64,000 bases of DNA. It comes from Candidatus Nomurabacteria bacterium (GTDB lineage: Bacteria > Patescibacteriota > Minisyncoccia > Phycocordibacterales > UBA918). The stretch spans positions 247,707 to 311,706 of the forward strand of contig CP060229.1 of the NCBI GenBank assembly GCA_023898585.1. The letters are read 5' to 3'. Below, one piece after another: positions 1 to 64,000 of this stretch (positions are counted from its first letter, which is position 1; each line of letters opens with the position of its first letter). The translations under genes and the position numbers were made by a program. The notes beneath the pieces were generated by a model that saw only the letters and a list, made by a program, of their open reading frames with translations, was not told the DNA's origin and did not search any database.

Positions 1-682
1 TAGCTATTTCTTCATGTAATCCCCGTAAAGTGCACCAATATCCTGGAGCGCAGTCCTGACCGATTCCGTAAGAGAAAATAAACTTATTATTTTCTCCTAA
101 ATACGCACGACTTTTGAGAGAAGATGGATATTCTTTGTCTCCTATCCACATGATTTCTTTAGCATCAATCTGATTAAGAAAAGAAGTTTTTGAAAAACTT
201 TCCTTTGACTCCACAAAAATGGAAAGTGCCACCTGAAGTGGTCCATATTTTTCTTTTATCTGAATATCAAATTCAACTTCGAAATAGTCAGATTCAAGCT
301 TCTCAATGTTTTCTTTTTGGACAAAATCTGGGAGCGATAATGAAAATCCGTACTCATTATTCACATATATCCATGGATTATAACCTGCAAGTAATATTTC
401 CTCATATGAGGAAGGATCCTCTTCCACTTCTTTTGAAACAAACTGAGTGGTTGTTGGTGACGTGTTAGTAATATGCTTACTGATTACCACTGGCTGAATA
501 AAATTTACATTCTGTTTTGAACTATAACTGAGACCCAACCAAAAGCCTAAAAAGGGTAAGGTAACAAAAAGTATTACACTAAGCAATTTTGAAAATGCCG
601 TAACTTTAAATAATGGAGCATACCGAGATTCTCTGGTAGTATCAACATCAGTGGCTTCCTGTAATAATTGTTCATTTTCCAT
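1..682 (-). CDS. Hypothetical membrane-anchored protein, partial (N-terminus at 682, continues past the window start)
   Basis: Manual translation of the minus strand from ATG at 680-682 is open through position 1 (MENEQLLQEATDVDTT...) with one N-terminal transmembrane segment (LLSVILFVTLPFLGFWLGL). It is absent from the ORF track because it is not closed inside the window. Confidence 0.5.
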   Translation of the reverse strand, partial: MENEQLLQEATDVDTTRESRYAPLFKVTAFSKLLSVILFVTLPFLGFWLGLSYSSKQNVNFIQPVVISKHITNTSPTTTQFVSKEVEEDPSSYEEILLAGYNPWIYVNNEYGFSLSLPDFVQKENIEKLESDYFEVEFDIQIKEKYGPLQVALSIFVESKESFSKTSFLNQIDAKEIMWIGDKEYPSSLKSRAYLGENNKFIFSYGIGQDCAPGYWCTLRGLHEEIA

Positions 683-713
683 ACTATTTTTAAAGTATAT
701 CAGACAAACCATC

Positions 714-742
714 AGAAAAAGTGGCTTGATGCCACTTTTTCT
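714..742 (-). terminator. Rho-independent terminator after rpsG (palindromic, could act in both directions)
   Basis: AGAAAAAGTGGC-ttgat-GCCACTTTTTCT. On the minus strand the stem is followed by UUUUUCUGAUGG. Confidence 0.6.
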
Positions 743-887
743 GATTTAGGAGTTTTCAAAATTGAATGGCTGGCTAGGAGCTCAGGCAAAATTGTAACGA
801 ATGGGACAACTGTCCAGTGAGTTGAAATCTTGCCGTAGGTGAAAAGTGACGGGGTCACTTTTCACAAGCCAGACGCCGATTCTGGAA

Positions 888-1358
888 TTACCAAGCAAAA
901 TGGGCAAAAGCTCGGTTAGCCTCCGCCATCTTATGTGTATCCTCCTTCTTCTTCACTGCATCTCCTTCTTCTTTTGCTGCTAGCATAAGTTCTTTAGCCA
1001 GAGACTTGTGCATCGGAGTTCCTTTTTGTTTTCGCGCCGCAGTAATGATCCAGCGAAGCGCTAGTGAAAGCCGTCGCTCTGGTCGAACTTCACGAGGAAC
1101 CTGATAGTTGGCTCCACCGACTCGACGTGAACGTACTTCCATCAAAGGTCCGGCATTTCGGAGTGCCGAGTTGAAAACCTCAACCGGATCGCCACCTTCT
1201 TTGTCATTTTTAATAATCTCGAACGCTCCGTAAACAATCTTACGCGCAGTCTCTTTCTGACCACGAAGCATGATGTAATTGATGAGTCGTTCGACATCAA
1301 CCTGACCGTACACCACATCTGGTGACACGACTGGTCGTTTCTTAATTGGTCGTCTCAT
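888..1358 (-). CDS. rpsG: 30S ribosomal protein S7
   Basis: MRRPIKKR...[25 protein letters not shown] is the S7 signature. Start taken at the internal Met (cat at 1356-1358) rather than the longer ORF. Confidence 0.95.
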
Positions 1359-1525
1359 GTAATTTCTTGTTAAACAAGAATGAGGAGTGTTATGAAAACA
1401 ATCTTCATTCTTCGCATAATTTGATTCCTTACCTTTTTCGGTTGAATCGCTTCCTATAATCTGTAGCGAATATAAACTATTTGTAATGTTCGGAGTCGCC
1501 ACCCCGATTCCTCTGACTAAAGAAA

Positions 1526-1936
1526 TTATCCTTTAGGCATCTTTGCTCCGTAACGAGATCGTCCGCGTCGGCGGGCGTCAACTCCAGTGGCGTCGTATTT
1601 TCCACGAACTATCGTGTAGTTGACTCCAATGTCCTTCACACGCCCTCCTCGTACCAACACCACTGAGTGTTCTTGGAGAGAATGCTTTATACCTGGAATG
1701 TACGCTGTAATTTCCTGACCATTTGAAAGTCGAACGCGAGCGATCTTTCTGATCGCCGAGTTCGGCTTACGAGGAGTCTTGGTTGTTACTCTGGTGCACA
1801 CACCACGCTTAAAAGGTGAAAAGTATGAGTTTGGTTGGTTCTTGATTTTGTTGAATCCGCTCTCCAAAGCCGCACGCTTACTTTTTCGCGCTTTGTCTAC
1901 TCGCTTTTTACGGGTTAATTGTTGAATTGTTGCCAT
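1526..1936 (-). CDS. rpsL: 30S ribosomal protein S12
   Basis: [12 protein letters not shown]...[26 protein letters not shown]...VRGGRVKD is the canonical S12 sequence. Confidence 0.97.
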
Positions 1937-2002
1937 AATTTAGCCCACGTAATGTACTACATGGGGATTATTTTGCAAGTTATTTGACAGCTTCTAGAAA
2001 AG

Positions 2003-2097
2003 AAAATCCGTCTTTGCGGGACGGATTTAAAAGAAACCATGTACGTGGGGTGCCGGGCACCGATATAATAATGAGGAGATTTACACCCCACGTACGC
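2003..2097 (-). terminator. Two tandem hairpins between the M50 protease gene and the rpsL promoter region
   Basis: AAATCCGTC-tttgcgg-GACGGATTT at 2004-2028 and a 13-bp inverted repeat GTACGTGGGGTG...CACCCCACGTAC at 2038-2097. On the minus strand both are followed by U-rich tracts. Confidence 0.5.
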
Positions 2098-2148
2098 TCC
2101 TCTCGGTCGGCGACGAGCAAAAAACTATTTGCTTAAATATAACACGAT

Positions 2149-2784
2149 TTATATTCCTATCAAACTGGTTGTTAGCCAAAAGGTTAATTCGTAGAGCGGG
2201 CGAGACAGCACAAAGACAAATATTAAAATGATTATCATGAACGACAGTCCGGCGTTTTGTTCCATCTTTCTTCGAAAATCATCGTACTTCATAGCCAAAG
2301 AAAAAGGCAGAAGTTTGGGTAGTATCTTCGAACCGTCAAGCGGAGGAAACGGCACCAAGTTGAAGCAAGCTAGGAATATATTAAGGAGAATAATCATGAA
2401 AGACAACTGTACAAAACTGTCACTAAGACCTAGCACATCGGCACTGCGAACCAAGACCGAGAAAATAACTGCGATAGCGATGTTTGAAGCCGGTCCGGCT
2501 ACAGCCACAATCGCTTCCCCCCATCTTTGGTTTGTGAAATTGTATGGGTTGTACGGCACGGGTTTGGCCGCGCCGAAAAGAATGGGTGAGCCTGAAAAAA
2601 GCAGAAGGCCAGGTAAAATCACTGACATCATTGGGTCAAGATGGACAAGCGGATTGGGACTAAGTCGTCCGGCCAGACGGGCGGTTGGATCCCCGAGCCA
2701 ATTGGCGGCGTAGCCGTGAGCCATTTCATGAATAATAACTGAAATAATTAGTGCGACGATCATCGCAATTTGTGTTGGTTCCAT
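2149..2784 (-). CDS. Site-2 protease family zinc metalloprotease (peptidase M50)
   Basis: HEMAHG zinc motif and a multi-TM profile. Start taken at MEPTQIAM (cat 2782-2784) so the gene does not overlap rpmB. Confidence 0.8.
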   Translation of the reverse strand: MEPTQIAMIVALIISVIIHEMAHGYAANWLGDPTARLAGRLSPNPLVHLDPMMSVILPGLLLFSGSPILFGAAKPVPYNPYNFTNQRWGEAIVAVAGPASNIAIAVIFSVLVRSADVLGLSDSFVQLSFMIILLNIFLACFNLVPFPPLDGSKILPKLLPFSLAMKYDDFRRKMEQNAGLSFMIIILIFVFVLSRPLYELTFWLTTSLIGI

Positions 2785-2865
2785 AAGATATGGTTTATAG
2801 TACTGGGGAAGGCTTGCAATATCAAGCGCACGTGGTAGGATGTCGCAACTAAAACAAGTATCTTT

Positions 2866-3108
2866 ATGGCCAAACAATGTGACATCACCGGTAAAAAGAC
2901 CCAAATGGGGGGTCGTTATTCAAACCGCACTCGTGCGACACAATTTAATCCGTGCGGAAAAACCACTCGTCAACCTAATCTGCAGAAGAAGAAGATCTTT
3001 GTTCCCGAGCTTAACAAGTCGGTGACGGTGAAGGTCTCAGCTTCCGCTCTCCGCACTATTGCAAAAAACGGTGCTTTTGAGACTCTGAAAAAGGCAAAAC
3101 TTATCTAA
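2866..3108 (+). CDS. rpmB: 50S ribosomal protein L28
   Basis: MAKQCDITGKKTQMGGRYSNRTRATQFNP...VTVKVSASALRTIAKNG matches the L28 pattern (VCQVTGK...N.SHA...R.F.PNL...L.VSA...R.I.K.G). Confidence 0.85.
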   Translation: MAKQCDITGKKTQMGGRYSNRTRATQFNPCGKTTRQPNLQKKKIFVPELNKSVTVKVSASALRTIAKNGAFETLKKAKLI

Positions 3109-3172
3109 GTGAAAGGTACCCCTTTCTTAAGACAACTTTTGCAAGTATTATCACTTAAACAATACAAGCAAT

Positions 3173-3448
3173 ATGTCCAAGAAAGGATACAAGATATCAG
3201 CTGAGATCAAAGAAGAAGTTATCAATAAAATCAAACACGAAGGCTTGAGTGTTAGTGATACTGCCAACCAATACGGCATCAGTAGTCGAACCATTTATGA
3301 TTGGCTAGGTACAAAGGCCACGGGTACGGTCAGTCTCCTTGAACACAACAAACTCAAGAAGGAAAACGAACAACTCAAACAAATCATCGGTGACCTCACC
3401 ATAAAAATGTCCATTGAGGCTAAAAAGGGGCTCTCCAAGGGATGGTGA
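3173..3448 (+). CDS. IS3-family transposase OrfA (HTH plus leucine zipper)
   Basis: 91 aa with an HTH (NQYGISSRTIYDWL) and a leucine-zipper-like LKKENEQLKQIIGDL, as in IS3/IS911 OrfA. Confidence 0.85.
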   Translation: MSKKGYKISAEIKEEVINKIKHEGLSVSDTANQYGISSRTIYDWLGTKATGTVSLLEHNKLKKENEQLKQIIGDLTIKMSIEAKKGLSKGW

Positions 3449-4218
3449 TCGGTTATTCACGTACGCATCACTATTATCACCATAAACAACCTCAAAAGGA
3501 TTGGCACACCAAGCAACTGATTGAGGCTGTGTTACGTGAGCACCCAGGCTATGGCCACAAGCGCTTGGCCACACACCTCAAGATCAACAAGAAACGAGTG
3601 CTGAGAGTTATGAAGTTGTTTGGTATTAAACCATACCGGAGAACTACTCCTAAAGTGTTTAAAAAGCCTAAAGGTAGTGTGTTTCCCAACTATTTAATGA
3701 GTGAGGAACCACGAGGGCCAGGTGATATATATGCCTCAGACTTCACCTATCTTAAATATCGAGGAAAGTGGTTGTATGTGGCTACAGTACTCGATACGTA
3801 CACTAGAGAGATAGTTGGTGTATCGATATTGACAACACATCAGACACAGCTCGTCATTAACGCTTTGGCTTCAGCAGTGCTCCATCGAGCTCCTCCACGG
3901 ATTATTCATTCCGATCAAGGGAGTGAGTACTGCTCAAAAGACTACACTGCCTTAACCCAAAAGCTTGGTATCAAACAGTCCATGAGTGCCCCCGGTTGTC
4001 CCTGGGAGAATGGTTACCAAGAGAGTTTCTATAAAGGGTTCAAATTGGACTTAGGTGACCCAAACCGGTTTGATACTCTCGGTGAGTTAGTGGCTACTAT
4101 TTATCAGACGATTAATTATTACAATCAAAAACGCATCCACTCCGTCTTAAAAGTACCACCTCGGTTGTTTAGAGACCAACATGAGGTATTATTAAAAGAC
4201 TTGCAAAAGGTGTCTTAA
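3442..4218 (+). CDS. IS3-family transposase OrfB (rve/DDE integrase core)
   Basis: YASDFTYL...HSDQGSEY...PWENGYQESF is the DDE(35)E integrase catalytic core. It overlaps orfA in the -1 frame. A probable slippery site TAAAAAGG lies near 3417-3424 for an OrfAB fusion. Confidence 0.85.
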   Translation: MVIGYSRTHHYYHHKQPQKDWHTKQLIEAVLREHPGYGHKRLATHLKINKKRVLRVMKLFGIKPYRRTTPKVFKKPKGSVFPNYLMSEEPRGPGDIYASDFTYLKYRGKWLYVATVLDTYTREIVGVSILTTHQTQLVINALASAVLHRAPPRIIHSDQGSEYCSKDYTALTQKLGIKQSMSAPGCPWENGYQESFYKGFKLDLGDPNRFDTLGELVATIYQTINYYNQKRIHSVLKVPPRLFRDQHEVLLKDLQKVS

Positions 4219-4259
4219 TTTTGGGGTATCTTCCAAAGTTTAATACTGAGGTTTGAAGG

Positions 4260-4288
4260 CCGGCCCCTACGGGGCCGGCCTTTTGTCA
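4260..4288 (+). terminator. Rho-independent terminator at the IS3 right flank
   Basis: GGCCGGCCCC-tac-GGGGCCGGCC followed by TTTTGT. Confidence 0.6.
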
Positions 4289-5152
4289 CTCAACCCACAC
4301 CTCTTTTCCATCGCTTTTAAAAATGATCGCTCCGCGCTCTGCCGTACTTAGCACCTCCGCTCCGGTCGCTTTAGCTCGTGCCAGAACCGACTCTTTTGGG
4401 TGTCCGTAACGATTGTTATTTCCGGCCGAAACGACGGCGTACAAAGGCTCTACAACTTTTAAGAATTTAGAATCGGATGATGTTTCTGAGCCGTGGTGAC
4501 CCAACTTAAGAACTTCGCTTTCCAATTGTTCCCCGTAGATATCAACCAAATAATTTTCAATACCGATGGGAGCATCGCCGGTAAGCATGAAACCCACTTC
4601 ACCATATTGGAGCTGTAGCACAATCGAGGCGGTGTTGTTCTCCCAATTAGTCGTGTCACCTTTGGGTGACAATATTTTGACTGTCGTTGATGCTCCGAGC
4701 TCGATAATTTGTCCGGCTTTTGCCGAAACCACGTGCGCGCCTTCGGCGCGCACGACCTTATCAAAAGCAATGACCGCTTGCGAATCACCTTCCACTTCCG
4801 TTTCCATAATCGCTCCTATCTGATACTTCTCTATTACATCCACTAAGCCTCCTATATGGTCGGTATCAGGATGCGTTGCAACCACAATATCTATTGAACG
4901 ATCAAAGAATGATCTCCCGTTAGCCAGCTCTCGCAAAACGGAACCACCCGGTCCACCGTCGATTAACATCTCATATCCATCAGGAGTTATGATGTGAATT
5001 GAGTCACCTTGACCGACATCTAAAAAACGAACTGTGAGTAACTGCGATTCATCTGCTTGCGAGAGAGAGACAAACGGAAACCAAACCACAACAGAAACGA
5101 CAAGCAAAAGCGTTAAGATGATACTTCTCACCAACAGAAAGCGGTCTGACAT
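4286..5152 (-). CDS. ComEC/Rec2-related metallo-beta-lactamase domain protein (stand-alone C-terminal part of ComEC)
   Basis: VRFLDVGQGDS...DGGP...ATHPDTDHIGG...LKLGHHGS is the ComEC-type MBL fold, behind a signal-anchor N-terminus. Start chosen at MSDRFLL (cat 5150-5152). Confidence 0.75.
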   Translation of the reverse strand: MSDRFLLVRSIILTLLLVVSVVVWFPFVSLSQADESQLLTVRFLDVGQGDSIHIITPDGYEMLIDGGPGGSVLRELANGRSFFDRSIDIVVATHPDTDHIGGLVDVIEKYQIGAIMETEVEGDSQAVIAFDKVVRAEGAHVVSAKAGQIIELGASTTVKILSPKGDTTNWENNTASIVLQLQYGEVGFMLTGDAPIGIENYLVDIYGEQLESEVLKLGHHGSETSSDSKFLKVVEPLYAVVSAGNNNRYGHPKESVLARAKATGAEVLSTAERGAIIFKSDGKEVWVE

Positions 5153-5211
5153 ACCACATGATACAATGCGTATAAACAATAAAGAACAATTAACGCACAC
5201 TAATTATTTAT

Positions 5212-5790
5212 ATGAGATACGAACCGCTAACATTTGACATCCCGGAACTGGAAGGAATGTCAAGAGATACAATCGATAATCATCTTGGTCTGTACAGAGG
5301 TTATGTAAAACACGTGAATCTGATTCAAGAAAAAATCGAATCATACAGTAACGACTTCAAAAATAATTCATTTGCCATTTCAGAGATGCAACGTCGTCTT
5401 GGGTTTGAGTTTGGCGGAATGCGTAATCACGAATATTACTTTTCCCAGTTTGAAGGTGGCGCAAAAAACCTACCTGAAGGTTCTCTAAAAACAAAATTGG
5501 AACAACAGTGGGGAACGTTTGATAACTGGTTTGAACACTTCAGACAAATCGCCAACACTCGGGGAGTAGGATGGGCTATGCTCTACCATGACCCACATAC
5601 CGATCAGCTGATACAAACTTGGGTGGACGAACAACAAATCGGGCAATTGGCTGATTTGGACATCATCTTAGCATTAGATATGTGGGAGCATTCATACATG
5701 CGTGACTATACATCCAGCGATAAGGGTAAATATGTCGACGCATTTTTTAGAAATCTTAATTGGGAGGTGGTGTCGGAGAGACTGGTTTAA
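5212..5790 (+). CDS. Fe/Mn-family superoxide dismutase
   Basis: HLGLYRGYVKHVN near the N-terminus and DMWEHSYMRDY near the C-terminus, matching the metal-ligand motifs HHxKHH and DVWEHAYY. 192 aa. Confidence 0.85.
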   Translation: MRYEPLTFDIPELEGMSRDTIDNHLGLYRGYVKHVNLIQEKIESYSNDFKNNSFAISEMQRRLGFEFGGMRNHEYYFSQFEGGAKNLPEGSLKTKLEQQWGTFDNWFEHFRQIANTRGVGWAMLYHDPHTDQLIQTWVDEQQIGQLADLDIILALDMWEHSYMRDYTSSDKGKYVDAFFRNLNWEVVSERLV

Positions 5791-5820
5791 CCACCAAACC
5801 AATAGACTGGCTAGTTTATT

Positions 5821-7401
5821 TTAGCGAAAAAAGATTGGTAAGTCGGAATCGACTGGCGAGCCTGGTGGTGTTTTACTGATCTGTCCGCCTACCGATTCTG
5901 TTTCTTCCACTATGGTCCAATCGGATAATGAGCTTTTTGAATTTTTCTTGGTTTTAAAATAATACCAAGCAGACATCATGAGACCATACAACACAACCAC
6001 CACCCCAAACGAAAACTCAGGAATCGTTACTGTAGCAAATGGTAGCATCGCAAACCACTTGGCCACCAATAAGATGTAGCTGAGCGAAATGTGAGAGACA
6101 TACCCGATGATGCCGGCCAACGAAGTTGAGACTAAACCAAGCAGACCGGTAGAAAATGTGAGTAGCATGGCCGGCGCCACCATTGGAAGCACGAGAACAT
6201 TTACCAAGACCGCAATCAAAGAAACTTCACCAATGTGATACATAAGCAAAGGACAGACGGCAATCTGGGTCGAGACTGTTGCTAGGAAAAACTCACGCCA
6301 GCCCGGTCTGCTTTTTTTGCGAATAACCGTTGATTCAAATTCGGGAACAATCAGTAACAATCCCAAAGTGGCCATAAACGATAGTTGAAATCCGATGTCG
6401 TAAACAAGTATATAAGGATTGACACAAACCATTACCACACCGGTAAGCAGGAGTGCTCGCATTACATCGTATCTTCTTCCCAATACCTGTGCCAATAGAA
6501 CCAAACCGGCCATTATACTGGCTCGAACAACAGTAGCCGAAAGGCCAACTATCAACGCGAAACAAACAATCGCGAGAACCCCGAACACCACCCGGTAACG
6601 AACAGGTAGTAAGAACGAAAAACAAAACATTATGAACGCCACCACCAACATGACGTTATAGCCAGAGAGTACAACGATGTGAATTATTCCGGTACGTCGA
6701 AAGTCTTGTTCGATGTCTTCGCCAAGAGCCGATTTAACGCCGAGCAATAAGCCCTCACCAAGTCCGACAGCGGGTTGTGGGATGATTTGTTCAAGCGAAT
6801 CAATGAACCTGTGTTTCGTGTATAACAGCCCGGCAATAATAGGGTTGGCCTCACCTGAGTCCACCACTTCCACCTCGGCAAAAGAAATATTGTATTCCAC
6901 CCCCTTTGCTTTCAGATAGCCCGGATAATCAAAGGTTCTACCAAGATCGGTTTCAAATTCTTTCGGCTTCTCTAATTTACCTGAAACGATTACTCTATCG
7001 CCATACGAATAAGCACTGAGGTGGTCTGCGGTGGCGAGAATCAGATCATCATCTGTCTTTATATAAAGGTGAACTGTCTTTTCTCGATAATCCGGCTCTT
7101 GAACGACAACACCTTCGAGCATGACCGGTTGACCAAGTGAGAATTCGAGAGGAGATTTGTTAAATTGCCAAGAAGCGATTTCGGTTCGGAGAATGCCAAG
7201 TGAAGAGGCAAATAAGACCAGACTGGTAATGAGGAGGTATGGCGCCGAAACAGCTTCGCTGTTTCGGCGCCATACCAACCCCACCCCGAGTGCTAGTAGC
7301 AACATCCAAACGACAACCTCCAGTGGTATCTCATACACAGTCCGTAGCCCAACCCCGATCAAAAAAGACAAAACGCCACTAATCACGATTTGCGATTGCA
7401 T
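5821..7401 (-). CDS. comEC: ComEC/Rec2 competence protein, N-terminal DUF4131 plus membrane competence domain, with no MBL domain
   Basis: Polytopic membrane protein. An OB-like DUF4131 region (VVQEPDYREKTVHLYIKTDD) is followed by the competence-domain block RRTGIIHIVVLSGYNV. Confidence 0.8.
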   Translation of the reverse strand: MQSQIVISGVLSFLIGVGLRTVYEIPLEVVVWMLLLALGVGLVWRRNSEAVSAPYLLITSLVLFASSLGILRTEIASWQFNKSPLEFSLGQPVMLEGVVVQEPDYREKTVHLYIKTDDDLILATADHLSAYSYGDRVIVSGKLEKPKEFETDLGRTFDYPGYLKAKGVEYNISFAEVEVVDSGEANPIIAGLLYTKHRFIDSLEQIIPQPAVGLGEGLLLGVKSALGEDIEQDFRRTGIIHIVVLSGYNVMLVVAFIMFCFSFLLPVRYRVVFGVLAIVCFALIVGLSATVVRASIMAGLVLLAQVLGRRYDVMRALLLTGVVMVCVNPYILVYDIGFQLSFMATLGLLLIVPEFESTVIRKKSRPGWREFFLATVSTQIAVCPLLMYHIGEVSLIAVLVNVLVLPMVAPAMLLTFSTGLLGLVSTSLAGIIGYVSHISLSYILLVAKWFAMLPFATVTIPEFSFGVVVVLYGLMMSAWYYFKTKKNSKSSLSDWTIVEETESVGGQISKTPPGSPVDSDLPIFFR

Positions 7402-7487
7402 TTCATAAGTGTAGCAACCAATTAAAAAACCACCCGTAGGTGGTTGGGTACATAAGCGGACTCGAGTCCGCTTATGTACAGATTCGA

Positions 7488-7673
7488 TCAGCTGACAGCT
7501 ATTTTGAGCCTTACTTTATTCACTTGGCTCTGGGCCATCTTTTGCCGTTCCTCGAGCATTGTAACTCGGTAGACGGTCTGACGACCGGCCCTATTTCGTT
7601 GCTCAACCATAACCTCTTCAATCTCATTATCGGCGATGGTTTCTCGTATTTTTTGTCTTCTGTCAAACGACAT
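7488..7673 (-). CDS. Small hypothetical protein (61 aa)
   Basis: The internal Met MSFDRRQKIRETIADNEIEEV... is preceded on the minus strand by a strong RBS (AAGGAGGGaatcATG). The longer TTG-initiated track ORF is probably an over-extension. Confidence 0.45.
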   Translation of the reverse strand: MSFDRRQKIRETIADNEIEEVMVEQRNRAGRQTVYRVTMLEERQKMAQSQVNKVRLKIAVS

Positions 7674-7779
7674 GATTCCCTCCTTCAAAACTGGCGCGCA
7701 AAAACAAACTTTTGCGCTCGACCAGGTATGAACGTTAACCCACATCGGCAGTCTCGTCAAGTTTTTCTGGGTAGAAAAA

Positions 7780-8490
7780 TTATGAGCCTTGTTTAAAATC
7801 TTTAATGATCTCCTTCTCTTCTTTCTCGGACAGAGCCTTTTTGAAACGCACCCCGCTTTGGCCTTTTACCCTCCCTTCACACTCTTTCCAAGTTTGATGG
7901 GTTTTGACCACACCATCTACCAGACTGACGTAAGAATACGCCTTGAGGGATTGTCTCTTTCGAGCATCGCTACGCTCCATCGCTTTCTCTTCATCGTAAG
8001 AAACATTTTCTATCTCGTGTTTATAACCCTTCCTCGACCCCTTATACAAGTCGACCTTCTTACCTTCTCCCAAATCAGAAGCAATTACATCTGCTCGTTC
8101 GTTTCCAATGATCCCGACATGTCCGGGAACTTTGTGCCAATTTATTTTTACTTTTTTAAGTAACGTCGCAAGTTCCTGCCAAACTTCCTTGTGTAGAACA
8201 TCGCTTCCGGTTTTTATTTTCCAACCATTTTTCATCCAACCAAATATCCAGCCCTTAGCTCCTTCAACCACGTATTTTGAATCTGTATAAATTTCCACCT
8301 CCCTTACATTCGCCGGCACCTGTTTCAACGCTTCCAAAACAGCTCGCAATTCCATCTCATTGTTCGTAGTCAGCGATTTACCTTCACCAATCTCAAGCAC
8401 ACTGTCTCCAAAAGACAAAACAGCTCCGTAGCCTCCCGGACCGGGGTTTCCCTTCGCCGCTCCATCGGTAAAGATAATAGCTTTATTCAT
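7780..8490 (-). CDS. rnhA: Ribonuclease HI with a C-terminal hybrid-binding (caulimovirus viroplasmin-like) domain
   Basis: MNKAIIFTDGAAKGNPGPGGYG...EIYTDSKYVV...HVGIIGNERAD is the RNase H fold. The C-terminus YSYVSLVDGVVKTHQTWKECEGRVKGQSGVRFKKALSEKE resembles the RNase H1 hybrid-binding domain. Start at MNKAII (cat 8488-8490). Confidence 0.85.
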   Translation of the reverse strand: MNKAIIFTDGAAKGNPGPGGYGAVLSFGDSVLEIGEGKSLTTNNEMELRAVLEALKQVPANVREVEIYTDSKYVVEGAKGWIFGWMKNGWKIKTGSDVLHKEVWQELATLLKKVKINWHKVPGHVGIIGNERADVIASDLGEGKKVDLYKGSRKGYKHEIENVSYDEEKAMERSDARKRQSLKAYSYVSLVDGVVKTHQTWKECEGRVKGQSGVRFKKALSEKEEKEIIKDFKQGS

Positions 8491-8804
8491 ATTCGAGTAG
8501 CCTATCATAAAAACAACATTTGTGATTGAATAATTCAGGAGTGTCCTTAAACCAAAAGTCGGAGACAGGTATGAAAAATGATAATTTCTTATACATGAGA
8601 CACGGATTGAATGAGCCGAAGAAAGAAGATTTCGGGCAGGGAACAACCTCTCACCGTCCCCAGCCCGATACAGTCAAAAGACCTAACCCCGCTCCTTCTG
8701 CGGAAGATGTCAGAGACGGGCTCGCTGAACCTAAACCAGGCAGATAAAGCCTTGGTACAGAGCTTTTAAAAAACACCCCACCTTACGGACAAGGTCGGGT
8801 GTTT

Positions 8805-10496
8805 TTATAGAACATCAACCAGCCTGATTCTCAACTGTCTTCGGCCCATGAAAAAAGACTCTTCTACATGCCCGATTGGTGTGCACAAAGCGCCAACTTC
8901 GGGAGTTTTGGTAAACTCGGTCGGAGTTTGAAAAAAGGCAATCGCTTCAATTTTTCCTTTTTCAGTCTGAAAAATCAGTTTGGTGTGTTCTTTGGCTTTA
9001 CCAAACAATTCAACCGACTGAGGTGAAACATTTTTAAAAGCAAAAATCGGTTTGTGATTGTCAGTGCCAAACGGCGCTAAAATATCCAACTGTCTGACCA
9101 AAAACTGATCAACTTCGTCAAGAGAAATTTCCGCGTCAACCAAAACTTCACTGTCTACCGTCGCCTCGTCGCTGAGCGTCTCCATGGCAGACACTAGCCT
9201 CTCACCAAAGGTAAAAATATGCTCGTCTTTAACGGAAAAACCGCCGGCGACATGATGCCCGCCCATTTCAATAAACACTTCCGAAACAGCCTGCATCAAC
9301 AGCACAACACTAACACCTCCTCCGGAACGACACGACCCTTTATAAACTCCGTTTCCATCAGCTCCCCAAATAAAAGTCGGGCGACCGTGCTCTTCGGCCA
9401 GTTTCCCCGCCACCAAACCAACGAGTGACGGTCGCCATTTTGGATTACCCATAACCAAAACCGAAGGGATTTCTTCCAAATCCTTGATTCGTTTATGAAT
9501 ATCTTTGGTGATAAGCGCCACTTTGGTTTTACGCTCGATATTTAATTTTTCCAGATGTTCGACTCTTTCTCCGGCCTTAGCCAGATCTGTCTCTGCCAAC
9601 ATGAAGAAGGCGTCTTCGGGATTATCCATTCTTGAAGCAGCATTGATGCGCGGACCGATGGTAAAACCAATGTCATCTTCTGTAAGGTAACTTTGATTGA
9701 CTTTAGTTTTTCTGAGCAGTTGTTGTAGGCCGGGGCGACGAGATTTACGCAACACTTTGAGACCAAAGTGAGCCAAAACGCGATTTTCACCAACTAACGG
9801 CACCATGTCGGCTATGGTAGCGAGACCTACCATATCAAGCCACCACTTTTCGTAGCCGGGTGTAATTCCGTAATCATTTCGATTCAGCATGGCCTTGATA
9901 AGCTTAAAAACAACCGCGGCACCGCACAAATCTTTGAAAGGATAATCGCCAAGCTTCGGATTCACCACTGCCACTGCTTCCGGTAAGACTGCTCCCGGTT
10001 CGTGATGATCGGTAATGATAATGTCAATGCCCTGTTTTTTGGCGTAAGCTACTTCAGTCACACTCGAAGTACCACAGTCGATTGTAATTACTACTCCGAC
10101 ATTATCATTTTTAAGTTTATCAATCGCGTCATTACTCAAGCCAAAACCTTCATAGTGACGGTGGGGGATATAATTTTGAAAATTACTGTAGCCGATGGCT
10201 TTAAAAAAATCGTGGAGAATCACTGCCCCGGGAATACCATCGCAATCGTAATCACTGAAAATAGCAATCCGCTCCCCTCTTTCCATGGCCGACTCAAGAC
10301 GAAGACAAGCCGATTCCATGTCATTGAGAAGCTCCGGTCTATGAAGATGATTGTCATAATCGGGCGTTAGAAACTCTTTCGCTACCGATTCTTCGGTGAT
10401 GCCACGTAATTTCAAAAGCCGATTCACCAAGGGTGATGCTAGTTCGGTTATCTCCGGAAAAGACTCGTCTTTAGGCGAAAATTTGTACAATGCCAT
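8805..10496 (-). CDS. recJ: Single-stranded-DNA-specific exonuclease RecJ
   Basis: DHH motifs (SDYDCDGI, ITDHH) and a DHHA1 region. 563 aa. Confidence 0.9.
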   Translation of the reverse strand: MALYKFSPKDESFPEITELASPLVNRLLKLRGITEESVAKEFLTPDYDNHLHRPELLNDMESACLRLESAMERGERIAIFSDYDCDGIPGAVILHDFFKAIGYSNFQNYIPHRHYEGFGLSNDAIDKLKNDNVGVVITIDCGTSSVTEVAYAKKQGIDIIITDHHEPGAVLPEAVAVVNPKLGDYPFKDLCGAAVVFKLIKAMLNRNDYGITPGYEKWWLDMVGLATIADMVPLVGENRVLAHFGLKVLRKSRRPGLQQLLRKTKVNQSYLTEDDIGFTIGPRINAASRMDNPEDAFFMLAETDLAKAGERVEHLEKLNIERKTKVALITKDIHKRIKDLEEIPSVLVMGNPKWRPSLVGLVAGKLAEEHGRPTFIWGADGNGVYKGSCRSGGGVSVVLLMQAVSEVFIEMGGHHVAGGFSVKDEHIFTFGERLVSAMETLSDEATVDSEVLVDAEISLDEVDQFLVRQLDILAPFGTDNHKPIFAFKNVSPQSVELFGKAKEHTKLIFQTEKGKIEAIAFFQTPTEFTKTPEVGALCTPIGHVEESFFMGRRQLRIRLVDVL

Positions 10497-10528
10497 AATC
10501 AGTTTTCGTATGGTAACATTCTTAACGT

Positions 10529-10930
10529 ATGGCTACTATTTTTTCTAAAATCATTGCCCGAGAAATTCCGGCGCAATTCGTCTTTGAAGATGAAGTTTGT
10601 GTGGTGATAATGGATAAGTTTCCGGCTATCAGAGGACAATTATTGGTCATTCCAAAAATTGAAGTTGATTATATTTTTGATTTACCGGAAGATGTTTATT
10701 TACACCTGTTCAAAATCGCCAAAAAGGTGGCCGTCGCAGCTGATAAGGCTTTCGAAACTTTTCGTACTTGCATCATAGTAGAAGGATTCGAAGTCCCGCA
10801 CGTTCATGTGAAAGTCTATCCCATGATGGCTAAAGAACACCTGGGTGTGGCAATTTCCCAAAAACCAAACGAGGCCTCCGACGTAGAACTTTTGCAACAA
10901 GCGGGGCAGATCAGGGCGAAATTACAATAA
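10529..10930 (+). CDS. HIT-family (histidine triad) nucleotide hydrolase
   Basis: EVPHVHVKVYP contains the histidine triad. 133 aa. Confidence 0.85.
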   Translation: MATIFSKIIAREIPAQFVFEDEVCVVIMDKFPAIRGQLLVIPKIEVDYIFDLPEDVYLHLFKIAKKVAVAADKAFETFRTCIIVEGFEVPHVHVKVYPMMAKEHLGVAISQKPNEASDVELLQQAGQIRAKLQ

Positions 10931-12034
10931 GTCTATAACCGAGGTTGAACCCCGCTCCAGAAAAGTCAGCGTGGAGCCTCCACCAATTGAGACAAAACCA
11001 AACGAATCATTGAGATTCAATTTTTCAATAGCCGCCACCGTATCACCACCACCGACCACGGAAAAAGCCTTGGCGGTGGCTATATGTCTCGCGGTTTGTT
11101 CTGTGCTCTTTACATAACCCTCTTCATAGGCTCCGAACGGTCCGTTCCATAGTACAGCTGAGGCTTCTTCAATGTATGAAGCCAACATGTCTATAGTCTT
11201 CGGACCACAGTCCATAATTCTTTCTTCGCTTGAAACCTGATTGGTTTCTTTTATCAACTTACCGTGAGGCCCATCAACAATCACATCAATCGGCAACAAT
11301 AACTTTTCGTTATTCAAAATTGGTGAATCTTTGAGTGAAATATCAGAGACTAACGACTTACCCACTTCCAGACCTCTAGCTTTAAAAATGTCATTAGCTA
11401 AGGCGCCTCCGATAAAGACATGTTCGTAGAGATTAAGATATTTCTCCGCCAGCGGTATTTTGGTTTCAAATTTCGCCCCGCCCAAAAGGAAGAGGGCAGG
11501 ATGTTTGGGGTGCAGTGCTTTGGAAAGCTCGGTAACTTCTTCTAACAAGGTCAATCCGGCGTAGGCCGGGAGTATTTTTGCCACCCCAAAAGTGGAGGCG
11601 TGTTCTCGATGCGCTTCTGCGAAGGCGTCATTGACATAGATTTCTCCCAAACCTGCCAACAACCCAACAAAACCGAAATCGTTGTTTTCTTCCCTCTCAT
11701 CTTGCCTCAGGTTCTCGGCCAGCAAAATGTCGCCTTCGGCCAGCAGTTTTCTTCTTTCTGCAAAGTTAATACTGTCCACTCTTCCACCCCAGTCGACTGG
11801 TAAGTGTTTTGTTAGTTCTTCATAAACCGGTTGCAGGGTTTCTGTCCGCTCTCGACCAATGTGAGAAATAATAATAACCTTTGCTCCCCGCTCACTAAGA
11901 TAGCGCATGGTTGGCAGAGCCCGCTGGAGTCGAAATTTGTTTCTAACCATTCCATTGTCGAGCGGGATGTTTAGGGATGACCTTAATAAAACAAACTTAC
12001 CACGCAGATCGGTTAATTCGGTGACTTTCTTCAT
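10922..12034 (-). CDS. pgk: Phosphoglycerate kinase
   Basis: 370 aa with N- and C-domain PGK motifs (KFVLLRSSLNIPL, GGGDTVAA). Overlaps tpiA by 4 nt. Confidence 0.92.
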   Translation of the reverse strand: MKKVTELTDLRGKFVLLRSSLNIPLDNGMVRNKFRLQRALPTMRYLSERGAKVIIISHIGRERTETLQPVYEELTKHLPVDWGGRVDSINFAERRKLLAEGDILLAENLRQDEREENNDFGFVGLLAGLGEIYVNDAFAEAHREHASTFGVAKILPAYAGLTLLEEVTELSKALHPKHPALFLLGGAKFETKIPLAEKYLNLYEHVFIGGALANDIFKARGLEVGKSLVSDISLKDSPILNNEKLLLPIDVIVDGPHGKLIKETNQVSSEERIMDCGPKTIDMLASYIEEASAVLWNGPFGAYEEGYVKSTEQTARHIATAKAFSVVGGGDTVAAIEKLNLNDSFGFVSIGGGSTLTFLERGSTSVIDLL

Positions 12035-12795
12035 GATTGGACGACCGCTTTAACGATGTCAGAAAAGTCTTCCGCCTTCAGACTGGATCCGCCGACCAAA
12101 AATCCGTTCATGTCACCCTCTTTGTGTAATTCAGTAGCGTTTTGTGGGGTAACCGAACCACCGTACAACAGACGCACGCTTTTGGCGGTTGGTCGATCAT
12201 AGATTCTGGTTAAGACACTGACAATAAAAATCTGCATTTCCTTGACATCCTCCGCTGTTGCGGTGTTGCCGGTTCCGATCGCCCAAATTGGCTCATAGGC
12301 GAGCACGACTTTTTTCATTTCTGCAACAGAAAGAACTTCGGCCAGATTCCGAATCTGATCTTCGATAAAAGTAAAGAAATTTCCCTGATCGTCTCGCTCG
12401 CGCTCCCCCACACAGACGATCGGCACCAACCGATGTTTGAGAACGGTTAACACTTTTTGACGCACATCTTCATTACTCTCTCCCATCGCTCGCCTTTCCG
12501 AGTGACCGATTATCACGTATTCAACTTCGAGATCTTTCAGTTGCAGAACGGAAACCTCGCCCGTGTAGGCGCCGATATTCTTAAAATACACGTCTTGAGA
12601 GGCTAATTGGACAGAGCTCTTGGCTATTTTCTTTCCCACCTCCGCTAAGTACGGAAAGGGTGGAGCGACGGCAACGTAAGGTTCTGAAATGGATTTTTGT
12701 TTTCTGGCAATGGCTTTGGCAAGATCTGAAGCATCAGACAAGGTAACCGGATTTAATTTCCAATTACCGACTATCAACGGTACGGTTTTTTTCAT
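12031..12795 (-). CDS. tpiA: Triosephosphate isomerase
   Basis: VGNWKLN, IIGHSERR and AYEPIWAIGTG motifs. Confidence 0.95.
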   Translation of the reverse strand: MKKTVPLIVGNWKLNPVTLSDASDLAKAIARKQKSISEPYVAVAPPFPYLAEVGKKIAKSSVQLASQDVYFKNIGAYTGEVSVLQLKDLEVEYVIIGHSERRAMGESNEDVRQKVLTVLKHRLVPIVCVGERERDDQGNFFTFIEDQIRNLAEVLSVAEMKKVVLAYEPIWAIGTGNTATAEDVKEMQIFIVSVLTRIYDRPTAKSVRLLYGGSVTPQNATELHKEGDMNGFLVGGSSLKAEDFSDIVKAVVQS

Positions 12796-12828
12796 ATGAC
12801 ACGAATTGTATCATGGGAGCAATAAAAA

Positions 12829-12868
12829 CGGTGTGGCCCGAGGGCCACACCGTTTTTATTGCTCCTCC
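12829..12868 (-). terminator. Terminator between the pilus block and tpiA
   Basis: AAAAACGGTGTGGCCC-gag-GGCCACACCGTTTTTATTG. Confidence 0.6.
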
Positions 12869-12888
12869 CGCAAGTCGGTGAGGCCGAA

Positions 12889-14337
12889 TTACCCATCCTT
12901 TCGCCAATCGTCAAAAATATACACTGAGGATGTTTTGGGAGTAAGAGGAGGAGGGTCATCGACTTGATCCTGATCAAAGGATGTTATTCTGTTTTCAAAA
13001 CCGGAATAAAAAGATGGTGGCCCTGGACAAACACTACTACCGCCCCATTTTGTACCAACCCTCCCGTTAGACACAACACTACCATATCTGGTTAAAGTAC
13101 CTCGACAGACATATGGATCGAGCGATGATGGCAGTCCGTAAAAACCAGATCTAACATAGTGATTCCTTCCATAATGACCAGTCTGAGCTATAAAAATGCC
13201 GTTGGCTTGTAAATTATAAGGGACTTTCAGGCCAATTAGAACATCGTGGTTGGCAATTGCCAGTAATCCGGCATCCGTCCCGGAAACATAATCTATATTG
13301 TCACTAATGATAATATCTTCTTCCGAAGCCAAGGAAACCTTCTGTGAAACATCCCCTTCCAGCCAAATTTTGTCAGCAAAGTAAAGTAATGGGCAATTAC
13401 TATCGATAGTTTTAGTCGCAACTGATGAAGTGGAACTAATAACATTTCTTACTTGGTTCCAGCCATCAGCCGAACTATATTCCCAATGCTGAATGGTGCC
13501 GGTTACTCTATTTATCTTAACGGTATCATCGCCGTTAAAAACTACCTGGTATCCGTAATTGGAACCCCCTGATGGTCCGTAATATATACCACCGTGGTTT
13601 TCAGCTCGGTCTTTCATCGCAACCAAATCAATTGTAAAGTTTGCAAAATTAACGGGAGTGATAGGGAAAGAGAATAAACCGGGCGTGGCATGACCGCTCG
13701 TTGTATAGACACCATCAACATCGTACTTCGTCGGACTACAGCCAAATGTACCTGTGCAATCCCAGGTTGGTACCCCACTCCCCACAAATGAGTTATGGTA
13801 GCCATCCATCCTTATACCTTGATTCGAATGCACCGGGCCGGTAATTACACGATCATCCCCGTACCACGATCCACCCTCAGTGATGAACGAATACTCAGCC
13901 ACCGTTGGTCGAGTATAGCGCGCACTTATAGTACTAACGGCACTTGGATCATCGTAAGTATAGCCAGTTGAAGTCACTTCAATTGAAGCAATACTACCAC
14001 AGTACGAACTGTGGGAAATATCCAGAGAGAATTCTCCGATCGCGCCCGCTTCCGGATCGTTGTAAACATGGACGTATGGCCCCGGTAGGCCGGTACCTTC
14101 AGTAACGTCATCGGGATAATGAGCCAAGTACCATTTGTAATAATTAAGTCCGGCTTCGGCAATCTCAGTTGCTCTTGCTTGTTCGTGACGAAAATTAATC
14201 ACCTGACTTTGAGTGATAACATATCCAACAAAAGAACTGATAATTACAAGAAAGACACTACCGAAAACCAAAACGAAAACTAGCAGATATCCGGCGGAGG
14301 TTTTCGTATGTGTGTGTAGGTTATACATTTGACTCAT
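12889..14337 (-). CDS. Pilus-associated hypothetical protein with an N-terminal membrane anchor (possible minor pilin or tip protein)
   Basis: N-terminal hydrophobic helix (YLLVFVLVFGSVFLVIISSF). It sits directly behind two prepilin-type genes in the pilB-pilC block. Confidence 0.5.
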   Translation of the reverse strand: MSQMYNLHTHTKTSAGYLLVFVLVFGSVFLVIISSFVGYVITQSQVINFRHEQARATEIAEAGLNYYKWYLAHYPDDVTEGTGLPGPYVHVYNDPEAGAIGEFSLDISHSSYCGSIASIEVTSTGYTYDDPSAVSTISARYTRPTVAEYSFITEGGSWYGDDRVITGPVHSNQGIRMDGYHNSFVGSGVPTWDCTGTFGCSPTKYDVDGVYTTSGHATPGLFSFPITPVNFANFTIDLVAMKDRAENHGGIYYGPSGGSNYGYQVVFNGDDTVKINRVTGTIQHWEYSSADGWNQVRNVISSTSSVATKTIDSNCPLLYFADKIWLEGDVSQKVSLASEEDIIISDNIDYVSGTDAGLLAIANHDVLIGLKVPYNLQANGIFIAQTGHYGRNHYVRSGFYGLPSSLDPYVCRGTLTRYGSVVSNGRVGTKWGGSSVCPGPPSFYSGFENRITSFDQDQVDDPPPLTPKTSSVYIFDDWRKDG

Positions 14338-14339
14338 AC

Positions 14340-14954
14340 TTATAGATTATCCTTCAAATTTCGTGGTGCAACACTCGACCTGAGCATAAACTCCCCCGGA
14401 GACTTAACAGGATCGATATTCACTATAATTTGCGCCTTTATATAGCGGAGGTCGATGATTGGCGACGTTGCTGTTAGTTGATTGCCTGCATTGTCGTAGT
14501 AAAGAAAAGTCGGAATACTCTGATTGATATTCTGCACGTACAAAGAGAGGGTTTTTTCTGAATCCGGGGTCGTAAGATTATACGTAGCGGGCGAACCACT
14601 TGGATCATAGGTGTACCTAGTAAGTGTGGTTCCAGACAGAATATATTCTATATACTCAACGGAAGAATCTTGATCTATGTCGCTGTAATATCCAAATCGA
14701 TGTTCTTCCATGACCACAACCGGGTATGTTCCATCTTCGGCTGTGGTCATTTCTTTGGTGTTACTACCCCACTCTGTCATACCTATGCGAGCATTGTTTA
14801 TTTCGCCCGCCTGTGCAACCGCGTATGAATTTGATTGATATAGGTTGAACACACTACTACTAATAGCCAACATCAAGATTGTGTAAAGACTGATCGTGAC
14901 AATCAACTCGACCAGAGTCATTCCTTTTTGTTCTATTATCACGAGACAAGTCAT
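14340..14954 (-). CDS. Type IV pilin-like / pseudopilin
   Basis: Prepilin-type N-terminal cleavage/methylation motif: leader ...EQKG | MTLVELIVTISL. Confidence 0.75.
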   Translation of the reverse strand: MTCLVIIEQKGMTLVELIVTISLYTILMLAISSSVFNLYQSNSYAVAQAGEINNARIGMTEWGSNTKEMTTAEDGTYPVVVMEEHRFGYYSDIDQDSSVEYIEYILSGTTLTRYTYDPSGSPATYNLTTPDSEKTLSLYVQNINQSIPTFLYYDNAGNQLTATSPIIDLRYIKAQIIVNIDPVKSPGEFMLRSSVAPRNLKDNL

Positions 14955-14958
14955 AATG

Positions 14959-16716
14959 TTAATTGGACAAAGAAATGTTGATTACAGAGTCCCCATCAAT
15001 CGCGACCGGATCTACCGTCTCGTTAATGTAACCGGGTGTATTCACATTAATTATATAATCGGTTTCCGCACTTAGACCACCAGTGAAAAACGCCTGTCCA
15101 CAAATGTTGGTCAAGACTGTTTCATCATATCCGGTACGGGTAAGATTAACGGGAGCTCCCGGAACTGCTCGTCCCAGATCATCCATAACCGACACGCGCA
15201 AGGTGTTAGTGTCATCAGCAACCAGCACTAATTCCAGCTCATCATCGACTCCAGCCTGATGGCTGAAAGGATGAGCGGGACAAGCCATAGCTATGTCGTA
15301 AGCCGGACTACTGAAAGTAAGTGTATATTCATCGAACTCAAGATCAGCCAGCTTAAGTTCTCCTGAAGCATTTGTCTGTAGATTGGCTTTATACTTGTAT
15401 ACTGACTTGGAATCAGCATCAGTTCCAATGATTTTATTTCCTCGAATATCAAACTGGACATTGGGAAGAGCAGTCTCTCCTTGTCGATAAAATACACTGA
15501 TCTCTTCCACTCTTGGTGTGACACTAGTGTCTGATGTTTCGATAGTGATTCCGGTATAGATTGAAGGATACGTAGACACGTCAAGCTGTGAGATGTCAAT
15601 AATCGAATCAGTGAAACCGACCGCGTTACCTGGTAACTCGCTATCAGGAATAAGTACATAAGGTCCACCAACCGGACCGGTGAAGAGTTGGACCTTGTGC
15701 GAGGTGTTGAGCGGAATCATAGTTGCCACGTGCACCGTTTGCCATTTTGAAAACGGTGTCGGTGTTATTGGACCAAGATATATATAGCCACTTGGTTCGT
15801 ACACTGATCCTATGTTTTTCAATATTAAAGCCCCGGCAGGGTTTTCTACTGAACTACTGGCAGTGAAAACCATTCCGTCAAAGTCTTCTTTAAACACTCC
15901 TTCGTTGATTGCAGAACGAGTTAATATATCGAGGTCACTTAGCTCACCGATTGTAAATGTAAGGGTCGACACATCTGCTTCCAAGACGGCAAAAGGTCCC
16001 GTGACAGGCGTCGGAATAACAACGGTTGGTTCGTAAGTCTGGTCAGTGGAATACTGATGGCCTGAGATATTGGCCGTAACAATCGCTTGGTATCCGCTAT
16101 CTTCAGGAACCGGAAATAAAGCAACTCCATTAGCGTCTGAGTAGGACGTCACGTCATACGGAAAAGTAGAACTGGAACCAATAATGCGAACAGTTGCACC
16201 TTGTAAAAATGTATTGTCGGCGTCCAGCACGTTTATCTTGGCCGTACCTCCTCCCACATTGGTTTCTATGGATCTCGGAACGATATTACTTACTATTGCT
16301 ATACTGTTAGTTTTTCCATTAAGAGTCCAGGTGTATTCCAGCTTTACTTGTTTGTAATCGGTAGTAATTCCGTTGGAGTCGGAACCTTCAAGACCATCAG
16401 CGGGATCATCAGACCATCTCATAAATACCCGCTCATTAAAATCAATCCCATTGAGTGTAACCACGCTATTTTGCGGAATAGATCCGTCGGGGAATCCGGA
16501 TACAACACCAACGTCATCATAAGGTAACGATCGTATGTATTCCATACGCTCGTTGGCAACCGATAAAGCGCTCAGTTTGGAACGAGAAACATTGATTAAA
16601 TCTAACGAATATTTAAAGGCGCCTAACAGAGCGGTAAAAATAAGAACAGACACCGCAGAAACAATAATAACTTCAACCAATGAAAATCCTGCAATTCGCT
16701 TTGATGAGTATCCCAT
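14959..16716 (-). CDS. Large pseudopilin (prepilin N-terminus, about 585 aa)
   Basis: ...RIAG | FSLVEVIIVSAV is a prepilin N-terminal motif. Start at MGYSSKR (cat 16714-16716), 4 nt after the pilC stop. Confidence 0.7.
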   Translation of the reverse strand: MGYSSKRIAGFSLVEVIIVSAVSVLIFTALLGAFKYSLDLINVSRSKLSALSVANERMEYIRSLPYDDVGVVSGFPDGSIPQNSVVTLNGIDFNERVFMRWSDDPADGLEGSDSNGITTDYKQVKLEYTWTLNGKTNSIAIVSNIVPRSIETNVGGGTAKINVLDADNTFLQGATVRIIGSSSTFPYDVTSYSDANGVALFPVPEDSGYQAIVTANISGHQYSTDQTYEPTVVIPTPVTGPFAVLEADVSTLTFTIGELSDLDILTRSAINEGVFKEDFDGMVFTASSSVENPAGALILKNIGSVYEPSGYIYLGPITPTPFSKWQTVHVATMIPLNTSHKVQLFTGPVGGPYVLIPDSELPGNAVGFTDSIIDISQLDVSTYPSIYTGITIETSDTSVTPRVEEISVFYRQGETALPNVQFDIRGNKIIGTDADSKSVYKYKANLQTNASGELKLADLEFDEYTLTFSSPAYDIAMACPAHPFSHQAGVDDELELVLVADDTNTLRVSVMDDLGRAVPGAPVNLTRTGYDETVLTNICGQAFFTGGLSAETDYIINVNTPGYINETVDPVAIDGDSVINISLSN

Positions 16717-16720
16717 AACA

Positions 16721-17950
16721 TTACTTAAGCCCATCCGAAATCGAATAAATCGGAGCGATGAGGGCCATAGCAAAGAAACCGACGCCACCTCCGATCACTA
16801 CCATCAATAAAGGTTCGATGATGGTCGAGAGGTCTTTTGTTTTTCTTTCGACTTCCGTCTCGTAAAAAATCGCCAACTCTCCCAACATACCGGAAATCTG
16901 ACCGGTCTCCTCTCCAACCAGAATCATTTCTCCAACCAAAATCGGATAGAGGTCTTTTCGTTCGATAAAAGTTTCGGAAAGAGCGGTTCCTTTCTCCACC
17001 CTTCTCGCCGCTTCGCCCAAAATATCTTTGTAAAAAACATTCTGGATCACTTCCTCGGTGATTTTGATTGACTGAATAACGTCGACACCGGAATCCAGAA
17101 GTGAAGAAAGGGTGCGGGCGGTGCGGGCGGAATTAGTTTCTTTGGCTAAAGTTCCGATAACCGGCAAGCGAACGATGAGCCATGAAGTCGCGATCTTGCC
17201 CCACTTGGTCTTAAGGCTGTACATGAATCCTGCCACCACTCCGATCATTCCCAGTATCACGACCAACGTGTGTGCTACCATGAAGTTACTGGCGTTGATA
17301 AGAAATGTGGTGGTGGCCGGCAATTCCTGATCCATGTTTTCAAAAATTCCGGTTATCGAGGGCATGACGTAGATCATCATCAAAATAGCGATGATGACCA
17401 TAATCACTATCACAATAGACGGGTAGATCATCGCTCCTTTTACTTTTTTAGCTAGGTTGTTGGAACGCTCCATCTGAATAGCCAAAGTTTGCAGAGACTC
17501 AGACAACTTACCACTCTCTTCCCCGGCACGCACCATGGCTATATACAAATCACTAAAAACCTCCGGAAACTCTTTCAAGGAATCGAAAAAAGATTCACCT
17601 TGGTTTATTTTCTCGACCAATCTTTTCATCACTCCCTTCAAGCGCGGATTGGTACTCTGACGCTCTATCACTGAAAGAGCGCGGGTGACTGTGAGACCGG
17701 CCTTAAGCATCGAACCGAGATTGCGCGTCACCATGATAAGTTCGTCCGCCTTCACCCGGCTCAATATGTAGTTTAGTTTTTCGATATTGAGAAATTTCTC
17801 AATACCGAATTTTGACGCCTCTTTAATGGAAGACACGGTGTGACCTTGGGTTCTCGCGATAGCATAAACCCCGAAACGATCATCAGCCTCGACGGTATTT
17901 TCTACCTTCTTACCTTCCTTATCTTCGCCGGAATACGTATAAGTGGTCAT
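16721..17950 (-). CDS. pilC: Type IV pilus assembly platform protein PilC (GspF family)
   Basis: 409 aa with a tandem GspF domain architecture and three TM segments. Adjacent to pilB. Confidence 0.88.
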   Translation of the reverse strand: MTTYTYSGEDKEGKKVENTVEADDRFGVYAIARTQGHTVSSIKEASKFGIEKFLNIEKLNYILSRVKADELIMVTRNLGSMLKAGLTVTRALSVIERQSTNPRLKGVMKRLVEKINQGESFFDSLKEFPEVFSDLYIAMVRAGEESGKLSESLQTLAIQMERSNNLAKKVKGAMIYPSIVIVIMVIIAILMMIYVMPSITGIFENMDQELPATTTFLINASNFMVAHTLVVILGMIGVVAGFMYSLKTKWGKIATSWLIVRLPVIGTLAKETNSARTARTLSSLLDSGVDVIQSIKITEEVIQNVFYKDILGEAARRVEKGTALSETFIERKDLYPILVGEMILVGEETGQISGMLGELAIFYETEVERKTKDLSTIIEPLLMVVIGGGVGFFAMALIAPIYSISDGLK

Positions 17951-17953
17951 GTT

Positions 17954-19702
17954 TTATTCGTTAATAACTCGTAAAACTTCCTCCACACTCGTCAAACCCT
18001 GAGCCGCTTTGAAAATACCATCTTCCATCATTGTTAACATACCCTCCTTTCTGGCCTGAGCTTCGATTTCATCCCCTGTCTTGTCGTCCATCACCATGTC
18101 TTTAAGAGTCGGTGACATCTCCAGTACTTCATGAATTCCCATTCTGCCCTTGTAGCCGTCCTCTGATTCACCCTTTTCTTTTGGATGATAGAAGGATATA
18201 TCGTTCCAAGTAGCATCTTCCTTCACAATCGACTCTTCTTTCAAGCACTTAAGCACATGATCCAAATCAACTTTTTCTCCCAGTTCTTCTCTTTCCGCTT
18301 TAGTCATTATGTAAGGTAGTTTGTCATCAGACAGTTTGCGAACGAGACGTTGTCCAACAGCAACCCGTAGAGTAGAGACCAACAAAAATGACTCGGCTCC
18401 CATGTCAACCAAACGTGCGATTGTACCGGCCGCTGAGTTGGTGTGGATGGTGGCAAGAACCAAGTGACCGGTAAGAGCGGCGTTTATCGCCAAACTGGCG
18501 GTTTCTTCGTCTCGAATCTCACCAACCATAATGATGTCCGGGTCTTGACGCATAAGCGAACGCAGGCCGGACGCAAAAGTAAAGCCGATGTCAGGCTTCA
18601 CCTGTGATTGATTGACTCTCGGCATTTGGTACTCAATCGGGTCTTCAATGGTGGAAATATTAACTTCCGGAGTGTTCAGAATATCAAGAATGGTATAGAG
18701 AGTGGTCGATTTACCAGACCCGGTTGGACCGGTGACCAAGATGATACCGGTTGTGGCGCGCGTAGCGCGGTGAACCCGATCAAGCGTACTACCATGAAAA
18801 CCTATACCCTCAAGCGAAAAACCGCTTCGATTTTCCCGCAAAAGACGCATAACAACCTTCTCACCGAAAAATATCGGCAATATCGAAACTCGAAAAGCGA
18901 CTTTTTGACCATCCATCTCCATCTTGAAACGGCCGTCTTGGGGCAATCTTTTTTGGTCGAGTTTCAAACTTGAAAGGACCTTGAGTCTAGCGACAATACT
19001 ATCGGACGCTATTTTAGGCAGTTTCATAGCATCGTTTAGAATACCGTCGATTCGGTAACGCACCAGAACTTCGCTTTCCATCGGTTCAATATGAATGTCA
19101 GACGCACCTTGGATAATGGCGTGCCGAAGTAACGTGTCGACTATTCTGACAACCGGCAAGTCTTCGGCCATCTGCTTGAGTTGTTTTTCGCTTACTTCAT
19201 CACCTTCTTCGGACAGTACTTTCAATTCTGAGGCATCCTTCATAATAAGATCGCCGAACTCGTCTTTCAGAGTCTTTTGGTATTGACGAAGAGCAAAACG
19301 CATTGATTCGGTATCGGTCAACCTCGGCTGTATCTTCAATCCCACCTTTTTTCTAATGAAGTCAATGGCTGGTAAATCGGCCGTGTCCAACATCGCCACT
19401 TCGAGGGTATCTTCGCTCTTTTTGTAAGCAATAATATTGTGAGTTCTGGCCACCGGTTCGGGAATGAGGGTTAAAATTTCAAAATCAATCTTCAAATCCT
19501 TCAGCGCCACAAACGGTATACCAAGCACGTAAGACTCAACTCGTCTCATGTCATCTTCCGTCATGTGACCATGCGCGATTAAAGCCTCGCTCAAGGTTCT
19601 GTTTTCTTCTTTGGCAATTTTTTCAACCGTAGAAATATCCGACTTGGTAATCAAACCCGCATCCAAAATGAATCGTTTCAGTTGTTCGTCTTGAATTCGC
19701 AT
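17954..19702 (-). CDS. pilB: Type IV pilus assembly ATPase PilB (GspE family)
   Basis: N-terminal GSPII-E domain, Walker A (GPTGSGKST) and Asp/His boxes. Confidence 0.9.
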   Translation of the reverse strand: MRIQDEQLKRFILDAGLITKSDISTVEKIAKEENRTLSEALIAHGHMTEDDMRRVESYVLGIPFVALKDLKIDFEILTLIPEPVARTHNIIAYKKSEDTLEVAMLDTADLPAIDFIRKKVGLKIQPRLTDTESMRFALRQYQKTLKDEFGDLIMKDASELKVLSEEGDEVSEKQLKQMAEDLPVVRIVDTLLRHAIIQGASDIHIEPMESEVLVRYRIDGILNDAMKLPKIASDSIVARLKVLSSLKLDQKRLPQDGRFKMEMDGQKVAFRVSILPIFFGEKVVMRLLRENRSGFSLEGIGFHGSTLDRVHRATRATTGIILVTGPTGSGKSTTLYTILDILNTPEVNISTIEDPIEYQMPRVNQSQVKPDIGFTFASGLRSLMRQDPDIIMVGEIRDEETASLAINAALTGHLVLATIHTNSAAGTIARLVDMGAESFLLVSTLRVAVGQRLVRKLSDDKLPYIMTKAEREELGEKVDLDHVLKCLKEESIVKEDATWNDISFYHPKEKGESEDGYKGRMGIHEVLEMSPTLKDMVMDDKTGDEIEAQARKEGMLTMMEDGIFKAAQGLTSVEEVLRVINE

Positions 19703-20011
19703 GAGTTAAATGATGTAAGGAAATAGGTTTTTAGCGACTATGACTAAAAAATTGGGTGAGAAATGACCAGAAAAATACACTCACCTGACCAAACCTGATT
19801 GGCTTGATCCGATTCTTTTTGACAAACCATCGGCATGTCAGCACAAACGCATACGGAATAAAACGAACCATTACCTCCGGTACTTGTCGTCATTATTATA
19901 TCATTCGATCGAGAAGTTAAACCAAAGATGTACACGATTATTTATCGTTATATAAAAAAGACCTGTCGTTTTCACACAAACCAGGTCTTTAATCGTTTTT
20001 ATGTTATTTTT

Positions 20012-20446
20012 TTATTGAGGAGCGTAATCTTGATAGGTAATGAGCACCTCTGTCCGCCTCCAGTCCCCTGCCAAATCAAGAACCAGAGCGTAAAAAATTC
20101 CTTTTCTTTCATTTTGGCTATAGACGATTTCCCCGGCCTTGAGAAATTCACACTCCACCCGGTAACTCTTTTCTTCGAGCGGGTCATCTGCCAACACCGG
20201 GCACGAACACCACTCCTTGGCGATTCTTATATCTTCTGCACCGACGTACGTCAGCACCTGACCTTCCTTGATAAAGTTTCCTTGCAGTCCGTTAATCTGC
20301 CTGAGGTTGGCTGTGGTAGTGGATTCAAGCTTGCTGGCGATGCCGGAAAGTGTATCGTCCGGCTCTACGACATAGGTTTCAGCCACCGCCTGCGATACAA
20401 AAAATACAGAATGAGCCATAACTATCGCCAAAAACAACGCTTTTAT
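20012..20446 (-). CDS. Secreted LysM-domain protein
   Basis: Signal peptide MIKALFLAIVMAHSVFFVSQAVA followed by LysM (YVVEPDDTLSGIASKL). Confidence 0.7.
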   Translation of the reverse strand: MKALFLAIVMAHSVFFVSQAVAETYVVEPDDTLSGIASKLESTTTANLRQINGLQGNFIKEGQVLTYVGAEDIRIAKEWCSCPVLADDPLEEKSYRVECEFLKAGEIVYSQNERKGIFYALVLDLAGDWRRTEVLITYQDYAPQ

Positions 20447-20576
20447 CATCATAAAGAACACCTCGCTTTTTAAATTTACCCAAGTAAAACCAATTATTTT
20501 ATACTACGAATAGCCAATTCTGTCAAAATTTCCTGTTATGCGTTAATGTTGAGGACGACTTTTACACAAAAAAGCC

Positions 20577-20618
20577 GTTAATTTGAAACAGAAGTTTCAA
20601 ATTAACGGCTTCCGTTTT
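20577..20618 (-). terminator. Terminator after the 20622..21086 gene
   Basis: AAGCCGTTAATTTGAAAC-agaag-TTTCAAATTAACGGCTT with a U-tract on the minus strand. Confidence 0.65.
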
Positions 20619-20621
20619 CAG

Positions 20622-21086
20622 CTAACCCAACTTGGCGACCCTTTTCTTATGTGCTTTCTCCCAATGTTCACGATCACTCTGGTCAAGTTCTGACAAATCA
20701 AATTTTTGAAAGTTATCAAGGAAAACATCAACGTCACCCGCTTCAAGTAACACTTCTATCACTCTTTTTCCAAAAACACCCTCATGCTCGTCATTTTTTA
20801 CAACCTGCACTAATGCAGGAGGCCAGCTAACATCACAGATAGCGTTGGCTATTGCTACAGTATCTTCTTCTGACCAATTGGTCTTGAAGTGGTGTTGGAG
20901 AAATTCCTTTACAACCTGACAGGCCATGACCCCGTCTTCTTGAATAGTATTAAGCACTATGCGAGCGTCGTATATACTACCACCATCCAACTTTACTTCT
21001 ATTTCTTTATACCTCCTATCGTGATCTTCTTGTAACGTTTCTTCGGTAATTTCTTCTGGTTTAAATTTTTCTAACATATGCTTCAT
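20622..21086 (-). CDS. Hypothetical protein
   Basis: Closed 154-aa ORF with protein-like composition. No motif recognised. Confidence 0.45.
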   Translation of the reverse strand: MKHMLEKFKPEEITEETLQEDHDRRYKEIEVKLDGGSIYDARIVLNTIQEDGVMACQVVKEFLQHHFKTNWSEEDTVAIANAICDVSWPPALVQVVKNDEHEGVFGKRVIEVLLEAGDVDVFLDNFQKFDLSELDQSDREHWEKAHKKRVAKLG

Positions 21087-21136
21087 TGTGTTTTATACTG
21101 ACAATTACTGTTCATCAGCTACAATCATACAATAGT

Positions 21137-21165
21137 TTTGACTTTTTCTTTCTAACGGCATATAG
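21137..21165 (+). promoter_or_regulatory. Sigma-70-like promoter upstream of nusA
   Basis: TTGACT, a 17-nt spacer, then TATAGT. A hairpin GACTGCTCGGCC-ctt-GGCCGGGCAGTC lies in the 5' UTR. Confidence 0.5.
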
Positions 21166-21295
21166 TTTACATATCTGACGAATGACTGCTCGGCCCTTGG
21201 CCGGGCAGTCTTCGTTAAGTAAGTTACAAAAACAATTTAATAAGAGGTGATGTATTCCATGACACACATCATGATGCTTCACGTAATAAAAGTAT

Positions 21296-22771
21296 ATGTT
21301 TGATTTGAAAGTAATTAATTCAGTTTTAGCGGAAATGGAAGAAGAACGAGGGATTCCTCGTGAGAAAATGATGGACGCCATAGAACAATCTTTAGCCACC
21401 GCCTACAAAAAAGAGTTCGGGAAGCGAGGGCAGATTATCACCTGTAAATTCGATTTGGAAACAGGGACCACCAACTTCAATCAGGTTAAGATTGTGGTCG
21501 ATGAATCAATGTTGAAACCGGAACCGGAACTGGATGAAGACGGAAACCCAATTGAAGAAGCGGAGCCAGAGGAAGAAGATGAAGAGAATAAAAAAGTGCG
21601 TTTTGATGAAGAAAAGCACATCATGCTTTCCGTCGCCAAAATGATTAAAAAAGGTGTGGTTGTTGGAGAAGAACTTGTTTTCCCGCTGGAACCAAAAGAT
21701 GACTTTGGGCGAATCGCAGCGCAGACAGCAAAGCAGGTTATTATGCAAAAAATTCGTGAGGCTGAGAAAGAGTCAGCTCTGGCGGAATTTGGACAAAAGG
21801 CCGGTGACATAGTAATCGGTCAAGTACAACGTTTCGAACGCGGAAATCTGTACGTGGATCTCGGCCGAGTAACTGCGATAATGCCCTATGAAGAACAAAT
21901 CCCCGGTGAAAGATTCAAGCCAGGCGAAAGAATCAGAGCCTTATTATTGGCTGTAGAAGAAACCCCACGTGGTATATTTCTTAAATTATCGCGCTCGCAT
22001 CCGGATTTCTTGGTGGCATTGTTTGCTGTCGAAGCTCCTGAGTTGCAATCCGGGGCGGTTGAAGTGAAAGCGGTGGCGCGTGAAGCCGGAGCCCGTACTA
22101 AGATAGCAGTACATGCCGTTGACGAACACCTTGATCCGGTTGGATCACTGGTTGGACAACGCGGGGTGCGTGTTTCAACCGTTATGAGTGAGCTAGGAGG
22201 AGAAAAAATCGACATTATAGAGTGGTCACCGGAAATGATTGAATTCATTGAAGATGCGTTGTCACCGGCTCAAGTTTTGGAAATAAAAATTGTATCTGAA
22301 CCAAACAGAGAGAAGAATGAACGTGGTCATGCTGTGGCTGAGGTTTCCGGCGATCAACAATCACTCGCCATCGGTCGTGGCGGACAGAACGTTAGACTGG
22401 CCGCTAAATTGACCGGTTGGAAAATTGATATCGTATCCGCCAATACTGGTGAAGGATTGGCTGAAGCGGACGCTGAAGGCAATGTCGAACTGGAAGCACC
22501 ACTCGATACTGAAGCCGGGTCAGACGATGATGCACTCGACAATGAAGACGCGACGACAATCAAACCGGATATCGAGGAAGTGCTAGAAGAAATAGACGAG
22601 ACCAAGGACCGCGACATGACTCCCGGAGCGGAGGATGAGGGTGAGGACGACATAGACACCCCCGAAGAAGCCGAGGAGGAAATGGCATCAGCTGTGGATG
22701 AAGAGATTGAAAAAGAAATCGAGGGTGAAATTGAAACAGAAGAAACCGAAGACGAGAAAGAAGCGAAGTAG
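21296..22771 (+). CDS. nusA: Transcription termination/antitermination factor NusA with a long acidic C-terminal tail
   Basis: NusA N-terminal, S1 and KH1/KH2 regions, then an acidic repeat (EDEGEDDIDTPEEAEEEM...). A terminator follows at 22788-22826. Confidence 0.9.
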   Translation: MFDLKVINSVLAEMEEERGIPREKMMDAIEQSLATAYKKEFGKRGQIITCKFDLETGTTNFNQVKIVVDESMLKPEPELDEDGNPIEEAEPEEEDEENKKVRFDEEKHIMLSVAKMIKKGVVVGEELVFPLEPKDDFGRIAAQTAKQVIMQKIREAEKESALAEFGQKAGDIVIGQVQRFERGNLYVDLGRVTAIMPYEEQIPGERFKPGERIRALLLAVEETPRGIFLKLSRSHPDFLVALFAVEAPELQSGAVEVKAVAREAGARTKIAVHAVDEHLDPVGSLVGQRGVRVSTVMSELGGEKIDIIEWSPEMIEFIEDALSPAQVLEIKIVSEPNREKNERGHAVAEVSGDQQSLAIGRGGQNVRLAAKLTGWKIDIVSANTGEGLAEADAEGNVELEAPLDTEAGSDDDALDNEDATTIKPDIEEVLEEIDETKDRDMTPGAEDEGEDDIDTPEEAEEEMASAVDEEIEKEIEGEIETEETEDEKEAK

Positions 22772-22787
22772 AGACTGGTCTTAGTTT

Positions 22788-22826
22788 TAAAAACCGGCCG
22801 GCGCCTAAAGGCGCCGGCCGGTTTTG
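22788..22826 (+). terminator. Terminator after nusA
   Basis: AAAACCGGCCGGCGCC-taaa-GGCGCCGGCCGGTTTTGTT. Confidence 0.7.
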
Positions 22827-22899
22827 TTCTTCTCAAAATCATTACTGGACTGTTGCCGACATTATAAACCAGGTGGTTGTGTTTTGGATCAGATATACC

Positions 22900-24084
22900 T
22901 CATTTAAGTAGCGACTTTTTGATGTATAAGTACATAGACAGTGAAGCAAGAAGGAAGAAAATTCCCAGACCAAAGAAAGCCATTTGATAGGTGGTATGTT
23001 CAATGGTCAAGCCTATAGCGAAGGATAGTACACCTTGTAGAATATTGTTTATCTGTGATTGAGTGGAAAGCAGTGTGGCTTTAAAATTACTATTCTTGAT
23101 GATGTCCATGATAAAACCACGAGAAACCTGAGTCAGACCCCACTGAAAACCATTGATTAAAATAAATACACCGGCTACGAACCAAGGGTTAACTGTAACG
23201 GATAAGAGTAAGATCAGTGCAGTGTATAAAATAATTTCAAACCTATAAAACAAAACGATGTTTCCAAAGTAATCTTTAAGTTGACCACTGTAGGCCAGAA
23301 TTAGGGAGGCTAATGCTCTACCCAAGCCAAATAAAACTCCGTACCAAATTACGGGAATTTCCAACAACACTTGGTAGGGAGCGCGGAAAATACCAATTCC
23401 AAACAAGACTGAGGCACCCAAGGAAGAGAAAAGTGCATATTTAAAAAATCCCAATTGATAACCAACTTGGACAACCTGTTTAAAATTGGTGGCGTTAACT
23501 TCTTCGATTTGTTCCGGTTTTACCGGGGGAGTGGTGAGAGCCAAAGCCACCATTAGACCAACCAGGTCAATTACTAATGCTAACGCAAATGGCGCTTGGT
23601 AGTTTATGCTTACCAAAAAAGGAACAATGACGGTGAAGATTATTGGGACAGCAAAACCAATAGAACTGGCTTTGCCCATTACTTTGGTGTAATCATTCTC
23701 GCGGTTTAGGGCACTTAGCGTTTCATGCATAAAAGCGGAGCCGGTTCCACTTAAGAAAGCCAGGCCAAGACTTAGAAAAACTGAACCCAAAATAAGGTAA
23801 TTGGTACTGTCTGCAAACAAGAAAAATAAAGTGGAAGCAACAAATAGTAGTCTAGATATGACTATAGCTTGTTTGTGTCCCAGTTTATCAGAGACGTAAC
23901 CACTAGGGATCTCGAAAACGAAGCCGGCTAGATTACCGATTAACAAAATTACTCCGATAGTTTGAGCGGTTACATCGGGAATGGTTAGGTAGTAGGCTGT
24001 CAAAATGGCTGCGTAGATACGCTTGTTTGCGACCAAGAGGACGGTGTATTTCCAAATATTGCTCTCTAGTTTACTTCGGTTCAT
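22900..24084 (-). CDS. MFS transporter
   Basis: 394 aa, 12 predicted TM helices, MFS-like G-rich motifs. Confidence 0.7.
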   Translation of the reverse strand: MNRSKLESNIWKYTVLLVANKRIYAAILTAYYLTIPDVTAQTIGVILLIGNLAGFVFEIPSGYVSDKLGHKQAIVISRLLFVASTLFFLFADSTNYLILGSVFLSLGLAFLSGTGSAFMHETLSALNRENDYTKVMGKASSIGFAVPIIFTVIVPFLVSINYQAPFALALVIDLVGLMVALALTTPPVKPEQIEEVNATNFKQVVQVGYQLGFFKYALFSSLGASVLFGIGIFRAPYQVLLEIPVIWYGVLFGLGRALASLILAYSGQLKDYFGNIVLFYRFEIILYTALILLLSVTVNPWFVAGVFILINGFQWGLTQVSRGFIMDIIKNSNFKATLLSTQSQINNILQGVLSFAIGLTIEHTTYQMAFFGLGIFFLLASLSMYLYIKKSLLK

Positions 24085-24134
24085 GCGAGTTAAATAAATT
24101 ATAGACGCCGTTTTCGTTTAGAAAAACGGTTTTG

Positions 24135-24629
24135 TTACAGTTGATGTCGAGCCGGATCGAATTGCTCTGCCAGCATAGCTACGTTAGGAAAGACCGGTAG
24201 GGTCGAAATGTCATTCTTGTTCACAAAGCGCACGGCAATACACTCATCGGACGCGGTAAAGTTTAGGTTTTCCAGTTCGGTTTCGTAGAGTAAGTTGGCT
24301 AACCAGACAGACTTATTCCGTGTTTGACCGGTTAAAAAATAGGACGGGTAGTAGGCTACTTTCGATACTTTAATACCCATTTCTTCTTGGATTTCACGTG
24401 ACAGGTCTTCTTGTGGCGTACAACCCCAATCTAGCCCACCGCCTGGCAATTCCCAGTCACCGTTTTCTTCCTGCACTATCAGAAATTTATCGCGAGATTC
24501 ATTTAAAACCAATGCTTTGATGCTAATGCGGTAGAAACAATTGGGGATTTCGAACTTAGCCATGGGTTGCATGATAGCATGATTCTTCTGAAGTACCCGC
24601 ACTTCAGCAATCAAGACTAGCCATGACAT
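24135..24629 (-). CDS. NUDIX hydrolase
   Basis: NUDIX box GGGLDWGCTPQEDLSREIQEEMGI. Confidence 0.75.
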   Translation of the reverse strand: MSWLVLIAEVRVLQKNHAIMQPMAKFEIPNCFYRISIKALVLNESRDKFLIVQEENGDWELPGGGLDWGCTPQEDLSREIQEEMGIKVSKVAYYPSYFLTGQTRNKSVWLANLLYETELENLNFTASDECIAVRFVNKNDISTLPVFPNVAMLAEQFDPARHQL

Positions 24630-25127
24630 TGTGGTGGCGGTCGAAGACTACGTAGATAGGTAAACCGAATTGGGTTCTTTGACGGGCTATCCAAACCGGC
24701 ACCACTTCTTCATTGTCCAAAACAAACTGAATATTTTGACAACGCCGGCCAGCTTTGGGTGATCGGCAAGTCGCTTTATCTCATGGCGATCGAAGAAGAA
24801 ATCGTCATCGAAGTGCGCAATTCCGACATCCAGAGACTCCTGCTTTCCATGTTCAAATTCATGCAGGACCATTCTCGCAAGATTGATGTCAACGCGCTAC
24901 TTCGCGACCTGATAGCAAAACAAAAAAGTTATACCATCCCCAATTTACGCTACAACATTAAAACAGGCCAGAATTTAGAGCGAAAAATGTAGCTGGAGCT
25001 GAGTTTTATCGAGATAAGACGAGGACGAAGCTACTTTTGTAGCCGAAATTATGACCTGTTTGTTGGATGGTTGATTGGGGATGGTATTAGGTTGGGAATG
25101 TTGTCGGGAGTAGTTTGGTGGAAAAAA

Positions 25128-25160
25128 CCGGTCGGCCCCTTTAGGGGCCGACCGGTTTTG
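25128..25160 (-). terminator. Terminator after ppa (palindromic)
   Basis: CCGGTCGGCCCC-ttta-GGGGCCGACCGG flanked by A- and T-tracts. Confidence 0.65.
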
Positions 25161-25196
25161 ATACCAACTCTACATTCAATGAGTAAGAAAGCGAGA

Positions 25197-25727
25197 CTAA
25201 TTCTTACCAAATCTCTCCACACACTCATTTATCACCTTGATCGCTTCCTTGGCGTCACCGTAGCCTAAAACTTTTGTGGTGCCGGGTTTTTTCAAATCTT
25301 TGTAAGTATTGAAGTGATATTCAACCTTACGCTTCCACTGTTCGGGCAAATCCTGCAATGTCTTTATAGCGTTACCACTATCTCGTTCGTCTGCCGGTAC
25401 ACAAATCACTTTATGATCCATCTCTCCATCGTCTTCAAAATTAAGAACACCAATAATCTTAGCTTTTATCACCACACCAAGAGGAAGCACTTCTGGACAC
25501 ACGATCAAAGTGTCCAGTTCATCACCATCCTCATCAAGCGTACCGGGAATAAAGCCGTAATTGGTCGGTTTGGCGAAAATTTCCGGCTCAACACGATCTA
25601 GCTCAAAAGTGCATTTTTCTCGGTTGTACTCAACTTTCAACATTGAACCCTTGGGGATCTCAACTACTGTATTAATTAAACTTTCTTCGAGCTCTCCTGG
25701 GGAGTATAGTTTGTTGTAATCTGTCAT
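25197..25727 (-). CDS. ppa: Inorganic pyrophosphatase (family I)
   Basis: DEDGDELDTLIV and GVLNFEDDGEMDHKVICVP motifs. 176 aa. Confidence 0.92.
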   Translation of the reverse strand: MTDYNKLYSPGELEESLINTVVEIPKGSMLKVEYNREKCTFELDRVEPEIFAKPTNYGFIPGTLDEDGDELDTLIVCPEVLPLGVVIKAKIIGVLNFEDDGEMDHKVICVPADERDSGNAIKTLQDLPEQWKRKVEYHFNTYKDLKKPGTTKVLGYGDAKEAIKVINECVERFGKN

Positions 25728-25872
25728 GGAAATATTTGGTTTAATGAAGGGGATTATATCACGCGAATTACCTTTTTTGAAACTCAGCTTTGCCTTACCT
25801 ATAAATGTTAGATATTGATAGATTCTTTCGGTAAAAACCGAAATGCGTTACTCTATGATTGTCATAATCAAT

Positions 25873-26427
25873 ATGAAAAAAATTACATTCATAACCGGAA
25901 ACGAAAATAAACTCAAAGAAGCAAGAGCCATCTTGAAAGATTTTGTCATTGAAAACAAAAAGCTCGATTTGCCGGAAATTCAAGAAATTGATGCCGGAAA
26001 AATTATCGAAGCCAAATTGAGACAGGCCTACGAATCAGAAAAAGCGACTTATATTGTAGAGGACACCTCCTTATACATAGAAGCCTTGAACGGATTACCC
26101 GGACCTTTAATAAAGTGGTTCTTGGAAACAATCGGGACAGTCGGCATTTATGAACTAGCGAGCAAATATGATAATCAGGTGGCCTACACCAGTTGCATGA
26201 TCGGCTACATTGATGAGAAAGGAAGAACTGACTTTTTTGAAGGGAGAGTAAAAGGAAAAATCGTAGAGCCAAGAGGTAAGACGAATTTTGGGTGGGACCC
26301 GATTTTCCTACCGGACGGTCATGAAAAAACTTTCGCCGAAATGACAGAGGAAGAGAAGAATGCTACTAGCCACCGAAAACTGGCCTTTGTTGCTTTGGGC
26401 GATTTTCTAAAAAATCTTAGACCTTAA
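25873..26427 (+). CDS. rdgB: Non-canonical purine NTP pyrophosphatase (RdgB/HAM1 family)
   Basis: [17 protein letters not shown]...FGWDPIFLP is the Ham1 signature. Start at the internal Met. Confidence 0.88.
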
Positions 26428-26657
26428 AACATGTCCAGAAACCCTCCAAGCTCCAGAGGTTTGCAAAATTTGTGGCAAAAAATTGATAGGATTTCGAGCC
26501 ACACTGGTGTACGGTAAGAAATTATAGCGGTTTTTTGACCAAATTTTTTTGTGTAGGGTTTTTGGACATGCTCTAGTGGTTAATTTGCTCAAAACTCACA
26601 TGTGCATATCACCTTTCCGCAAGCTGGCAAGCAACGTTATAATTTACAGGAACAGGG

Positions 26658-27473
26658 ATGTTACAAGATCATTTTATTTATTATATGAAAACCATTACTC
26701 ATATTGTTATTACCCATGCCGTGTTTCTGGCTTTCTTCGGTGTAGCTACTCTGGTGTTGGCTCAAACTTCAGAGACCGAAGCGACAACACCGGTAGTTAG
26801 TACCGATGAATCATCTGCCGAAACCACAACAGCAAGAGAAGCCAAAAAAGCGGAGTTCGATACTAATCTTGAAGAAAGGAGAACCGAGTTTGAAGCTAAA
26901 AGAGAAGAGGCGAAAGCTAATGTGGAAGAAAGAAAAGAGATGATCGCCGACAGAAAAACTGAGGTGGAAGCAAACATTGAGGAGCGCAAAGCCGAACGCC
27001 AGGAGAGAATCGATGAGAGAAGGTCACAACTGCAAGCGAGGGCTCAGGAGCGCATCACAAACCTGGCTGCCAACGTAAGCAACCGAATGGAGGCTGTGAT
27101 TGCGCGAGTCCAAAACATCATTGACAGAATGGATACTAGAATAACAAAATTATCTGATCTTGGTGTTGATACCATTGAAGCAGAGGGTGCTCTGGCTTCA
27201 GCGCAACTTTCCATTGATTCAGCCTTGGCTGAGATATCTGAGATAGATGCGGATGTGGCGTCTGCCGTTGGTTCCGAGGACATACGTTCCGCTTGGATAT
27301 CAGTCAAAGAAAAGTATTCGGGTATCCGAAACCATCTCAAAACCGCACATACCGAATTACGAGCAAGCGTGACGGCTTTAAAGCAGGCGGTGGCTGAAGC
27401 AAAATCCGATAGAGAGATGTCTGAAGGAGCACCAGCCGATTCTAATAACGAACCTGTATCATCCGACGAATAG
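26658..27473 (+). CDS. Secreted or membrane-anchored coiled-coil protein (hypothetical)
   Basis: An N-terminal hydrophobic segment, then repetitive EERK and charged heptads. No catalytic motif found. Confidence 0.5.
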   Translation: MLQDHFIYYMKTITHIVITHAVFLAFFGVATLVLAQTSETEATTPVVSTDESSAETTTAREAKKAEFDTNLEERRTEFEAKREEAKANVEERKEMIADRKTEVEANIEERKAERQERIDERRSQLQARAQERITNLAANVSNRMEAVIARVQNIIDRMDTRITKLSDLGVDTIEAEGALASAQLSIDSALAEISEIDADVASAVGSEDIRSAWISVKEKYSGIRNHLKTAHTELRASVTALKQAVAEAKSDREMSEGAPADSNNEPVSSDE

Positions 27474-27508
27474 GTAGTAGTAGAAGATAATAACTAATCG
27501 TTTATCAT

Positions 27509-27937
27509 ATGAATGAAGAAAATAAAAACGTACACACACCAGACTTTGAGGGAGAGAAAATGAAAATGCCCGAAAATTCCGACACAAGACCCGCACCGGA
27601 AGAGGAAGAGTCAACCGGTGTCATCAACGGCCCACTTTTGTTTGGTCTAGCTGTACTTTTGATTGCGATTCTCGGTGGTATGTATTACTGGTTTGCCAGT
27701 TTGACTGTTTCTAACGAGGAGGAAATGCCGGTGATCGACCGACCAACCGCAGAAGAAAACAACGAACCAGAAAGCACCACAGCCGAGGCTCAGGTGGAAA
27801 CCTTGCAAGCTGTCAGTACTTCCGACGAAATAGAGGCTATCGAGGCTGATCTTGAAGCAACCAACCTTGACTCACTCGACGCAGAACTTAACGCGATTGA
27901 TGCTGAAATTGAAGCGGCATTGAGTACGGAGTTGTAG
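27509..27937 (+). CDS. Hypothetical membrane protein with an acidic C-terminus
   Basis: One TM segment (GPLLFGLAVLLIAILGGMYYWF) and an acidic repeat tail. Confidence 0.45.
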   Translation: MNEENKNVHTPDFEGEKMKMPENSDTRPAPEEEESTGVINGPLLFGLAVLLIAILGGMYYWFASLTVSNEEEMPVIDRPTAEENNEPESTTAEAQVETLQAVSTSDEIEAIEADLEATNLDSLDAELNAIDAEIEAALSTEL

Positions 27938-28163
27938 TGGATCATCTTTAAGAAATGTAAAAGGTGGGGTTAGTACCCCAAGAGCACTTACTTTTCTTAT
28001 GGTCGCTCTCGGCTCCCTAAAATTAGGGCGCGACAAATCCCACCTTTTACAATCCCACCCTGCACCACACTTGCAAAAACACAGAAATGTGCTCTAATGT
28101 GAGTGGTGTCTTGAGTTCTGAGTCAGTAATTTTCCTCGCAAAAATAAACCTTGGGGAGAACAA

Positions 28164-28547
28164 ATGCCTAATCAGATCAGTTGTAAAAAATTGTCAGAAA
28201 CAAGGAGAAAGGGGGACAATGTCCCCTGTGAGACATGGATGATTTACCCTAAAGAAAAAGGTAACCTCCTGCAACCAATCGGACTAAAGTCCTGTCAAAC
28301 TGAAAATTGGTTAAAACACACCGCCTCTTGGTGCAAGGCGTCCTTAAAGAGATGGCACCTGCCTTCCTCGATGGACATCGGGAGAAGTATGAAAAACAAT
28401 AAAGTTACAGTGTTGGTTGTTGATTTTTATGCCGATAGAGGATGTTGGGGTGACCGACAACAACGGGAAGAAATAGTCATTAACATTGCGTCATCCCTGG
28501 AAGTTGTTCCGAATAGTAATCAATCCTCGCCCCCGAACGTCAATTAG
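28164..28547 (+). CDS. Hypothetical Cys/Trp-rich small protein (low confidence)
   Basis: Has a good SD (GGGGAGaacaaATG) and an upstream promoter-like TTGCAA-18-TAATGT, but the composition is odd. A terminator GTGCCGATATAT-gga-TATACGGCAC-TTTTT follows near 28538-28570. Confidence 0.3.
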   Translation: MPNQISCKKLSETRRKGDNVPCETWMIYPKEKGNLLQPIGLKSCQTENWLKHTASWCKASLKRWHLPSSMDIGRSMKNNKVTVLVVDFYADRGCWGDRQQREEIVINIASSLEVVPNSNQSSPPNVN

Positions 28548-28692
28548 TGCCGATATATGGATATACGGCACTTTTTATTTACACACCGACCAATCTATAA
28601 GCATGGGTGCGACGTGCTCTCCCCAAATGATCGTTGGGTGAATCATTATTTGATTTGCAATTTCCGCTCATTTCCGTACACTGGCGAACACT

Positions 28693-29886
28693 ATGTCACA
28701 TTCACACACCCATTCACACGAAGTAGATTTTAAAACCGCCTTCAAGGTGGAAGAATTGCCAGATTCACAAGTAAAAATAACCGGGGAATTACCTTACGCA
28801 GAGCTTCAAAGTGAGCGCAAATCCGCAATAGTAGCTCTCGGGAAAAATATTGAATTGGACGGCTTTAGGAGAGGTCACATCCCCACTCCGGTTCTCGAAA
28901 AACACTTGGGAGAAATGACCATTATGGGCGAAATGGCTGAAAGAGCCATTGCCCACTCCTATCCCCACATAATTGAAGAGCATGAAATTGAGGCTATCGG
29001 ACAACCGCAAATCGAAGTGACCAAGATAGCTCCGGGTAATCCGTTAGCTTTTAACATTACCGTCGCCGTTATGCCAAAGTTTTCTCTACCCGACTACAAT
29101 CAGATTGCCAAAGAGATAAATATCGGTCGGCCCAAGGACGAAGTTACCGATGAAGAATTGACAGAAAAAATCAAAGAAATTCAAACCCGAAAAAGAGCCT
29201 ACGAAAAAATGCAGAATTTGGCTTCCGAAAATACCAAAAAAGTTGAGTCTGCCGATGACACTGCCGATCCATCTGATCCAAGCAAAATAGATACTAAGGG
29301 CAAGGCCGAAAACCCATCTCAATCAGAAAACACTAAGGAGGTTGACGGGAAGGAAGCTCCCCTGCCGGAGCTGACTGACGAATATGTAAAAACACTAGGA
29401 CAGGAGGGGCAATTTGAAAATGTCGAAGATTTCAAAAACAAACTTCGAGAGCACTTGGAGATTGAAAAAAAACAAAATAATATCGCCCAACACCGAGCCA
29501 ATATCACCGACAGTATCATTGCTAAAACTGAAATGACCCTACCGAAAATTCTTATTGACTCTGAAATCAACCAGATGTTCGCGCAAATGGAAGATGATAT
29601 TAAGCGAGCGGATTTGAAGATGGACGACTATTTAAAGCATATTAAAAAGTCCAAAGAGGAATTGGCTGAAGAATGGAAGCCGGCGGCGGTAAAGCGGGCG
29701 CAATTACAACTGATACTGAACGAAATTGCCAAAAAAGAAGAGATTCATCCTGACGTGGAAAAAGTGAACGAGCAAACTAAGGAACTTATGAAAAGGTTTA
29801 AAGACGCCGACGAACATCGCGTCCGACTGTACGTCACTTCAGTGCTACTAAATGAAGAGGTGATGAAGTTTTTGGAAGAAAAGTAG
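28693..29886 (+). CDS. tig: Trigger factor
   Basis: LDGFRRGHIPTPVLEKHLG corresponds to the trigger-factor ribosome-binding region (E. coli IDGFRKGKVPMNIV). Followed by clpP, the usual arrangement. Confidence 0.85.
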   Translation: MSHSHTHSHEVDFKTAFKVEELPDSQVKITGELPYAELQSERKSAIVALGKNIELDGFRRGHIPTPVLEKHLGEMTIMGEMAERAIAHSYPHIIEEHEIEAIGQPQIEVTKIAPGNPLAFNITVAVMPKFSLPDYNQIAKEINIGRPKDEVTDEELTEKIKEIQTRKRAYEKMQNLASENTKKVESADDTADPSDPSKIDTKGKAENPSQSENTKEVDGKEAPLPELTDEYVKTLGQEGQFENVEDFKNKLREHLEIEKKQNNIAQHRANITDSIIAKTEMTLPKILIDSEINQMFAQMEDDIKRADLKMDDYLKHIKKSKEELAEEWKPAAVKRAQLQLILNEIAKKEEIHPDVEKVNEQTKELMKRFKDADEHRVRLYVTSVLLNEEVMKFLEEK

Positions 29887-29904
29887 TAAAACTTAAATCA
29901 AAAA

Positions 29905-29946
29905 ACAAAGAGGCGCGCCCAAAGGGCGCGCCTCTTTGTTTTTTCT
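29905..29946 (+). terminator. Terminator between tig and clpP
   Basis: AAGAGGCGCGCCC-aaa-GGGCGCGCCTCTT-TGTTTTTTCTG. Confidence 0.7.
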
Positions 29947-30002
29947 GCAATTTTGCTAGGATTGCATCGTACTAACATTTGAATTTAAATCTGAAAAAAC
30001 TT

Positions 30003-30611
30003 ATGAAAACCGAAAAACACACTGACTTACTGGATGCTACTCTAGTTCCAATGGTGATAGAGAAAACCGTTGGTGGCGAGCGTGCTTTTGACATCTTCTC
30101 CCGCCTCCTAAAAGAGCGGATAATCTTTGTCACCGGTACTATTGAGGACCACATGGCAAACCTAGTCGTCGCCCAATTGCTTTTCCTGGAAGCAGACGAT
30201 CCCAAAAAAGATATCTTTTTGTACATTAATTCTCCGGGCGGGAGCGTAACGGCCGGTCTTTCTATCATCGACACCATGCACCATATTAAGCCAAATGTCG
30301 CTACCGTCTGCGTTGGCATGGCCGCTTCGATGGGCTCGCTTATCCTTTCTCAAGGTGAAAAAGGCAAAAGATTTATTTTACCAAACGCCGAGGTAATGAT
30401 TCACCAGCCAAGTGGCGGGGCTTACGGCCAGGCAACTGACATCGACATTACTGCTAAGCATATTCTGAAAACTCGCGACCGCCTTAATAAAATGTTGGCC
30501 AAAGCGACTGGACAAAAACTAGCGAAAGTGGAACAAGACGTTGATCGAGACTTCTTCATGGATGCTGAAGAAGCCAAAAAATACGGTATTGTTGATAAGG
30601 TTTACGCTTAA
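30003..30611 (+). CDS. clpP: ATP-dependent Clp protease proteolytic subunit
   Basis: Canonical ClpP core ([13 protein letters not shown]...[10 protein letters not shown]...MIHQPSGG). No clpX follows it. Confidence 0.95.
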
Positions 30612-30974
30612 TTGCGTTAACCTATCGGCCGGCATCCTTCGGAATCAGGCTGTTTTGTAATAAAAAGAAAAAGCCCCAATAATCAGGGCTAAAATCAAGT
30701 ATGAATCAGAGTGATTCTTCCGATAGGGATAACTTGTGATCCCAGAGCCTAAGCTCTCACCGTTTCCGTTTAGAACTACAAATCTAAGTTCGTATATCCT
30801 AAGACAGTTCTTGGTCTAATCCTTGGGGAGGAACAGTGTAATTCTCTCAAAAGGTCAAACGGGCGTCGAGCTGGTCCCGTTTTTACCCCCATTGCCAACA
30901 TAAATTGCCCAAAGAATCCGCTAGCAGCGACATTAGGTCAGATGATGTTAAGCATAGGCTTACCTCCTTTGTTT

Positions 30975-31397
30975 TTAGGGAAAAGGCAGACTGTCATTAA
31001 GATCTGGAACTACAAAATTAAACAGTTGTTCAGTAGAGGTGATACGTCCAAGCATAACACCTCCCTTTATGTTGATATTAACAGTAATGTTATAGAAGCT
31101 CTCTTCTGTTCCCTGCTTGGCAAAGAACCTTAGTGTGACTACTGTTGTCGATAATAACTCCCAAGAAATTACAGCCGATAGGCGATAGGCGTATCGGTAT
31201 GCTCTTATCAACTTATCTTTATCTAATTTTTCTCTGAGATACTTGGGGCATTCTTTGTCCCAGTGTTGACCACCGCCTTCGCACATTTTCTGCAATCTAA
31301 ACGGTAAACTCTGCGCCATTTGGACCGGCTTTGTAACTCCTTCCAGTTCTATGCCCCGATGAAAAAATCTGTTATAGACAATTTCCACTTTTTTCAA
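30975..31397 (-). CDS. Hypothetical protein
   Basis: Closed 140-aa ORF with a Cys/His cluster (MCEGGGQHWDKECPKY). Function unknown. Confidence 0.35.
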   Translation of the reverse strand: MKKVEIVYNRFFHRGIELEGVTKPVQMAQSLPFRLQKMCEGGGQHWDKECPKYLREKLDKDKLIRAYRYAYRLSAVISWELLSTTVVTLRFFAKQGTEESFYNITVNINIKGGVMLGRITSTEQLFNFVVPDLNDSLPFP

Positions 31398-31661
31398 TTT
31401 TCTATCCTCTAAAGTCCTGAACTAAGGAAAGTTATAGATGATAAGAACACATTTTTGCAACCAAAAACAGGTCAATTGTTTTTAGCTGACAATCATTCTA
31501 GGGAGAGAATTATTACTGGCATAAACTCACAACAATCACCCAAAGGGTACTTCCAACGGTTACTCCGAAGGGGTGCGCTGACCCATTTGTTCGTTTACAA
31601 ATCGCCTTCACTCCTGTACAGTTCATGTGAACTGTTACGGATTAATTAGTAAATAAACAAC

Positions 31662-33191
31662 ATGCCACCAGGATTATTCATGATTGCTCTGGCGTTGACT
31701 TTATTTCTCGGTATTGGAGCTGGATACTTGGTGCGTTACCTGCACTCACAGTCAAAGAAAAATTCGATTGAACTGAAAATCAAAGAACTAGAAATCACAG
31801 CTGAAAAAAAGGCCTTAGCCACGATTGAAGAGGCGGAAGCTAAAGCTGAACGTATTGAGAACGAAGCAAAAACAGAGCGAAAACACCAAGAGGAGAAATT
31901 GGAACAAAAAGAAGAACGTCTTTCTAAACGAGAAGAAATTCTCGACGATCGACAGATTGATATTGATTCACAAAAAGAATCTCTGCAAGAAAAAATTGAT
32001 CAAATTAAATCAATAAAGGCTCAGCTTGATACAAGGGTTGATGAGGCGGATAAAAAACTAGAAGAAGTGGCCAATTTAACCAAGGAGGAAGCGTTCGAAC
32101 AAATAGTAAAGAAGGTTGAGACGGAAAGGGCGGAAGATCTGCGCGTCCGGATCGAAAAACTCGAACGCCAAGGAGAAGAACAATATGGAGCGAAAGCTCA
32201 AAACATTCTTTTGGCCGCTATTCATCGTGCCGGCAATACCGTCTCTCCCAATCTGATGACTTGTCACATTGAAATTCCGAGCGATGATCTAAAAGGAAAA
32301 GTCATCGGCAAAGAAGGACGAAACGTACGAGCTTTCGAGCGAGCAACTGGAGTTGATGTCATGATTGACGAATCTCCCGGCTACATTGTACTCTCTTCAT
32401 TTGATCCGATTCGAAGAGAAATCGCCAGAGTCGCTCTTGAATCTCTACTCAAAGACGGTCGTATACAACCGGCTAAAATTGAAGATGAGGTGGAAAAAGC
32501 CAGAGCCGAAGTGGCTAAAATTGTACGTGAACAAGGAAACAAAGCGACCTATGAAGCCAATGTGCCAAACCTACACCCCGATCTCATCACCATTCTTGGC
32601 AGACTTCATTTTAGAACCAGTTATGGACAAAATGTGCTTTGGCATTCGGTGGAAATGGCTCACATTGCAGAAGTGATAGCTGAAGAAACAGGAGCCAACG
32701 TCGCAGTGGCTCGAGCTGGCGCACTACTGCATGACATCGGCAAGACTGTTAGTCATGAAGTAGCCGGTACTCACGTAGAAATCGGTATTCGTATTTTAGA
32801 GAAATATGGTGTTGATCAACAAGTGATATTGGCCATGCGCGCTCACCACGAAGAGTATCCTTATGAAACTCCGGAATCAATCATCGTCCAAGTGGCTGAT
32901 GCCATTTCCGGGGGAAGGCCCGGGGCTCGCCGTGACTCCATGGAAAACTATGTGAAAAGATTGTCAGACCTTGAGCATATAGCCACCAGTCTTGCCGGAG
33001 TAGAAAAAGCCTTTGCCATTGCCGCCGGTAGAGAAATCCGAGTCCTGGTAAACCCAACCGCTCTCAGCGACTTTGAGACCAACAACCTAGCTCGCAAAAT
33101 AGCAACCGACATAGAAACTCAACTTAGATATCCGGGAGAAATAAAAGTTCACGTCATTCGTGAAACTAGAGTGATAAGTTACGCTCGGTAA
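31662..33191 (+). CDS. rny: Ribonuclease Y
   Basis: N-terminal TM segment, coiled coil, a KH domain and an HD domain (LLHDIGKT, RAHH). Confidence 0.92.
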   Translation: MPPGLFMIALALTLFLGIGAGYLVRYLHSQSKKNSIELKIKELEITAEKKALATIEEAEAKAERIENEAKTERKHQEEKLEQKEERLSKREEILDDRQIDIDSQKESLQEKIDQIKSIKAQLDTRVDEADKKLEEVANLTKEEAFEQIVKKVETERAEDLRVRIEKLERQGEEQYGAKAQNILLAAIHRAGNTVSPNLMTCHIEIPSDDLKGKVIGKEGRNVRAFERATGVDVMIDESPGYIVLSSFDPIRREIARVALESLLKDGRIQPAKIEDEVEKARAEVAKIVREQGNKATYEANVPNLHPDLITILGRLHFRTSYGQNVLWHSVEMAHIAEVIAEETGANVAVARAGALLHDIGKTVSHEVAGTHVEIGIRILEKYGVDQQVILAMRAHHEEYPYETPESIIVQVADAISGGRPGARRDSMENYVKRLSDLEHIATSLAGVEKAFAIAAGREIRVLVNPTALSDFETNNLARKIATDIETQLRYPGEIKVHVIRETRVISYAR

Positions 33192-33252
33192 TTACAAAAA
33201 AAATCATCCCTCACCTAAGCAGTGAGGGATTGATTGTTTTTGTCTGCAATCT

Positions 33253-33639
33253 CTACTTCATAACCTTTTCAAAAAGTAATTGATGGTCAGAAATCATGTT
33301 CGACATCTTGGCAAAATCATCACACGAAACAAATCGGCGAGATTGAGCCTTTTCGGAAACCACTCGATCCAAAGAAACAGCCGGTTTGAGACTAATCAGG
33401 CGTGGATGGTAAAAGCTTTTTCCGATCTTGATAGGCTTGCGCTCCTCAACAACATACCCTTCCTTTTTCAGACCTAGCATATCCAATGTTTTCTGAAGCA
33501 GTGCCCTGTTACAATCCGGACAACTCCAACCTTGAAAACTAGGAAACGACCACGACTGATCAGAATTATTGACTCTTTTTCTAATCAACAAAAAATGTTC
33601 CTTTTGATCGAAAATGACGGCGACTATTTCTCCCGACAT
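33253..33639 (-). CDS. Hypothetical protein (possibly a degenerate NUDIX-like fold)
   Basis: 128 aa with weak NUDIX-like strand-helix pattern and no clean NUDIX box. Confidence 0.35.
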   Translation of the reverse strand: MSGEIVAVIFDQKEHFLLIRKRVNNSDQSWSFPSFQGWSCPDCNRALLQKTLDMLGLKKEGYVVEERKPIKIGKSFYHPRLISLKPAVSLDRVVSEKAQSRRFVSCDDFAKMSNMISDHQLLFEKVMK

Positions 33640-33918
33640 GACGTTGACTCCTCAATGAAATATCCAAAATATCTTAACCGATACTATCCCCTCTCACGCC
33701 ATTGTCAATGAGTGTAAAACTAACATCGCTTTTCCTTAGTAGCTGACGGGATACCTTTGAACTGACTTACAAAAATATTACACCACACAAAATTCACATG
33801 TGTAGTCGTTGCAGGTAAAACGTGTTGATATATAATGTTTTCAAGCCATAAACAGGCACCGTGCTTGAGTTATCACTCACCACATATTTATACGCACTTA
33901 GAAAATAATTTCTGATTT

Positions 33919-34191
33919 ATGAATAAAGCAGACATCATAAGCAAAGTACATGAGGTGCTCGACACCACAAAAGCCGATGCGGAGCGAGCAGTAGACGCTG
34001 TGTTTAATAGTATCGAAGCTGCTATGAAAGACGGTACACAGGTATCAGTTGCAGGGTTTGGTATTTTTGAAGCAAAAATGCGCGCAGCTCGTGAAGCACG
34101 AAACCCTCGCACCGGTGAGACAGTACGAGTTCCAGCTATGCGAGTACCAAAGTTTCGAGCAGCTAAGGCTCTTAAAGACGCAGTTAAATAA
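33919..34191 (+). CDS. hup: HU-family DNA-binding protein
   Basis: MNKADIISKV...VSVAGFGIFEAKMRAAREARNPRTGETVRVPAMRVPKFRAAKALKD is the HU sequence. A terminator follows at 34207-34236. Confidence 0.93.
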   Translation: MNKADIISKVHEVLDTTKADAERAVDAVFNSIEAAMKDGTQVSVAGFGIFEAKMRAAREARNPRTGETVRVPAMRVPKFRAAKALKDAVK

Positions 34192-34206
34192 TTTTATCTT
34201 TATTCA

Positions 34207-34236
34207 AAAACAGGCGCGCCAAAGGCGCGCCTGTTT
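34207..34236 (+). terminator. Terminator after hup
   Basis: AAACAGGCGCGCC-aaa-GGCGCGCCTGTTTT. Confidence 0.7.
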
Positions 34237-34418
34237 TAGTTATCCACTCCCCATAAAAATAACTTATGTTATACTAATTATGTAGCGGAGGTAATAATCG
34301 CTATGCGGATATACAAAAAGGGATTTTGTATCTCCCACCACAAGTAAAAGCCCTGTCGCGGGGCTTTTACAAAGCAGTAAAATCGAACCTACGTATCGGG
34401 TATGATATACTATATAAT

Positions 34419-35102
34419 ATGACAAAAGTATCAGATAAAGAAGAGGCTATCCGGTTACGCAAAAATGGATATTCATATAACTTGATTGCTGAAAAGGTGT
34501 CAGTCTCTAAAAGCACTTTATCACTCTGGTTAGCAAAAATACCTTACTCACCAAACAAAGACGTCGTAAAGAGAATTGGAAAGGCCCATGCAGCCGTTAC
34601 AAAGTCTAAACATGAACAGAAACTTGCCAGTTTCAGGGAGGCAGAAAAGTTGGCCAAAATAGACATTGGTGACTTCATAGGCAGGGATCTTTTTATGTTG
34701 GGGTTGGCTTTATATATTGGTGAAGGTGAAAAAAATGACAATGTAGGAGTAATAAATGCCGATCCGAGAATAATCAGGACGTGCATTAGATGGTTGAGGA
34801 AATTTTATGACGTCCCAAATGAAAGTTTTACACTTGCAATACACCTCTATCCAGACAACAACGTCAAAGATTCACTTGAATACTGGTCAAGACAGACAGG
34901 GCTACCGTTGGTGCAGTTTGGAAAAACTCAGATTGATAAACGGAGAAACAAGCGACATAGCAAAAGAAGTAAGCTTCCTTACGGCACCGCACACCTGAGA
35001 GTCCGCGCCGCTGGAAACAAACAACACGGTGTGTTATTATCTCGCCGTATCCAAGCTACAGCGAAGCTGGCTTTGGAGCAAGAACAATATTTGCGGGTGT
35101 AG
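34419..35102 (+). CDS. HTH plus LAGLIDADG-like motif protein, paralog family member A, abutting tRNA-Gly
   Basis: N-terminal HTH (LRKNGYSYNLIAEKVSVSKSTLSLWLAK) and the motif DLFMLGLALYIGEGEK. Start aligned with the three paralogs. The stop TAG at 35100-35102 lies inside tRNA-Gly, which begins at 35093. Confidence 0.7.
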   Translation: MTKVSDKEEAIRLRKNGYSYNLIAEKVSVSKSTLSLWLAKIPYSPNKDVVKRIGKAHAAVTKSKHEQKLASFREAEKLAKIDIGDFIGRDLFMLGLALYIGEGEKNDNVGVINADPRIIRTCIRWLRKFYDVPNESFTLAIHLYPDNNVKDSLEYWSRQTGLPLVQFGKTQIDKRRNKRHSKRSKLPYGTAHLRVRAAGNKQHGVLLSRRIQATAKLALEQEQYLRV

Positions 35103-35163
35103 TTTAGTGGTAAAACACGACGCTTCCAACGTTGAGTCGGGGGTTCGATTCCTCTCACCCGCA
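35093..35163 (+). tRNA. tRNA-Gly (anticodon UCC)
   Basis: Manual fold: acceptor GCGGGTG/CACCCGC, D arm GTTT-AGTGGTA-AAAC, anticodon arm CGACG-cTTCCaa-CGTTG, T arm GGGGG-TTCGATT-CCTCT. No encoded CCA. Confidence 0.8.
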
Positions 35164-35207
35164 CTAGCACAAGAAAACCGGCCTCTTGCCGGTTTTCTTG
35201 TGCTAGC
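35164..35207 (+). terminator. Perfect 19-bp hairpin right after tRNA-Gly, shared with the tRNA-Pro locus
   Basis: CTAGCACAAGAAAACCGGC-ctctt-GCCGGTTTTCTTGTGCTAG. Confidence 0.6.
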
Positions 35208-35214
35208 AGGTTGA

Positions 35215-35290
35215 AGTGAGCAAACTGCTTTGCTCATGTGAGGAATCGAAGGACGGAACGATGTGAGGAAGAATGACGAACGAGCGAGTC
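35215..35290 (+). repeat. Conserved tRNA-downstream element, copy A
   Basis: AGTGAGCAAACTGCTTTGCTCATGTGAGGAATCGAAGGACGGAACGATG... is close to 53792-53842. It contains the hairpin TGAGCAAA-ctgc-TTTGCTCA and an inverted T-loop-like GGAATCGAAGG. Confidence 0.7.
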
Positions 35291-35330
35291 GGGGTCGAGA
35301 AAAATTTTCGCAGAACATTTATTCGTGACA

Positions 35331-35349
35331 GATTCCTCTCATCCACACC
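35331..35349 (+). repeat. Degenerate direct copy of the tRNA-Gly(UCC) 3' end
   Basis: GATTCCTCTCATCCACACC versus the tRNA 3' end GATTCCTCTCACCCGCACT. Confidence 0.5.
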
Positions 35350-35367
35350 ATCAAGCCACCCTTTCGC

Positions 35368-35778
35368 TTAAAAACCGAACCAATTAAACAAAATAATCCC
35401 ACTCATAAACCAACTGGTTGGTATCCACAATAAAAAAGCAAAAGCGTATTTTAGGTTGTACGAGGCTCGGCCGGATTGATCCAATTCCTCAAGTCTTTCT
35501 TCGGTAGCGATCAATAATCTAACCAAAACACCGGCCAACAAACCACCTTCGATACGACGGTATTCAAACTTGCTACCCATACGACCGCGTTCTTTTTCAA
35601 ATTCTTTATCCAGAAAATCACTGTTGCTTTTAAAAGACAATTTTGTTGTGTAAAAAACAACACACAGTGAAGCCAGTAGCGCCACCAAACTTAGCCACGG
35701 AAACTCCCACCGCTCGTTCATAACTGAAAGAACCATCAGTACAAGGATTATCAAAACAACATGTATTGGTTTCATCAA
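35368..35778 (-). CDS. Hypothetical membrane protein
   Basis: 136 aa with three predicted TM helices. Confidence 0.45.
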   Translation of the reverse strand: MMKPIHVVLIILVLMVLSVMNERWEFPWLSLVALLASLCVVFYTTKLSFKSNSDFLDKEFEKERGRMGSKFEYRRIEGGLLAGVLVRLLIATEERLEELDQSGRASYNLKYAFAFLLWIPTSWFMSGIILFNWFGF

Positions 35779-35987
35779 TGAAATTCTAACATTTCATTGC
35801 TTTTCCCCCACTCTTACTGTACCCTCTCCCCGAAATTTAATGCCAACTTCCTGACTTTCATCAAAAAGAGGACGGTTCATTTATATGGAATGTTGATCAG
35901 ACCAACAAGAAGAAATGGTCGCTTTCACTATAGAGATATATTCCGAAATCACAGAGACTACTTAGTGAACACAAAACACTTGATTAT

Positions 35988-36707
35988 TTACTTTTCAAGA
36001 GAAAATTCTCCAAGTATTTTCTGTTGGTAGACATGACCAGCATCAGTGACTGCAGAGAAGTAGATTTTTTCTACTTTCATCTCCACCACTCCTATCTCTC
36101 GATTAAATTTTGGATGTTTGATTAAACCCTTATGTTCTCCAGCTAAATATCCAATAGACATGTGGGGGTTGTAATTTTTGTATCGGTATTCTGGATGAAG
36201 ATCAAAGGGAATGGAATCTGCCAGCTGGTTGTGTAGAACGAAAATATTTCCATTCCTATCGTAGACTTCGCGAAAAATAGTTCCAGGGAAGTAATTTATA
36301 TTACCCAACTCGACAGAAAATTTAGGGAAGTTCTGCACAACCTTCTCGACAGAGCTACGTATTGAGTCAACATCTCTCTCTTGAAATTGTTTACCCATTC
36401 TACCTGGAATCATCAGTGTTATGTGCATATCCTCACTAGAGAGCCAGAGATTTGCCAGACTAGCAGGAACCATAGCTTGTAAATTATCGGATACAACTCT
36501 CATATGTTCATAACAACTTGGGTGTAACGGTACATTAATGCAACACAAGGTCGTTGAATCTTCCCGCCACAATGTATCACCAAAAGTTTTCTTGGTGTTT
36601 TCCCAGATCTCATCGAAATGTTTTATTTGTACTTGGTGGGTACGCATGCTATCCATTACGTTATTAACATCTCTCCTTATAATACTGCTTTTACAACGAT
36701 TGTTCAC
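35988..36707 (-). CDS. 2H-phosphoesterase superfamily protein (LigT / 2',3'-cyclic phosphodiesterase-like)
   Basis: Two H-x-T/S-x motifs (MHITLMIPG and PHMSIGY) in the expected spacing. The start may be an internal Met. Confidence 0.65.
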   Translation of the reverse strand: MNNRCKSSIIRRDVNNVMDSMRTHQVQIKHFDEIWENTKKTFGDTLWREDSTTLCCINVPLHPSCYEHMRVVSDNLQAMVPASLANLWLSSEDMHITLMIPGRMGKQFQERDVDSIRSSVEKVVQNFPKFSVELGNINYFPGTIFREVYDRNGNIFVLHNQLADSIPFDLHPEYRYKNYNPHMSIGYLAGEHKGLIKHPKFNREIGVVEMKVEKIYFSAVTDAGHVYQQKILGEFSLEK

Positions 36708-36763
36708 GTAAAAACAGGAAGTCAGTTACCTCCTGTAAAATAAATCATCTGATTTTTTAGTAC

Positions 36764-37249
36764 CTAGTCAAAGTCCAAAACATCAGACAGGTATTGTCCT
36801 GATTGTAAGAATACAACGTTGCAACCTTCGAAGTCAGAAAGGATCTCTTTGTTTGTTTTATGAGCATTTGTCATGATCTTCTCGACCACTTCTAACTTGT
36901 TACCTCTATCAATGTACCGTTGTCGATACTCATCTTTGAGTGACTCGTCAGGACAGATGACAGTGACAGACAATCCTCTTTCCCTGAGCGCTTGAACAAC
37001 TACAGGATTGGTTGTGATGAGCACCAAATCTGTGTCCCTGGAACGCTCTATAACTTCTTCTATGTAGTTGTTTGGCCAATCCTCTGCTTTTGTATACGGA
37101 GTTGGCTCTATATCAGCTACAGTTATATCGTCGGACAGACCTCCGGTCATAGTCGATTTGCCAACACCGGGCGCTCCAGCAATGATTCCTACAGGTTTAA
37201 TTTTTTCCACACTAGGAACTCCTTCATTTATTTGTTCAAATTTCTCCAT
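36764..37249 (-). CDS. Small P-loop kinase/NTPase (polynucleotide or nucleoside kinase-like)
   Basis: Walker A GAPGVGKST and a Walker B-like DLVLITT. 161 aa. It lies 56 nt upstream of the 2H phosphoesterase on the same strand. Confidence 0.6.
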   Translation of the reverse strand: MEKFEQINEGVPSVEKIKPVGIIAGAPGVGKSTMTGGLSDDITVADIEPTPYTKAEDWPNNYIEEVIERSRDTDLVLITTNPVVVQALRERGLSVTVICPDESLKDEYRQRYIDRGNKLEVVEKIMTNAHKTNKEILSDFEGCNVVFLQSGQYLSDVLDFD

Positions 37250-37315
37250 AGCTTATTATACAACTTGAATTATCTCTCTGAAGACTTCACACCCTTGTGC
37301 AATCCTCAAAAGATA

Positions 37316-37416
37316 GGGCGAGGAGCAATCTCAACTCGCCCATTACCACGATCACAGAAGGTACACACCAGAGTCTGAGCCTATCTCTACGCTAGAGCTC
37401 TGATGAGGGTTTTTGC
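37316..37416 (-). promoter_or_regulatory. Conserved leader/riboswitch-like element, copy 1, 3' part (terminator hairpin plus conserved core), truncated by IS1595
   Basis: Aligns with 39978-40095, with the core TTACCACGATCAC...GAGTCTGAGC...AGCTCT-ATGAGGGTTTTTGC. Hairpin GGGCGAG...CTCGCCC is followed on the minus strand by UAUCUUUUGAGG, about 65 nt before the kinase start. Confidence 0.55.
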
Positions 37417-38442
37417 GGAGTAAAGAAACTTTTTAGGACCTATTTAGTAGCTCAGAAATAACCCTAAGCCTTCTGTCTCTCCTCAGTCCATGGTGTTGGG
37501 CGATTTTCTTTTTGAGTGACGCAAAGTATTCATCAATAGTATTGGTGGTGTTAGGAATATTAAGCTCTGGATATTTTTGGTAGGTAAATAAATTAGGCAA
37601 GTTTCGTTTCAGTGACATATAGGCACTACGTACATTCTTGTGTGTGTAGTACCAATGGTTAGTACAGGTAACGTACGTTTTCTCAGTATAGAAATTATGA
37701 TACTTCTCCTCCCAAATAGTTAGAGCTTTAGCAAAGTCTTCTTCGTTTGTTTTCGTGAGTGTTAAAGCCAGTTTTCGCAGTTCTTTACCAGCTTCAGTCT
37801 TTGGCTTTCTAGTTAAGTACTTGGTCACGGTCTTCAGTTGATGAAACTGACAGATTTGTACTGGTATATCCTTAAAAACCGTTGCTAATCCACGCCTTCC
37901 GTCCACTACGGCAGCGATGAATGTCCAACCACGTTCTTCTAATAATTTACGAGCGTAGTGATAGTGAGACACTTTCTCAGTCTCAACCTCACCCCACCAA
38001 ATGTTTCTTCGTAAGTTCCATGATCTAAAGACACAGACACCGTAGTGTCGTCCCCAGAAGGTGGTGTCAGCTACGATAACCGTCTTTTGTGGTTGTATGT
38101 TTGGTATTGAGGTTTTAACTTGATCTAATCGTGTACGTACCCAGACGTGACTCTTCTTGTATTTGTTAGACAGTTCGGTCAGCGTTTGTTTTTGATGTGT
38201 ATACTCTTCCCATAATTTATTAACCAACCCTGTTTCTCTCTGCTTAGTTTGAAATCGTTTACCACAATCGTTGCAACCATAGCGCTGTCTACCACTTTGT
38301 TTACCTTTCTTTTTAGTTTGTAATGATAAACAATAGGGACATCTAACTCGTTTATTAACCATGCGAGCTAGATAAACATAAAACCACGGCTATACAGAGC
38401 CGTGGTTTTGGTGTTTTAGGTCCTAGATTGTTTCTTTAGCCC
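37417..38442 (-). mobile_element. IS1595-family insertion sequence, 1026 bp, 8-bp target-site duplication GTTTTTGC
   Basis: Imperfect 24-nt terminal inverted repeats (GGAGTAAAGAAACTTTTTAGGACC on the left; GGGCTAAAGAAACAATCTAGGACC as reverse complement on the right). GTTTTTGC flanks the element at 37409-37416 and 38443-38450. The uninterrupted target sequence is seen at 40089-40096. Confidence 0.8.
37433..38362 (-). CDS. IS1595-family transposase (N-terminal zinc ribbon plus DDE)
   Basis: RCPYCLS...YGCNDCGKRF zinc ribbon, followed by a DDE-type core (IVADTTFW, AAVVDGRRG). Confidence 0.75.
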   Translation of the reverse strand: MVNKRVRCPYCLSLQTKKKGKQSGRQRYGCNDCGKRFQTKQRETGLVNKLWEEYTHQKQTLTELSNKYKKSHVWVRTRLDQVKTSIPNIQPQKTVIVADTTFWGRHYGVCVFRSWNLRRNIWWGEVETEKVSHYHYARKLLEERGWTFIAAVVDGRRGLATVFKDIPVQICQFHQLKTVTKYLTRKPKTEAGKELRKLALTLTKTNEEDFAKALTIWEEKYHNFYTEKTYVTCTNHWYYTHKNVRSAYMSLKRNLPNLFTYQKYPELNIPNTTNTIDEYFASLKKKIAQHHGLRRDRRLRVISELLNRS

Positions 38443-38511
38443 GTTTTTGCCTATGTATGCCACTCATCCCGCCTGTGTGTCGTTTGTTGTCTCAAAATTC
38501 TGGGACTCACC
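38443..38511 (-). promoter_or_regulatory. Conserved leader/riboswitch-like element, copy 1, 5' part
   Basis: TTTTTGCCTATGTATGCCACTCATCCCGCCTGTGTGTCGTTTGTTG...GACTCACC, about 90% identical to 40096-40152. Confidence 0.55.
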
Positions 38512-38534
38512 TTCAACACGAACCTGTATTTTAT

Positions 38535-39902
38535 TTAAGCTGGATTACCTTTTGCAAAAGCGATGTAAAACCAAACTATCAGTCCCAACACACACGCCAC
38601 GATTCCGGGCACAGCGTTCATTAGAAAATCGGTGAACATGCCTTGCCACATCATGTAGAGGTAAACTCCGGTACCAGCCACAGTGACCAGGAACATTCCT
38701 CGGTCCAACGCTCGGCTGACTCCTTTGCTGTAAACTGAAGCAAACAAGGCCGGCGTCAAGACTGCCAAGAGAGTCAGTGCTCCGACAATGAAAGTAACGA
38801 CGTTAGTGATAGTAAGAGCTACAACGGTCAACACGACGAAGGCTATCGCAATCAATGTCCTGAGAGTTCTTCGATAGCGAGCCGGATTTTCATCCTTGTC
38901 AATTCCCAGCCAATTTGATGCGATAGTTGACAGAAACAGATACGCCTGCGTATCAACCGAACTCATGGTAAGGGCCAAGAGAGCCACGCTGATAATCGTA
39001 CCAAGCACCGGACTAATTGCTCCATCGGCCAAAGTATACAGAATCGTGTTCGGATCCGCTTCCGGATAGAGTGCCACCAGCGTCATACCAAAGGCAATAA
39101 TCACAAAGTAGATCGGCAGGTACGTGACACTGTATAGAGTCAGTGACTTGCGGGCAATCTTGGCACTGCCGGCAGTGTACATTCTCTGCCAAATCGCCGG
39201 CAAGGGATAAAACATCAGACCAAAGAAGAGTACTGTGCCCAATACACTGCGCCAATCCCCACCCATCATAAAGCTTTCCGTAGCAAACGAAAACGACGGC
39301 AAATCTGACACAAAAAGAGCCACAATAAGAACCAGAATTATCGCCAAAAATTGAACGATGTCTGTTTTAATAACTGTTTTGTAGCCCCCAACAAACATAT
39401 AGAGCCCGACAATTACCGAAGCAATTATCACCCAAAATGTTAACCCTCCGGCAAACAAGGTGCTGAAAATCTGACCGGTAATATGCAAGAGCGAGGCAGC
39501 TTGGGCTGCTACCAGCACAGTAACTATTACCAGTATCAGCGAGCTGGTCCAAGTCCCGATCTGCGACTTGAGCATATCGTTTTGGGTTAGATAGCGCTTT
39601 TCCTCCACCAATCGGCGGATGCGCGGAGCTTGGACATACAGAATGATGGCAGCTAGAATAATTCCCGCCACGAACCAGTACAGACCAAAGCCCATCACTC
39701 CGGCCAAAGCGACCAGAAAAACCAGTCCTGCCCCGTCTATCGTACTTACAAACAGCGAAGAAAAAGTTCCCAGTACTGATACATTATGGTTTTCACTGGC
39801 GAATTCCAGATCACTTTCACTTCTTAAAGCACGATAGGTAATAAATGCGAGCAAGCCTAAATAAATCAATACGGCTCCCACGACATAGATACTTATTGTC
39901 AT
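38535..39902 (-). CDS. Sodium:solute symporter family transporter
   Basis: 455 aa, about 13 TM helices, with an SSS-family topology and G-rich motifs. Substrate unknown. Confidence 0.7.
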   Translation of the reverse strand: MTISIYVVGAVLIYLGLLAFITYRALRSESDLEFASENHNVSVLGTFSSLFVSTIDGAGLVFLVALAGVMGFGLYWFVAGIILAAIILYVQAPRIRRLVEEKRYLTQNDMLKSQIGTWTSSLILVIVTVLVAAQAASLLHITGQIFSTLFAGGLTFWVIIASVIVGLYMFVGGYKTVIKTDIVQFLAIILVLIVALFVSDLPSFSFATESFMMGGDWRSVLGTVLFFGLMFYPLPAIWQRMYTAGSAKIARKSLTLYSVTYLPIYFVIIAFGMTLVALYPEADPNTILYTLADGAISPVLGTIISVALLALTMSSVDTQAYLFLSTIASNWLGIDKDENPARYRRTLRTLIAIAFVVLTVVALTITNVVTFIVGALTLLAVLTPALFASVYSKGVSRALDRGMFLVTVAGTGVYLYMMWQGMFTDFLMNAVPGIVACVLGLIVWFYIAFAKGNPA

Positions 39903-39977
39903 ATTTAGTTTTTTAATTTTTATTATCTCTCTCTGCGCACTACGTTGTTTTTGCTATGTAATAAGCAGAGAAGATAG

Positions 39978-40152
39978 CGGGAACAAACAACTATTTTGTT
40001 CCCGCAATAAACCTTTACCACGATCACGGCCGGTACACGTCGAGGAGTCTGAGCTGATCTCCCAATGAAGCTCTAATGAGGGTTTTTGCCTATGTATGCC
40101 TCTCATCCCGCCTGTGTGTCGTTTGTTGCCTAAGAAATTACTTAGACTCACC
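39978..40152 (-). promoter_or_regulatory. Conserved leader/riboswitch-like element, copy 2 (intact), upstream of the symporter gene
   Basis: About 175 nt aligning with copy 1. On the minus strand a long-range GAGUCU/AGACUC pairing and a GAUGAG/CUCAUY helix are possible. Terminator hairpin GCGGGAACAAA...UUUGUUCCCGC plus UAUCUUCUCU lies about 75 nt before the symporter ATG. Confidence 0.55.
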
Positions 40153-40215
40153 GCCACCATGCATCCTTGTTGATTTATTACGCGCAGGCAGGAACCAAGG
40201 TCTGCGCGTGCGAAC

Positions 40216-41154
40216 TCACTTGGTCCACAGTTCCAGTTCACGCCGATTCAGGGCATTTACCTGCTCCTCATACACTTCTGAGAAGTCGCTCAACTTGAGA
40301 TATTCCTTACCCCAAGGAGCGTAGAACTGTCCGTCCCAGCGGAGCACCACATTAGATGTGGCGATGACACTGTCCGGGTAGTAGACGATCCTACTACCGT
40401 TCGGGGTTTCAGCTTCGAGGCTGTCACCCGTGTCACTCGGCGCCCACGAGAACTCACTAAGAGAACCTCGCAGTATGCGCACGAACTCCGAGTCGTAGAG
40501 ATTGATGAGCTTCGGGATACCCGACAGTAGCACATCAAATCCTTCCCTCACCGTACGTTCGTCGGTAAAGTTGACCTGACCGCGTTTAACGGTCTCTGGG
40601 AAATTGACCACGAGCGCGACCGACATCGGAACATCATAGTCCCGGAGGCGCGCTTCGAAGTCGGACCAACCGTCAAACGACCACGGACTGAACGCGGTTG
40701 ACACGATGGGATCAAATCCAAGCGCTTTGAGGCGCAGGATCGTATCCCAAGCTTTGTCAAACGAGCCAACCTTGCGGCGCTGACGGTCGTGAGCTTCTGG
40801 CGACCCATCGAGGGAGATGCTGATATGGCCATACCGCGACAAGAAATCCTCTCTGCGCATTATGGTATAACCGTTATCAATGATTCCCAACGGAATGTCC
40901 CTTGCGAAACACTCCTCGATGAACCGCTCGCCTCGCGGTGTGAGCGTGCGACCGGCATAAACCACCGGCACACCCCACTTCGCGACTTGATCCGCCTGTG
41001 CAGTCCAGTCATTCCCATCTTTGGGCGACCCGACACCATGCGGCCAGAAGCAATGTTCGCACTTGAGGTTGCACTCAGCGACCGGGACCGCATCCACGCG
41101 TACCGGGTGCAAACTGTACAACTCGCCATTCATCCACTTTTCAATTGCTTTCAT
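40216..41154 (-). CDS. Radical SAM enzyme (CX3CX2C, no SPASM domain), function unknown
   Basis: AECNLKCEHCFW cluster, a glycine-rich region, IIDNGYT and ISLDGS motifs. Start at MKAIEKW has a good RBS (GAGGAAAGAGAAATG). The gene is GC-rich relative to its flanks. Confidence 0.75.
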   Translation of the reverse strand: MKAIEKWMNGELYSLHPVRVDAVPVAECNLKCEHCFWPHGVGSPKDGNDWTAQADQVAKWGVPVVYAGRTLTPRGERFIEECFARDIPLGIIDNGYTIMRREDFLSRYGHISISLDGSPEAHDRQRRKVGSFDKAWDTILRLKALGFDPIVSTAFSPWSFDGWSDFEARLRDYDVPMSVALVVNFPETVKRGQVNFTDERTVREGFDVLLSGIPKLINLYDSEFVRILRGSLSEFSWAPSDTGDSLEAETPNGSRIVYYPDSVIATSNVVLRWDGQFYAPWGKEYLKLSDFSEVYEEQVNALNRRELELWTK

Positions 41155-41739
41155 TTCTCTTTCCTCTTGGTTAGTAGAAATTGCAGCGCTAGTACTCACG
41201 CTGCTGTTCCTACCAACCAAGCTAGAGAATAGTGACAAAGAACAAATCTCAATGGATGCTCGATCTTTGATCAAGCACCTAATAGAGAGGAGGAAGTGTC
41301 TACTTCCTCCGAAATTTAAATGGCAGCCTGAGAAACGTGGCGCTGCCAGACCCCGCTGCCTTCCCGACAGAGGGCGTCCCTTTCAGGACTTTGGCCTTGG
41401 CGGCTCTTTACCCTTAGGCCCGGCGATAACACCCATGGTGTTCCCCCTACCGTTTGGACCGACGGTTTCGGTTTGGGCAGTATGCCCGCTTGACCGTGGA
41501 ACCTCCTTCCCTTTGGGACCGGCGACTGCTGGCATGGTTCTCTCCTCGCCCCCATGGGCTGTTGCGGGGCAGACGCCCCAGGTGTGATGAACTTTGAACT
41601 GCGATAATCATAGCCCAAAGTAGCTTGACAGTTAAATTATTATGTTGCTTTGTGTGCTAATTGGTATAATTACTTTGTTTATTGGGCTTTTTTGGAGTTT
41701 ATGTATTGACGGATTTCCCGTTATTTTTATAATAGAAGG

Positions 41740-42561
41740 ATGTCTAAAGTGACTGATTTAGCACAAACCATTGGCTTGGAAGCCACTGAGTCAACAGTGT
41801 TTAGCTCGCTCTTAGCCGGTGGGCGACAGAATGTCGCCCGCCTCACCCGCGCCTGTGGTGAGCCCCGTTCCACCGTAATCGATACACTCGCCCGCCTCCA
41901 AAAGCGCGGTCTAGTCCGACCAGTCCCAATCGGCAAACACACGGAATGGAAAGTTACCAACGCCATCACGCTGGCGGAGAAATTTCTGCGCGTGGCAGAA
42001 CTATTGCAGGCGCCAGCCGACACTGGCACGCAAGAAAAACATCTGCATCTCCAACTATCACGCGAGTCGGAATTCACCATCTTTGTCGGCTGGCGCAATA
42101 TGATCGCTATCTACAAGCGCGAAATGATCGCCCACGCAAACCAACGTCTTTTGGCAATGCAAAGTGCATCTTCAATCAAGACGGCTTTAGAAAAAGCTGG
42201 TTCTGACGATTTCATACCGGTCAACGATGCCATTCGTGAACACAAGGTAATCATCGAAGCAGTGATTGGCGAAGGGATGTTGAAGTGGTACACCGAACAA
42301 GATCCAAATTGGGTAAAAAGCCTTGAGGGCCGAACGATCGCCTACCGAGTGGTCGAAGACGAACTTCTCGACTTCACCGCCGAACTACTAATATTCAACA
42401 ACCTATTCTTGCTCGTGAACTGGCAAGAGGAAGTGCTGATCCTCATCAAAAACCAACAAATGCTCAACATGATGAAAAAGCTTCATACTCTCATGTATGA
42501 AACCGGCCATCAGTTTGATCAAAATGAGTATTTGCGTAAAGTATTGGAAAATAGGAAGTGA
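41740..42561 (+). CDS. TrmB-like / MarR-type winged-helix transcriptional regulator
   Basis: N-terminal wHTH (ESTVFSSLLAGGRQNVARLTRACGEPRSTVIDTLARLQKRGLV). 273 aa. Confidence 0.6.
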   Translation: MSKVTDLAQTIGLEATESTVFSSLLAGGRQNVARLTRACGEPRSTVIDTLARLQKRGLVRPVPIGKHTEWKVTNAITLAEKFLRVAELLQAPADTGTQEKHLHLQLSRESEFTIFVGWRNMIAIYKREMIAHANQRLLAMQSASSIKTALEKAGSDDFIPVNDAIREHKVIIEAVIGEGMLKWYTEQDPNWVKSLEGRTIAYRVVEDELLDFTAELLIFNNLFLLVNWQEEVLILIKNQQMLNMMKKLHTLMYETGHQFDQNEYLRKVLENRK

Positions 42562-42605
42562 TTGGAAAATCAAACTTGAGTCTATCACTGCTATGAATAA
42601 CAACA

Positions 42606-43118
42606 ATGAAAATCTCAATTATTGGACCCAGTGCCGGAGGTAAAAGTGTGCTAGCGAGAAAATTGTGTGAAAAATTTTCTCTACCAATGTTAGGGTTAGA
42701 TCGACTCTGGTTTCGTCACGGCGGAACTAACGCAAATACTACCGAACAAAAACAAGAGATAAACAAAAAGATTAGAGCGGACATAGAACAATTTGTAATT
42801 AGTAATGATAACTGGGTTACTGAAGGCACATACTCCAAAATCCAATTGTTCATTGCAAACAAAGCAGATACTGTAATTCTGATCAAACGACCTTTTCTTA
42901 GTCGATTGTTTAGCCACGTATTAAGAGTGATAAAGGGTAAGGATCGACATCCAGAAGTCACAAAGTGGCAAGACTTATGTTTCGCAAGAACGATATTTAG
43001 GCGCTGGCGAAATGGCGAAAATAAAAGTATTGAAGAGCTGGTTGGTCAGTTTAAAGGGAAGACTGTCGTCCTGAAAAGTTTTCAAGATATCGACCGCTAC
43101 TTTGACTCACTTCTATAA
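42606..43118 (+). CDS. P-loop NTPase, adenylate-kinase-like / topology-modulation-protein-like small kinase
   Basis: Walker A IIGPSAGGKS. 170 aa. Confidence 0.6.
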   Translation: MKISIIGPSAGGKSVLARKLCEKFSLPMLGLDRLWFRHGGTNANTTEQKQEINKKIRADIEQFVISNDNWVTEGTYSKIQLFIANKADTVILIKRPFLSRLFSHVLRVIKGKDRHPEVTKWQDLCFARTIFRRWRNGENKSIEELVGQFKGKTVVLKSFQDIDRYFDSLL

Positions 43119-43206
43119 ATAACAAAACGTTTTGAAATACTGAAACCAAACACCGCTTGCGCCAATGTGACACAAGTAATATTTCTAGCAATGCTATAAT
43201 TCCCCC

Positions 43207-44298
43207 ATGCATTTTTTTACTGATTTTGCTGTGAGTTTTTTACTCGCTTATTTAGCCTTCACAACCAACTTGGCTATGGAAATAAGTAGTTGGCTATTCA
43301 CTGAGAAAAGCACTCCTACTCAAGTTGAAGAAAAACCGGGGAGTGGTGACTCCGGCCTGTCTTCCCTGCCCAGCCTCATCAGCAAAGCGATTCCCGATAT
43401 TCTTCTTAGAAGTTCCGAATACCAACAAGCTTCATTGAGCGGGGCTACCGACATATCCGGGGCAACGACCAAAGACCCGCTCGAAGCTTTGGTAAATATT
43501 TTTTGCACCTTTACAACGAAAGAATATGTCAGGACCACTACCGGGACAGGCTTTTTTGTCGATCCGGACGGAGTCATTATTACCAACGCCCACGTAGCTC
43601 AGTTCTTGCTGATGGAAGAAACTGACGATCTCGGTGAAACAGAATGTGTCGTACGAAGTGGCAATCCGGCAGTCTCTCATTACTTAGCCGAATTACTCTA
43701 CCTACCCCCGGCCTGGGTGCAACAAAACGCTCATGTCATGAAAGATTCTGTGCCGATGGGCACAGGTGAGCGAGACTACGCACTAATGTACGTGAGCAAA
43801 AGCATAGACAAGACGCCCCTTCCGGCCGTATTCCCGGCTTTGAGTTTTGACACCAGCTTGCTTCCAGTTTCTACCAAAAACAACGTCGTCGTGGCCGCCG
43901 GCTACCCGGCCACCAACCTGCTTGAGAATGGACCAAGTGCTGACTTAATCCCGAGAAGAGCCACGACCACCGTCTCCGAACTATACACCTTTGGTTCCAA
44001 CTACGCTGATGTTTTTTCCATTCGTGGCAGTGATGTCGGCGCTGAAGGGGCTTCAGGGGGACCGGTAATAAATGAGAATGGTGATGTGATCGGCATCATC
44101 GTCACTCGTGGTAATGACGCTATTGACGGGAACGGTAGCCTGCGAGCCATTACTCTTTCTCACATCGACCGAACAATCACTGAGGAAACCGGCTTTTCGT
44201 TGGAGCAAAATTTGGGCGGGAATCTACCCTACCGTGCCAAGATATTTTCCGAGACTTTGACTCCCTTTTTGATAAGAATATTACAGTTGGCAGGTTAG
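43207..44298 (+). CDS. Trypsin-like serine protease domain protein
   Basis: Catalytic triad context GTGFFV...ITNAHV (His), D, and GASGGPV (Ser). Confidence 0.7.
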   Translation: MHFFTDFAVSFLLAYLAFTTNLAMEISSWLFTEKSTPTQVEEKPGSGDSGLSSLPSLISKAIPDILLRSSEYQQASLSGATDISGATTKDPLEALVNIFCTFTTKEYVRTTTGTGFFVDPDGVIITNAHVAQFLLMEETDDLGETECVVRSGNPAVSHYLAELLYLPPAWVQQNAHVMKDSVPMGTGERDYALMYVSKSIDKTPLPAVFPALSFDTSLLPVSTKNNVVVAAGYPATNLLENGPSADLIPRRATTTVSELYTFGSNYADVFSIRGSDVGAEGASGGPVINENGDVIGIIVTRGNDAIDGNGSLRAITLSHIDRTITEETGFSLEQNLGGNLPYRAKIFSETLTPFLIRILQLAG

Positions 44299-44308
44299 AG
44301 TGGGAAAC

Positions 44309-44345
44309 AAAGGGTGGCGAGCTTCGCTCGCCACCCTTTGTTTCC
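44309..44345 (+). terminator. Terminator after the protease gene
   Basis: AAAGGGTGGCGAGC-ttcg-CTCGCCACCCTTTGTTT. Confidence 0.7.
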
Positions 44346-44356
44346 TTGGACTCACT

Positions 44357-45466
44357 TTACGCAGATTTGGTATAAATCGTCTGGGTTGGATACGCGAACT
44401 CAATACCCAACTCCGCAAAACGCTCCATCAGATCAAAATTAAACTGCTGTTGTATATCTAAAAACTCTTTGTAATCGGAGGTATCGACAAAATAAACCAC
44501 TTCAAAAATCAAGGCGAAATCGCCAAACGAAGTAAAGTGCACCCTGTCCAAACGGACTCCATTCAGCGATTCAAAAATTCTGGTTACTATACCGGGTATT
44601 TCTCTCAACTTATCTTGAGGTGTTTCATACGTCACTCCAAACTGAGTCGATACTCGGCGTTCACGCATTTTTTTAAAGTTCTGGACACGCGCGGAAGTGA
44701 TCTCTGTATTTGAAACCACCAGTTCCTCACCTTGCAGGGTACGGATTCGCGTGGTTTTGACTCCTATTTTTTCCACTGTTCCCTTGTCGGTACCGACAAC
44801 GATAAAATCACCTATCCGAAATGGCTTATCAAAATATAGGGAAAAAGAAGCAAAGAGGTCTCCCAAAACTCCTTGTAAGGCGAAAGCGATGGCGATACCA
44901 CCTATTCCCAATCCGGCGATCAGTGATGTTACTTCGATACCAAGATTAGATAAGACAAACAGAACACCGAGCGACCAAAGAGTGATACGAGAAATGAGAG
45001 TCACCATATTAGAAGCCATGGCTGAGTTTGGATCCACCATCCCATCACCGTCCTCATCTTTTTCCAAAAACCTAGTGACGAAGTAATCGACAAATTGAGT
45101 GATTATTTCGATAATCTGCCAAACTACTGAGAATAAAAAGACACCCATGACTATTTTGTCGAGCAAATCCGGCAGGGTGAAAAATTGCAATGAGGCGTAA
45201 AGAGCAACGATGGTGTAGACCCAAGCCCGGACGTTTTGCACCGCATCCACAACCACATCATCAAATGTGCCGGCAGTTTTGTTTGCCAGCATTTTAGCTC
45301 GTTGCAGTATCACAATTCGCAAAAGCCAAAAGAAAAAGGTTAGGACGATAAATACAACTATCGAGGCAACCGCCATCCTAAAATCAACAGTGCCGAAGTA
45401 AGGTAGTGAATAGGTTAATTCCGGTAGCATCGCGGTGACTGTGTTGGCAGAAAGAAGTTCAAACAT
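44357..45466 (-). CDS. Mechanosensitive ion channel (MscS family)
   Basis: N-terminal TM helices, then the conserved MscS beta-domain (GDFIVVGTDKGTVEKIGVKTTRIRTLQGEELVVSN). Confidence 0.85.
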   Translation of the reverse strand: MFELLSANTVTAMLPELTYSLPYFGTVDFRMAVASIVVFIVLTFFFWLLRIVILQRAKMLANKTAGTFDDVVVDAVQNVRAWVYTIVALYASLQFFTLPDLLDKIVMGVFLFSVVWQIIEIITQFVDYFVTRFLEKDEDGDGMVDPNSAMASNMVTLISRITLWSLGVLFVLSNLGIEVTSLIAGLGIGGIAIAFALQGVLGDLFASFSLYFDKPFRIGDFIVVGTDKGTVEKIGVKTTRIRTLQGEELVVSNTEITSARVQNFKKMRERRVSTQFGVTYETPQDKLREIPGIVTRIFESLNGVRLDRVHFTSFGDFALIFEVVYFVDTSDYKEFLDIQQQFNFDLMERFAELGIEFAYPTQTIYTKSA

Positions 45467-45674
45467 ATGATTTATTACTGATTATGACGTAACCCTAGCA
45501 GATAGTTGTAAATGTCTCAATACTCATATCCCAAAATTCTCGTCTAGTCAGTCGAATAAGATTAAAACGACCCTAAATCTCCACAGTCATACCTTGGAAC
45601 ATCTAACGGTGTGTTTTGATCGAAAAAGAAAAGGGCTTAGAACATTCCAAGCCCCTTAAGAAATACGCCTCTCT

Positions 45675-45863
45675 TCAACTACTCCAACCAGTCGCGCTAC
45701 CGATTGTTTCTTTGAATCTAATCTTGCGAAACAAATGACCTAAGACTGAACCGATACTGTCACCGGTAAGCAACATCCAGTTTCGACCCAGATCATCGAG
45801 AGAAGTCTCTTTTTGAATTTGTAAACCATTTTCATCGGTAATGATGAGTTTGATTTGATACAT
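45675..45863 (-). CDS. Small hypothetical protein (low confidence)
   Basis: MYQIKLIITDENG... short closed ORF with no motif. Confidence 0.25.
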   Translation of the reverse strand: MYQIKLIITDENGLQIQKETSLDDLGRNWMLLTGDSIGSVLGHLFRKIRFKETIGSATGWSS

Positions 45864-46012
45864 TTTGTTTACCTCACTAAATTTTAAGAAAGGACAAGCC
45901 CCGCTTACGAAGCGGGGCTTGTTTAGATACACTTTCTTTAATCAGCATCCAGACAAAACCCGCCGTATAAACGACTGACTTTGCCACCACCAAGATTGAC
46001 TGATTTTGTGGA

Positions 46013-46807
46013 TCATACTTTAACAGGTTCATTAAGGTTATCACCATTCTCAACTGTCTCTGTTTGCATAGCCACAAACTTACTGAAATTGCGCAGAATT
46101 GAGTTGGAGTGAGGTTCGTCTTTGAATATTTCTTCAGCCAAGGCACCCTCCGGTAAATAACCGGTTGTACAGCTCATCCTTTCTATCATGTCATCGTAAG
46201 TCAATTCCGGGTGAAATTGAGTTGTATAGATATTATTTTTGTACTTAAGAGCTGAGACTTTACATTCTTCACCTCCGTTTATCAGGAGGACAGCTCCTTC
46301 TGGGACACGGTCTAAAGAATCTTTGTGCCCATAATGAGCGAAAAATTCATCTGGCAAATCTGAAAATAAGAAATAATCGTTCTTGTCCACCATCAATTTC
46401 ACCGGATGAGAGCGGGTTTTTCTCTGCACCGAATCACACGTCACTTGTGCTCCAGCGAAAGCACCCAGTAATTGGTGTCCGTAACAAATGCCCAAAGTGG
46501 GAATGTCGTTGTCGAAGACATACTGAAACAAAGATCTTAACCGATTAAGAAAAATATATGTGGTTTTCTTCGCTACATCTTCATCCGATCTTCCGCCATC
46601 AAAATAGTAGTCGCTTGATCCGCCAATTATCAAACCATGATAACCGGACATCAAATCCTGCGGGGTCCCCCAGTCGATACTCTCATCAGATACATTAACG
46701 AAGTCGATGTCGGTATAAATACCGGCTTCGCGTTGAATACAGGCACGCTCTTGCCTCATCGACTCTGCGTTTTCTCTAAATTGCAAACTTAATATTTTTG
46801 GTCTCAT
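46013..46807 (-). CDS. Class I glutamine amidotransferase-like protein (GATase1 / peptidase C26-like)
   Basis: GICYGHQLL nucleophile-elbow motif and a His near the C-terminus (TTQFHPE). Confidence 0.75.
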   Translation of the reverse strand: MRPKILSLQFRENAESMRQERACIQREAGIYTDIDFVNVSDESIDWGTPQDLMSGYHGLIIGGSSDYYFDGGRSDEDVAKKTTYIFLNRLRSLFQYVFDNDIPTLGICYGHQLLGAFAGAQVTCDSVQRKTRSHPVKLMVDKNDYFLFSDLPDEFFAHYGHKDSLDRVPEGAVLLINGGEECKVSALKYKNNIYTTQFHPELTYDDMIERMSCTTGYLPEGALAEEIFKDEPHSNSILRNFSKFVAMQTETVENGDNLNEPVKV

Positions 46808-46985
46808 TTTTTATGATTATAACTTCATTCAGATCCCAAATCAGAAAATATATAGTCGATTTCCAAGCTGGGAACTGAAGGCAGATTGATCTGCCCTTCG
46901 TGACTTATAAAGAACTAAACTGGGGAATTTTAGGAATTTTGAAGGTTACTCCTTGGGACGGCGGGCAAGCCCGCCGTCCTCGCGA

Positions 46986-47978
46986 TTAATGGTTGTTGAA
47001 AAGATCGTGCCATTGGTCCTCGGTCAGTGGTTTTGATAACAGATCGATTCGAGACCGTCGGGCTAAAAATTCAAAAGCACCCTCTGCTTCTTCGATACAA
47101 GTTACCGGTTGCCCGTCATTACAGTACCAAAACCATTCAAGCAGAATTTCAATCAGATCAACGGCTTGATTGACATACTTTTCTGCCAAATCAAGTTTCA
47201 TGGATGGCAGATACCTTAATTCCAAATAGGGACCAATCGGTCCGATTTTGGGACGTAAAAAACGCCACATGAACGTTAGATCGACCGGATTGTTGATACT
47301 CTGTTTACTCCCGGGATAAACATGAAGCTCATCGTTATCTGTTACTGCAAACAACGAAGGTAGAGACTCAATAAAGTGAATCATGTCCTCTGAGTCCTTG
47401 AACCAACACCCATACTGAGGAAACCGCTCCGGTTTGGCAAATTTTTGCCAAATAGACAAATGTTCCTTGCCCCTACCGACTTCTTTATGAACCAAGGCAG
47501 CCAACAGAGGTGCCAAGTTATTGATCATATTGTTGAGAAAAACACCGTCCTTGCCAAAGGGATCGATCAACTCTCCACTAAAATTCACATGAATCGCCGC
47601 GTGAGTGGTCATTTTGTCGACTAGATGACTTTGTCCGGGAACCTCAATTTCTAAAGCTTCTCTGAGAGCATTGTAACGAGGCTTTTTCTCCCAAATAATC
47701 TCCTGGCCGAATTTGGTCGGTCTTGACGGCACAAAACTGACGTTACCCTCGTCCCCGTTAATCAGTCGCCTGAGTGCACCGAAAGAACTGGCTACGTCAT
47801 AATACGGTGCGGTGATAAGTTCAAACATGTGTTTTCCTGCTTCGCCGATACGCTTTCCGCATCCTGGTATCTCAACTTCAAGCTTCTTTTTGCTGAATCC
47901 TTCGACCTCCATCCCAATTGTTTGGATACGGTTTAAGTATTCAGGCGAAAAATCTGCTTTGGTTAATATTGCACTCAT
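46986..47978 (-). CDS. Glutamate-cysteine ligase family 2 / carboxylate-amine ligase-like protein
   Basis: MEVEGF...ELITAPY... pattern typical of the GCS2/YbdK family. 330 aa. This is a call from the pattern alone. Confidence 0.5.
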   Translation of the reverse strand: MSAILTKADFSPEYLNRIQTIGMEVEGFSKKKLEVEIPGCGKRIGEAGKHMFELITAPYYDVASSFGALRRLINGDEGNVSFVPSRPTKFGQEIIWEKKPRYNALREALEIEVPGQSHLVDKMTTHAAIHVNFSGELIDPFGKDGVFLNNMINNLAPLLAALVHKEVGRGKEHLSIWQKFAKPERFPQYGCWFKDSEDMIHFIESLPSLFAVTDNDELHVYPGSKQSINNPVDLTFMWRFLRPKIGPIGPYLELRYLPSMKLDLAEKYVNQAVDLIEILLEWFWYCNDGQPVTCIEEAEGAFEFLARRSRIDLLSKPLTEDQWHDLFNNH

Positions 47979-48149
47979 CCTCTATTCCCCAATTTTATCT
48001 GACTCCTCGTCAGATTTGTTAAAGATCAGTACAGGTCATCCTAAAAGGCCCTGTCCCACCGCGAACCATCCATCATGGATGACCTATGGTCCGCTCTTGA
48101 ATTCAAATGAAACGATTTGATACCAAGAGCGAACAATAAGTGGTGATTG

Positions 48150-48258
48150 GTTTGGGTTGTCGGCCGGTCTAAAAATTGAAAGTCTTCAATTTTTAGACCG
48201 GCCGACAACTCTCTCTAAACAAAACCGACCCGCTTCTTATGAAGCGGGTCGGTTTTGT
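48150..48258 (-). terminator. Two tandem perfect palindromic hairpins (25 bp and 20 bp stems) downstream of the sigma/anti-sigma operon
   Basis: GTTGTCGGCCGGTCTAAAAATTGAA-agtc-TTCAATTTTTAGACCGGCCGACAAC and AAACAAAACCGACCCGCTTC-ttat-GAAGCGGGTCGGTTTTGTTT. Confidence 0.65.
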
Positions 48259-48441
48259 TTAGAGTTTCATCCCGTCACAACCAATCCGCCCGCCGAGGCA
48301 AAAATTATAAACAGAAAGATAATAAACCATGTTTGGCTCGATTCTATCTCTTGAGCGACGGTTGCTGTACAGGCAGATTGCATAATGTTCAATTTAATAA
48401 TACTCAAATACTCTAGGGTGTCAATTTTTGTTCTTCGGTTT

Positions 48442-49884
48442 CTATTCTGGAGCAACGATATCTCCATACTCAGGCCGTATCTCCATAAGAGATGAGTTGT
48501 GATTTGCAGGAAGAGAAGCTTGTGTTTCTGACGATGTCGCGACTTCCCCATCATTTACACCTGCATTGATAACACCATCAGTGGAAGAAGATGTTTCCTT
48601 ATCAACAAACTCCGCTCCGGAAACAATGTTTTGTTCTAAAAGAATCTTAGTATCACCAGCTAAACTCAACGCTTCTTTCGCCAGAGCCTCAAAGGTATCA
48701 AAATCAGTTGCTGAATTCATCTGATTATAGAGTTTCGTGATTGATGTTTTTGCGAACTCCACTTTAGCCAACACATCTTTATTCTCTAATCGGAGCGACA
48801 ATTTATCAATCTCTACTAACTGCTTAGCCACTTGTTCAGTTAAGTCTTTTGTAATAGTAGCTTCTTCATCATCAGTTAATACAACCGGGACCAATGTTTC
48901 AATATCGACAGTCTTTTTAACTTCCAGTTCGGTCATGTATACGATCAGCTTTTGAGTACGTTGTAAGATACCAACCAACTGCCGGCGTGATTCTTCCTCG
49001 TCTGACTCAACTAAGGCAACTGCTTCTTGTATCGCTCTTCCGATATCTTCGGTACGACGTCTCACCTCGGCCAGTTCTTCCTCCGGGATAATCTCGATCA
49101 GAGAAATGGATAACTCATGAATACGCGTGGTGTTTTGTTCTATACGAGCCATTAGTTTCTCAAAAGATGGCAAGCTTGTGGAAGCATTCCTTGCTTCACC
49201 CTGACTGCGAGACTCATCGATGGCATCGGCTATCAAATTGGTGGACTTGACTTCAACCGAACCTTCGGGCGAGACGATCGTTTCTTCAAGAAAAGAACTG
49301 GCTTGCACTTCCAAGGTGGTGTCGAGTGCAATAGAAGCCATCATCGCTTCATCCGCATCGTGCGTGCGAAGTTCGTCGATCTCACGCTGAGCATTTTCAG
49401 TATGAACTTTTACAGCCTCCGCAACCTCGGCTTCAACTTCTTCGGTCAACCGCCCTTCACTAGCTAACAATCGCGCTTCAGAAATACGCCGACTGAGACG
49501 GGTGGCTTCCCATTCTACTTTCTCGTAACCGTCAAACGTGAGAGTACTACGAAGTTCTTCATTAAATTGAACCTTAACGGCATACAAAGTGTCTCCCGGG
49601 ACAGCCTTTTCGGCCACGAAGGGTATAACAACCAAAACCACAGCCACCACCACGGCTGATGTTTTGAATAAAATATTAAACGGAATATGAAAAGTTTTGA
49701 AAGATTCAGTTAACAAAGGAGAGACTGTCGTCCTGCTCTTTTTAGCCATCTTGGTTCTAAGATGGAATGGTAGAGGGTGGTATTCCATATACGAAACAAC
49801 CCGCTCTCTGAGTTCGCGCTTTTCGGCCGACCGCAGTCTTACAGACTGGGCTTTTTTGTTAAGTTGTTCGCTAAATCTTTTCAT
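48442..49884 (-). CDS. Membrane-anchored anti-sigma-factor-like protein with a DUF5667-type extracytoplasmic domain
   Basis: Cytoplasmic N-terminus, one TM segment (AVVVAVVLVVIPFV), then PGDTLYAVKV and long coiled-coil regions. Overlaps the sigma gene by 4 nt. Confidence 0.65.
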   Translation of the reverse strand: MKRFSEQLNKKAQSVRLRSAEKRELRERVVSYMEYHPLPFHLRTKMAKKSRTTVSPLLTESFKTFHIPFNILFKTSAVVVAVVLVVIPFVAEKAVPGDTLYAVKVQFNEELRSTLTFDGYEKVEWEATRLSRRISEARLLASEGRLTEEVEAEVAEAVKVHTENAQREIDELRTHDADEAMMASIALDTTLEVQASSFLEETIVSPEGSVEVKSTNLIADAIDESRSQGEARNASTSLPSFEKLMARIEQNTTRIHELSISLIEIIPEEELAEVRRRTEDIGRAIQEAVALVESDEEESRRQLVGILQRTQKLIVYMTELEVKKTVDIETLVPVVLTDDEEATITKDLTEQVAKQLVEIDKLSLRLENKDVLAKVEFAKTSITKLYNQMNSATDFDTFEALAKEALSLAGDTKILLEQNIVSGAEFVDKETSSSTDGVINAGVNDGEVATSSETQASLPANHNSSLMEIRPEYGDIVAPE

Positions 49885-50486
49885 TGTTTATTCTGTGTAT
49901 TGTCTTTCGACTTGGCTTTACGTCTTTCTTCTGCATATTGGTCGTTGTCCTCGATCGTCTTTCTAAGCAACCTCAATCCGCGATGGATCCTAACTGAGAC
50001 TATATTCTCACTTTCCTCGACCAATTCGCTGATTTCTTTGGGTCCTAGTTGATCAACGAAACGATACAAGAGTACTTCACGGTACTGATCCGGCAATTTT
50101 TCGAGCAACTCAAACGCTTTTTTGCCATCTATCGTTGCCGCCAGCACTTCCGCCGAATTTTCGTTCAACTCGTCGAAACTACCCTCGTCCACCCCTTCAG
50201 TTTCCAAAATGGCATCAAGTGAAGCTTCTTTTCGTCTCCGATATTCGTCAATTATCTTATTATTGAGAACCTTGTACAAAAATGGGCGAAAATTATCAAT
50301 CTCGTAACCGTCCCGAATATATGACCAGACCTTGGTGAAAGTATCATGCACCAGGTCGACAGCTTTTTCTCGGTCACTTATGCGTAAAAAAGCGTGCCGG
50401 AACAAAGCGTCATTATACTCCTCGAAAGCTTTCAAAAAACGGGCTTCGTGGTCACTTACGTTGTCAGTCAAATTTCCTCCTGCCAT
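49881..50486 (-). CDS. ECF-type RNA polymerase sigma factor (sigma-70 family)
   Basis: Region 2 (FLRISDREKAVDLVHDTFTKVW) and region 4 (LPDQYREVLLYRFVDQLGPKEISELV). Start at MAGGNLTD. Confidence 0.85.
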   Translation of the reverse strand: MAGGNLTDNVSDHEARFLKAFEEYNDALFRHAFLRISDREKAVDLVHDTFTKVWSYIRDGYEIDNFRPFLYKVLNNKIIDEYRRRKEASLDAILETEGVDEGSFDELNENSAEVLAATIDGKKAFELLEKLPDQYREVLLYRFVDQLGPKEISELVEESENIVSVRIHRGLRLLRKTIEDNDQYAEERRKAKSKDNTQNKQ

Positions 50487-50871
50487 GTAATGACCATTAT
50501 ATACGTAGACGGTCGAAAGAGCACTTTCTTTCAACAATTAGGTGTAAATGGTTGGCGGAGTGACACTAGGTATTGGTACGTGGCAGGGCTTTTCCTTCGG
50601 AAAAGCCCTGCCACTACCCCGCCCAATTAATACAATATCGAAGTAGCGCTCAACACATCTGAACATCTGACCACGGTTTTGTTGCCCCTTGACACAACAT
50701 TCATTTCCCCTCATAGTATCGAAAATTGTTCAAAATCAGTTCATCTCAAAAAAACTAGTGTGTTATCTCATTTATGGACGAACCTTAAATTGTTCTTCGT
50801 TGTTCGGTTTAGTCTAGGGGAAAGTGGGTGTTTATTGTATTTTAGGCAAATTTACTTTACATGGAGACATC

Positions 50872-51312
50872 ATGAAAGGACATAATGGTAGAGATAGTGG
50901 AGGTTGTTTTATTTTGCTTGATAGCAATAATAGTGTGATTGGAATCAGTTACCAATCATACAAAAGCCATGAAAAAGAAGATATGTTTTGCCTCTCTTTC
51001 CCCGTCGCTTTCACCGCTCGGCAAGCATGTATTATCTTTAGACAAGACAGTCTGATTTTTTGTGACAGACACGGAAACAAGGCTACTTTTGCAGGATCGA
51101 GAGATTTGATTTTAGACTTAGCCAAACTCTATATGGATCAGCGATCTTCTCTTAGAGCCTTTCTGATAAGGGAGCCTAGAAGATTTGAAATCAGACTCCC
51201 AGAGAGTGAGATTCAAAAATTGGCACCGCTTAAACCTGTTGCAACAAAAAAGAAAACGGCCACCTTTCTTGTTGCGTTCACCTCCGCCAAGAGCGAACGG
51301 ATCATTCTGTGA
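50872..51312 (+). CDS. Hypothetical protein
   Basis: SD GGAGAcatcATG. A promoter-like TTGACA-19-TAGTAT lies upstream near 50690-50730. A terminator follows at 51331-51377. Confidence 0.45.
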   Translation: MKGHNGRDSGGCFILLDSNNSVIGISYQSYKSHEKEDMFCLSFPVAFTARQACIIFRQDSLIFCDRHGNKATFAGSRDLILDLAKLYMDQRSSLRAFLIREPRRFEIRLPESEIQKLAPLKPVATKKKTATFLVAFTSAKSERIIL

Positions 51313-51330
51313 TGAGTTAGTAAAGGTTAG

Positions 51331-51377
51331 ACCGGTGCGGAAAATCTCTTTGAGACTTTCCGCACCGGTTTTTTTGG
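51331..51377 (+). terminator. Terminator
   Basis: ACCGGTGCGGAAA...TTTCCGCACCGG-TTTTTTT. Confidence 0.7.
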
Positions 51378-51460
51378 CCGAAACGTCAAACAGAGATCGG
51401 GTGCTGGGCATAAGTCAAAAAACAACCTTGTAAATAGGTTACTACAGCCGAGACTTAAAG

Positions 51461-51555
51461 TTTTTAACGATTATGTCAATAATAATCGTTAAAAACGTGA
51501 ATTTTTCGCACTTTTTAACGATTATCAATATCTATATCGTTAAAAATTCACATCC
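51461..51555. repeat. Cluster of nested palindromes built from TTTTTAACGATTAT / ATAATCGTTAAAAA
   Basis: TTTTTAACGATTAT-gtcaata-ATAATCGTTAAAAA (14-7-14), then GTGAATTTTT-cgcac-TTTTTAACGATTAT-caatatct-ATATCGTTAAAAATTCAC. Lies in a convergent intergenic region. Confidence 0.6.
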
Positions 51556-52165
51556 GTCTAACCATCTCCAACAACTCCGGAAACTCCTCGATGAGGAAGT
51601 GATTTTTGTCTTCAAAAGTCACCAGCTCGGCCTCTGGCAATGCTTCTTTATACTTTAGAGCATGTTCGTACGGCACAACAAAATCATCTTTAGAGTGCAT
51701 GATTACAATCCTGTCCGTTTTTTTAGTCAACTCCCCCACACGACTGGTGTCAAACTGGAAATCAGCGCCGTCCTCTCCGGTATCATCATGATGCGCCTCA
51801 AGCGGTGCAGCCAACAGAAATAATGCTTTTATTTTGAAAGGGAAATCATTCTCGGTCAGATACTTGGCAAAAAAGTAACTTCCCTGCGACCAACCCACCA
51901 AAATTACGCCATCCCGCAAATACTCAAAATGCCTCTCAAACCAGATCTTCCACTCCTCATACTTGGCGTTTTGCTTGTTCGGCATGGAAGGTGTAAACAC
52001 TTCAAAATCTTCCCCAAAATCTTCCGCAATTCTTCGACTCCAGATATCCAGCGCTTCTTCCCCCGGCAAACCGCGTACCGTCGCCGTCCTTAAGTAATTC
52101 AAAAAATCCTCGTATTTCGAAAACGCATTTCCCCCGTGAATATAAAATACTTGTTGTTTTGCCAT
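51548..52165 (-). CDS. Alpha/beta-hydrolase fold serine hydrolase (YdeN/RBBP9-like)
   Basis: GWSQG nucleophile elbow. 205 aa. Confidence 0.65.
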   Translation of the reverse strand: MAKQQVFYIHGGNAFSKYEDFLNYLRTATVRGLPGEEALDIWSRRIAEDFGEDFEVFTPSMPNKQNAKYEEWKIWFERHFEYLRDGVILVGWSQGSYFFAKYLTENDFPFKIKALFLLAAPLEAHHDDTGEDGADFQFDTSRVGELTKKTDRIVIMHSKDDFVVPYEHALKYKEALPEAELVTFEDKNHFLIEEFPELLEMVRRM

Positions 52166-52179
52166 AGTGTCTTATCCTT

Positions 52180-52599
52180 TTAAACCCCTTTTTCTATCCA
52201 CTTATCAAAAACCTCTGCCACGTCGTAAAACAAATTAAAGTTTTTGTGGTTATGCGGTTCTATCCACTCAAACGAATCGTGGTCTTTACTTAAAACAACT
52301 TCGGAACTGTCCGACGTGCACTGATAATAAATCCTCACAATGTGTACCTTCTCGCCTTTGATTTCTTGAAATTTCTCATCCACATGCACCAGTTCACCAA
52401 TCTCCACCTCCAGACCAGCTTCTTCCTTGACTTCCCTCTTGAGACCATCAATTAAAGATTCCTCCGAACTGATACGCCCGCCAACCACATCATAAATCCC
52501 TTTTAAAGACCCTTCCACATAATCCGAACTTTCACGCACGATCAATATCTTTTCTTCAGAATTTTGCACCATTGCTTTTACCGCCACAAATAACTTCAT
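52180..52599 (-). CDS. NUDIX hydrolase
   Basis: GGRISSEESLIDGLKREVKEEAGL NUDIX box. Confidence 0.8.
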   Translation of the reverse strand: MKLFVAVKAMVQNSEEKILIVRESSDYVEGSLKGIYDVVGGRISSEESLIDGLKREVKEEAGLEVEIGELVHVDEKFQEIKGEKVHIVRIYYQCTSDSSEVVLSKDHDSFEWIEPHNHKNFNLFYDVAEVFDKWIEKGV

Positions 52600-52648
52600 G
52601 TGTTCATCTTATCATTATTTTAAACTTAGAAAAGATTATTTCTAAAAA

Positions 52649-53245
52649 TCACAAAAACGGATTCTCCATCTCAAACACAATTTTTGGCGTGTGGTTATTG
52701 ATCCGATCAACTGGAATGTTGTATTTTTCGCTATAGAGAACATCAACCGCACAAAATTTGGCTTCCTTCCACTTGAAACCGAGTTTTTCCGCCACCTGCT
52801 GTACGACCGACTCTGACTCGCCTTCAATTTCGACAAAAGGTTCTAAAAACGGCCAGGTGTCTATGGTTATTTCGACACCGTCAAGCGACCACAGTTCCCT
52901 TTTGGTTTCTTGATAAGCTTTCTTTTCACACCCGAGCGCCTGCAACAAGGCTTCCGCTTGTGCGAAATCATCAACCGTCACGCAAGTTTCCTTTTGACTT
53001 TCTATTCCCTCGCCTGCCACCGACTTCACGCTCATGGTTATCCGATCGCCCTCGTCGCGCACCCGCGCCCAACCGCGTACCGAATCAGAACCGGCTGGCA
53101 AATTAAATGCTGTTCTTTTCTGTAAATATTCCGGCCGCTTCAACTCCGCGCCGGCTTTTTCTAACCGCAAGCGCATTTCTTCTTTATCAACATTAGTAAA
53201 CACCGCTTCGTATTCTACATTCATGTCAATGAGTATATCAGACAA
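52649..53245 (-). CDS. CYTH-domain protein (triphosphate tunnel metalloenzyme family)
   Basis: N-terminal EYEAVF motif and a later ExExE acidic pattern (FVEIEGES). Confidence 0.65.
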   Translation of the reverse strand: MSDILIDMNVEYEAVFTNVDKEEMRLRLEKAGAELKRPEYLQKRTAFNLPAGSDSVRGWARVRDEGDRITMSVKSVAGEGIESQKETCVTVDDFAQAEALLQALGCEKKAYQETKRELWSLDGVEITIDTWPFLEPFVEIEGESESVVQQVAEKLGFKWKEAKFCAVDVLYSEKYNIPVDRINNHTPKIVFEMENPFL

Positions 53246-53491
53246 GACTCACCCTCGCTTTTTTTTAACAGGAGTGTTATATTTTGCTGACTTAAATCAC
53301 GTTTGTGGTTTTTGTTTGGGTGATCGGGGTGTATCTTCGACTGCGGGCTCGATACATTCCCTCTTTGTTCGGTCATGGTGTGCTATGCAAGCGTAGCTTG
53401 CATCAAGAAATTTTTACCGAGAAGCCGTAAGCAAGCTTCCGCTGCTCGGGAAAAATTTCTTGACTTCTGCACACCACGACGCTCACGACAT

Positions 53492-53533
53492 CGGGGTGTA
53501 GCATAATGGTAGTGTACGCGGTTTGGGGTCTGT
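53492..53533 (+). repeat. 5' fragment of tRNA-Pro (about 42 nt, diverges after the anticodon loop)
   Basis: CGGGGTGTAGCATAATGGTAGTGTACGCGGTTTGGGG, then unrelated sequence. Confidence 0.6.
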
Positions 53534-53562
53534 CCTTTCAATTTTCATATTTTTGGCTACGT

Positions 53563-53633
53563 CGGGGTGTAGCATAATGGTAGTGTACGCGGTTTGGGAC
53601 CGCGCGGCCCGGGTTCGATTCCCGGCTCCCCGA
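53563..53633 (+). tRNA. tRNA-Pro (anticodon UGG); U6-U67 mismatch and two G-U pairs in the D stem
   Basis: CGGGGTG-TA-GCAT-AATGGTA-GTGT-A-CGCGG-tTTGGGa-CCGCG-CGGC-CCGGG-TTCGATT-CCCGG-CTCCCCG-A. The architecture parallels E. coli tRNA-Pro(UGG). Confidence 0.7.
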
Positions 53634-53704
53634 CGTAGCCCGAAATGGAAATTGAAAGAATTGACCAACAAGCTGGGAGCTTGTTGTGGCTTCGAAGAAG
53701 GCGT

Positions 53705-53733
53705 GGCCCGGGTTCGATTCCCGGCTCCCCGAC
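53705..53733 (+). repeat. 3' half copy of tRNA-Pro (T arm plus acceptor 3' strand)
   Basis: GGCCCGGGTTCGATTCCCGGCTCCCCGACA. Confidence 0.7.
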
Positions 53734-53736
53734 AAA

Positions 53737-53778
53737 CACAAGAAAAGTCAGGTTTATTTATTCCTGGCTTTTCTTGTG
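53737..53778 (+). terminator. Hairpin related to the one after tRNA-Gly(UCC)
   Basis: CACAAGAAAAG-tcaggtttatttattcctgg-CTTTTCTTGTG. Confidence 0.5.
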
Positions 53779-53791
53779 GTAAGGAGGGACT

Positions 53792-53842
53792 AGTGAGCAA
53801 ACTGCTTTGCTCACGTCGGGAATCGAACGGCGGAGCGATGAG
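53792..53842 (+). repeat. Conserved tRNA-downstream element, copy B
   Basis: AGTGAGCAAACTGCTTTGCTCACGTCGGGAATCGAACGGCGGAGCGATGAG versus copy A at 35215. Confidence 0.7.
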
Positions 53843-53911
53843 TTTACGAACAAGTGAGCCGTGTCCCATGGCACCGAGTATTTTGTGGCGCTAAGGATAC
53901 AGAATACGCTA

Positions 53912-53944
53912 GTGACCGTCAGGACGATTCTCCGCTCCCCGACA
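53912..53944 (+). repeat. Degenerate copy of the tRNA-Pro 3' end
   Basis: GACGATTCTCCGCTCCCCGACAAATG. Confidence 0.5.
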
Positions 53945-54008
53945 AATGAAAACCTGCTTGAATAACAAATTCATGCAGTTTTTCGTTATAATTCAAAAAT
54001 TGTGAGCC

Positions 54009-54322
54009 TTAGATTCCCAAATCAGACAACACCTCCTCAAAAGTATCCAGACGAGTTACATGCGGGTGAAAATGAAAAACTGTTAGATTGTTATACTCAC
54101 CAATTGCGTAGACCTTGGCATTATTTGATAACGCGGCCCCCATTTCAACAAACATTCCTGTCCCTGACTTATCACCAAGTATAATAAACACATCAGCGTC
54201 TCTTGCTCCAGCGATATCATTTTCAGCGAATTCCTGAACCTTCTCTAAATGATCCTCATACGGCCTTTTTACATCCGCACCTTCTACCGCAGTCCAATCG
54301 TGAGTACATTCATGACCTTTTT
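54009..54322 (-). pseudogene. N-terminally truncated nucleoside 2-deoxyribosyltransferase-like gene fragment
   Basis: The frame ...VEGADVKRPYEDHLEKVQEFAENDIAGARDADVFIILGDKSGTGMFVEMGAALSNNAKVYAIGEY... has no ATG start and is opened by an in-frame TAG. The track ORF begins at an internal GTG. Confidence 0.45.
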
Positions 54323-54497
54323 TCTAACATACTGATCATTCACTTTGTTTCACTCATCACTGCTGTTCTTGATGCTATATAAAATTTCATAATCATTATG
54401 TAAGTTAATGAGTATAACACACAAACTAAACTCAGACGTTTGTTTCACGTGGAACACTTCCCTGCTGTTTCATGTAAAAACATCATTTGAACTTTAA

Positions 54498-54728
54498 TTA
54501 AGTTCCAATATATTCAAATCTAGGCTTTTCCACTCCGCCAACCGTAACTTTCTCACAAAACATGTCCTTAGGTCGTACCCACAAGGAATTTAGACCGAAA
54601 TCCTCAGAATCATATAAAGCTCTATAAACAACAAGATCTTCCAGCGTCTCACTATGCTTAGCAACTCCAATAACTTCGTATTCATTACCTTTGTAATGTC
54701 TGTATTTTCCTAGTTTCACGTCAAACAT
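54498..54728 (-). CDS. DUF1653-like small protein
   Basis: KYRHYKGNEYEVIGVAKHSETLEDLVVYRALY...WVRP. Start at MFDVKLG. Confidence 0.6.
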   Translation of the reverse strand: MFDVKLGKYRHYKGNEYEVIGVAKHSETLEDLVVYRALYDSEDFGLNSLWVRPKDMFCEKVTVGGVEKPRFEYIGT

Positions 54729-54732
54729 TATT

Positions 54733-55143
54733 CTAGTATACATTTGATAAGTACTTAACAGAAGCATATTTTTCACGTGGAACCACTCTGATTGCTAAAA
54801 CATCTATTTGCCAATTACCTGCATACTTTTTCTCAGAAATCCAACTTTCAATTGCTTTGGTAAGCCTTTTTATCTTAGAATAGTGTACGTTTTCCTCCGG
54901 ACGCCAAGTTCCACTTGAAATAGCCTTGTTTAGATCATCTTTAGTTTCATATGAAACAGTCTTTACCTCAACAAAATGCACCTTTCCGTCAGTTCCACGT
55001 GCAACAATGTCAATTTCACCCCATTTTTTAAGATAATTACGTTCAATTACAATAAAACTCAGCTTTCCAAGATATTTGGTAGCAATTTCCTCACCCAGAG
55101 CACCAGTTTTGTTTCTTTCTCCCTTTTTATTTTGCTGTTCCAT
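54733..55143 (-). CDS. yraN: UPF0102 / YraN-family endonuclease-like protein
   Basis: GEEIATKYL...GEIDIVARGTDGKVHFVEVKT. Confidence 0.75.
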   Translation of the reverse strand: MEQQNKKGERNKTGALGEEIATKYLGKLSFIVIERNYLKKWGEIDIVARGTDGKVHFVEVKTVSYETKDDLNKAISSGTWRPEENVHYSKIKRLTKAIESWISEKKYAGNWQIDVLAIRVVPREKYASVKYLSNVY

Positions 55144-55370
55144 GTTTAACGACTTTGATATGTTCCACGTGAAACGTCAAATATTTATTTCTAGTATTTG
55201 TTTCATGTGAAATACGGCCTTAATTATAGCAGTATCGTATAAAGGACACTAGGGTTTGAAAAGTGTGGATTGTCCTTTATCCCCATATCAACTGGTTATC
55301 CACAGTTATTAACATACGAAAAACACCTAGTAGGGGTGTCTTTCGTATTTTGTTGAGGCGTCATTATTTG

Positions 55371-55568
55371 TGCGGGTAGGGGTAATCGAAACCTGACGGT
55401 CTCTAAATTCACCCCAAGGGCACTTCCAACGACTTTGTCGAAGGGGCGCGCCACTCATTAAGAGCCGCGGGTCACGCCTCGACTGTCGTACTCTCTTCGC
55501 TCCGTGCGACATGTCTCCGGCGGTTTTGATTACCACGAAAGGTGCGCAGGCACCTTTCTCCTACCCGC
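55371..55568 (-). ncRNA. tRNA-Gly(GCC)-derived structured element of about 198 nt (tRNA 5' and 3' ends flanking a hairpin-rich insert); interrupted pseudo-tRNA or tRNA-like RNA
   Basis: On the minus strand it starts GCGGGTAGG (the tRNA starts GCGGGTATAG) and ends CAGGTTTCGATTACCCCTACCCGCACA (the tRNA ends GGGGTTTCGATTACCCCTACCCGCACCA). The insert contains AAAGGTGC-ctgc-GCACCTTT and CGAC-aaa-GTCG hairpins. Confidence 0.45.
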
Positions 55569-55573
55569 AGTCG

Positions 55574-55600
55574 AAAAAAGCCCTTTGTGGGGGCTTTTTT
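55574..55600 (-). terminator. Terminator after tRNA-Gly(GCC)
   Basis: Minus strand: AAAAAAGCCCCCACAAAGGGCTTTTTT. Confidence 0.65.
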
Positions 55601-55602
55601 CT

Positions 55603-55676
55603 TGGTGCGGGTAGGGGTAATCGAAACCCCGTCTTCTGATTGGCAACCAGACGTTCTACCACTAAACTATACCCGC
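55603..55676 (-). tRNA. tRNA-Gly (anticodon GCC), CCA encoded
   Basis: Minus strand: GCGGGTA-TA-GTTT-AGTGGTA-GAAC-G-TCTGG-tTGCCaa-TCAGA-AGAC-GGGGT-TTCGATT-ACCCC-TACCCGC-A-CCA. Confidence 0.85.
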
Positions 55677-55692
55677 ATTTTATCTCTTCCTG

Positions 55693-56358
55693 TTAAACAG
55701 TTGTTCTATTTAATACCATTTCAGGTAATTGGTCAATCCACAGATTTATCTTCTTTTTTAGATAAGTGTTTGAGACAACAACCGTACACACTCCGTGTGG
55801 CAGTTTTTTTGTTTTGTGCCTACTGGGCAACACTTGGGTTTTGTGAAACTTTTGAATACCGGTGATGTCACTCCAAAAATTTTTACACACTGTTTCATTT
55901 AAGTCTGTATAGATAAATAAGGCCAATTTAATCTTCTCGATCGGTACTTTACAGATAATCAAAAGGAATTCTAGAAAAATCTGGATCATTTTAGGGTCAG
56001 TATTTGTTAGTCTAACTTGATTACGGCTCAATTTGTCACCTTCGCCCCAATAAGCGAAAACTGCCGAGATAAAGAGGGGATCATTTTTGTATTTTTCCAT
56101 TTCCATTTGTGCCTCTTGCTTGGCAACCTCATACGACGCTCTTAGTGTCTCGCCACGAGTTCGGTTTAAATCTTTTATTCTTGCAGAACTAGTACGCCTT
56201 GATTCTTCTACCAAGCTTTTTCTAATTTTCTCTGAAAAATCAACACCTTTAAACCAATTTGAAAGGGTGCTTTTTGATATACCCAATTTGTCACAAATAT
56301 CCCTATAGCTCTTTCCTTGTTGACGTAATGCAAAGGCTTTGTCTTTATCTGTTCTCAT
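55693..56358 (-). CDS. HTH plus LAGLIDADG-like motif protein, paralog D, immediately 5' of tRNA-Gly(GCC)
   Basis: LRQQGKSYRDICDKLGISKSTLSNWFK HTH and the motif DPLFISAVFAYWGEGDK. The stop lies 17 nt from the tRNA 5' end. Confidence 0.7.
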   Translation of the reverse strand: MRTDKDKAFALRQQGKSYRDICDKLGISKSTLSNWFKGVDFSEKIRKSLVEESRRTSSARIKDLNRTRGETLRASYEVAKQEAQMEMEKYKNDPLFISAVFAYWGEGDKLSRNQVRLTNTDPKMIQIFLEFLLIICKVPIEKIKLALFIYTDLNETVCKNFWSDITGIQKFHKTQVLPSRHKTKKLPHGVCTVVVSNTYLKKKINLWIDQLPEMVLNRTTV

Positions 56359-56390
56359 GTATACTGACTAGTATACATCACTAGTTCAGT

Positions 56391-57047
56391 TTATAGTTCC
56401 TTTTTCAACATTTCAACCCAAACAAGCAGTTTCTGCTTTGCCAAAACGCTATTTAACAAAGTGTTTCCTGTGCCTTTATGGGCTGACTTGGTTCGACTTG
56501 ATACGAATTGTGGCTTACCAAAGGCAGAAACTGAAAGTTTGATTTGCTTTGACCACCATCTTGTGTTTTTTTCAATTGAACTGCCTTGAGGGAGTAAAAG
56601 CCAAAATTTGATGCTTGTTTTTTCCGCACCAATGTATTCATGTAAAAACTTGATAAAAATTTGATGAGATTCAGCTCGGTTAACAGACAAGCGAATCCGA
56701 TTGCTTGTGTTAAGATCTCCAGCCACCAGATAAATCATCAACCCAGCAACGAAAAGGGGATTGTTTTTGTAATGTTTGAACTCAGTTTCGGCGGAGCGGA
56801 CAGCCTCGCGGTAGCGTGCGACTCGCTCTGTACCGCGCGCTTTATTTATCAGCTTCAGTCGTTTGGCGTTTTCAGCGCCGGCGCGCTTAACGTTTTGCTT
56901 GGTAACTTGTGCTGAAAAAGCCTTATTTTTCAACCATTTTGAGGCGGTGGACTTCGAAATGTCACAGTACTTGGCAATCTCTTCTAAAGTAAAACCGCGC
57001 TTACGCAAACGCACTGCCTGATCGTATTTTTCCTTATTTCGAACCAT
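56391..57047 (-). CDS. HTH plus LAGLIDADG-like motif protein, paralog C
   Basis: LRKRGFTLEEIAKYCDISKSTASKWLK HTH and the motif NPLFVAGLMIYLVAGDL. In tandem with paralog D. Confidence 0.65.
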   Translation of the reverse strand: MVRNKEKYDQAVRLRKRGFTLEEIAKYCDISKSTASKWLKNKAFSAQVTKQNVKRAGAENAKRLKLINKARGTERVARYREAVRSAETEFKHYKNNPLFVAGLMIYLVAGDLNTSNRIRLSVNRAESHQIFIKFLHEYIGAEKTSIKFWLLLPQGSSIEKNTRWWSKQIKLSVSAFGKPQFVSSRTKSAHKGTGNTLLNSVLAKQKLLVWVEMLKKEL

Positions 57048-57122
57048 ATCGTGTGTATATTATATACTAATTCTATTTGTTCGATTTGGGTTATTCAGAC
57101 CAAAGCATGTTAAAATCTTTTT

Positions 57123-57398
57123 ATGCTTGAGTTAATCACTTGGCTTTACGCCGGAAATGGTGTCATCGCCCTGCTGGCCTACCTACCACAAATTAAAAAA
57201 CTTGTCACAGAGAATAGTCGGGCAGTGAACTTTTCCATATTAAGCTGGTCAATGTGGACGTACTCGAACTTGGTTGCTGTGCTTTACGCGATTTTTGTAG
57301 TCCATGACCATCTTTTAACTACCGTTGTCAGTATCAACTTGGCTGGCTGTACTCTGGTCTTATCGCTGGTTTTGTTTAAAAACTCTAAGTACAAATAG
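57123..57398 (+). CDS. PQ-loop / SemiSWEET-like small membrane protein
   Basis: 91 aa with three TM helices and an LAYLPQIKKL PQ motif. Confidence 0.5.
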   Translation: MLELITWLYAGNGVIALLAYLPQIKKLVTENSRAVNFSILSWSMWTYSNLVAVLYAIFVVHDHLLTTVVSINLAGCTLVLSLVLFKNSKYK

Positions 57399-57496
57399 AG
57401 ATATTTTTCTCCCCAGAGGTGCTATATTCAGAAAAAGCCCAGTGTAAAACTGGACTTTATTCAGTATGTGCGGGCTTATTCAACGATTTAGAACTC

Positions 57497-58027
57497 TCAA
57501 AGATAGAATCGTCTAACAATATCTGACAAGTCGCTTTTCATTATTTCTCCTTCATCACCTCTTTTAACTATCTCTTCTGGTGTTAGCCATTCGAAACCTG
57601 AAAATTCTTCAGGATTATAAGAGGGTGTTTTGTTGGTTTTGATTTCAAATAGTTTCTGGAAACAAGCAGTATGGTCTAGGTGTGGTTTAAGGTGTGCGAT
57701 TTCTACAAAGTTTTCTGGAGTGAGTTGTAAATTAACTTCTTCTTCGGCTTCCTTAATTAGCGCTTCTTCGTATGTTCCACCAGAGGATACGTGTCCGGCA
57801 ATACTATAATCCAGTCCGTTAGGAAATAATTTTTTGGTAGAAACTCGGCGAGGTGTCCAGATCTTTCCTTCAGAATTAATGATAAAAGCATGCACTACTC
57901 TAAAGTTTTTTAAACCTCTCCTGTACACTTCTTTCCTGGAAATAGAATCAATAACTGAGTCATTTTCATCAACTAAGTCCAGTACTTCTTCCGGTGAATC
58001 TGCCTCTCTGGGTGCATGGTTTTGCAT
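57497..58027 (-). CDS. NUDIX hydrolase
   Basis: GHVSSGGTYEEALIKEAEEEVNL NUDIX box. Confidence 0.8.
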   Translation of the reverse strand: MQNHAPREADSPEEVLDLVDENDSVIDSISRKEVYRRGLKNFRVVHAFIINSEGKIWTPRRVSTKKLFPNGLDYSIAGHVSSGGTYEEALIKEAEEEVNLQLTPENFVEIAHLKPHLDHTACFQKLFEIKTNKTPSYNPEEFSGFEWLTPEEIVKRGDEGEIMKSDLSDIVRRFYL

Positions 58028-58210
58028 GCTGTCATTGTATCAGAAATCTGAACGATAAAAGCACCTAATTAGGCGCTTAAATCATGTGTGCACCTGCCAG
58101 GACTCGGTCACAAGTCGCTCCCTTCAGTCGCGCTCGCGACCCCGCCTCCTTACGCTTCACTCCAGTCCGGCTTTCGAGTTTGCCCCCAACAATGCGAGAC
58201 CAAACTAAAA

Positions 58211-58255
58211 ACAACCCAGTTTTATTGGGTTGTTTTTAGTTTGGTGCACCCGCCA
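58211..58255 (-). terminator. Perfect 19-bp palindromic hairpin immediately 3' of tRNA-Arg
   Basis: CCAAACTAAAAACAACCCA-gttttat-TGGGTTGTTTTTAGTTTGG. Confidence 0.6.
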
Positions 58256-58328
58256 GGATTCGAACCTGGGACGACGGTTCCGAAGACCGTAATGATAATC
58301 CGCTTCACCACGGGTGCAAAATGTACTG
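58253..58328 (-). tRNA. tRNA-Arg (anticodon UCG), CCA encoded
   Basis: Minus strand: GCACCCG-TG-GTGA-AGCGGATTA-TCAT-T-ACGGT-cTTCGga-ACCGT-CGTC-CCAGG-TTCGAAT-CCTGG-CGGGTGC-A-CCA. Confidence 0.8.
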
Positions 58329-58338
58329 TAGGAGTCTA

Positions 58339-59016
58339 CTACCTTTTGCAGTGATATTCAACAAGCGCCTTTGTCCATCCCGTGATCTGTAGAAAAAGCG
58401 CTGTACTTCTCGGGACTTCTATACGCAAGCACCCTTCGTAATTTGGGCGCTTCTTGTGGCCACGACTAGTAGGCTTGATGACGGTCTTCTTAAATTGAGA
58501 TAAGGAGACCTGCAACTTTTTTGCCCAAACTCTTTCATATCCCAAGTGCGCATATGGTTTATGTACATACAGACGATATCCCAACTCTTCTCGCTTATAT
58601 GCAGTAAATCGCTGTATCCACTCAAGCATAATGAAAATCATGTCAGGATCTGAATTCACAAACTGAAACGCATTGCTTCGCTTGGCACCCTCAGCCCAGT
58701 AAAGTGCAATACCAACGTGAAAAAGAGGATCGGTGGCGAGGGAGGAGAATTCTGTCTGAGCTGCTTTAATAATTTCTCCGTCACGTTTTAGCTTATTATC
58801 ATGATGAGCTGTCGCAGCTTTGATCCTACCTTGAGAAATGTTTGTGTCACATCTTTTCCGCAGATATCTTTTTTCAGCTACAGTAAGAGGCAGATCCTTG
58901 AGCCACAGCGATAGTGAACTCTTTGCCACCGGCACTTGCTTGAGGATCTCGTTGTAGCTTAAGCCTTTCTTTCGCAGGGCAATGGCTTTTTCTTTTTCTT
59001 GAACTAGTTTTTTCAT
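58339..59016 (-). CDS. HTH plus LAGLIDADG-like motif protein, paralog B, immediately 5' of tRNA-Arg
   Basis: LRKKGLSYNEILKQVPVAKSSLSLWLK HTH and the motif DPLFHVGIALYWAEGAK. The stop lies 11 nt from the tRNA 5' end. Confidence 0.7.
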   Translation of the reverse strand: MKKLVQEKEKAIALRKKGLSYNEILKQVPVAKSSLSLWLKDLPLTVAEKRYLRKRCDTNISQGRIKAATAHHDNKLKRDGEIIKAAQTEFSSLATDPLFHVGIALYWAEGAKRSNAFQFVNSDPDMIFIMLEWIQRFTAYKREELGYRLYVHKPYAHLGYERVWAKKLQVSLSQFKKTVIKPTSRGHKKRPNYEGCLRIEVPRSTALFLQITGWTKALVEYHCKR

Positions 59017-59113
59017 GTATGTATCATTATATCACAGTTCGAATGTTTGTTAAAAAAAACCGGGAAAGGTTGGAACCTTTCCCGGTGTGAAATAGAGAAC
59101 AATTGAACAATGA

Positions 59114-59782
59114 TCAAGTCTTGACTACTACTTCCGTGGGCTCATAAACCACAGCTTCGTCTTCTGTGTCGGTAGACGGCCAATCAAGGCGTGACAGAAA
59201 AACATTGACATCCATGATCGCGCAATCACGGATGTGAGCCGGTATAGCCACTTTAGGTTTACCTTCAGTCACCAGATCACAATACCGTTGCACCTCATGG
59301 TACAGTTGCCACCAGTTTTGTTTTCCTTCCGCTACTATTCTGTCGAAGACTACTTTCTTTGCTCGCAAGCCATCCGGATCGCTGGAATCGTCCGGGCTAA
59401 GTTCGCGCGACAGTTGATTTACAATATCTTGTTGCTTAAACAGCTCTTGCAACCCTTCGGCCTCTTTTTTCAGTAGTTGAAGCCAAGAGGCGATCAGTTT
59501 TTCCGGTGTTTGAGATTGTTTGGTTAGTGTCCAGATTTCCTGATCAATAACCAACCTCATTCCTATTCTGTAAATCAAAGTGAGTGACACCACAATAAAA
59601 ATGGCGCCCGGAAACAACGCAACGAACCAGATCTCATCTAGAAAACCAGGCGCGTCGGGCATAAATAACCGACTGATAGCAACGACAGCGGTTAAAAAAT
59701 ACCAGCTTGCAACCCATGACCATGAGTTTATGAAATACCGTTTATCAGAAGCTCTTTCTAACTTCATCTCAAGGATCTCCAC
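59114..59782 (-). CDS. Hypothetical membrane protein
   Basis: Two N-terminal TM helices. 222 aa. Confidence 0.45.
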   Translation of the reverse strand: MEILEMKLERASDKRYFINSWSWVASWYFLTAVVAISRLFMPDAPGFLDEIWFVALFPGAIFIVVSLTLIYRIGMRLVIDQEIWTLTKQSQTPEKLIASWLQLLKKEAEGLQELFKQQDIVNQLSRELSPDDSSDPDGLRAKKVVFDRIVAEGKQNWWQLYHEVQRYCDLVTEGKPKVAIPAHIRDCAIMDVNVFLSRLDWPSTDTEDEAVVYEPTEVVVKT

Positions 59783-59934
59783 ACACTTCCTGCCACAATG
59801 AACTTCAGAGTTCTTCTGAAGCTGGGGCGATCTGCGCCCCTACAGGAACATCTGCACTATGCACTGGTTTTAAACGGAAAGCAATGGCTTAACTTTTACG
59901 TGTGTATTGTTGATTTTCTGCTAGAATAGCCAAC

Positions 59935-61407
59935 ATGACCATCAAGCCGACTGACATTCCAATGGAAGTAAAGCAAGTGGCGGAAACCTTGGAAAAGGCC
60001 GGTTTTGAGGCGTATGTGGTCGGTGGCTGTACGCGCGACCTGATGCTGGGGAAGACGCCGAAAGACTGGGACCTGACCACCAACGCACATCCGGAGCAAA
60101 TCCAAGAGCTTTTTCCAGACCACTACGCCAATAACGATTACGGTACCATCGGGATAAAGACTGAGTCAGAAAATGATGCTTTGAAGGTAATTGAGGTCAC
60201 TCCCTACCGCAGAGAAAGTGGATATAGTGACGCCAGAAGGCCGGACGAAGTAACTTTCGGTGTCTCGTTGGAAGAGGATCTCAAACGCCGAGATTTTACC
60301 GTCAATGCCTTAGCATATCGCATTTCAACCGAAGAATTGGTGGATAATTTTGGTGGGGTAGAAGATCTCGTTGCTAAACGTCTTAAGGCAGTCGGTAACC
60401 CCGATGAACGCTTTGCCGAAGACGCGCTTCGCATGTTGCGGGCGGTACGCCTCGCGGCCGAACTCGACTTTGTAATTGAGTCTGAAACCATGCTAGCAAT
60501 TACCCGTCATAACCAGCAATTAAGCCGTATTTCCATCGAAAGGGTGGCTAGTGAGTTTCTTCGCACTGTTAATTCTCCAACTTCTATGCAGGGTATCGTC
60601 TTCATGGAAAAACTGGGTCTGTTGGAGCAGTTTTTGCCAGAACTGCAGGAAGGAATCGGGGTAGAGCAGGGAGGAGCTCACGTTTACGACGTATTTGAAC
60701 ACCTTTTGCGCACCATGCAGGCGGCCACTGATAAAGAATTTTCGCTTTCGATGCGCCTGGCGGCACTCTTTCATGACATTGCCAAGCCGACAACGCGACG
60801 GACTGGTGGCAAACACAAACACTATACTTTTTTTGGCCATGAAGTGGTCGGAGCCAGAATGACTAGGGAAATCATGGGTAGATTAAAGATGCCTCGCGAG
60901 CTGACTGGCGAGGTGGTCAATCTGGTGCGCTGGCACATGTTTTTTGCCGATCCGGACGAAATCACTTTGTCGGCCGTAAGGCGAACCATAGTAAGAATCG
61001 GCGAAGACCATATCGAAGACCTCCTAAACCTGCGCGTATGCGACCGGATAGGCATGGGCCGACCTAAGGAACAGCCGTTTCGCTTCCGCAAATACAAGGC
61101 GATGGTGGATGAGGCGCTTCGTGAACCGATTTCAGTGAAACTCTTGAAAATAAACGGTGACCGGATTATGGAACTGTCTGGCGAGAAGCCGGGGAGGCGA
61201 CTTGGCTATATTTTGCACGCTCTTTTGGAGGAAGCACTTGATGACGCTAGCAAGAATACGATGGAATATATGGAAAAACGGGCGCTGGAATTGCTTGAAT
61301 TACCGGAAAAAGAGCTGATCGAACTGGCGGAGGCTGGTAAACGCCGGCAAGCAGAGGGGGAGGAATCGGCTTTAAAGGACATCGCTCGCGAGCATAAGGT
61401 GGGGTGA
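59935..61407 (+). CDS. cca: CCA-adding tRNA nucleotidyltransferase (class II, with HD domain)
   Basis: GGCTRDLMLGKTPKDWDLTT...RRDFTVNALAY head domain and an HD motif (ALFHDIAKP). Confidence 0.88.
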   Translation: MTIKPTDIPMEVKQVAETLEKAGFEAYVVGGCTRDLMLGKTPKDWDLTTNAHPEQIQELFPDHYANNDYGTIGIKTESENDALKVIEVTPYRRESGYSDARRPDEVTFGVSLEEDLKRRDFTVNALAYRISTEELVDNFGGVEDLVAKRLKAVGNPDERFAEDALRMLRAVRLAAELDFVIESETMLAITRHNQQLSRISIERVASEFLRTVNSPTSMQGIVFMEKLGLLEQFLPELQEGIGVEQGGAHVYDVFEHLLRTMQAATDKEFSLSMRLAALFHDIAKPTTRRTGGKHKHYTFFGHEVVGARMTREIMGRLKMPRELTGEVVNLVRWHMFFADPDEITLSAVRRTIVRIGEDHIEDLLNLRVCDRIGMGRPKEQPFRFRKYKAMVDEALREPISVKLLKINGDRIMELSGEKPGRRLGYILHALLEEALDDASKNTMEYMEKRALELLELPEKELIELAEAGKRRQAEGEESALKDIAREHKVG

Positions 61408-61441
61408 GAGTTTAAAGATTTAAAGATTGAAATATTTAAAG

Positions 61442-61465
61442 AAAACGGCTCAACAGAGCCGTTTT
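61442..61465 (+). terminator. Terminator after cca
   Basis: AAAACGGCTC-aaca-GAGCCGTTTT. Confidence 0.7.
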
Positions 61466-61491
61466 CATAATTGGCGTGCTAACTAACAAAG

Positions 61492-61773
61492 TTAGAAGGA
61501 ATTAATGGCTTCCAAAATTTCTTTCATCATTTCCTTTGAAACAGGCTCGGCCAAAACATACGAACGATCATGGAGACGAACAATACCCCATGTTTGAGGG
61601 AAAATTATGGAACTCCAGAACCCTTGATACTCACGTTCTTCTTTGAACAGATCGAGAACTTTGTTGAATGAACCAGTGATTGCTTGGCTCTCGCCGCAAG
61701 CGTTGGGTGTGTAGCTTACGAGAAAAAAATATTCATTGGTTCCATCACTAAGATTTGCACTATGCACCTTCAT
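61492..61773 (-). CDS. Hypothetical protein
   Basis: Closed 93-aa ORF with no recognised motif. Confidence 0.4.
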   Translation of the reverse strand: MKVHSANLSDGTNEYFFLVSYTPNACGESQAITGSFNKVLDLFKEEREYQGFWSSIIFPQTWGIVRLHDRSYVLAEPVSKEMMKEILEAINSF

Positions 61774-61974
61774 TTCACACTCCTTAATTTGCAGAACTTT
61801 ATTTCACTTTAAAGTACAGTGATTTCTATTTTTTGTCAAATTGAAGTATTTCTTTTTAAGTTGAGCAAATTGTTTAGGTGGTAAGCAAAAATTTGAAGAA
61901 AGCGTACCCAGGTGGCTAGATAGACCGCGACTAAAATTTGCTCACAGTGAAAATATTTGCCAGAGTAATAGAAA

Positions 61975-62036
61975 AGACCTGAAGGTATCGGGAGCCAATC
62001 TGTGGTGATGATCAGCTACCGGTGCCTTCAGGTCTT
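61975..62036 (-). terminator. Long hairpin that reads as a minus-strand intrinsic terminator about 550 nt downstream of xthA
   Basis: AAGACCTGAAGG...CCTTCAGGTCTT stem. On the minus strand it is followed by UUUUCUAUUACU. Confidence 0.5.
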
Positions 62037-62584
62037 GTAAAAAATGAGCTTTCCTTTTTGAGGATTATGGTAATCCTAGTGGGCGTCTTCTATGAGACTA
62101 ACCCGATCCGAAGCTCTACGTTATTTTTGAGATTTCTTTATTGACTTTGCTCCGAGTCGGTGCAACGTCTGAATCTCATTGGGGTGGGATGTTGTTATGA
62201 ACGTTTTTGTTTGAGTGTAAGGTCTTGCGACCTTGGAGGTAATACTCAATTGTTTTTTGGAAGATCTCTTTAAGGGTAGCTCCCAGGGTTTTGTTTGGAA
62301 ATCCTTCTGAACAAAACTCTGGAAGTTACTGCTCGCCCTTTCTGGGCCTGCCAATAATATACTCCTCATAAAGGACAGAGTAAAGGACAAGTGCTTTTGT
62401 ATCTGTGGATAACTTGTCCTTTATAGATTTGCTTGACAAAATTGTGTTTCGTGTGATTTTACTTTCTTAAAGTCGCTGTTTTCTACCCTTATTTATAGCT
62501 CTACAATTGAGGTGGTTTTGGTTTTGCGTGATGCATAGCTTATGAATGATTACTTACTTGCGTATTTTTGCTTTCGTGTTTTTA

Positions 62585-63391
62585 TTATGACCACAAAGTT
62601 ACGTTGATTTCTATCGAAACAGGGCAGTGGTCAGAACCCACAACACCGGGATGAATGCGTGCATTTTTTATCAATGGCATGAGTTGCTTCGAGACCATGA
62701 CATAATCAATCCGCCATCCAACATTACGTTCGCGAGCCCCGCCCCAGTGACTCCACCAGGTGTATAATTCCGGTACACCGGGATTAAAGTGGCGCAAGGT
62801 GTCGACGAACTCTTTTTTGAGAATAGACTCAAAGCCGGCTCTTTCCTCCAACGTGAATCCCTTTTTACCTTCATTGGGTTTTGGTCGGGCTAAATCGATT
62901 TCTTCATGAGCTACGTTAAGGTCTCCGCAGAAGATGACCGGTTTTTTATGTTGAAGCCTGTCCATAAATTCGAGATACGCCGGATCCCATTGTTGTCGCA
63001 TAGCAATTCGCGACAGATCGTCTTTGGCGTTCGGGGTATAAACCGTACTGACGTAAAATGGCTCATATTCGGCAGTGATTACCCGGCCCTCTTTGGTGGT
63101 ATCACCATAAACATCTGCCAATTCGTATTTGGACATGATATCCTCCGGCAAACCATTTGTAACATCAATAGGTGAGCTTTTGGTGAAAATGGCCGTACCG
63201 GAATAGCCTTTTTTGTCAGCTGAGTGCCAATATTCTTCGTACTCTGGCCAATCTAAATCTATTTGGTCATGGTTAGCCTTCGTCTCTTGGAGACAGAGTA
63301 TGTCCGGTTGATGTTCGTCTAAAAATGGCTGTAATAGGCCCTTTTTGTGCACAGCGCGAATGCCGTTTACATTCCATGAGTATATTTTCAT
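62585..63391 (-). CDS. xthA: Exodeoxyribonuclease III
   Basis: MKIYSWNVNGIRA...LQETK...GDLNVAHEEIDL...SDHCPV are canonical ExoIII/AP-endonuclease motifs. Confidence 0.93.
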   Translation of the reverse strand: MKIYSWNVNGIRAVHKKGLLQPFLDEHQPDILCLQETKANHDQIDLDWPEYEEYWHSADKKGYSGTAIFTKSSPIDVTNGLPEDIMSKYELADVYGDTTKEGRVITAEYEPFYVSTVYTPNAKDDLSRIAMRQQWDPAYLEFMDRLQHKKPVIFCGDLNVAHEEIDLARPKPNEGKKGFTLEERAGFESILKKEFVDTLRHFNPGVPELYTWWSHWGGARERNVGWRIDYVMVSKQLMPLIKNARIHPGVVGSDHCPVSIEINVTLWS

Positions 63392-63576
63392 ACTTACATA
63401 GTCTACATCATCGACCGAATAGTTCGAGCTTGACGGATTGTAGGTCTGACTCCCGAGATATTATTCGCGTCATAGTACTTGTGAACTTGCGACTCTTGAC
63501 AGTAAAAAGCGGTAGGTATTGAATTATGTTAGGTGGATAATTGTGCGTGATGAATGCGTGGTGCAGGAGGTTTAAG

Positions 63577-63906
63577 ATGTTCAATTTACAAGAACCGATG
63601 ACACTCGAAGAGGCAAGAGAGGGGATCAGGGCCGGATGGTCTCAACCGGGGCTGACGGGGGACGAGAGATTCTTTTTGGAACAAGCCGGGTGTATTCTCG
63701 GGGAAGAGAACGCGTATTTCACCTACGAGTCAGAAGTGCCAATTAGACAAAGGGGTGAAATCCGAACTTTGGACGATCATCCAAACGGAGCCGGTCTTGC
63801 TTTCTTACACTGGGCTAAAAGTGGTGCTCCAGATACATGGGGAAGCACACATGGATCAGCCGAAAGACAGGAGACCCGTAAGAGGGTCTGTCCCGCTCGA
63901 ATTTAA
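63577..63906 (+). CDS. Hypothetical protein
   Basis: Closed ORF. A terminator GACGCAGG-gaaa-CCTGCGTC-TTTTTTT follows at 63937-63965. Confidence 0.35.
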   Translation: MFNLQEPMTLEEAREGIRAGWSQPGLTGDERFFLEQAGCILGEENAYFTYESEVPIRQRGEIRTLDDHPNGAGLAFLHWAKSGAPDTWGSTHGSAERQETRKRVCPARI

Positions 63907-64000
63907 AACGTTAAAAGATTAAAAGATTGTCAGCCACTTGTGACGCAGGGAAACCTGCGTCTTTTTTTAACAATCATGATTGTACTACCCTAACTGTAAA

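Follow-up and report, generated by a model that had tools for sequence, protein, structure and literature searches.

Introduction

Classical members of the IS256 family of insertion sequences are 1.2-1.5 kb long and carry a transposase of about 400 amino acids. The family is characterized by target duplications of 8-9 bp, by terminal inverted repeats of about 25-30 bp, and by a transposase whose RNase-H-like catalytic domain has an acidic triad, a K/R at seven residues past the third acidic residue and a C/DxxH motif within an alpha-helical insertion domain. IS256-family elements make target-site duplications of 8 bp, and one of them, ISCth4 from Clostridium thermocellum, is 1,503 bp long and has a solved transposase chain of 410 residues (PDB 6XG8, 6XGW, 6XGX), in which no zinc ribbon is described (PMC7780238). 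Duplications of 8 bp are also made by the IS1595 family (ISPna2, ISH4, IS1016, IS1595 and other groups), whose elements are about 1 kb long, have GG termini and contain one open reading frame with a zinc ribbon, and which is diagnosed by a C-terminal DDE_Tnp_IS1595 catalytic domain (PMC8101967).

Here, we describe a small insertion sequence that lies within copy 1 of two conserved non-coding RNA-like elements, referred to as leaders, in the genome of a Patescibacteria member (Candidatus Nomurabacteria bacterium), which in itself is an ordinary event. The analyzed stretch of 64,000 nucleotides (contig CP060229.1, positions 247,707 to 311,706) is called the window below, and coordinates refer to it. 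Three family labels have been in circulation for this element, namely IS1595 in an initial annotation made from the sequence, IS1 in GenBank, and the zinc-binding variant of IS256 in the current NCBIfam, and only the last of these survives testing. In all probability, we are dealing with a complete and probably still active IS256-family element that entered leader copy 1 by a single, simple transposition and thereby disrupted it.

Results

The insertion sequence, a complete IS256-family element of the compact Zn-ribbon variant, extends over 1,026 bp on the minus strand (37417..38442) and is present once in the 64-kb window. It is bordered by two identical copies of an 8-bp target-site duplication, GTTTTTGC (minus-strand reading GCAAAAAC), the left one at 37409..37416 and the right one at 38443..38450. 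The left junction reads GAGGGTTTTTGC/GGAGTAAAG... (37405-37425) and the right junction ...CTTTAGCCC/GTTTTTGCCTATG (38434-38455). The ends carry the terminal inverted repeats GGAGTAAAGAAACTTTTTAGGACCTA and GGGCTAAAGAAACAATCTAGGACCTA, which had initially been described as 24 nt long; the repeats are present, but they are imperfect, matching at 19 of 24 positions, and extend to 26 nt with 21 matches (binomial probability 4e-9). The IRR (37417..37442, minus strand) is located at the 3′ end of the transposase gene and contains its stop codon, and the IRL (38417..38442, minus strand) is located at its 5′ end. Direct 8-mer repeats at a spacing like that of an insertion sequence occur 1,446 times in the 64-kb window, and the GTTTTTGC pair is the only one with an inverted repeat just inside.

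Leader copy 2 (39966..40160, minus strand), which is uninterrupted and precedes a Na+/solute symporter gene, provides the reference for the empty site. The uninterrupted string GAGGGTTTTTGCCTATG occurs a single time, in this copy (40078-40094), and the GTTTTTGC site within it is single-copy (40082-40089). When copy 2 is used as a query, its positions 23-100 align to 37340-37416 with 77% identity and its positions 93-163 to 38443-38511 with 90% identity, and the duplicated 8 bases, no more and no fewer, are shared by both alignments. The same 8-position overlap of the copy-1 flanks is obtained in a profile search (positions 1-39 versus 32-144), and the flanks are furthermore colinear with the uninterrupted orthologous leader of a related lineage, L035, where it precedes a kinase gene whose product is 76% identical. 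The initial annotation was therefore right in placing the insertion inside leader copy 1 and in calling its duplication intact, and the similarity of the flanks to copy 2, on which this placement depended, is genuine.

Within leader copy 1, the insertion sits in a hairpin loop and separates the promoter-proximal 40-50% of the RNA from the rest. The displaced 5′ part (38443..38557, minus strand; profile positions 1-39 at 38481..38443) holds a variable hairpin and, besides the 5′ strand of the closing helix, that of hairpin P2 together with most of the P2 loop; it also contains a promoter-like sequence, TTGCAA-18-TAAAAT, that was found by promoter scan (38557..38528, minus strand). The 3′ part (37303..37416, minus strand; profile positions 32-144 at 37416..37305) adjoins the kinase gene and consists of the 3′ strands of P2 and of the closing helix, hairpin P3 and, ahead of CTATCTTTTG, a terminator-like hairpin (37316-37341). 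The element at 37417-38442 thus physically separates the 5′ part of the leader from the kinase/2H-phosphoesterase genes, as had been claimed. The displaced portion is smaller than the "two-thirds" given at first, since it amounts to approximately 70-78 nt of the unit of approximately 180 nt, corresponding to roughly half of the conserved core of 136 nt. The flanks had also been credited with high identity to copy 2, and this holds for the core of the 5′ flank (38/39), but not for the 3′ flank (48/62, 77%). The two sides of the insertion may hence have different histories relative to copy 2, through gene conversion or IS-associated recombination between the copies. Copy 2 itself is intact in 7 other assemblies.

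The gene downstream of the interrupted leader, which is the first of its operon, encodes a P-loop kinase-like protein (36764..37249, minus strand; identified by homology and comparison with orthologues), and its true start is probably the GTG at 37210, which is preceded by the ribosome-binding site GAAGGAG. Between the leader terminator and the kinase start lies a second promoter-like site, TTCAGA-16-TATAAT (37255..37282, minus strand). Promoter and terminator scans find promoter-like sites about as often in shuffled sequence. The box is conserved in four lineages, among them L035, L033/L034 and L051, and in L033/L034 and L051 it stands upstream of the kinase where the RNA element is absent. 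Because a terminator-like hairpin and a conserved box precede the kinase start, the operon need not depend on the leader promoter.

With respect to a possible promoter supplied by the insertion sequence, inspection of the sequence shows that the IRR carries an outward-facing -35-like TTTACT 3-8 nt from its tip. At a distance of 16-18 bp from this motif, the hexamers are CAGAGC, AGAGCT and GAGCTC, none of which is -10-like, such that no hybrid promoter toward the kinase is recognizable between the IS end and its flank, and the promoter scan likewise detected no outward promoter over the terminal 100 bp. At the other end, a GC-rich 12-bp hairpin with A-run and T-run flanks, resembling a bidirectional terminator, is found between the IRL and the transposase ATG (38380..38409). 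Its conservation was looked for in distant relatives of the insertion sequence and was not found, and for this reason we do not take it as a feature of the family. The insertion sequence and the leader have the same orientation, such that transcripts starting at the leader promoter would run into the insertion sequence and meet this hairpin ahead of the transposase gene, which probably blocks or attenuates read-through. The kinase/2H-phosphoesterase genes, for their part, keep the 3′ half of the leader, its terminator-like hairpin and their own conserved promoter-like box, from which they are most likely still expressed, while control by an upstream RNA, whatever its kind, would be lost.

This arrangement can also be read differently, in that the interrupted element might not be a cis-acting leader of the operon but a small-RNA gene or another intergenic module equipped with a promoter and a terminator of its own, such that the insertion knocked out one of two paralogues and left kinase expression essentially unchanged. 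A terminator-like hairpin 3′ of the conserved core in all three copies, the presence of the promoter-like box between terminator and kinase also in the lineages without the RNA (L033/L034, L051), the intactness of copy 2 in every assembly and the intactness of the downstream genes speak in favor of such a module. However, all three copies directly precede, in the same orientation, genes plausibly involved in uptake or phosphorylation (the kinase gene twice, the symporter gene once), and this placement resembles that of a riboswitch-type leader with a terminator as expression platform, though three cases are too few to decide. We regard the small-RNA gene as a tenable possibility that falls somewhat short of being probable, and we continue to speak of the element as a leader that was disrupted by transposition.

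A riboswitch or other cis-regulatory leader would be recognized by a conserved secondary structure with covariation, by a known ligand class or Rfam family, and by its regular position ahead of related genes. As for the nature of this leader, the consensus fold derived from three sequences is plausible and comprises the closing helix, P2, P3 and the terminator; there is almost no covariation in the core, and compensatory changes are confined to the terminator stem. Single-sequence folding of copy 2 gave energies no better than those of shuffled sequence on either strand (z = -0.16 and +0.07), and it therefore indicates neither a strand nor a structure. The leader had no match in Rfam, either at gathering thresholds or at E≤10. 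When metagenomes were scanned for a leader pattern of two blocks, the already known contig (L038, which equals L035) was the only genuine match; two other pattern matches were discarded as chance occurrences, because they lie inside unrelated GC-rich coding genes. No leader was found upstream of the other kinase homologues (L033/L034, L036, L049-L051). The idea that the leader is a small mobile repeat was rejected, since the 64 kb contain no more than two copies and since another lineage has an orthologous copy at the same locus. That the element is an undescribed structured RNA, with a multi-helix junction, a possible pseudoknot and a terminator, and represents a new riboswitch-like class controlling uptake and phosphorylation genes in a narrow Paceibacteria lineage, seems rather unlikely to us.

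The sole open reading frame of the insertion sequence is the transposase gene (37433..38362, minus strand), which was characterized by translation, motifs and predicted structure. The protein has 309 amino acids, with an N-terminal zinc ribbon of four cysteines (C8, C11, C30, C33) and helix-turn-helix helices, and with an RNase-H-like domain that contains D99, D154, D277 and K284 as well as a CxxH motif (C171, H174) in a helical insertion. D99, D154, D277 and K284 (at +7 from D277) are invariant in both family alignments (A2 and A3), as is C171, whereas H174 is fully conserved in A2 and to at least 90% in A3. In the AlphaFold model (pLDDT 78), helices span residues 173-263, between the strand with the second Asp and the third acidic residue. 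The third catalytic position is an Asp (D277) rather than a Glu and, judging from the motif, would be equivalent to E348 of ISCth4.

The protein matches the NCBIfam model NF048019 (IS256 family transposase, variant Zn-binding type; IS256_Zn_var) over nearly its whole length (positions 2-300 of the 304 in the model), with a score of 311 bits that far exceeds the cut-off of 150 (E 6e-93). The generic IS256 model NF033543 matches residues 140-296 with 45 bits, below its cut-off of 150, and the IS1249 model NF033544 matches residues 6-302 with 121 bits, below its cut-off of 300; membership in the IS256 family therefore rests on the variant model together with the motifs and the fold. Pfam Transposase_mut is matched weakly by 3 of 15 family members. 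When the family profile was compared with the PDB, ISCth4 was the best match (E 0.016), with the second Asp and the CxxH aligned, and a Foldseek search with the AlphaFold model placed ISCth4 chains in the top three positions (E 2.8e-5 to 6.8e-5, TM 0.50-0.55), while all other matches had a TM of about 0.2. Homologues on plasmids that have been given names are called IS1249, IS3503 and IS256. Typical of IS256 are also the 8-bp duplications, seen in five elements, and the inverted repeats of 26-30 nt. With 1,026 bp and 309 amino acids, the element is below the typical IS256 size, as are its relatives (1,021-1,052 bp); this marks it as a compact variant, size being a descriptive and not a defining property of the IS256 family. 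From the HMM, the motifs, the fold and the annotated homologues, the transposase belongs to the Zn-ribbon variant of the IS256/Mutator family (a subgroup of about 305 amino acids) and is close to IS1249.

The initial annotation had instead assigned the element to the IS1595 family. An 8-bp duplication, GG...CC termini, a size of about 1 kb, a single open reading frame and an N-terminal zinc ribbon are all compatible with IS1595 (PMC8101967), the model NF050000 ("IS1/IS1595 N-terminal zinc-binding domain", IS1_IS1595_Zn) matches residues 8-38 with 36 bits against a cut-off of 28, and Zn_ribbon_IS1595 is weakly matched by 4 of 15 family members. These features do not discriminate, because they are common to IS256, and the zinc ribbon is found in IS1 as well. 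The DDE_Tnp_IS1595 domain (PF12762), however, is absent at E≤1 from the transposase and its 14 relatives, and no IS1595 model of NCBIfam matches the transposase at E≤0.1. The catalytic half instead matches IS256 models and has the CxxH in a helical insertion domain, and the sole strong structural matches are those to ISCth4. We thus consider the IS1595 assignment very improbable; the family differs from the one originally given, and the length of the duplication, 8 bp, is the same.

Membership in the IS1 family, which is suggested by the name that the identical GenBank protein carries in its source ("IS1 family transposase", P0001), is hardly any more credible. The IS1 model NF033558 does match residues 8-53, but this match is limited to the zinc ribbon and reaches 33 bits against a cut-off of 100; likewise, Zn_ribbon_InsA is matched weakly, whereas DDE_Tnp_IS1 (PF03400) has no match in the transposase or its relatives. 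The InsA/InsB frameshift organization is absent, the catalytic domain is IS256-like, and no alignment was found that would extend over the full length of IS1 InsAB' transposases and conserve the catalytic residues. The GenBank label of the protein is out of date.

That the insertion is an artefact of assembly, in which a repeat was collapsed or wrongly placed within the leader, deserves next to no credence, for although the short contigs L001 and L002 (samples ERZ28655775 and ERZ27309297) join the insertion sequence to a foreign flank on one side, and L001 also mixes copy-1 and copy-2 leader sequence, such that assemblies near the repeat can be chimeric, both junctions recur without mismatch in independent assemblies (7 contigs from the kinase side and 9 from the symporter side, representing 11 samples and more than one assembler), contig L003 runs through the entire insertion sequence into the kinase operon, and an exact 8-bp duplication is not an expected product of misassembly.

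The IS256-type insertion is present in 13 of 13 samples that carry the strain, and no empty-site allele was seen among 16 contigs with an identical kinase and 9 with an identical symporter. The comparison with an empty site thus yielded none in near-identical strains, but it did yield the uninterrupted orthologous leader of L035. A search of species-representative genomes with the kinase protein gave no match, showing that the source genome and its close relatives are absent from that collection. The insertion had been called recent, which is supported only in part. In favor of this, the duplication and the open reading frame are intact, and a second copy of the element, differing by 2 SNPs and having a different flank, occurs in L001 and L002; the presence of the insertion in all samples and the lack of an empty allele among the contigs argue in the other direction. 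The similarity of the flanks cannot date the insertion, because the comparison is one between paralogues.

Exact duplications of 8 bp, bordering the same termini, were likewise seen for five related elements with lengths of 1,023-1,051 bp, and the data support the view that the element is an autonomous insertion sequence. Contigs assembled from short reads end within the insertion sequence, 27-29 nt from its ends. We predict that at least one further copy will be found in the complete contig, with the 3′ flank GCATTTTCTCAAAAAACC and the 8-bp duplication GCATTTTC.

Discussion

In the scenario that we favor, the element would have moved by simple transposition into leader copy 1, a structured RNA-like element of about 140-180 nt, where it entered the A-tract GCAAAAAC that forms part of the apical loop of P2 and duplicated 8 bp. 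By analogy with IS256 and ISCth4 (PMC7780238), the movement most likely followed a copy-out/paste-in route via a circular intermediate. In such a circle, the -35-like TTTACT of one end and the -10-like AACAAT of the other, which is found at IRL positions 11-16, may come together to form a transient promoter for the transposase; the spacing of this putative promoter, read from the sequence, would be 17 bp if the junction has 5 bp.

Through the insertion, one of the two RNA-like copies has been disrupted naturally, which may provide a useful handle if the element is regulatory. Should the leader indeed represent a new riboswitch-like class, the interrupted copy would be one of only three detectable copies, in an ultra-small symbiont, the genes concerned would be a Na+/solute symporter and a P-loop kinase with a 2H phosphoesterase, and the insertion would amount to a natural knock-out of one copy of a riboswitch-like RNA.

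With respect to annotation, this case illustrates that an IS family cannot be recognized from an 8-bp duplication, GG termini and a zinc ribbon. The compact IS256-like group has approximately 2,200 homologues in the protein collection, many of them on contigs of about 1 kb and many from Patescibacteria, and the listed homologues have no Pfam domain on record. The annotation of reduced genomes can now draw on the documented ends of this group, on its 8-bp duplication and on what appears to be a preference for A/T tracts with G/C on either side.

In comparison with known systems, the element shares with the IS1595 family the size, the single open reading frame, the zinc ribbon, the GG termini and the length of the duplication (PMC8101967), but lacks its defining DDE_Tnp_IS1595 domain and has a catalytic core of the IS256/Mutator type. 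IS1249 and IS3503, an IS256 subgroup from Corynebacterium and other actinobacteria, align over about 95% of the length with 25-28% identity (E 1e-9 to 5e-12), and this alignment takes in the N-terminal zinc ribbon. They differ in that their hosts are actinobacteria rather than Patescibacteria, and the IS1249 model has approximately 380 positions as compared to 309 amino acids here, the score of 121 bits being under its 300-bit cut-off.

ISCth4 is the best and only strong structural match (E 2.8e-5, TM 0.55). It is considerably longer than the 1,026-bp element, its acidic triad is D175/D241/E348 as opposed to D99/D154/D277, and its conserved subterminal TGTAAA motif is only approximated here (AGTAAAG, GCTAAAG). 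Nonetheless, the second Asp and the CxxH of the two transposases align, both have a helical insertion domain inside the RNase-H fold, and both elements make 8-bp duplications and carry a -35-like hexamer close to the tip at one end and, at the opposite end, a -10-like one (PMC7780238; read from the sequence for the present element). The closest correspondence is with the zinc-binding variant of IS256 described by NF048019: the HMM matches over the full length, a Zn ribbon is followed by a Mutator-type catalytic domain, five members display 8-bp duplications, and the element agrees with this variant in all features tested.

Anatomy and reality of the insertion

Read directly over 37000-38900, the junctions of the insertion sequence (IS) are GAGGGTTTTTGC then GGAGTAAAGAAAC... 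and, farther along, ...GTTTCTTTAGCCC then GTTTTTGCCTATG. The coordinates proposed by the initial annotation are exact: GTTTTTGC stands at 37409-37416 and again at 38443-38450, with an element of 1,026 bp in between (37417-38442, minus strand). The 24-nt end repeats that it described match in inverted orientation at 19 of 24 positions and can be extended to 21/26, which has a binomial probability of 4e-9 and is the longest inverted repeat of the region. Among the 1,446 8-mer direct repeats at IS-like spacing in the window, only the GTTTTTGC pair has an inverted repeat just inside. The element is filled by a single ORF for the transposase (37433..38362, minus strand, 309 aa), the stop codon of which lies within the inverted repeat. 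Ahead of the transposase ATG by 17 nt, still inside the IS, is a perfect 12-bp, GC-rich hairpin (AAAACCACGGCT/AGCCGTGGTTTT, 38380-38409) that looks like a terminator on both strands and is absent in relatives of 40-60% identity.

The uninterrupted string GAGGGTTTTTGCCTATG occurs once in the window, at 40078-40094, in leader copy 2 upstream of the Na+/solute symporter gene. By BLAST, MAFFT and profile search, the flanks of the interrupted copy 1 are colinear with copy 2, and their alignments to it (profile positions 1-39 and 32-144) share precisely the 8 duplicated bases. In L035, a contig from another lineage, an uninterrupted element lies directly upstream of a kinase gene (kinase 76% identical). 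Together with the colinear flanks, this identifies the event as a simple insertion into an element that already existed.

An assembly artefact can be dismissed, since the junctions are exact on kinase-side and symporter-side contigs and one contig, L003, covers the IS from end to end without a difference from the window. The identical kinase is encoded on 16 contigs, and all seven that reach far enough upstream continue into the IS end across an identical junction (0 mismatches); the identical symporter is found on nine, all of which pass from the leader 5′ half into the other IS end, again with 0 mismatches. Copy 2 is intact in 7/7 symporter contigs whose sequence ahead of the symporter is 259 nt or longer. 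The contigs that cover one or the other junction derive from 11 samples, and the comparison with related strains that had been suggested revealed no empty allele among them; the insertion is fixed in the sampled strain. Short-read contigs end 27-29 nt within the IS, as would be expected of a k=31 graph for an element with two or more sets of flanks. We regard the element as a real, precisely delimited and ordinary insertion sequence.

A second copy and the age of the insertion

Two contigs, L001 and L002, encode an identical transposase whose gene differs by two synonymous SNPs (window 37530 and 37817), and at their 3′ end the IS is joined to another flank, ...GAGAAAATGC, that is absent from the window. 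This indicates a second IS copy with the expected duplication GCATTTTC. The flank joined to the IS, ending in ...GGGGGCAGTCATGGTTTTTTGAGAAAATGC and likewise not present in the window, measures 187 nt (L001 1190-1376, L002 1119-1305). Positions 1-160 of L001 hold copy-2-like distal sequence bearing a single copy-1 allele, followed by the IS, such that L001 is either a deletion variant without the symporter or an assembly chimera. The two contigs point either to a second copy of the IS, along with a possible variant that has lost the symporter, or to assembly chimeras. The proposal that the insertion is recent draws support from a duplication and an ORF that are both intact and from the near-identical second copy, but from no polymorphism at the site itself.

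The two leader copies are unequally similar on either side of the IS. In the core alignment with copy 2 (40017-40120), the 5′ half of copy 1 is identical at 38/39 positions (38443-38481) and the 3′ half at 48/62 (37350-37416), and in the 3′ half copy 2 is nearer to the L035 orthologue (89%) than to copy 1. The two sides therefore differ in history, and gene conversion or recombination between the copies, close to where the IS inserted, may be the cause.

The interrupted RNA-like element

On the minus strand, each copy runs from a variable 5′ hairpin through a conserved core of ~136 nt to a GC-rich hairpin, the stem of which varies in sequence between copies by compensatory changes, and then to CTATCTT(T/C)T. 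For the three known sequences, RNAalifold predicts a closing helix, the hairpins P2 (GAUGAG.GG/CCCUCAU) and P3 (GAGCU/AGCUC), and the terminator. On visual inspection, a GGAG within the P3 loop could be paired with a downstream CUCC; the AGAG/CUCU found there in copy 1 amounts to one compensatory change and is a hint of a pseudoknot. The duplication GCAAAAAC straddles the boundary between the P2 loop (its 3′ end) and the 3′ strand of that hairpin (its first base), and P2 is therefore split by the IS. The initial annotation had the 5′ two-thirds of the RNA removed; counted from a promoter-like TTGCAA-18-TAAAAT of copy 1 (38557..38528, minus strand), ~70-78 nt are displaced and ~105 nt still stand beside the kinase, so that the loss is 40-50%.

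Rfam gave no match for the element even at E<=10, the window holds only the two copies, and a metagenome-wide pattern scan found nothing beyond L035. Its interpretation as an RNA, resting on three sequences, is plausible, and this rare, putative RNA is the only part of our findings of possible wider interest. A further GC-rich hairpin precedes leader copy 2 (40163-40190, CGCGCAG...CTGCGCG) and the L035 leader (290-315, CCGCAG...CTGCGG); the two differ in a compensatory manner and lack a T-run, and this hairpin may be part of the RNA rather than a terminator of the upstream gene.

Consequence for the kinase operon

Between the leader terminator and the kinase lies a promoter-like TTCAGA-16-TATAAT (37282..37255, minus strand). 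The box TTCAAAGAGATAG...TATA(A/C)T also precedes the kinase orthologues in L035, L033/L034 and L051, contigs of which L033/L034 and L051 have no RNA element upstream of the orthologue. Because the box is conserved also where the RNA is absent, the operon probably has its own promoter. Transcription from the leader promoter, which has the same orientation as the IS, would enter at the terminal repeat on the transposase 5′ side (IRL) and then reach the 12-bp hairpin with its U-rich tail (38409..38380) before the transposase ATG. Neither sequence reading nor a promoter scan found a hybrid IS-end/flank promoter toward the kinase. Most likely, as judged from sequence, the net effect is that the copy 1 RNA is lost together with any control it gave by read-through, while the kinase is still expressed at a basal level. 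The element may alternatively be an independent small-RNA gene rather than the leader of the operon.

The kinase ORF as listed (36764-37249, minus strand, ATG at 37249) encodes 161 aa and is probably too long, since its orthologues have 148 aa and a GTG at 37210, where L051 has an ATG, lies 8 nt past the ribosome-binding site GAAGGAG; this GTG is probably the true start.

The box upstream of the kinase genes reads TTCA(A/G)AGAGATA(G/A)T, with TATA(A/C)T 9 nt further on, and a similar box, CGCAGAGAGAGATAAT, stands ahead of the symporter (window 37255-37315 and 39903-39976; L035 485-560; L033 1095-1165; L051 1590-1630). Its inverted partner CTATCTTTTGAGGATT directly follows the terminator hairpin, and the two make up an inverted repeat whose spacing varies and which at some loci has additional complementary bases. 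This repeat could serve as an operator that overlaps a -35, or form a long RNA hairpin. No ribosome-binding site precedes the symporter ATG at 39902 (region 39890-39940), which lies ~7-8 nt past a TAAAAA hexamer, for which reason the symporter mRNA may be leaderless.

Relatives of the element

The host genome, from the Patescibacteria, measures ~1 Mb; one record labels it Nomurabacteria, another Kaiserbacteria. Relatives are encoded at 20 loci in species-representative genomes, namely in Kaiserbacteria, Saccharibacteria, Paceibacterota and other Patescibacteria as well as a few Bacteroidales and Gammaproteobacteria bins. The window element and 12 complete relatives measure 1,021-1,052 bp, with inverted repeats of 26-30 nt and the common termini G(A/G)GTTAA... 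and ...TTAGACC. Around five elements there are exact duplications of 8 bp (GCAAAAAC, GAAAAAGC, GAATTTTC, CGAAAACC and CAAACTTA), all of them A/T tracts with G/C on either side; the other complete elements have none, perhaps because short contigs are chimeric or because of rearrangements. In many relatives (L013, L014, L015 and others; first 110 nt), a run of seven A follows the transposase start codon by 5-8 nt, e.g., ATGCGTAAAAAAAGTG, and in L013 the longest frame starts late; this reflects either a mis-called gene start or a slippery A-run.

Family assignment and comparison with ISCth4

A Pfam search of the transposase returned no transposase catalytic domain. In NCBIfam, it matches NF048019, "IS256 family transposase, variant Zn-binding type", over its full length (E 6e-93, 311 bits, cut-off 150); the IS1249 model scores 121 bits, under its cut-off, and the generic IS256 model covers residues 140-296. 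Matches to the IS1 model and to the zinc-domain model common to IS1 and IS1595 are confined to the first 40-50 residues, and they explain both the GenBank label of the identical protein, "IS1 family transposase", and the IS1595 assignment of the initial annotation. IS1 can be rejected on this basis. The DDE_Tnp_IS1595 domain, which is diagnostic for the IS1595 family (PMC8101967), has no match at E<=1 in the transposase and 14 relatives, and Transposase_mut matches weakly in three relatives. Where homologues in annotated plasmids carry a name, it is IS1249, IS3503 or IS256, and the closest matches (37-40% identity, Aliarcobacter and Klebsiella) are labelled "hypothetical protein".

In family alignments of 15 and 26 members, D99, D154, D277 and K284, 7 residues past D277, are invariant, as is C171 of a CxxH motif; H174 is invariant in the former and at least 90% conserved in the latter. 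ISCth4, an IS256-family transposase of solved structure, carries D175/D241/E348 together with C262/H265, the latter pair within a helical insertion domain (PMC7780238). It is the best PDB match of the family profile (E 0.016), with the second Asp and CxxH aligned, and its chains are the top three Foldseek matches (E 2.8e-5, TM 0.55; remainder TM ~0.2) of the AlphaFold model (pLDDT 78, pTM 0.66). The NF048019 match, the CxxH motif and the ISCth4 fold, with the IS1595 domain absent, lead us to conclude that the element is a compact Zn-ribbon variant of the IS256/Mutator family, whose third acidic residue is Asp (D277), the presumed counterpart in ISCth4 being Glu (E348).

IS256 and ISCth4 transpose by copy-out/paste-in via a circle, the joined ends of which make up a promoter: its -35 comes from the right end and its -10 from the left, with a 5-6-bp spacer between the ends (PMC7780238). 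In our element, TTTACT lies 3-8 nt from the tip of the transposase 3′ end repeat (IRR) and AACAAT at IRL positions 11-16, and a hypothetical 5-bp junction would leave 17 bp between them; at these positions relatives carry TTAGAC and TAATTT. This is suggestive of a circle junction that would assemble a promoter from the -35-like TTTACT and the -10-like AACAAT. Of the refutation that the initial annotation set for itself, another family with another duplication length, only the first half applies: the reassignment changes the family but leaves the duplication length as it was, and the duplications of ISCth4 are also 8 bp (PMC7780238).

What the first reader, a model, noticed from the sequence alone, without database searches (positions are those of the whole stretch)
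40040..42100. GC-rich island carrying a non-SPASM radical SAM enzyme, GC-rich repeats, a TrmB-like regulator and a small P-loop kinase
Seen in sequence: 40.2-42.1 kb is visibly more GC-rich than the flanks (for example CGCGCTTCGAAGTCGGACCAACCG runs), which suggests horizontal acquisition. One copy of the ~175-nt leader element sits at its edge. The rSAM has CNLKCEHCFW but no C-terminal Cys cluster. Inference (weak): the CN[LY]KCxxCF[WH] cluster resembles both SPASM-type maturases and the viperin cluster CNYKCGFCFH. Established knowledge: prokaryotic viperins are often found beside nucleotide kinases, and a small P-loop kinase lies 1.4 kb away. A defence (viperin-like) role or a RiPP-maturase role both need testing.
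Basis: partly seen in the sequence, partly recalled or inferred. Interest (0 to 1): 0.6.

Follow-up and report, generated by a model that had tools for sequence, protein, structure and literature searches.

The report
Radical SAM enzyme with tiny peptide partners
The GC-rich patch is a compact three-part cassette (regulator, radical SAM enzyme, unannotated tiny basic peptide genes with the core AG(S/P)KGxxPPRP) that recurs in ultra-small Patescibacteria and is most likely an undescribed peptide-modification system, not an antiviral viperin.

Summary
Window 40.2-42.6 kb is compositionally foreign: the radical SAM (rSAM) gene has the highest GC3 of 50 window genes (0.651 vs 0.44±0.067). It has one CxxxCxxC cluster and no auxiliary Cys. 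A TrmB-type wHTH gene lies divergent to it.

The new point is that the "GC-rich repeats" are coding. ORF 41383-41535(-) carries two AGPKGKE..PR(P) units that differ only at synonymous sites. The motif Ax[S/P/C]K[G/K]xx[P/V/A/I/T]PRP, in 15-52-aa ORFs with strong RBSs, lies within 670 nt of the rSAM on the same strand in 18 of 20 distinct loci. The other two loci are truncated contigs. This holds down to 31% enzyme identity, with 28 of 28 motif hits and none elsewhere in 221 kb. Variation is concentrated at third codon positions.

A relative (L031) keeps the same regulator, promoter and RNA elements but carries a different peptide family with an unrelated rSAM, so peptide and enzyme swap together. 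A covarying stem-loop with an invariant AAGUACU loop precedes the rSAM.

Viperin HMMs fail. The P-loop kinase has host-like composition and is not a conserved neighbour.

Best reading: a new RiPP-like cassette, mobile among Patescibacteria. Its chemistry and product role are unknown.

The parts
40216..41154 (-). Radical SAM enzyme, 312 aa. One CxxxCxxC cluster (C28, C32, C35), one further conserved Cys (C82), no SPASM/twitch cysteines, and a family-specific C-terminal domain.
   Evidence: Pfam PF04055 36 bits. All NCBIfam equivalogs are far below cut-off. Family alignment A2. Cys count. AF2 pLDDT 92. Best PDB sequence hit is SkfB, E 4.7e-11. Only 21 cluster representatives at E<=1e-30 among 1.84 billion.
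41383..41535 (-). Candidate precursor-peptide ORF, 50 aa: MPAVAGPKGKEVPRSSGHTAQTETVGPNGRGNTMGVIAGPKGKEPPRPKS. It holds two core units: a degenerate unit at 41491-41529 and a canonical unit at 41392-41430. The second unit has its own Met and RBS (41436-41383, MGVIAGPKGKEPPRPKS).
   Evidence: RBS GAGGAGAGAACC precedes the ATG. The two AGPKGKE units differ at 5 synonymous sites and no non-synonymous sites (sequence). The motif is conserved beside the rSAM in 18/20 loci. Codon-position entropy in conserved columns is 0.20/0.11/1.65 bits. No Pfam or NCBIfam family.
41289..41359 (-). Post-peptide non-coding element (41307-41359, shared with L031) followed by the terminator-like hairpin GGAGGAAGT-AGAC-ACTTCCTCC (41310->41289). 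It is a possible attenuator between the peptide gene and the rSAM.
   Evidence: BLAST to L031: 85% identity over 53 nt while the flanking cargo is unrelated. Terminator-like scan. Equivalent hairpins occur in L026 and L027.
41165..41222 (-). Conserved 5' leader stem-loop just upstream of the rSAM RBS: 18 bp in two helices with an invariant loop, AAGUACU.
   Evidence: RNAalifold finds 18 pairs, 10 with compensatory changes. 97.2% of cells are paired, and 0 of 500 shuffles reach the observed value. The antisense strand reaches only 85%. CM R1 scores 66.9 bits here. No Rfam match.
41607..41635 (-). Promoter-like site for the peptide-rSAM operon (TTAACT-17-TATGAT).
   Evidence: Consensus scan, 9/12. 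This stretch and the 5' UTR down to 41583 are 80% identical to L031. This is a consensus match only; function is inferred.
41705..41733 (+). Regulator promoter (TTGACG-16-TATAAT, 41706-41733), overlapped by the palindrome TAACGGGAAATCCGTCAAT (41705-41723), the candidate operator. The -10 box ends 6 nt before the ATG, so the mRNA is near-leaderless.
   Evidence: Promoter scan 11/12. The palindrome pattern is unique in the window (0.16 expected; 15 of 100 shuffles give at least one). It sits at the equivalent place in L003, L004, L006 (twice), L011 and L031.
41740..42561 (+). Divergent TrmB/MarR-type winged-helix protein, 273 aa, with an uncharacterised C-terminal domain of about 190 aa. It is the only conserved protein partner of the rSAM.
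   Evidence: Pfam TrmB 35 bits. The PDB profile matches only the wHTH of ZitR/AdcR/ArsR/TrmBL2. A homologous divergent gene of about 205-290 aa is called in L001, L003, L004, L026-L028, L030 and L032-L034; homology was checked by alignment for six of these. The AF2 model is confident only for residues 12-72.
40012..40152 (.). Intact copy (B) of a repeat of about 141 nt, lying in the 3' region of the rSAM and upstream of the symporter gene. It marks the island's left edge. A terminator-like hairpin follows at 39977-40005 (-).
   Evidence: BLAST to 37340-37416 (77%) and 38443-38511 (90%). Terminator scan. No significant fold.

Best explanation
The island is a three-component peptide-modification (RiPP-like) cassette of Patescibacteria. 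The host here is Candidatus Nomurabacteria.

Proposed working:
1. A TrmB-type winged-helix regulator, transcribed divergently, binds a palindrome in the shared promoter hub (inferred).
2. The opposite promoter drives a small gene encoding one or more copies of a basic core peptide, [V/I][V/I]AG[S/P]KGxxPPRP. Here it is a two-unit, 50-aa ORF. Its coding status is shown by its substitution pattern.
3. A terminator-like hairpin and a conserved AAGUACU stem-loop separate it from the rSAM gene. They probably set the peptide:enzyme expression ratio or mRNA stability (inferred).
4. The rSAM enzyme has a single 4Fe-4S/SAM site, a SPASM-clade core that has lost the auxiliary-cluster cysteines, no RRE, and an acidic pI of 5.1. 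It recognises the short core directly and abstracts a hydrogen within the invariant K-G-x-x-h-P-R-P segment (inferred).

The chemistry is unknown. With no auxiliary cluster and one conserved extra Cys (C82), epimerisation or another redox-neutral change is the most economical guess.

The cassette is GC-rich because it is recently acquired or exchanged cargo. Peptide and enzyme move together on a conserved regulatory scaffold.
For: 1. Co-occurrence. The motif [AGP]x[SPC][KR][GK]xx[PAIVT]PRP gives 28 hits in six-frame translations of 221 kb. All lie within 670 nt of a family rSAM and on its strand. They occur in 18 of 20 distinct loci; the other two are contigs that end at or just past the rSAM. 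This holds from 100% down to 31% enzyme identity.
2. Coding. In conserved columns, entropy at codon positions 1/2/3 is 0.20/0.11/1.65 bits. Strong Shine-Dalgarno sites precede the ORFs and stop codons follow soon after PRP. The window's two units differ only synonymously.
3. RiPP-like precursor features. Multi-core ORFs carry 2-3 units (window, L027, L028, L030, P0176), and other loci carry tandem single-unit genes (L001, L004, L010, L032).
4. Coupled swap. L031 shares the regulator (78% aa), the promoter/5' UTR (80% nt) and the post-peptide element (85%). It carries three MAFxLTNVSRKAxxLRDFARRIxRF peptides and an unrelated rSAM.
6. Foreign composition. GC3 z is about +3.1, and the value equals that of the homologues in GC-richer hosts L001 and L003 (0.64-0.65).
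7. Cassette replacement. A related Nomurabacteria genome (L012) has flanks 76-83% identical in nucleotides, but its cassette rSAM is only 41% identical in protein.
8. Mobile-type neighbours. There is an IS256-type element 1.8 kb away, a large serine recombinase beside L032, and HicAB beside L033.
Against: - No modification has been observed; the enzyme-substrate link rests on genomic association only.
- No protease, transporter or RRE is conserved nearby, which is unusual for secreted RiPPs.
- The precursors are nearly leaderless (1-8 residues before the core).
- The first unit in the window is degenerate (VPRS instead of PPRP), and it is unclear whether one 50-aa product or a 17-aa product is made.
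- Part of the GC excess comes from Gly/Pro/Ala/Arg codons in the peptide region.
- In several lineages the cassette sits near the same HU/RNase Y/tRNA-Gly neighbourhood, so some inheritance is vertical rather than horizontal.
- The regulator homologues are only about 25% identical where the enzymes are about 70-75% identical. The partners therefore do not evolve in step.
Confidence: 0.6

Rival explanations
1. Prokaryotic viperin-like defence. The rSAM would make a chain-terminating nucleotide and the nearby P-loop kinase would supply or process the substrate.
Against: PADLOC pVip gives 13.7 bits, E 0.0078. No viperin model is among the best 25 NCBIfam hits, all 27 bits or less, whereas NCBIfam's prokaryotic viperin model (NF038283) has a cut-off of 180 bits. 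SuiB, SkfB and anSME score as well or better structurally. The kinase is in none of the other loci and has host-like GC3 of 0.353. The conserved partners are a regulator and peptides.
Confidence: 0.03
2. The rSAM acts on a non-peptide substrate (a small molecule, lipid or nucleic acid). The tiny ORFs would be co-regulated small proteins or cis-regulatory leader peptides, for example PPRP ribosome-stalling sensors, and not its substrate.
For: There is no RRE, protease or exporter. The top (very weak) NCBIfam hit is HpnH, and BlsE is among the PDB hits. PRP/PP motifs can stall ribosomes (general knowledge). In the window, L026, L027 and L033 the ORF lies upstream of the enzyme.
Against: In most loci the peptide genes lie downstream of the rSAM, often in 2-3 copies, which does not fit a leader-peptide sensor. 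Peptide family and enzyme family swap together in L031. The association persists to 31% enzyme identity with motif drift (A[ST]CKG..VPRP in L032), as expected for co-evolving partners.
Confidence: 0.15
3. Same enzyme-peptide pair, but the product is an intracellular peptide-derived cofactor or a modified small protein (PQQ- or mycofactocin-like logic), not a secreted natural product.
For: The precursors are tiny, like PqqA or MftA. No export or protease genes are conserved. The cassette lies among housekeeping genes (HU, RNase Y, NusA) in several genomes.
Against: The core has no aromatic or acidic residues of the kind used in known peptide-derived redox cofactors. Multi-core precursors and tandem variant copies are typical of natural-product RiPPs. 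No accessory tailoring enzymes are present. The distribution is patchy and mobile.
Confidence: 0.15
4. The GC-rich repeats are non-coding (a structured RNA or repeat DNA) and the ORF is fortuitous.
For: The ORFs are unannotated and absent from the 5.8-billion-protein database, apart from one 52-aa entry. Conserved RNA-like elements do flank them.
Against: Third-codon-position variation is about 8-15 times that of positions 1 and 2 across 24 instances. RBS-ATG spacing and stop placement are conserved. No Rfam match.
Confidence: 0.03

Closest known systems
SPASM/twitch radical SAM RiPP maturases (SkfB, SuiB/StrB, CteB, PapB)
   Different: There are no auxiliary-cluster cysteines (4 Cys in all) and no RRE domain. 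The precursors are nearly leaderless, 15-52 aa, and often multi-core, with a basic Gly/Pro/Lys/Arg core lacking Cys, Trp or Tyr. The family is restricted to Patescibacteria. No NCBIfam or Pfam model exists for enzyme subfamily or peptide.
Radical SAM peptide epimerases (YydG/epipeptides; PoyD-type)
   Same: These are rSAM enzymes acting on small ribosomal peptides. YydG is a weak PDB sequence hit (E about 0.08). From general knowledge, their mechanism needs a Cys H-atom donor, which conserved C82 could in principle provide.
   Different: Similarity is marginal. YydG carries an auxiliary cluster. The role of C82 is pure inference, and the peptide family is unrelated.
Viperin / prokaryotic viperins (pVips)
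   Different: The enzyme fails the viperin HMMs. No kinase is conserved nearby. The conserved partners are peptides and a regulator.
PqqE/PqqA and MftC/MftA peptide-derived cofactor systems
   Different: Those systems need a PqqD-type RRE, a SPASM domain and further tailoring enzymes, and their cores contain Tyr or Glu. None of this is present here.
Anaerobic sulfatase-maturating enzyme (the JGI name 'AslB' on homologue P0008)
   Different: TIGR03942 scores 17.6 bits against a cut-off of 349. There is no SPASM domain. The peptide lacks the C/S-x-P-x-R sulfatase motif. The source annotation is therefore not supported.

Membership tests
Prokaryotic viperin (pVip) | Scores above threshold on viperin profile HMMs | tested here: not met
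   PADLOC pVip gives 13.7 bits, E 0.0078. No viperin model is among the best 25 NCBIfam hits, all 27 bits or less. NF038283 has a cut-off of 180 bits (seen).
Prokaryotic viperin (pVip) | Recurrent association with a nucleotide kinase or a defence-island context | tested here: not met
   The P-loop gene is present only in same-species contigs. It is absent from all other loci. Its composition is host-like. PADLOC gave no hit for the P-loop kinase, and apart from the sub-threshold pVip match, only generic winged-helix (Csa3/CasR) and trypsin-like protease-domain similarities for neighbouring genes.
Prokaryotic viperin (pVip) | Nucleotide-triphosphate-binding residues in the C-terminal extension | not tested
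   No residue-level superposition was possible with these tools.
SPASM/twitch rSAM peptide maturases | CxxxCxxC radical SAM core related to the SPASM clade | tested here: met
SPASM/twitch rSAM peptide maturases | C-terminal Cys-rich domain binding one or two auxiliary Fe-S clusters | tested here: not met
   Only one Cys lies outside the SAM cluster (C82, conserved in 17/19). There is no conserved C-terminal Cys in 19 family members.
SPASM/twitch rSAM peptide maturases | RRE (PqqD-like) leader-recognition domain, fused or adjacent | tested here: not met
   No PqqD or RRE Pfam hit in the rSAM or its neighbour. The rSAM core starts at about residue 20. The neighbour's wHTH matches DNA-binding families. 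A divergent RRE-like role for it is not excluded.
RiPP biosynthetic cassette (generic) | A short precursor gene is co-located and co-occurs with the modifying enzyme across taxa | tested here: met
   18 of 20 loci carry the motif. All 28 motif hits are adjacent and on the same strand, with none elsewhere. The coding signature is shown. The coupled swap is seen in L031.
RiPP biosynthetic cassette (generic) | Post-translational modification of the peptide by the enzyme | not testable with these tools
   This needs biochemistry or mass spectrometry.
Housekeeping rSAMs (QueE, PflA/NrdG activases, MoaA, anSME) | Reaches the curated cut-off of the family model | tested here: not met
   Every NCBIfam hit is 27 bits or less, against cut-offs of 225-725. 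The family is a sharply separated group of about 21 cluster representatives.
TrmB-family transcription regulators | N-terminal TrmB-type winged helix | tested here: met
   PF01978 scores 35 bits against a cut-off of 25.6. The PDB profile hits ZitR/AdcR/TrmBL2 wHTH domains.
TrmB-family transcription regulators | TrmB-type C-terminal effector (sugar-binding) domain | tested here: inconclusive
   There is no Pfam or PDB sequence match beyond residue 100 or so. The AF2 model of the C-terminal part is unreliable (pLDDT below 50).
Horizontally acquired genomic island | Composition deviates from the host, context varies between relatives, and mobility genes are nearby | tested here: met
   GC3 z is about +3.1. 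A related Nomurabacteria genome has a 41%-identical enzyme in a 76-83%-identical neighbourhood. Contexts differ in L001, L003, L004, L032 and L033. An IS256-type element lies 1.8 kb away. No direct repeats or integrase bound the island itself.

The most novel reading that the evidence does not exclude
Patescibacteria carry a modular platform for making peptides. A TrmB-like regulator, a shared promoter hub and shared RNA signals (the AAGUACU stem-loop and the post-peptide element) host interchangeable cargos, each consisting of tiny cationic peptide gene(s) and a dedicated auxiliary-cluster-less radical SAM enzyme. The AxxKGxxxPRP peptides would be a new class of leaderless, often multi-core RiPPs made by RRE-independent recognition. 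Because PRP motifs are the pharmacophore of ribosome-targeting proline-rich antimicrobial peptides (general knowledge), the products might act on the translation machinery of the episymbiont's host or of competitors.
Probability: 0.35. Interest if true: 0.8.

Novelty: new variant of a known kind. Interest (0 to 1): 0.64.

Why it matters
Patescibacteria (CPR) have about 1-Mb genomes with almost no secondary metabolism, and little is known about the molecules they use to deal with hosts or competitors. A recurrent, mobile rSAM-plus-peptide cassette with its own regulator would be a rare example of specialised peptide chemistry in this group.

The enzyme is a SPASM-clade rSAM that has lost its auxiliary cluster and has no RRE, yet is tied to a 13-residue core. 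That makes it a compact test case for how rSAM enzymes recognise substrates without leader peptides.

The peptide genes are invisible to current annotation. They are absent from a 5.8-billion-protein database, so the family would be missed by standard genome mining.

The covarying AAGUACU stem-loop is a candidate new cis-regulatory RNA.

Tried and rejected
- **Viperin/kinase defence.** Rejected on HMM scores, lack of kinase conservation and composition.
- **anSME, the name a source gives a homologue.** Rejected.
- **Rfam families.** Gathering-threshold search of the whole window and E<=1 search of 39.9-41.76 kb found nothing but four tRNAs.
- **Regulator structure.** A 3-sequence alignment gave pLDDT 50, usable only for the wHTH, so no fold search was run.
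- **Peptide in protein databases.** One marginal 52-aa hit only. NCBIfam and Pfam gave none.
- **The 141-nt edge repeat as a structured RNA.** Folding z is -0.24. It is not part of the cassette in other loci.
- **The post-peptide element as a covarying RNA.** Only 2 of 8 predicted pairs show compensation. Left as an observation.
- **The hairpin as a DNA operator rather than RNA.** Disfavoured because 24 G·U pairs make the sense strand 97% paired against 85% for the antisense.
- **Literature.** Four term combinations on Patescibacteria/CPR/Parcubacteria with radical SAM and RiPP or precursor peptide found no description of this system. The library is incomplete, so this is not proof of absence.
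Full report
**Observation**

The GC anomaly is real. The two 1-kb windows covering 40-42 kb have GC 0.544 and 0.517, against about 0.44 elsewhere. A 200-nt profile shows 0.50-0.62 across about 40.0-42.1 kb, broken by an AT-rich hub at 41.6-41.75 kb. Among 50 long ORFs of the window:
- the radical SAM (rSAM) gene (40216-41154, minus strand) has the highest GC (0.552) and GC3 (0.651; mean 0.440, sd 0.067);
- the divergent regulator gene (41740-42561) is second (GC3 0.557);
- the P-loop gene (42606-43118) is host-like or lower (0.353), so it is not part of the island.

The host is a Candidatus Nomurabacteria bacterium. An identical rSAM protein carries that name and occurs on a 995-kb contig.

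**The enzyme**

The true start is the ATG at 41154, preceded by GAGGAAAGAG, giving 312 aa. Pfam sees only the generic Radical_SAM domain (36 bits). NCBIfam gives only weak partial hits of 27 bits or less, against cut-offs of 225-725. These are mostly SPASM-type peptide maturases, NirJ and HpnH.

The family alignment shows C28-x3-C32-x2-C35 and a single further semi-conserved Cys (C82, 17 of 19). There is no C-terminal Cys cluster. A profile search of 1.84 billion cluster representatives finds only 21 at E<=1e-30, after which scores drop sharply. The family is therefore small and distinct. All named members are Patescibacteria, apart from one bin labelled Bdellovibrionales.

**What the GC-rich repeats are**

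On the minus strand, a 50-aa ORF (41535->41383) follows a strong RBS: MPAVAGPKGKEVPRSSGHTAQTETVGPNGRGNTMGVIAGPKGKEPPRPKS. Its two AGPKGKE units differ at five synonymous positions and no non-synonymous ones (sequence).

The same kind of ORF turned up in relatives:
- upstream of the rSAM in L026, L027 and L033;
- immediately downstream in L001, L004, L006, L009, L010, L012, L013, L014, L017, L028, L030, L032 and L034;
- upstream in L011.

Examples are MRNPLDAVVAGSKGMKPPRPR, MAVIAGSKGRKAPRPKRKS and MPAVAGSKGKRPPRPRKD. Three-core forms also occur, such as MTVIAGSKGIRPPRPLEGVIAGSKGVQPPRPGMPAPAGSKGVKPPRPKG. At 31% enzyme identity the form is MPSAASCKGAKVPRPRRKKLKAD.

A regular expression for the core gives 28 hits in all six frames of 221 kb. 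Every hit lies within 670 nt of a family rSAM and on its strand. Eighteen of 20 distinct loci have one, and the two without are contigs that end at or just after the rSAM.

Across 24 instances, entropy in the conserved columns is 0.20, 0.11 and 1.65 bits at codon positions 1, 2 and 3. That is the signature of selection on the amino-acid sequence.

The peptides are basic (pI mostly 10-12) and the enzyme is acidic (pI 5.1). They match no Pfam or NCBIfam family. They are essentially absent from the protein database, with one 52-aa two-core entry.

**The conserved partner and the scaffold**

The only protein-coding neighbour that recurs is a divergently transcribed protein of about 205-290 aa. It has a TrmB/MarR-type winged helix and an uncharacterised C-terminal domain. 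The six relatives aligned are homologous over their full length, though only about 25% identical to the window's copy.

Its promoter (TTGACG-16-TATAAT, 11/12) overlaps the palindrome TAACGGGAAATCCGTCAAT. This pattern is unique in the window, although its chance expectation is not negligible (0.16; 15 of 100 shuffles give at least one match). It recurs at the equivalent site in L003, L004, L006 (twice), L011 and L031. I take it to be the operator; this is inference.

A promoter-like site on the other strand (41635->41607) would drive the peptide-rSAM transcript. A terminator-like hairpin (41310->41289) follows the peptide gene.

Just before the rSAM RBS is a stem-loop (41165-41222), also present in nine other loci. 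It has these properties:
- 18 base pairs, 10 with compensatory changes;
- 97% of cells paired, with 0 of 500 shuffles reaching the observed value;
- an invariant AAGUACU loop;
- only 85% pairing on the antisense strand, because 24 G·U pairs become A·C, so it is an RNA feature of the mRNA and not a DNA operator;
- no Rfam match.

A covariance model finds it only in the closer (66% identity or more) enzyme subgroup, and weakly in L031 and at a second site in L006.

**Peptide and enzyme move together**

L031 carries a regulator 78% identical to the window's. Nucleotide homology runs from the regulator through the promoter hub and 5' UTR to 41583 (80%), and covers the post-peptide element at 41307-41359 (85%). 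Its cargo is different: three copies of MAFxLTNVSRKAxxLRDFARRIxRF-type peptides and an rSAM with no similarity beyond the cluster motif.

L006 has two paralogous peptide+rSAM pairs in tandem, a third rSAM, and further small ORFs with the same upstream sequence motifs. Enzyme and peptide being exchanged as a unit on a shared regulatory scaffold is the strongest indirect evidence that the peptide is the enzyme's substrate or partner.

**Origin of the GC excess**

The window's rSAM has the same GC and GC3 (0.55/0.65) as its homologues in L001 and L003, whose flanks are GC-richer (0.50-0.52).

In a related Nomurabacteria genome (L012), the RNase Y/HU/tRNA-Gly neighbourhood is 76-83% identical in nucleotides to window 31.7-35.2 kb. 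Its cassette enzyme is only 41% identical in protein. This indicates replacement of the cassette and not vertical descent.

Contexts differ in L001, L003 and L004. L032 sits beside a large serine recombinase and L033 beside HicAB.

In the window, an IS256 'Zn-variant' element (37417-38442; transposase 311 bits) lies 1.8 kb away. It has an 8-bp target duplication and sits inside one copy of a 141-nt repeat whose intact copy abuts the rSAM.

On the other side, several lineages keep the cassette near HU/RNase Y, so inheritance is partly vertical. Gly/Pro/Arg codons also contribute to the GC of the peptide region.

**Viperin and kinase**

The PADLOC pVip model gives 13.7 bits. No viperin model ranks among the NCBIfam hits. 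The P-loop protein (weak AAA_33; 61 bits to 'DNA topology modulation protein' models, below cut-off) is in no other locus and is compositionally native. The defence reading is not supported.

**Mechanism, with status**

Shown:
- the composition anomaly;
- the enzyme's single-cluster architecture;
- the coding status of the peptides and their tight, strand-specific, cross-lineage association with the enzyme;
- the covarying mRNA stem-loop;
- the coupled cargo swap.

Inferred:
- the regulator controls both promoters through the palindrome;
- the hairpins tune the peptide:enzyme ratio or transcript stability;
- the rSAM binds the core directly (there is no RRE) and abstracts a hydrogen within the invariant K-G-x-x-h-P-R-P segment.

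The reaction is unknown. Absence of an auxiliary cluster and presence of one conserved Cys make a redox-neutral change such as epimerisation the simplest guess. The biological role (antimicrobial, signal or intracellular factor) is open.

**Novelty**

I found no family model or paper describing the enzyme subfamily, the peptides or the stem-loop. The literature search covers an incomplete library.

In kind this is an rSAM-dependent RiPP-like system. It is a variant in its enzyme architecture, its leaderless multi-core basic precursors, its lineage and its modular scaffold.

Noticed in passing
window 37417-38442 (transposase 37433-38362, minus strand): A complete small IS of the IS256 'variant Zn-binding type' (NCBIfam NF048019, 311 bits). 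It has 22-nt imperfect inverted repeats 4 nt in from each end and an 8-bp target-site duplication, GTTTTTGC. The same-species contigs carrying this rSAM are only 1.6-5.2 kb long.
   Followed up: yes
window 40012-40152 and 37340-37416 + 38443-38511: Two direct copies of an intergenic repeat of about 141 nt bracket the sodium:solute symporter gene (38535-39902). One copy is split by the IS. It has no significant RNA fold and its function is unknown.
   Followed up: partly
L031 (Logan SRR29850984 contig), minus strand 1-1300: L031 has the same regulator, promoter and RNA scaffold as the window, but carries three tandem 30-31-aa peptides (MAFxLTNVSRKAxxLRDFARRIxRF..., amphipathic and basic) and an unrelated rSAM (MFITFIVPAPNGCNLRCPGC...). 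This is a second candidate peptide/rSAM family.
   Followed up: partly
L006 700-8600 (contig CAYVHS010000014.1): This island holds three rSAM genes (1964-3376, 4653-5615, about 6440-7489), several small basic ORFs, and a 184-aa protein (MTNIVILIVEDKDEE...) with no Pfam hit that also occurs in L011. It looks like a multi-cassette version of the system.
   Followed up: partly
upstream of peptide and rSAM genes in window (about 41235-41260), L001, L003, L004, L006, L011, L026, L027, L031: A recurrent sequence, usually a hairpin followed by (C)ATAGAGA-N1-3-GTTCTTTGA, lies about 50-75 nt before the start codons of both peptide genes and rSAM genes. This was seen by eye only. It could be a processing, promoter or protein-binding signal.
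   Followed up: no
after peptide stop codons in L001 (x2), L004 (x2), L006, L009, L012, L026, L027; variant in window 41307-41359 and L031: A conserved 3' element: hairpin, then GGCGCUG...CAGCGU, then an invariant GGCAACA, then a variable hairpin. RNAalifold found little covariation (2 of 8 pairs).
   Followed up: partly
window 53488-53527, 53563-53634, 53701-53736: A full tRNA-Pro gene is flanked by two partial copies of itself (98% and about 92% identical fragments). Separately, a 49-nt repeat occurs downstream of both tRNA-Gly (35215-35263) and tRNA-Pro (53792-53840). These may be scars of integrative elements.
   Followed up: no
window 41733-41740: The regulator's -10 box ends 6 nt before its ATG, and there is no Shine-Dalgarno sequence. 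This suggests a leaderless or near-leaderless mRNA.
   Followed up: no
L032 876-2192 and L033 2629-3106: The most divergent cassettes sit beside a large serine recombinase (L032) and a HicAB toxin-antitoxin pair (L033). This is consistent with carriage on mobile or variable regions.
   Followed up: no
window 35988-37249: Between tRNA-Gly and the IS lie a LigT-like 2'-5' RNA ligase family protein (Pfam 2_5_RNA_ligase2, 53 bits) and a 161-aa P-loop NTPase. Neither was examined further.
   Followed up: no

Follow-up and report, generated by a model that had tools for sequence, protein, structure and literature searches.

The tRNA-Pro locus described here is one transcription-unit-like block, extending from a promoter-like motif to a structured RNA named D2, in which the intact gene is nested between the two halves of a split copy of itself. 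The block lies in a window of 64,000 nucleotides from a Candidatus Nomurabacteria bacterium, which is the whole stretch of DNA that was analyzed. Its parts follow each other in the order promoter-like motif, leader U, outer 5' half, X, intact (inner) tRNA-Pro, X', hp1, hp2, outer 3' half, CAAA trailer, hairpin and D2. Coordinates are given as window positions, and the features are on the forward strand, except for two terminator-like hairpins, to which no strand is assigned, and one open reading frame on the reverse strand. X, which separates the 5' copy from the intact gene, forms about 30 bp with X', the trailer of that gene; the intact tRNA thereby caps a long helix that stands between the two halves of the split copy. 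The outer halves are what is left of the resident tRNA-Pro gene, whose anticodon loop is interrupted by a block of about 172 bp formed by a complete tRNA-Pro flanked by the helix of about 30 bp.

Genes for tRNAs are usually treated either as ordinary genes or as passive targets of integrases. In the present case, an essential and probably single-copy tRNA-Pro gene of a minimal genome is embedded in a conserved RNA architecture, which comprises a structured leader, a nested cassette held by a 30-bp clamp and a downstream RNA that matches the tRNA tail.

The only tRNA-Pro(UGG) called at the locus is placed at 53563–53634 by ARAGORN (anticodon tgg) and at 53563–53633 by Infernal. The latter interval scores 62.6 bits with the Rfam tRNA model RF00005, against a gathering score of 29, and therefore belongs to the family; CCA is not encoded by the gene. 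A sequence-only reading of this DNA had described one full tRNA-Pro(UGG) gene with several partial copies and had proposed running tRNA finders on it. The two programs agree on the full copy and the fragments stay significant beyond chance, although their limits have to be redrawn. The outer 5' half (53492–53527) is identical to nt 1–36 of the tRNA (standard positions 1–37) at 36 of 36 nucleotides, with no matches expected from shuffled sequences, and ends directly after the anticodon and G37. The 5' fragment first given as 42 nt is therefore real, but its exact extent is 36 nt, or 40 nt at 98% identity when the similar 4 nt upstream are included. Likewise, the 3' half first given as 29 nt aligns over 33 nt (53701–53733, 32/33, not expected by chance); as a feature, the outer 3' half occupies 53701–53736 and comprises standard positions 41–73 followed by the native CAAA trailer. 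Nucleotides 38–40 are missing from the split outer copy and present only in the inner gene, as in 11 of 11 nested loci.

A third copy of the tail at 53925–53943 matches at 17 of 19 positions, or at 20 of 22 with its CAAA flank (0.01 expected by chance). This is the degenerate 3' end noted earlier, which exists but forms part of a separate structured RNA, D2. The supposed 13-nt 5' fragment near 53325 reduces to an 11-nt exact match to tRNA-Pro (ATCGGGGTGTA at 53323–53333), and it is a strand of leader hairpin 1 rather than a loose gene fragment. The alternative junction shared by the downstream 3' copies was correctly seen, and CAAA is the native tRNA-Pro trailer in relatives, uninterrupted genes included; in the intact gene the trailer reads CGTAGCC, with which helix strand X' begins. 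The U-U acceptor mismatch of the full tRNA is also there (U6·U67). Since it is common to most orthologous tRNA-Pro genes, even at loci without repeats, it characterizes the lineage and gives no indication that the full tRNA is itself a reconstituted copy. An assembly artefact can be dismissed, since three independent metagenome contigs show the identical arrangement of repeats and a fourth differs solely by a clean 71-bp deletion.

The long helix was delineated from inverted repeats (I2 and I3 in the case of X), folding and covariation. The sequence-only reading had overlooked this X/X' inverted repeat, as it had the inverted T-arm piece at 53817–53828, the recurrence in other genomes and the place of the last copy in a separate RNA element. 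The 5' strand X of the helix lies at 53528–53562 and its 3' strand X' at 53634–53665; X' prolongs the acceptor stem, and its pairing includes even the discriminator base. The predicted energy of X/X' is −46 kcal/mol, compared with −19.5 ± 3 kcal/mol for shuffles, and at every nested locus it is 25–38 kcal/mol below shuffles, even though the sequences are unrelated between the two subfamilies. Across the nested loci, 26 of 85 pairs show double changes, a number that none of 500 shuffles reached and that collapses in slid controls; 16 of 36 pairs covary in X/X', and 6 of 8 pairs of hp1 have compensatory changes. Hp1 (53666–53686) is an 8-bp hairpin found in 11 of 11 nested loci, and its loop TGGGA (53674–53678) equals the anticodon plus nt 37–38 of tRNA-Pro. 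The small hairpin hp2 (53690–53700), CTTC-GAA-GAAG in the window, covaries across loci, appearing as CTCA/TGAG, CTCT/AGAG, CTTTT/AAAAG or CTTTC/GAAAG. Helix, hp1 and hp2 are kept as structure rather than as sequence in the 11 loci.

The ratio of G·U to A·C is 32:6 on the tRNA strand, which is also the more stable strand in 9 of 11 loci, and this G·U bias points to an RNA on the tRNA strand. When the whole block is folded as RNA (−110.8 kcal/mol, z = −4.1), the outer acceptor strands are paired around the inner tRNA. A leader–trailer processing stem is characterized by at least about 20 bp between the flanks and by covariation on the transcribed strand, and both are found in X/X', for which a processing or insulating function is predicted.

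The block opens with a promoter-like motif at 53254–53283, consisting of CTCGC and a T-run followed by TGTTATATT (extended −10). Many related loci have the motif ahead of tRNA-Pro or its leader, and a promoter role can be supposed. A simple sigma-70 scan did not call it, and a simple terminator scan called neither of two hairpins at terminator positions, such consensus scans being uninformative for the motifs of this organism. One of these hairpins, after the outer 3' half, has 16 bp (53737–53778, inverted repeat I4, 94% complementary) and stands at the native terminator position; the other, after D2, looks like a bidirectional terminator when read from the sequence (53948–53985). Between the motif and the outer 5' half lies the structured leader U (53290–53491, inverted repeats I1 and I9), in which hairpin 1 (53325–53363) begins with CGGGGTGTA and is followed by a three-way junction (53372–53480). 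Homologous leaders are present in L055, L035, L031 and L032, and 28 of 56 pairs show compensatory changes in RNAalifold. A comparison of U, X-hp1-hp2 and D2 with Rfam at gathering and permissive thresholds, covering the window, the locus and eight related loci, returned tRNAs only.

Two further genes were considered. A candidate CCA-adding enzyme is encoded at 59935–61407. On the reverse strand, an open frame without a start codon (54009–54320) was earlier taken for a truncated deoxyribosyltransferase-like gene; it does look N-terminally truncated, but its resemblance to nucleoside 2-deoxyribosyltransferases (Pfam PF05014) is weak, its 21.2 bits (E = 3e-4) falling short of the cut-off of 28.8.

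Aligning the locus with those of relatives, as the sequence-only reading had also recommended, revealed the same architecture with the same junctions in at least 10 other loci of the ultra-small Patescibacteria (L013, L026, L037, L044, L050 and L057–L061). Given this recurrence, the nested layout is conserved, and probably selected or self-propagating, and does not represent random scars. Nucleotides 16–37 of the outer 5' half equal those of the inner gene in 10 of 11 loci, L050 having a 1-nt insertion, a figure to be read knowing that the metagenome matches were chosen by a pattern covering these same nucleotides. The remainder of the outer copy is less constant: its acceptor is mutated at six loci (L013, L026, L044, L050, L058 and L061), and at 4 of 11 its 3' half is truncated or missing (L013, L026, L057 and L061). 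X itself measures 43–48 nt in the second subfamily.

By flanking proteins, L055 and L035 are the closest relatives. In L055 the gene is uninterrupted and shares leader, flanks and D2 with the window, but the 71 bp and the approximately 100 bp are absent. The outer 5' half of the window carries the upstream flank seen at this intact gene. The population variant L003 lacks exactly the 5' half and X (71 bp); since it apparently persists in the population, X is not strictly essential. That the partial copies arose by insertion or duplication at tRNA-Pro, as was first proposed, is borne out by the native flanks of the outer copies and by the variant without one unit. Nesting is not confined to proline. 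In L028, a tRNA-Gly(UCC) is nested alike with an X of 19 nt; its outer halves pair with each other as GCGGGTA/TACCCGC and differ from the inner allele, GCGGGAT/ATCCCGC. The flanking-protein identities are too sparse to favor one history, and vertical descent with losses explains the distribution about as well as transfer does.

The element at the end of the block, D2, is a structured RNA of about 160 nt (53783–53943) with its own family of homologues. Two arms make up its closing helix: a 5' arm at 53783–53790 and 53817–53828, the latter an inverted T-arm piece (the reverse complement of T-arm and tail), and a 3' arm at 53922–53943. The farthest tail copy is therefore the 3' strand of the D2 closing helix and lies outside the cassette. 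Among seven homologues, 24 of 45 pairs show compensatory changes according to RNAalifold. A covariance model, R1, was built from seven sequences including the D2 of the window, so that the 141 bits scored by this D2 are obtained by construction. R1 has 24 matches in 458 kb, and all those compared with the tRNA table are directly downstream of a tRNA on the same strand; the lone exception, at the start of locus L030, is not placeable relative to a tRNA. Paralogues of D2 stand behind the other tRNAs of the window, each closing on the tail of its own tRNA. Together, the D1/D2 elements are structured RNAs of 110–200 nt behind tRNA genes, and tail copies occur at about 30% of the Pro, Gly and Arg tRNAs in related loci. 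In L026, the relic tail of another tRNA-Gly allele remains downstream of the functional gene. Many of these tRNAs have HTH and LAGLIDADG-like genes 10–90 nt upstream.

The reading that we favor, to which we give even chances, is that a cassette with a cognate tRNA entered the resident tRNA-Pro gene at its anticodon loop and that the helix of the cassette is maintained at the RNA level. The independent nested tRNA-Gly case with discordant inner and outer alleles (L028) supports this insertion. The tRNA halves flanking the cassette are ready homology arms, so that homologous recombination, for example after DNA uptake, could carry it into any intact tRNA-Pro gene. Scarless removal would be possible by two recombinations between the direct repeats, and the 71-bp deletion variant looks like the first step of such a removal. 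In the precursor, competing half-copies of the tRNA would be present, and X/X', by extending the acceptor stem, would force the inner halves to pair with each other. As the helix resembles the leader–trailer stems of rRNA operons, it might be a substrate for a double-strand RNase of the RNase III type, with finishing by RNase P, a 3' nuclease and a CCA-adding enzyme, possibly the candidate encoded in the window. The outer halves would be pseudogene pieces whose likeness to the inner gene is kept by gene conversion. Counting against the cassette, neither an inserting enzyme or event nor the source of X, hp1 and hp2 was found. Moreover, the inner and outer Pro copies are near-identical, which is compatible with local duplication, and the 5' unit in the window has the length of one tRNA (71 bp), as fits a tandem copy with a remodelled 3' half. 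The conserved outer nt 16–37 and the anticodon-like loop of hp1 are hints of a function outside the cassette model.

The sequence-only reading had instead interpreted the copies as the outcome of repeated integration and excision at this tRNA. In this scenario, integrases recombined in the anticodon loop and in the T-loop, parts of the tRNA were displaced, and the elements were deleted down to 35–180 bp. We regard it as unlikely. The 3' copies do begin at nt 41, in the anticodon-stem region, and at C56, in the T-loop, which are the classical integrase sublocations (Williams, 2002; Reiter, 1989), and the direct repeat of the 3' part that an att duplication would leave is present at 53701–53733 and 53925–53943. 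The downstream tail copies with native trailers, their frequency among related tRNAs, the relic Gly tail of L026 and the truncated gene adjoining the locus are in line with scars as well. In other genomes, a putative HNH-like frame in L026 (reverse-strand translation, by eye) and a putative transposase-like or IS-like one in L057 (also read by eye) sit exactly at the expected place of the outer 3' half. However, Pfam searches of the 20 ORFs at 41.7–63.4 kb (±11 kb) detected no integrase or recombinase domain, and neither viral contigs scanned with the tRNA tail and hp1 motif nor phage genomes searched with the locus by blastn provided anything relevant, apart from one jumbo-phage tRNA cluster. 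The 5' half is duplicated too, which integrases that restore the 3' part do not do, and the repeats are gapped, the 5' copy ending at nt 37 and the 3' copy starting at nt 41, unlike overlapping att cores with a shared sequence. Element genes are likewise absent from the inserts of 35–180 bp. Finally, 11 loci of different species have identical junctions, and the alleged remnants form helices that show compensatory changes and, on the RNA strand, a G·U bias. These shared junctions and covarying helices, together with the gapped repeats and the integrase-free surroundings, speak against repeated integration and excision. We also think it improbable that slippage or unequal crossing-over duplicated or triplicated the tRNA-Pro gene locally in tandem, after which the flanking copies decayed and their halves were remodelled into a helix, with neither a foreign cassette nor mobility. 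Such a duplication would account for the sum of 5' half and X being exactly one tRNA length, for the co-variation of inner and outer Pro copies between genomes, and, as unequal exchange predicts, for the loss of a unit in L003 and the extra X-like and X'-like flanks in L060; the end of X (GGCT) is even faintly like a tRNA 3' end. Compared position by position, though, X has about 31% identity to tRNA nt 38–73, which is the random level, and the X lengths of 43–48 nt and 19 nt elsewhere break the one-tRNA-length rule. The compensated difference between inner and outer alleles in L028 is not predicted by duplication, and to make a 30-bp helix from two unrelated half-genes would require dozens of coordinated changes.

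The remaining alternatives give the outer halves a role of their own. We find it quite unlikely that they belong to a functional composite RNA, in which leader and trailer pieces stay paired after excision of the tRNA and act as a two-piece tRNA-like decoy, regulator or cofactor. Such a function would explain the persistence of the layout in 11 lineages, although direct repeats of 36 nt with just 35 nt between them are expected to be unstable and easily deleted, as happened in L003. The near-constant nt 16–37 of the outer 5' half (in pattern-selected matches), the copy of the anticodon and nt 37–38 in the hp1 loop, the paired outer acceptor strands in the whole-block fold and a weak tmRNA-model match of the trailer part (19.9 bits, E = 9e-6 locally, below the gathering score) go in the same direction. 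Against this, the outer acceptor and 3' half decay at the loci listed above, the arrangement is absent from the closest relatives, and gene conversion from the inner gene alone can explain the identity near the junction. As for an intron-containing or split tRNA-Pro, with the 172-nt block as an intron that encodes a second tRNA and the outer halves being spliced, we consider it highly improbable. The interruption immediately follows position 37, where tRNA introns of archaea and eukaryotes canonically lie, and the halves fold together in silico. Patescibacteria, besides, are rich in anticodon-loop group I introns (PMC13011429); that paper makes no mention of tRNA-Pro. But nt 38–40 are missing, two anticodon-stem pairs included, and the joined halves are not recognized as tRNA-Pro(UGG) by ARAGORN, the sole exception being a contrived join in L060. 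For most joins the program makes no call or places it in the wrong register, and a complete cloverleaf is not obtained. No match to group I (Intron_gpI) or to any other ribozyme appears at E up to 10, and the block minus its tRNA leaves about 100 nt, which is less than a group I core needs. What follows the junctions, as judged by eye, is the helix of about 30 bp with two hairpins and not a 3-4-3 bulge-helix-bulge, and the outer halves decay in several lineages.

Returning to the inserted cognate cassette, a wider proposal can be made, which we put forward tentatively and hold to be possible rather than probable: Paceibacteria-type Patescibacteria would harbor undescribed small, protein-less, RNA-structured cassettes in and behind tRNA genes, of a 'replacement' kind and of the D1/D2 kind. 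The 'replacement' cassette may split the anticodon loop, supply a helix-clamped cognate tRNA and use the halves as homology arms for spreading as well as for later loss. The closing helix of D1/D2 is always rebuilt from the tail of the preceding tRNA, which suggests templated, target-derived arms or tRNA mimicry. The HTH and LAGLIDADG-like genes might provide the nuclease that drives such exchanges. In the literature that we searched, neither the nesting of tRNA genes nor tail-matching elements were described for Patescibacteria.

Should the cassette model hold, a gene can be interrupted without loss of function, and a protein-less element can spread by homologous recombination alone with the halves of its target as arms. 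If instead the RNA-function models are true, tRNA maturation in these RNase-poor bacteria depends on unrecognized cis elements. Annotation pipelines will continue to report such loci as pseudo-tRNAs, spurious ORFs or integration scars. The D2 covariance models built in this analysis offer a way to chart these elements.

Several known systems share features with the locus. The leader–trailer stems of rRNA operons are RNase III substrates, and similar stems occur around some stable RNAs. As there, a long helix of flanks encloses a stable RNA, with conserved pairing on the transcribed strand; the putative processing stem of the locus differs in enclosing a single tRNA, in continuing the acceptor stem and in lying inside a split copy. 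In the split and permuted tRNA genes of Nanoarchaeum, Caldivirga and Cyanidioschyzon, an archaeal/eukaryal splicing endonuclease yields the only functional tRNA. The pairing of complementary sequences that adjoin the halves and bring them together is common to both, whereas here the halves are incomplete and decaying, a full gene lies between them and the host is bacterial. The E. coli tyrT gene has 178-bp repeats downstream of tRNA-Tyr, each starting with the last 19 nt of the tRNA. Copies of a tRNA 3' end at least 100 nt downstream in the same transcription unit are thus shared, but those of tyrT are simple tandem units, while D2/D1 are structured RNAs with an inverted and a direct arm that stand behind different tRNAs, the arms matching the tRNA in each case.

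The tRNA-like domain of tmRNA invites comparison with D2 and the trailer, since in all of them an acceptor-like helix is formed from distant strands around a structured core, with a GGAAUCGAA motif after the 5' strand and a weak tmRNA-model match. The identification as tmRNA was rejected: the scores are 19.9 and 12.9 bits against 47 (RF00023, RF04321), far under threshold, the match is driven by the T-arm and acceptor, and ARAGORN calls no tmRNA. The acceptor of tRNA-Pro has C1-G72, G2-C71 and G3-C70, with no G3·U70 pair. Nor is there a conserved tag reading frame; tmRNA-like coding in D2 was discarded, as by eye a short frame ending in TN(E/K) and a stop is present in some copies and a hairpin takes its place in others. 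D2 differs, moreover, in having no intact T-arm and a different acceptor for each tRNA.

The att duplications that integrative elements such as prophages and islands leave at tRNA genes (Reiter et al., 1989; Williams, 2002; for tRNA gene fragments, PMC9897764) resemble the locus in having partial direct copies beside an intact tRNA copy, in 3' copies that reach from the anticodon arm or T-loop to the 3' end, and in the native trailer retained by the displaced copy. The locus differs from them in its short inserts of 35–180 bp without integrase or element genes, its duplicated 5' half and gapped repeats, its covarying RNA insert and its identical junctions in many species, and because a whole tRNA is supplied and not just a restored 3' part. 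With the group I introns of Patescibacteria (PMC13011429), it shares the phylum, the site in the anticodon loop and halves that escape standard tRNA finders. It departs from them in its unjoinable exons, in an insert devoid of a group I core and in the complete tRNA that this insert contains.

The tRNA-Pro locus holds a conserved nested arrangement, in which a covarying RNA helix clamps an intact tRNA-Pro inside a split, decaying resident gene, and a separate RNA family that matches tRNA tails follows the nested tRNA-Pro. Four tRNAs are found in the window by ARAGORN, just one of them at this locus, tRNA-Pro(UGG) at 53563-53634, in agreement with Infernal/Rfam (53563-53633, 62.6 bits). The partial copies described by the sequence-only reading are real and far above chance, as judged by repeat matching and shuffles. 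The outer 5' copy (53492-53527) is identical to the gene start at 36/36 positions, with 0 matches expected from shuffles, and the outer 3' copy (53701-53733) matches tRNA-Pro at 32 of 33. In standard numbering, the 5' copy stops after G37 and the 3' copy starts at G41, nucleotides 38-40 (ACC) being present in the inner gene only and absent from both outer copies. Since the identical locus occurs in three independent metagenome contigs, all with an identical neighbouring CYTH protein, it is no assembly artefact. The U6·U67 acceptor mismatch, previously taken as a possible sign that the full gene had been reconstituted, loses that meaning because most orthologues have it too, with repeats or without.

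X (53528-53562), the spacer behind the 5' copy, and X' (53634-53665), which trails the intact gene, are inverted repeats of one another, a relation that the first inspection had missed. In the predicted RNA fold of the block, the intact tRNA tips a ~30-bp helix that extends its acceptor stem, with the acceptor strands of the outer 5' and 3' copies paired around this X/X' helix (-110.8 kcal/mol, z = -4.1). Two small hairpins lie between X' and the 3' copy, namely hp1 (53666-53686), whose loop TGGGA equals the anticodon plus nucleotides 37-38, and hp2 (53690-53700). Kept in most nested loci, the hp1 loop, (C)TGGGA(G), follows the anticodon-loop pattern Y-U-GGG-A-N and equals nucleotides 34-38 of tRNA-Pro. 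The X/X' sequences form two mutually unrelated subfamilies with the pairing kept in every locus, and in nested loci they fold at -43 to -64 kcal/mol, compared to about -18 to -26 kcal/mol in shuffles. Among six aligned loci, both-sided changes affect 26 of 85 pairs, a level reached by 0/500 shuffles, and the signal is lost once the pairing partners are slid. They are found in 16 of 36 X/X' pairs and 6 of 8 hp1 pairs, and hp2 covaries too. On the tRNA strand, G·U pairs stand to A·C mismatches as 32:6, and this strand is the better-folding one in 9 of 11 nested loci. The covariation, the G·U excess and the strand folding therefore point to selection on the transcript rather than on the DNA.

A genome scan with one genome per species, in which the first 20 nt of the tRNA were the query, gave at least 50 Patescibacteria loci (MAG labels Paceibacteria, Kaiserbacteria, Nomurabacteria and 'Saccharibacteria'). 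Five of these have the nested layout (L013, L026, L037, L044 and L050), and another five nested loci (L057-L061) came from scanning metagenomes for the 5' junction. The junctions ...GGTTTGGG|G-X and hp2|G41... are common to 11/11 nested loci. The outer 3' half is truncated in L013 and L061 and lost in L026 and L057, six loci (L013, L026, L044, L050, L058 and L061) carry mutations in the outer acceptor strand, and joining the outer halves gives nothing recognised as tRNA-Pro(UGG) apart from one contrived join in L060. Given this decay and the failed joins, the outer copy is a pseudogene. Its nucleotides 16-37 equal those of the inner gene in all nested loci but L050, which has a 1-nt insertion; this conservation is partly ascertainment, as the metagenome loci were picked by a pattern covering part of that stretch. 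Near the junction the outer copy has probably been homogenised by gene conversion. By-eye translation gives an HNH-endonuclease-like ORF (DFHH...CANCHR) in L026, on the minus strand directly after hp2 and in place of the outer 3' half, a homologue of it in L041 about 450 nt downstream of tRNA-Pro, and in L057, after hp2 where the outer 3' half would lie, an ORF whose N-terminus is zinc-finger transposase-like. At L060:1030-1400, the outer halves are flanked on the outside by X-like (17 nt identical) and X'-like (about 70% identical) sequence, as though a second unit had split X-tRNA-X' or unequal crossing-over had lengthened the repeats.

A plain tRNA-Pro is found in the two nearest relatives by flanking proteins, L055 and L035, whose sigma factor is about 80% identical. 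When the window is aligned with L055, the leader, the tRNA and the downstream element are homologous, the extra sequence in the window being 71 bp (5' half and X) and about 100 bp (X', hp1, hp2 and 3' half). The outer halves bear the flanks (...CAT| and |CAAA) seen around the intact gene of L055, so they are the resident gene, with the block between them an insertion or its equivalent. The 'alternative junction' reported for the downstream 3' copies does exist, and is explained by CAAA being the usual tRNA-Pro trailer among related loci. L003, a contig of the same population from another sample, is 100% identical minus exactly the 71 bp of 5' half and X, the product expected of recombination between the 36-40-nt direct repeats; another contig, L005, ends inside the repeat. 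Were the 3' repeats to recombine as well, a plain gene would be left without a scar, and the nested layout could therefore be lost cleanly.

Downstream of the nested gene lies D2 (53783-53943), a structured element in which 53817-53828, within the 5' arm, reverse-complements the T-arm and tail. The tail copy itself (53925-53943, 17/19 match to the tRNA-Pro tail, 0.01 expected from shuffles) makes up the 3' arm, and the farthest 'degenerate 3' end' is thus part of this separate element rather than of the nested cassette. Homologous elements follow the terminators of the other three tRNAs in the window, and in each the arms correspond to the tail of the tRNA concerned, the 5' arm as its complement and the 3' arm as an identical copy: tRNA-Gly(UCC) (about 35206-35348, plus strand), tRNA-Gly(GCC) (55370-55568, minus strand, where 22 nt of tail are copied exactly, and CAAA too) and tRNA-Arg (about 58087-58200, minus strand). 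Tail copies of 10 nt or more follow 41 of the 134 tRNAs in related loci at a distance of 110-360 nt, and an inverted copy often lies in the interval. There are at least two element classes, D1 and D2/D3. The predicted D2 structure consists of a closing helix, a 9-bp hairpin and two more helices, with 24/45 pairs compensatory (RNAalifold, seven copies), and no Rfam family matches it. A D2 covariance model found 24 copies in 458 kb, three of them in the window; the model's own seed sequences account for the seven top scores, among them 141 and 137 bits in the window, and matches outside the seed set reach at most 96 bits. Of the matches compared with the tRNA table, all are directly downstream of a same-strand tRNA save one, at the start of the L030 locus, which cannot be placed. 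The tRNA strand folds better for 22 of 26 elements. By eye, D2 copies are more alike within a genome than at the same tRNA across genomes. In L026, the functional tRNA-Gly(GCC) gene has the tail CCCTACCCGCA; the tail kept in the downstream 3' arm, CCCTGGTCGCA, is of the type belonging to the other tRNA-Gly(GCC) allele, found in many relatives, suggesting that the gene was replaced and the old tail left behind. Both observations argue that the tail-matching elements are dynamic. D1, about 110 nt long and marked by the conserved motif GTACTGAAnnnGTAAnnnTTCGA, is found behind Pro, Arg and Gly tRNAs in L010, L022, L024, L025, L026, L027, L032, L035 and L050. Its hairpin overlaps the T-arm copy and covaries (GAACC/GGTTC, GAACA/TGTTC, GATCC/GGATC, GAACT/AGTTC), and D1-then-D2 arrays occur in L032 and behind the nested cassette in L050.

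Upstream, a leader of about 200 nt (U, 53290-53491), predicted to form a hairpin and a three-way junction, separates a promoter-like motif from the tRNA. It is present in L055, L035, L031, L032 and other loci, with 28 of 56 predicted pairs compensatory in five species and no Rfam match. The 11-mer ATCGGGGTGTA of tRNA-Pro recurs at 53323; the '5' fragment' noted there supplies the first strand of U's hairpin 1 and is not a loose piece of the gene. The promoter-like motif (53254-53283), CTCGC(A/C) plus a T-run, about 10 nt and then TGnTATnnT, went undetected in a scan with the standard sigma-70 consensus; it recurs upstream of tRNA-Pro in many loci. The ORF at 59935-61407 (plus strand), with PolyA_pol head, RNA-binding and HD domains, is a probable CCA-adding enzyme, in keeping with the absence of an encoded CCA from tRNA-Pro and tRNA-Gly(UCC); tRNA-Gly(GCC) and tRNA-Arg do have CCA encoded.

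The locus had been interpreted as scars of repeated integration and excision. We keep integrase scars as a rival because the 3' copies start at the anticodon arm and the T-loop, the classical integrase sublocations. Simple scars are nevertheless argued against by the gapped repeats, the duplication of the 5' half as well, the junctions conserved across loci and the covariation at the RNA level. Besides, no integrase or recombinase domain was found in 20 ORFs (41.7-63.4 kb), and viral contigs and phage genomes gave no relevant match to the tRNA tail, hp1 or the locus. The neighbouring ORF (54009-54320, minus strand), described as a truncated deoxyribosyltransferase-like gene, indeed has no start codon, but its Nuc_deoxyrib_tr match is weak (21 bits, below the cut-off).

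Local duplication with remodelling is challenged by a nested tRNA-Gly(UCC) in a complete chromosome (L028:6192-6385), the split copy of which is a different tRNA-Gly(UCC) allele. Its order is a 34-nt 5' half, a 19-nt X, the full tRNA, a complementary 17-nt X', AGCAG (nucleotides 39-43), a hairpin and the tail, the hairpin standing where the outer 3' half would have its variable and T-stem region. The outer acceptor is GCGGGTA/TACCCGC, mutually compensating, the inner one is GCGGGAT/ATCCCGC, and the inner allele is similar to tRNA-Gly of other lineages. This discordance would be hard to obtain by local duplication, and speaks for a foreign cognate cassette having been inserted into the resident gene. 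An intron in tRNA-Pro would leave outer halves that join into a recognisable tRNA, which they fail to do bar the contrived L060 case. Integrase scars, local duplication with remodelling, the intron and a functional two-piece tRNA-like RNA share what the cassette explanation leaves. In the cassette explanation, the block would stem from an inserted cognate tRNA cassette, the halves of the broken gene would serve as homology arms through which it is gained or lost by homologous recombination, and the helix may hold the inner halves in register among competing copies while doubling as a processing stem. We think that this package has an even chance of being correct.

No description of the nested arrangement or of D2 was found in the literature searched or in Rfam. 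In its working, the nested locus is partly like an att duplication, but it fails defining tests of the att family. It would also work partly like an rRNA processing stem. The likeness to a split or intron-containing tRNA is superficial, with no group I core found in the Rfam search and outer halves that lack nucleotides 38-40. There is a real chance, though well short of even, that it stands for a new class of protein-less, RNA-structured, tRNA-targeting cassettes; the known parent kind of the locus is that of insertions and duplications associated with tRNA genes.
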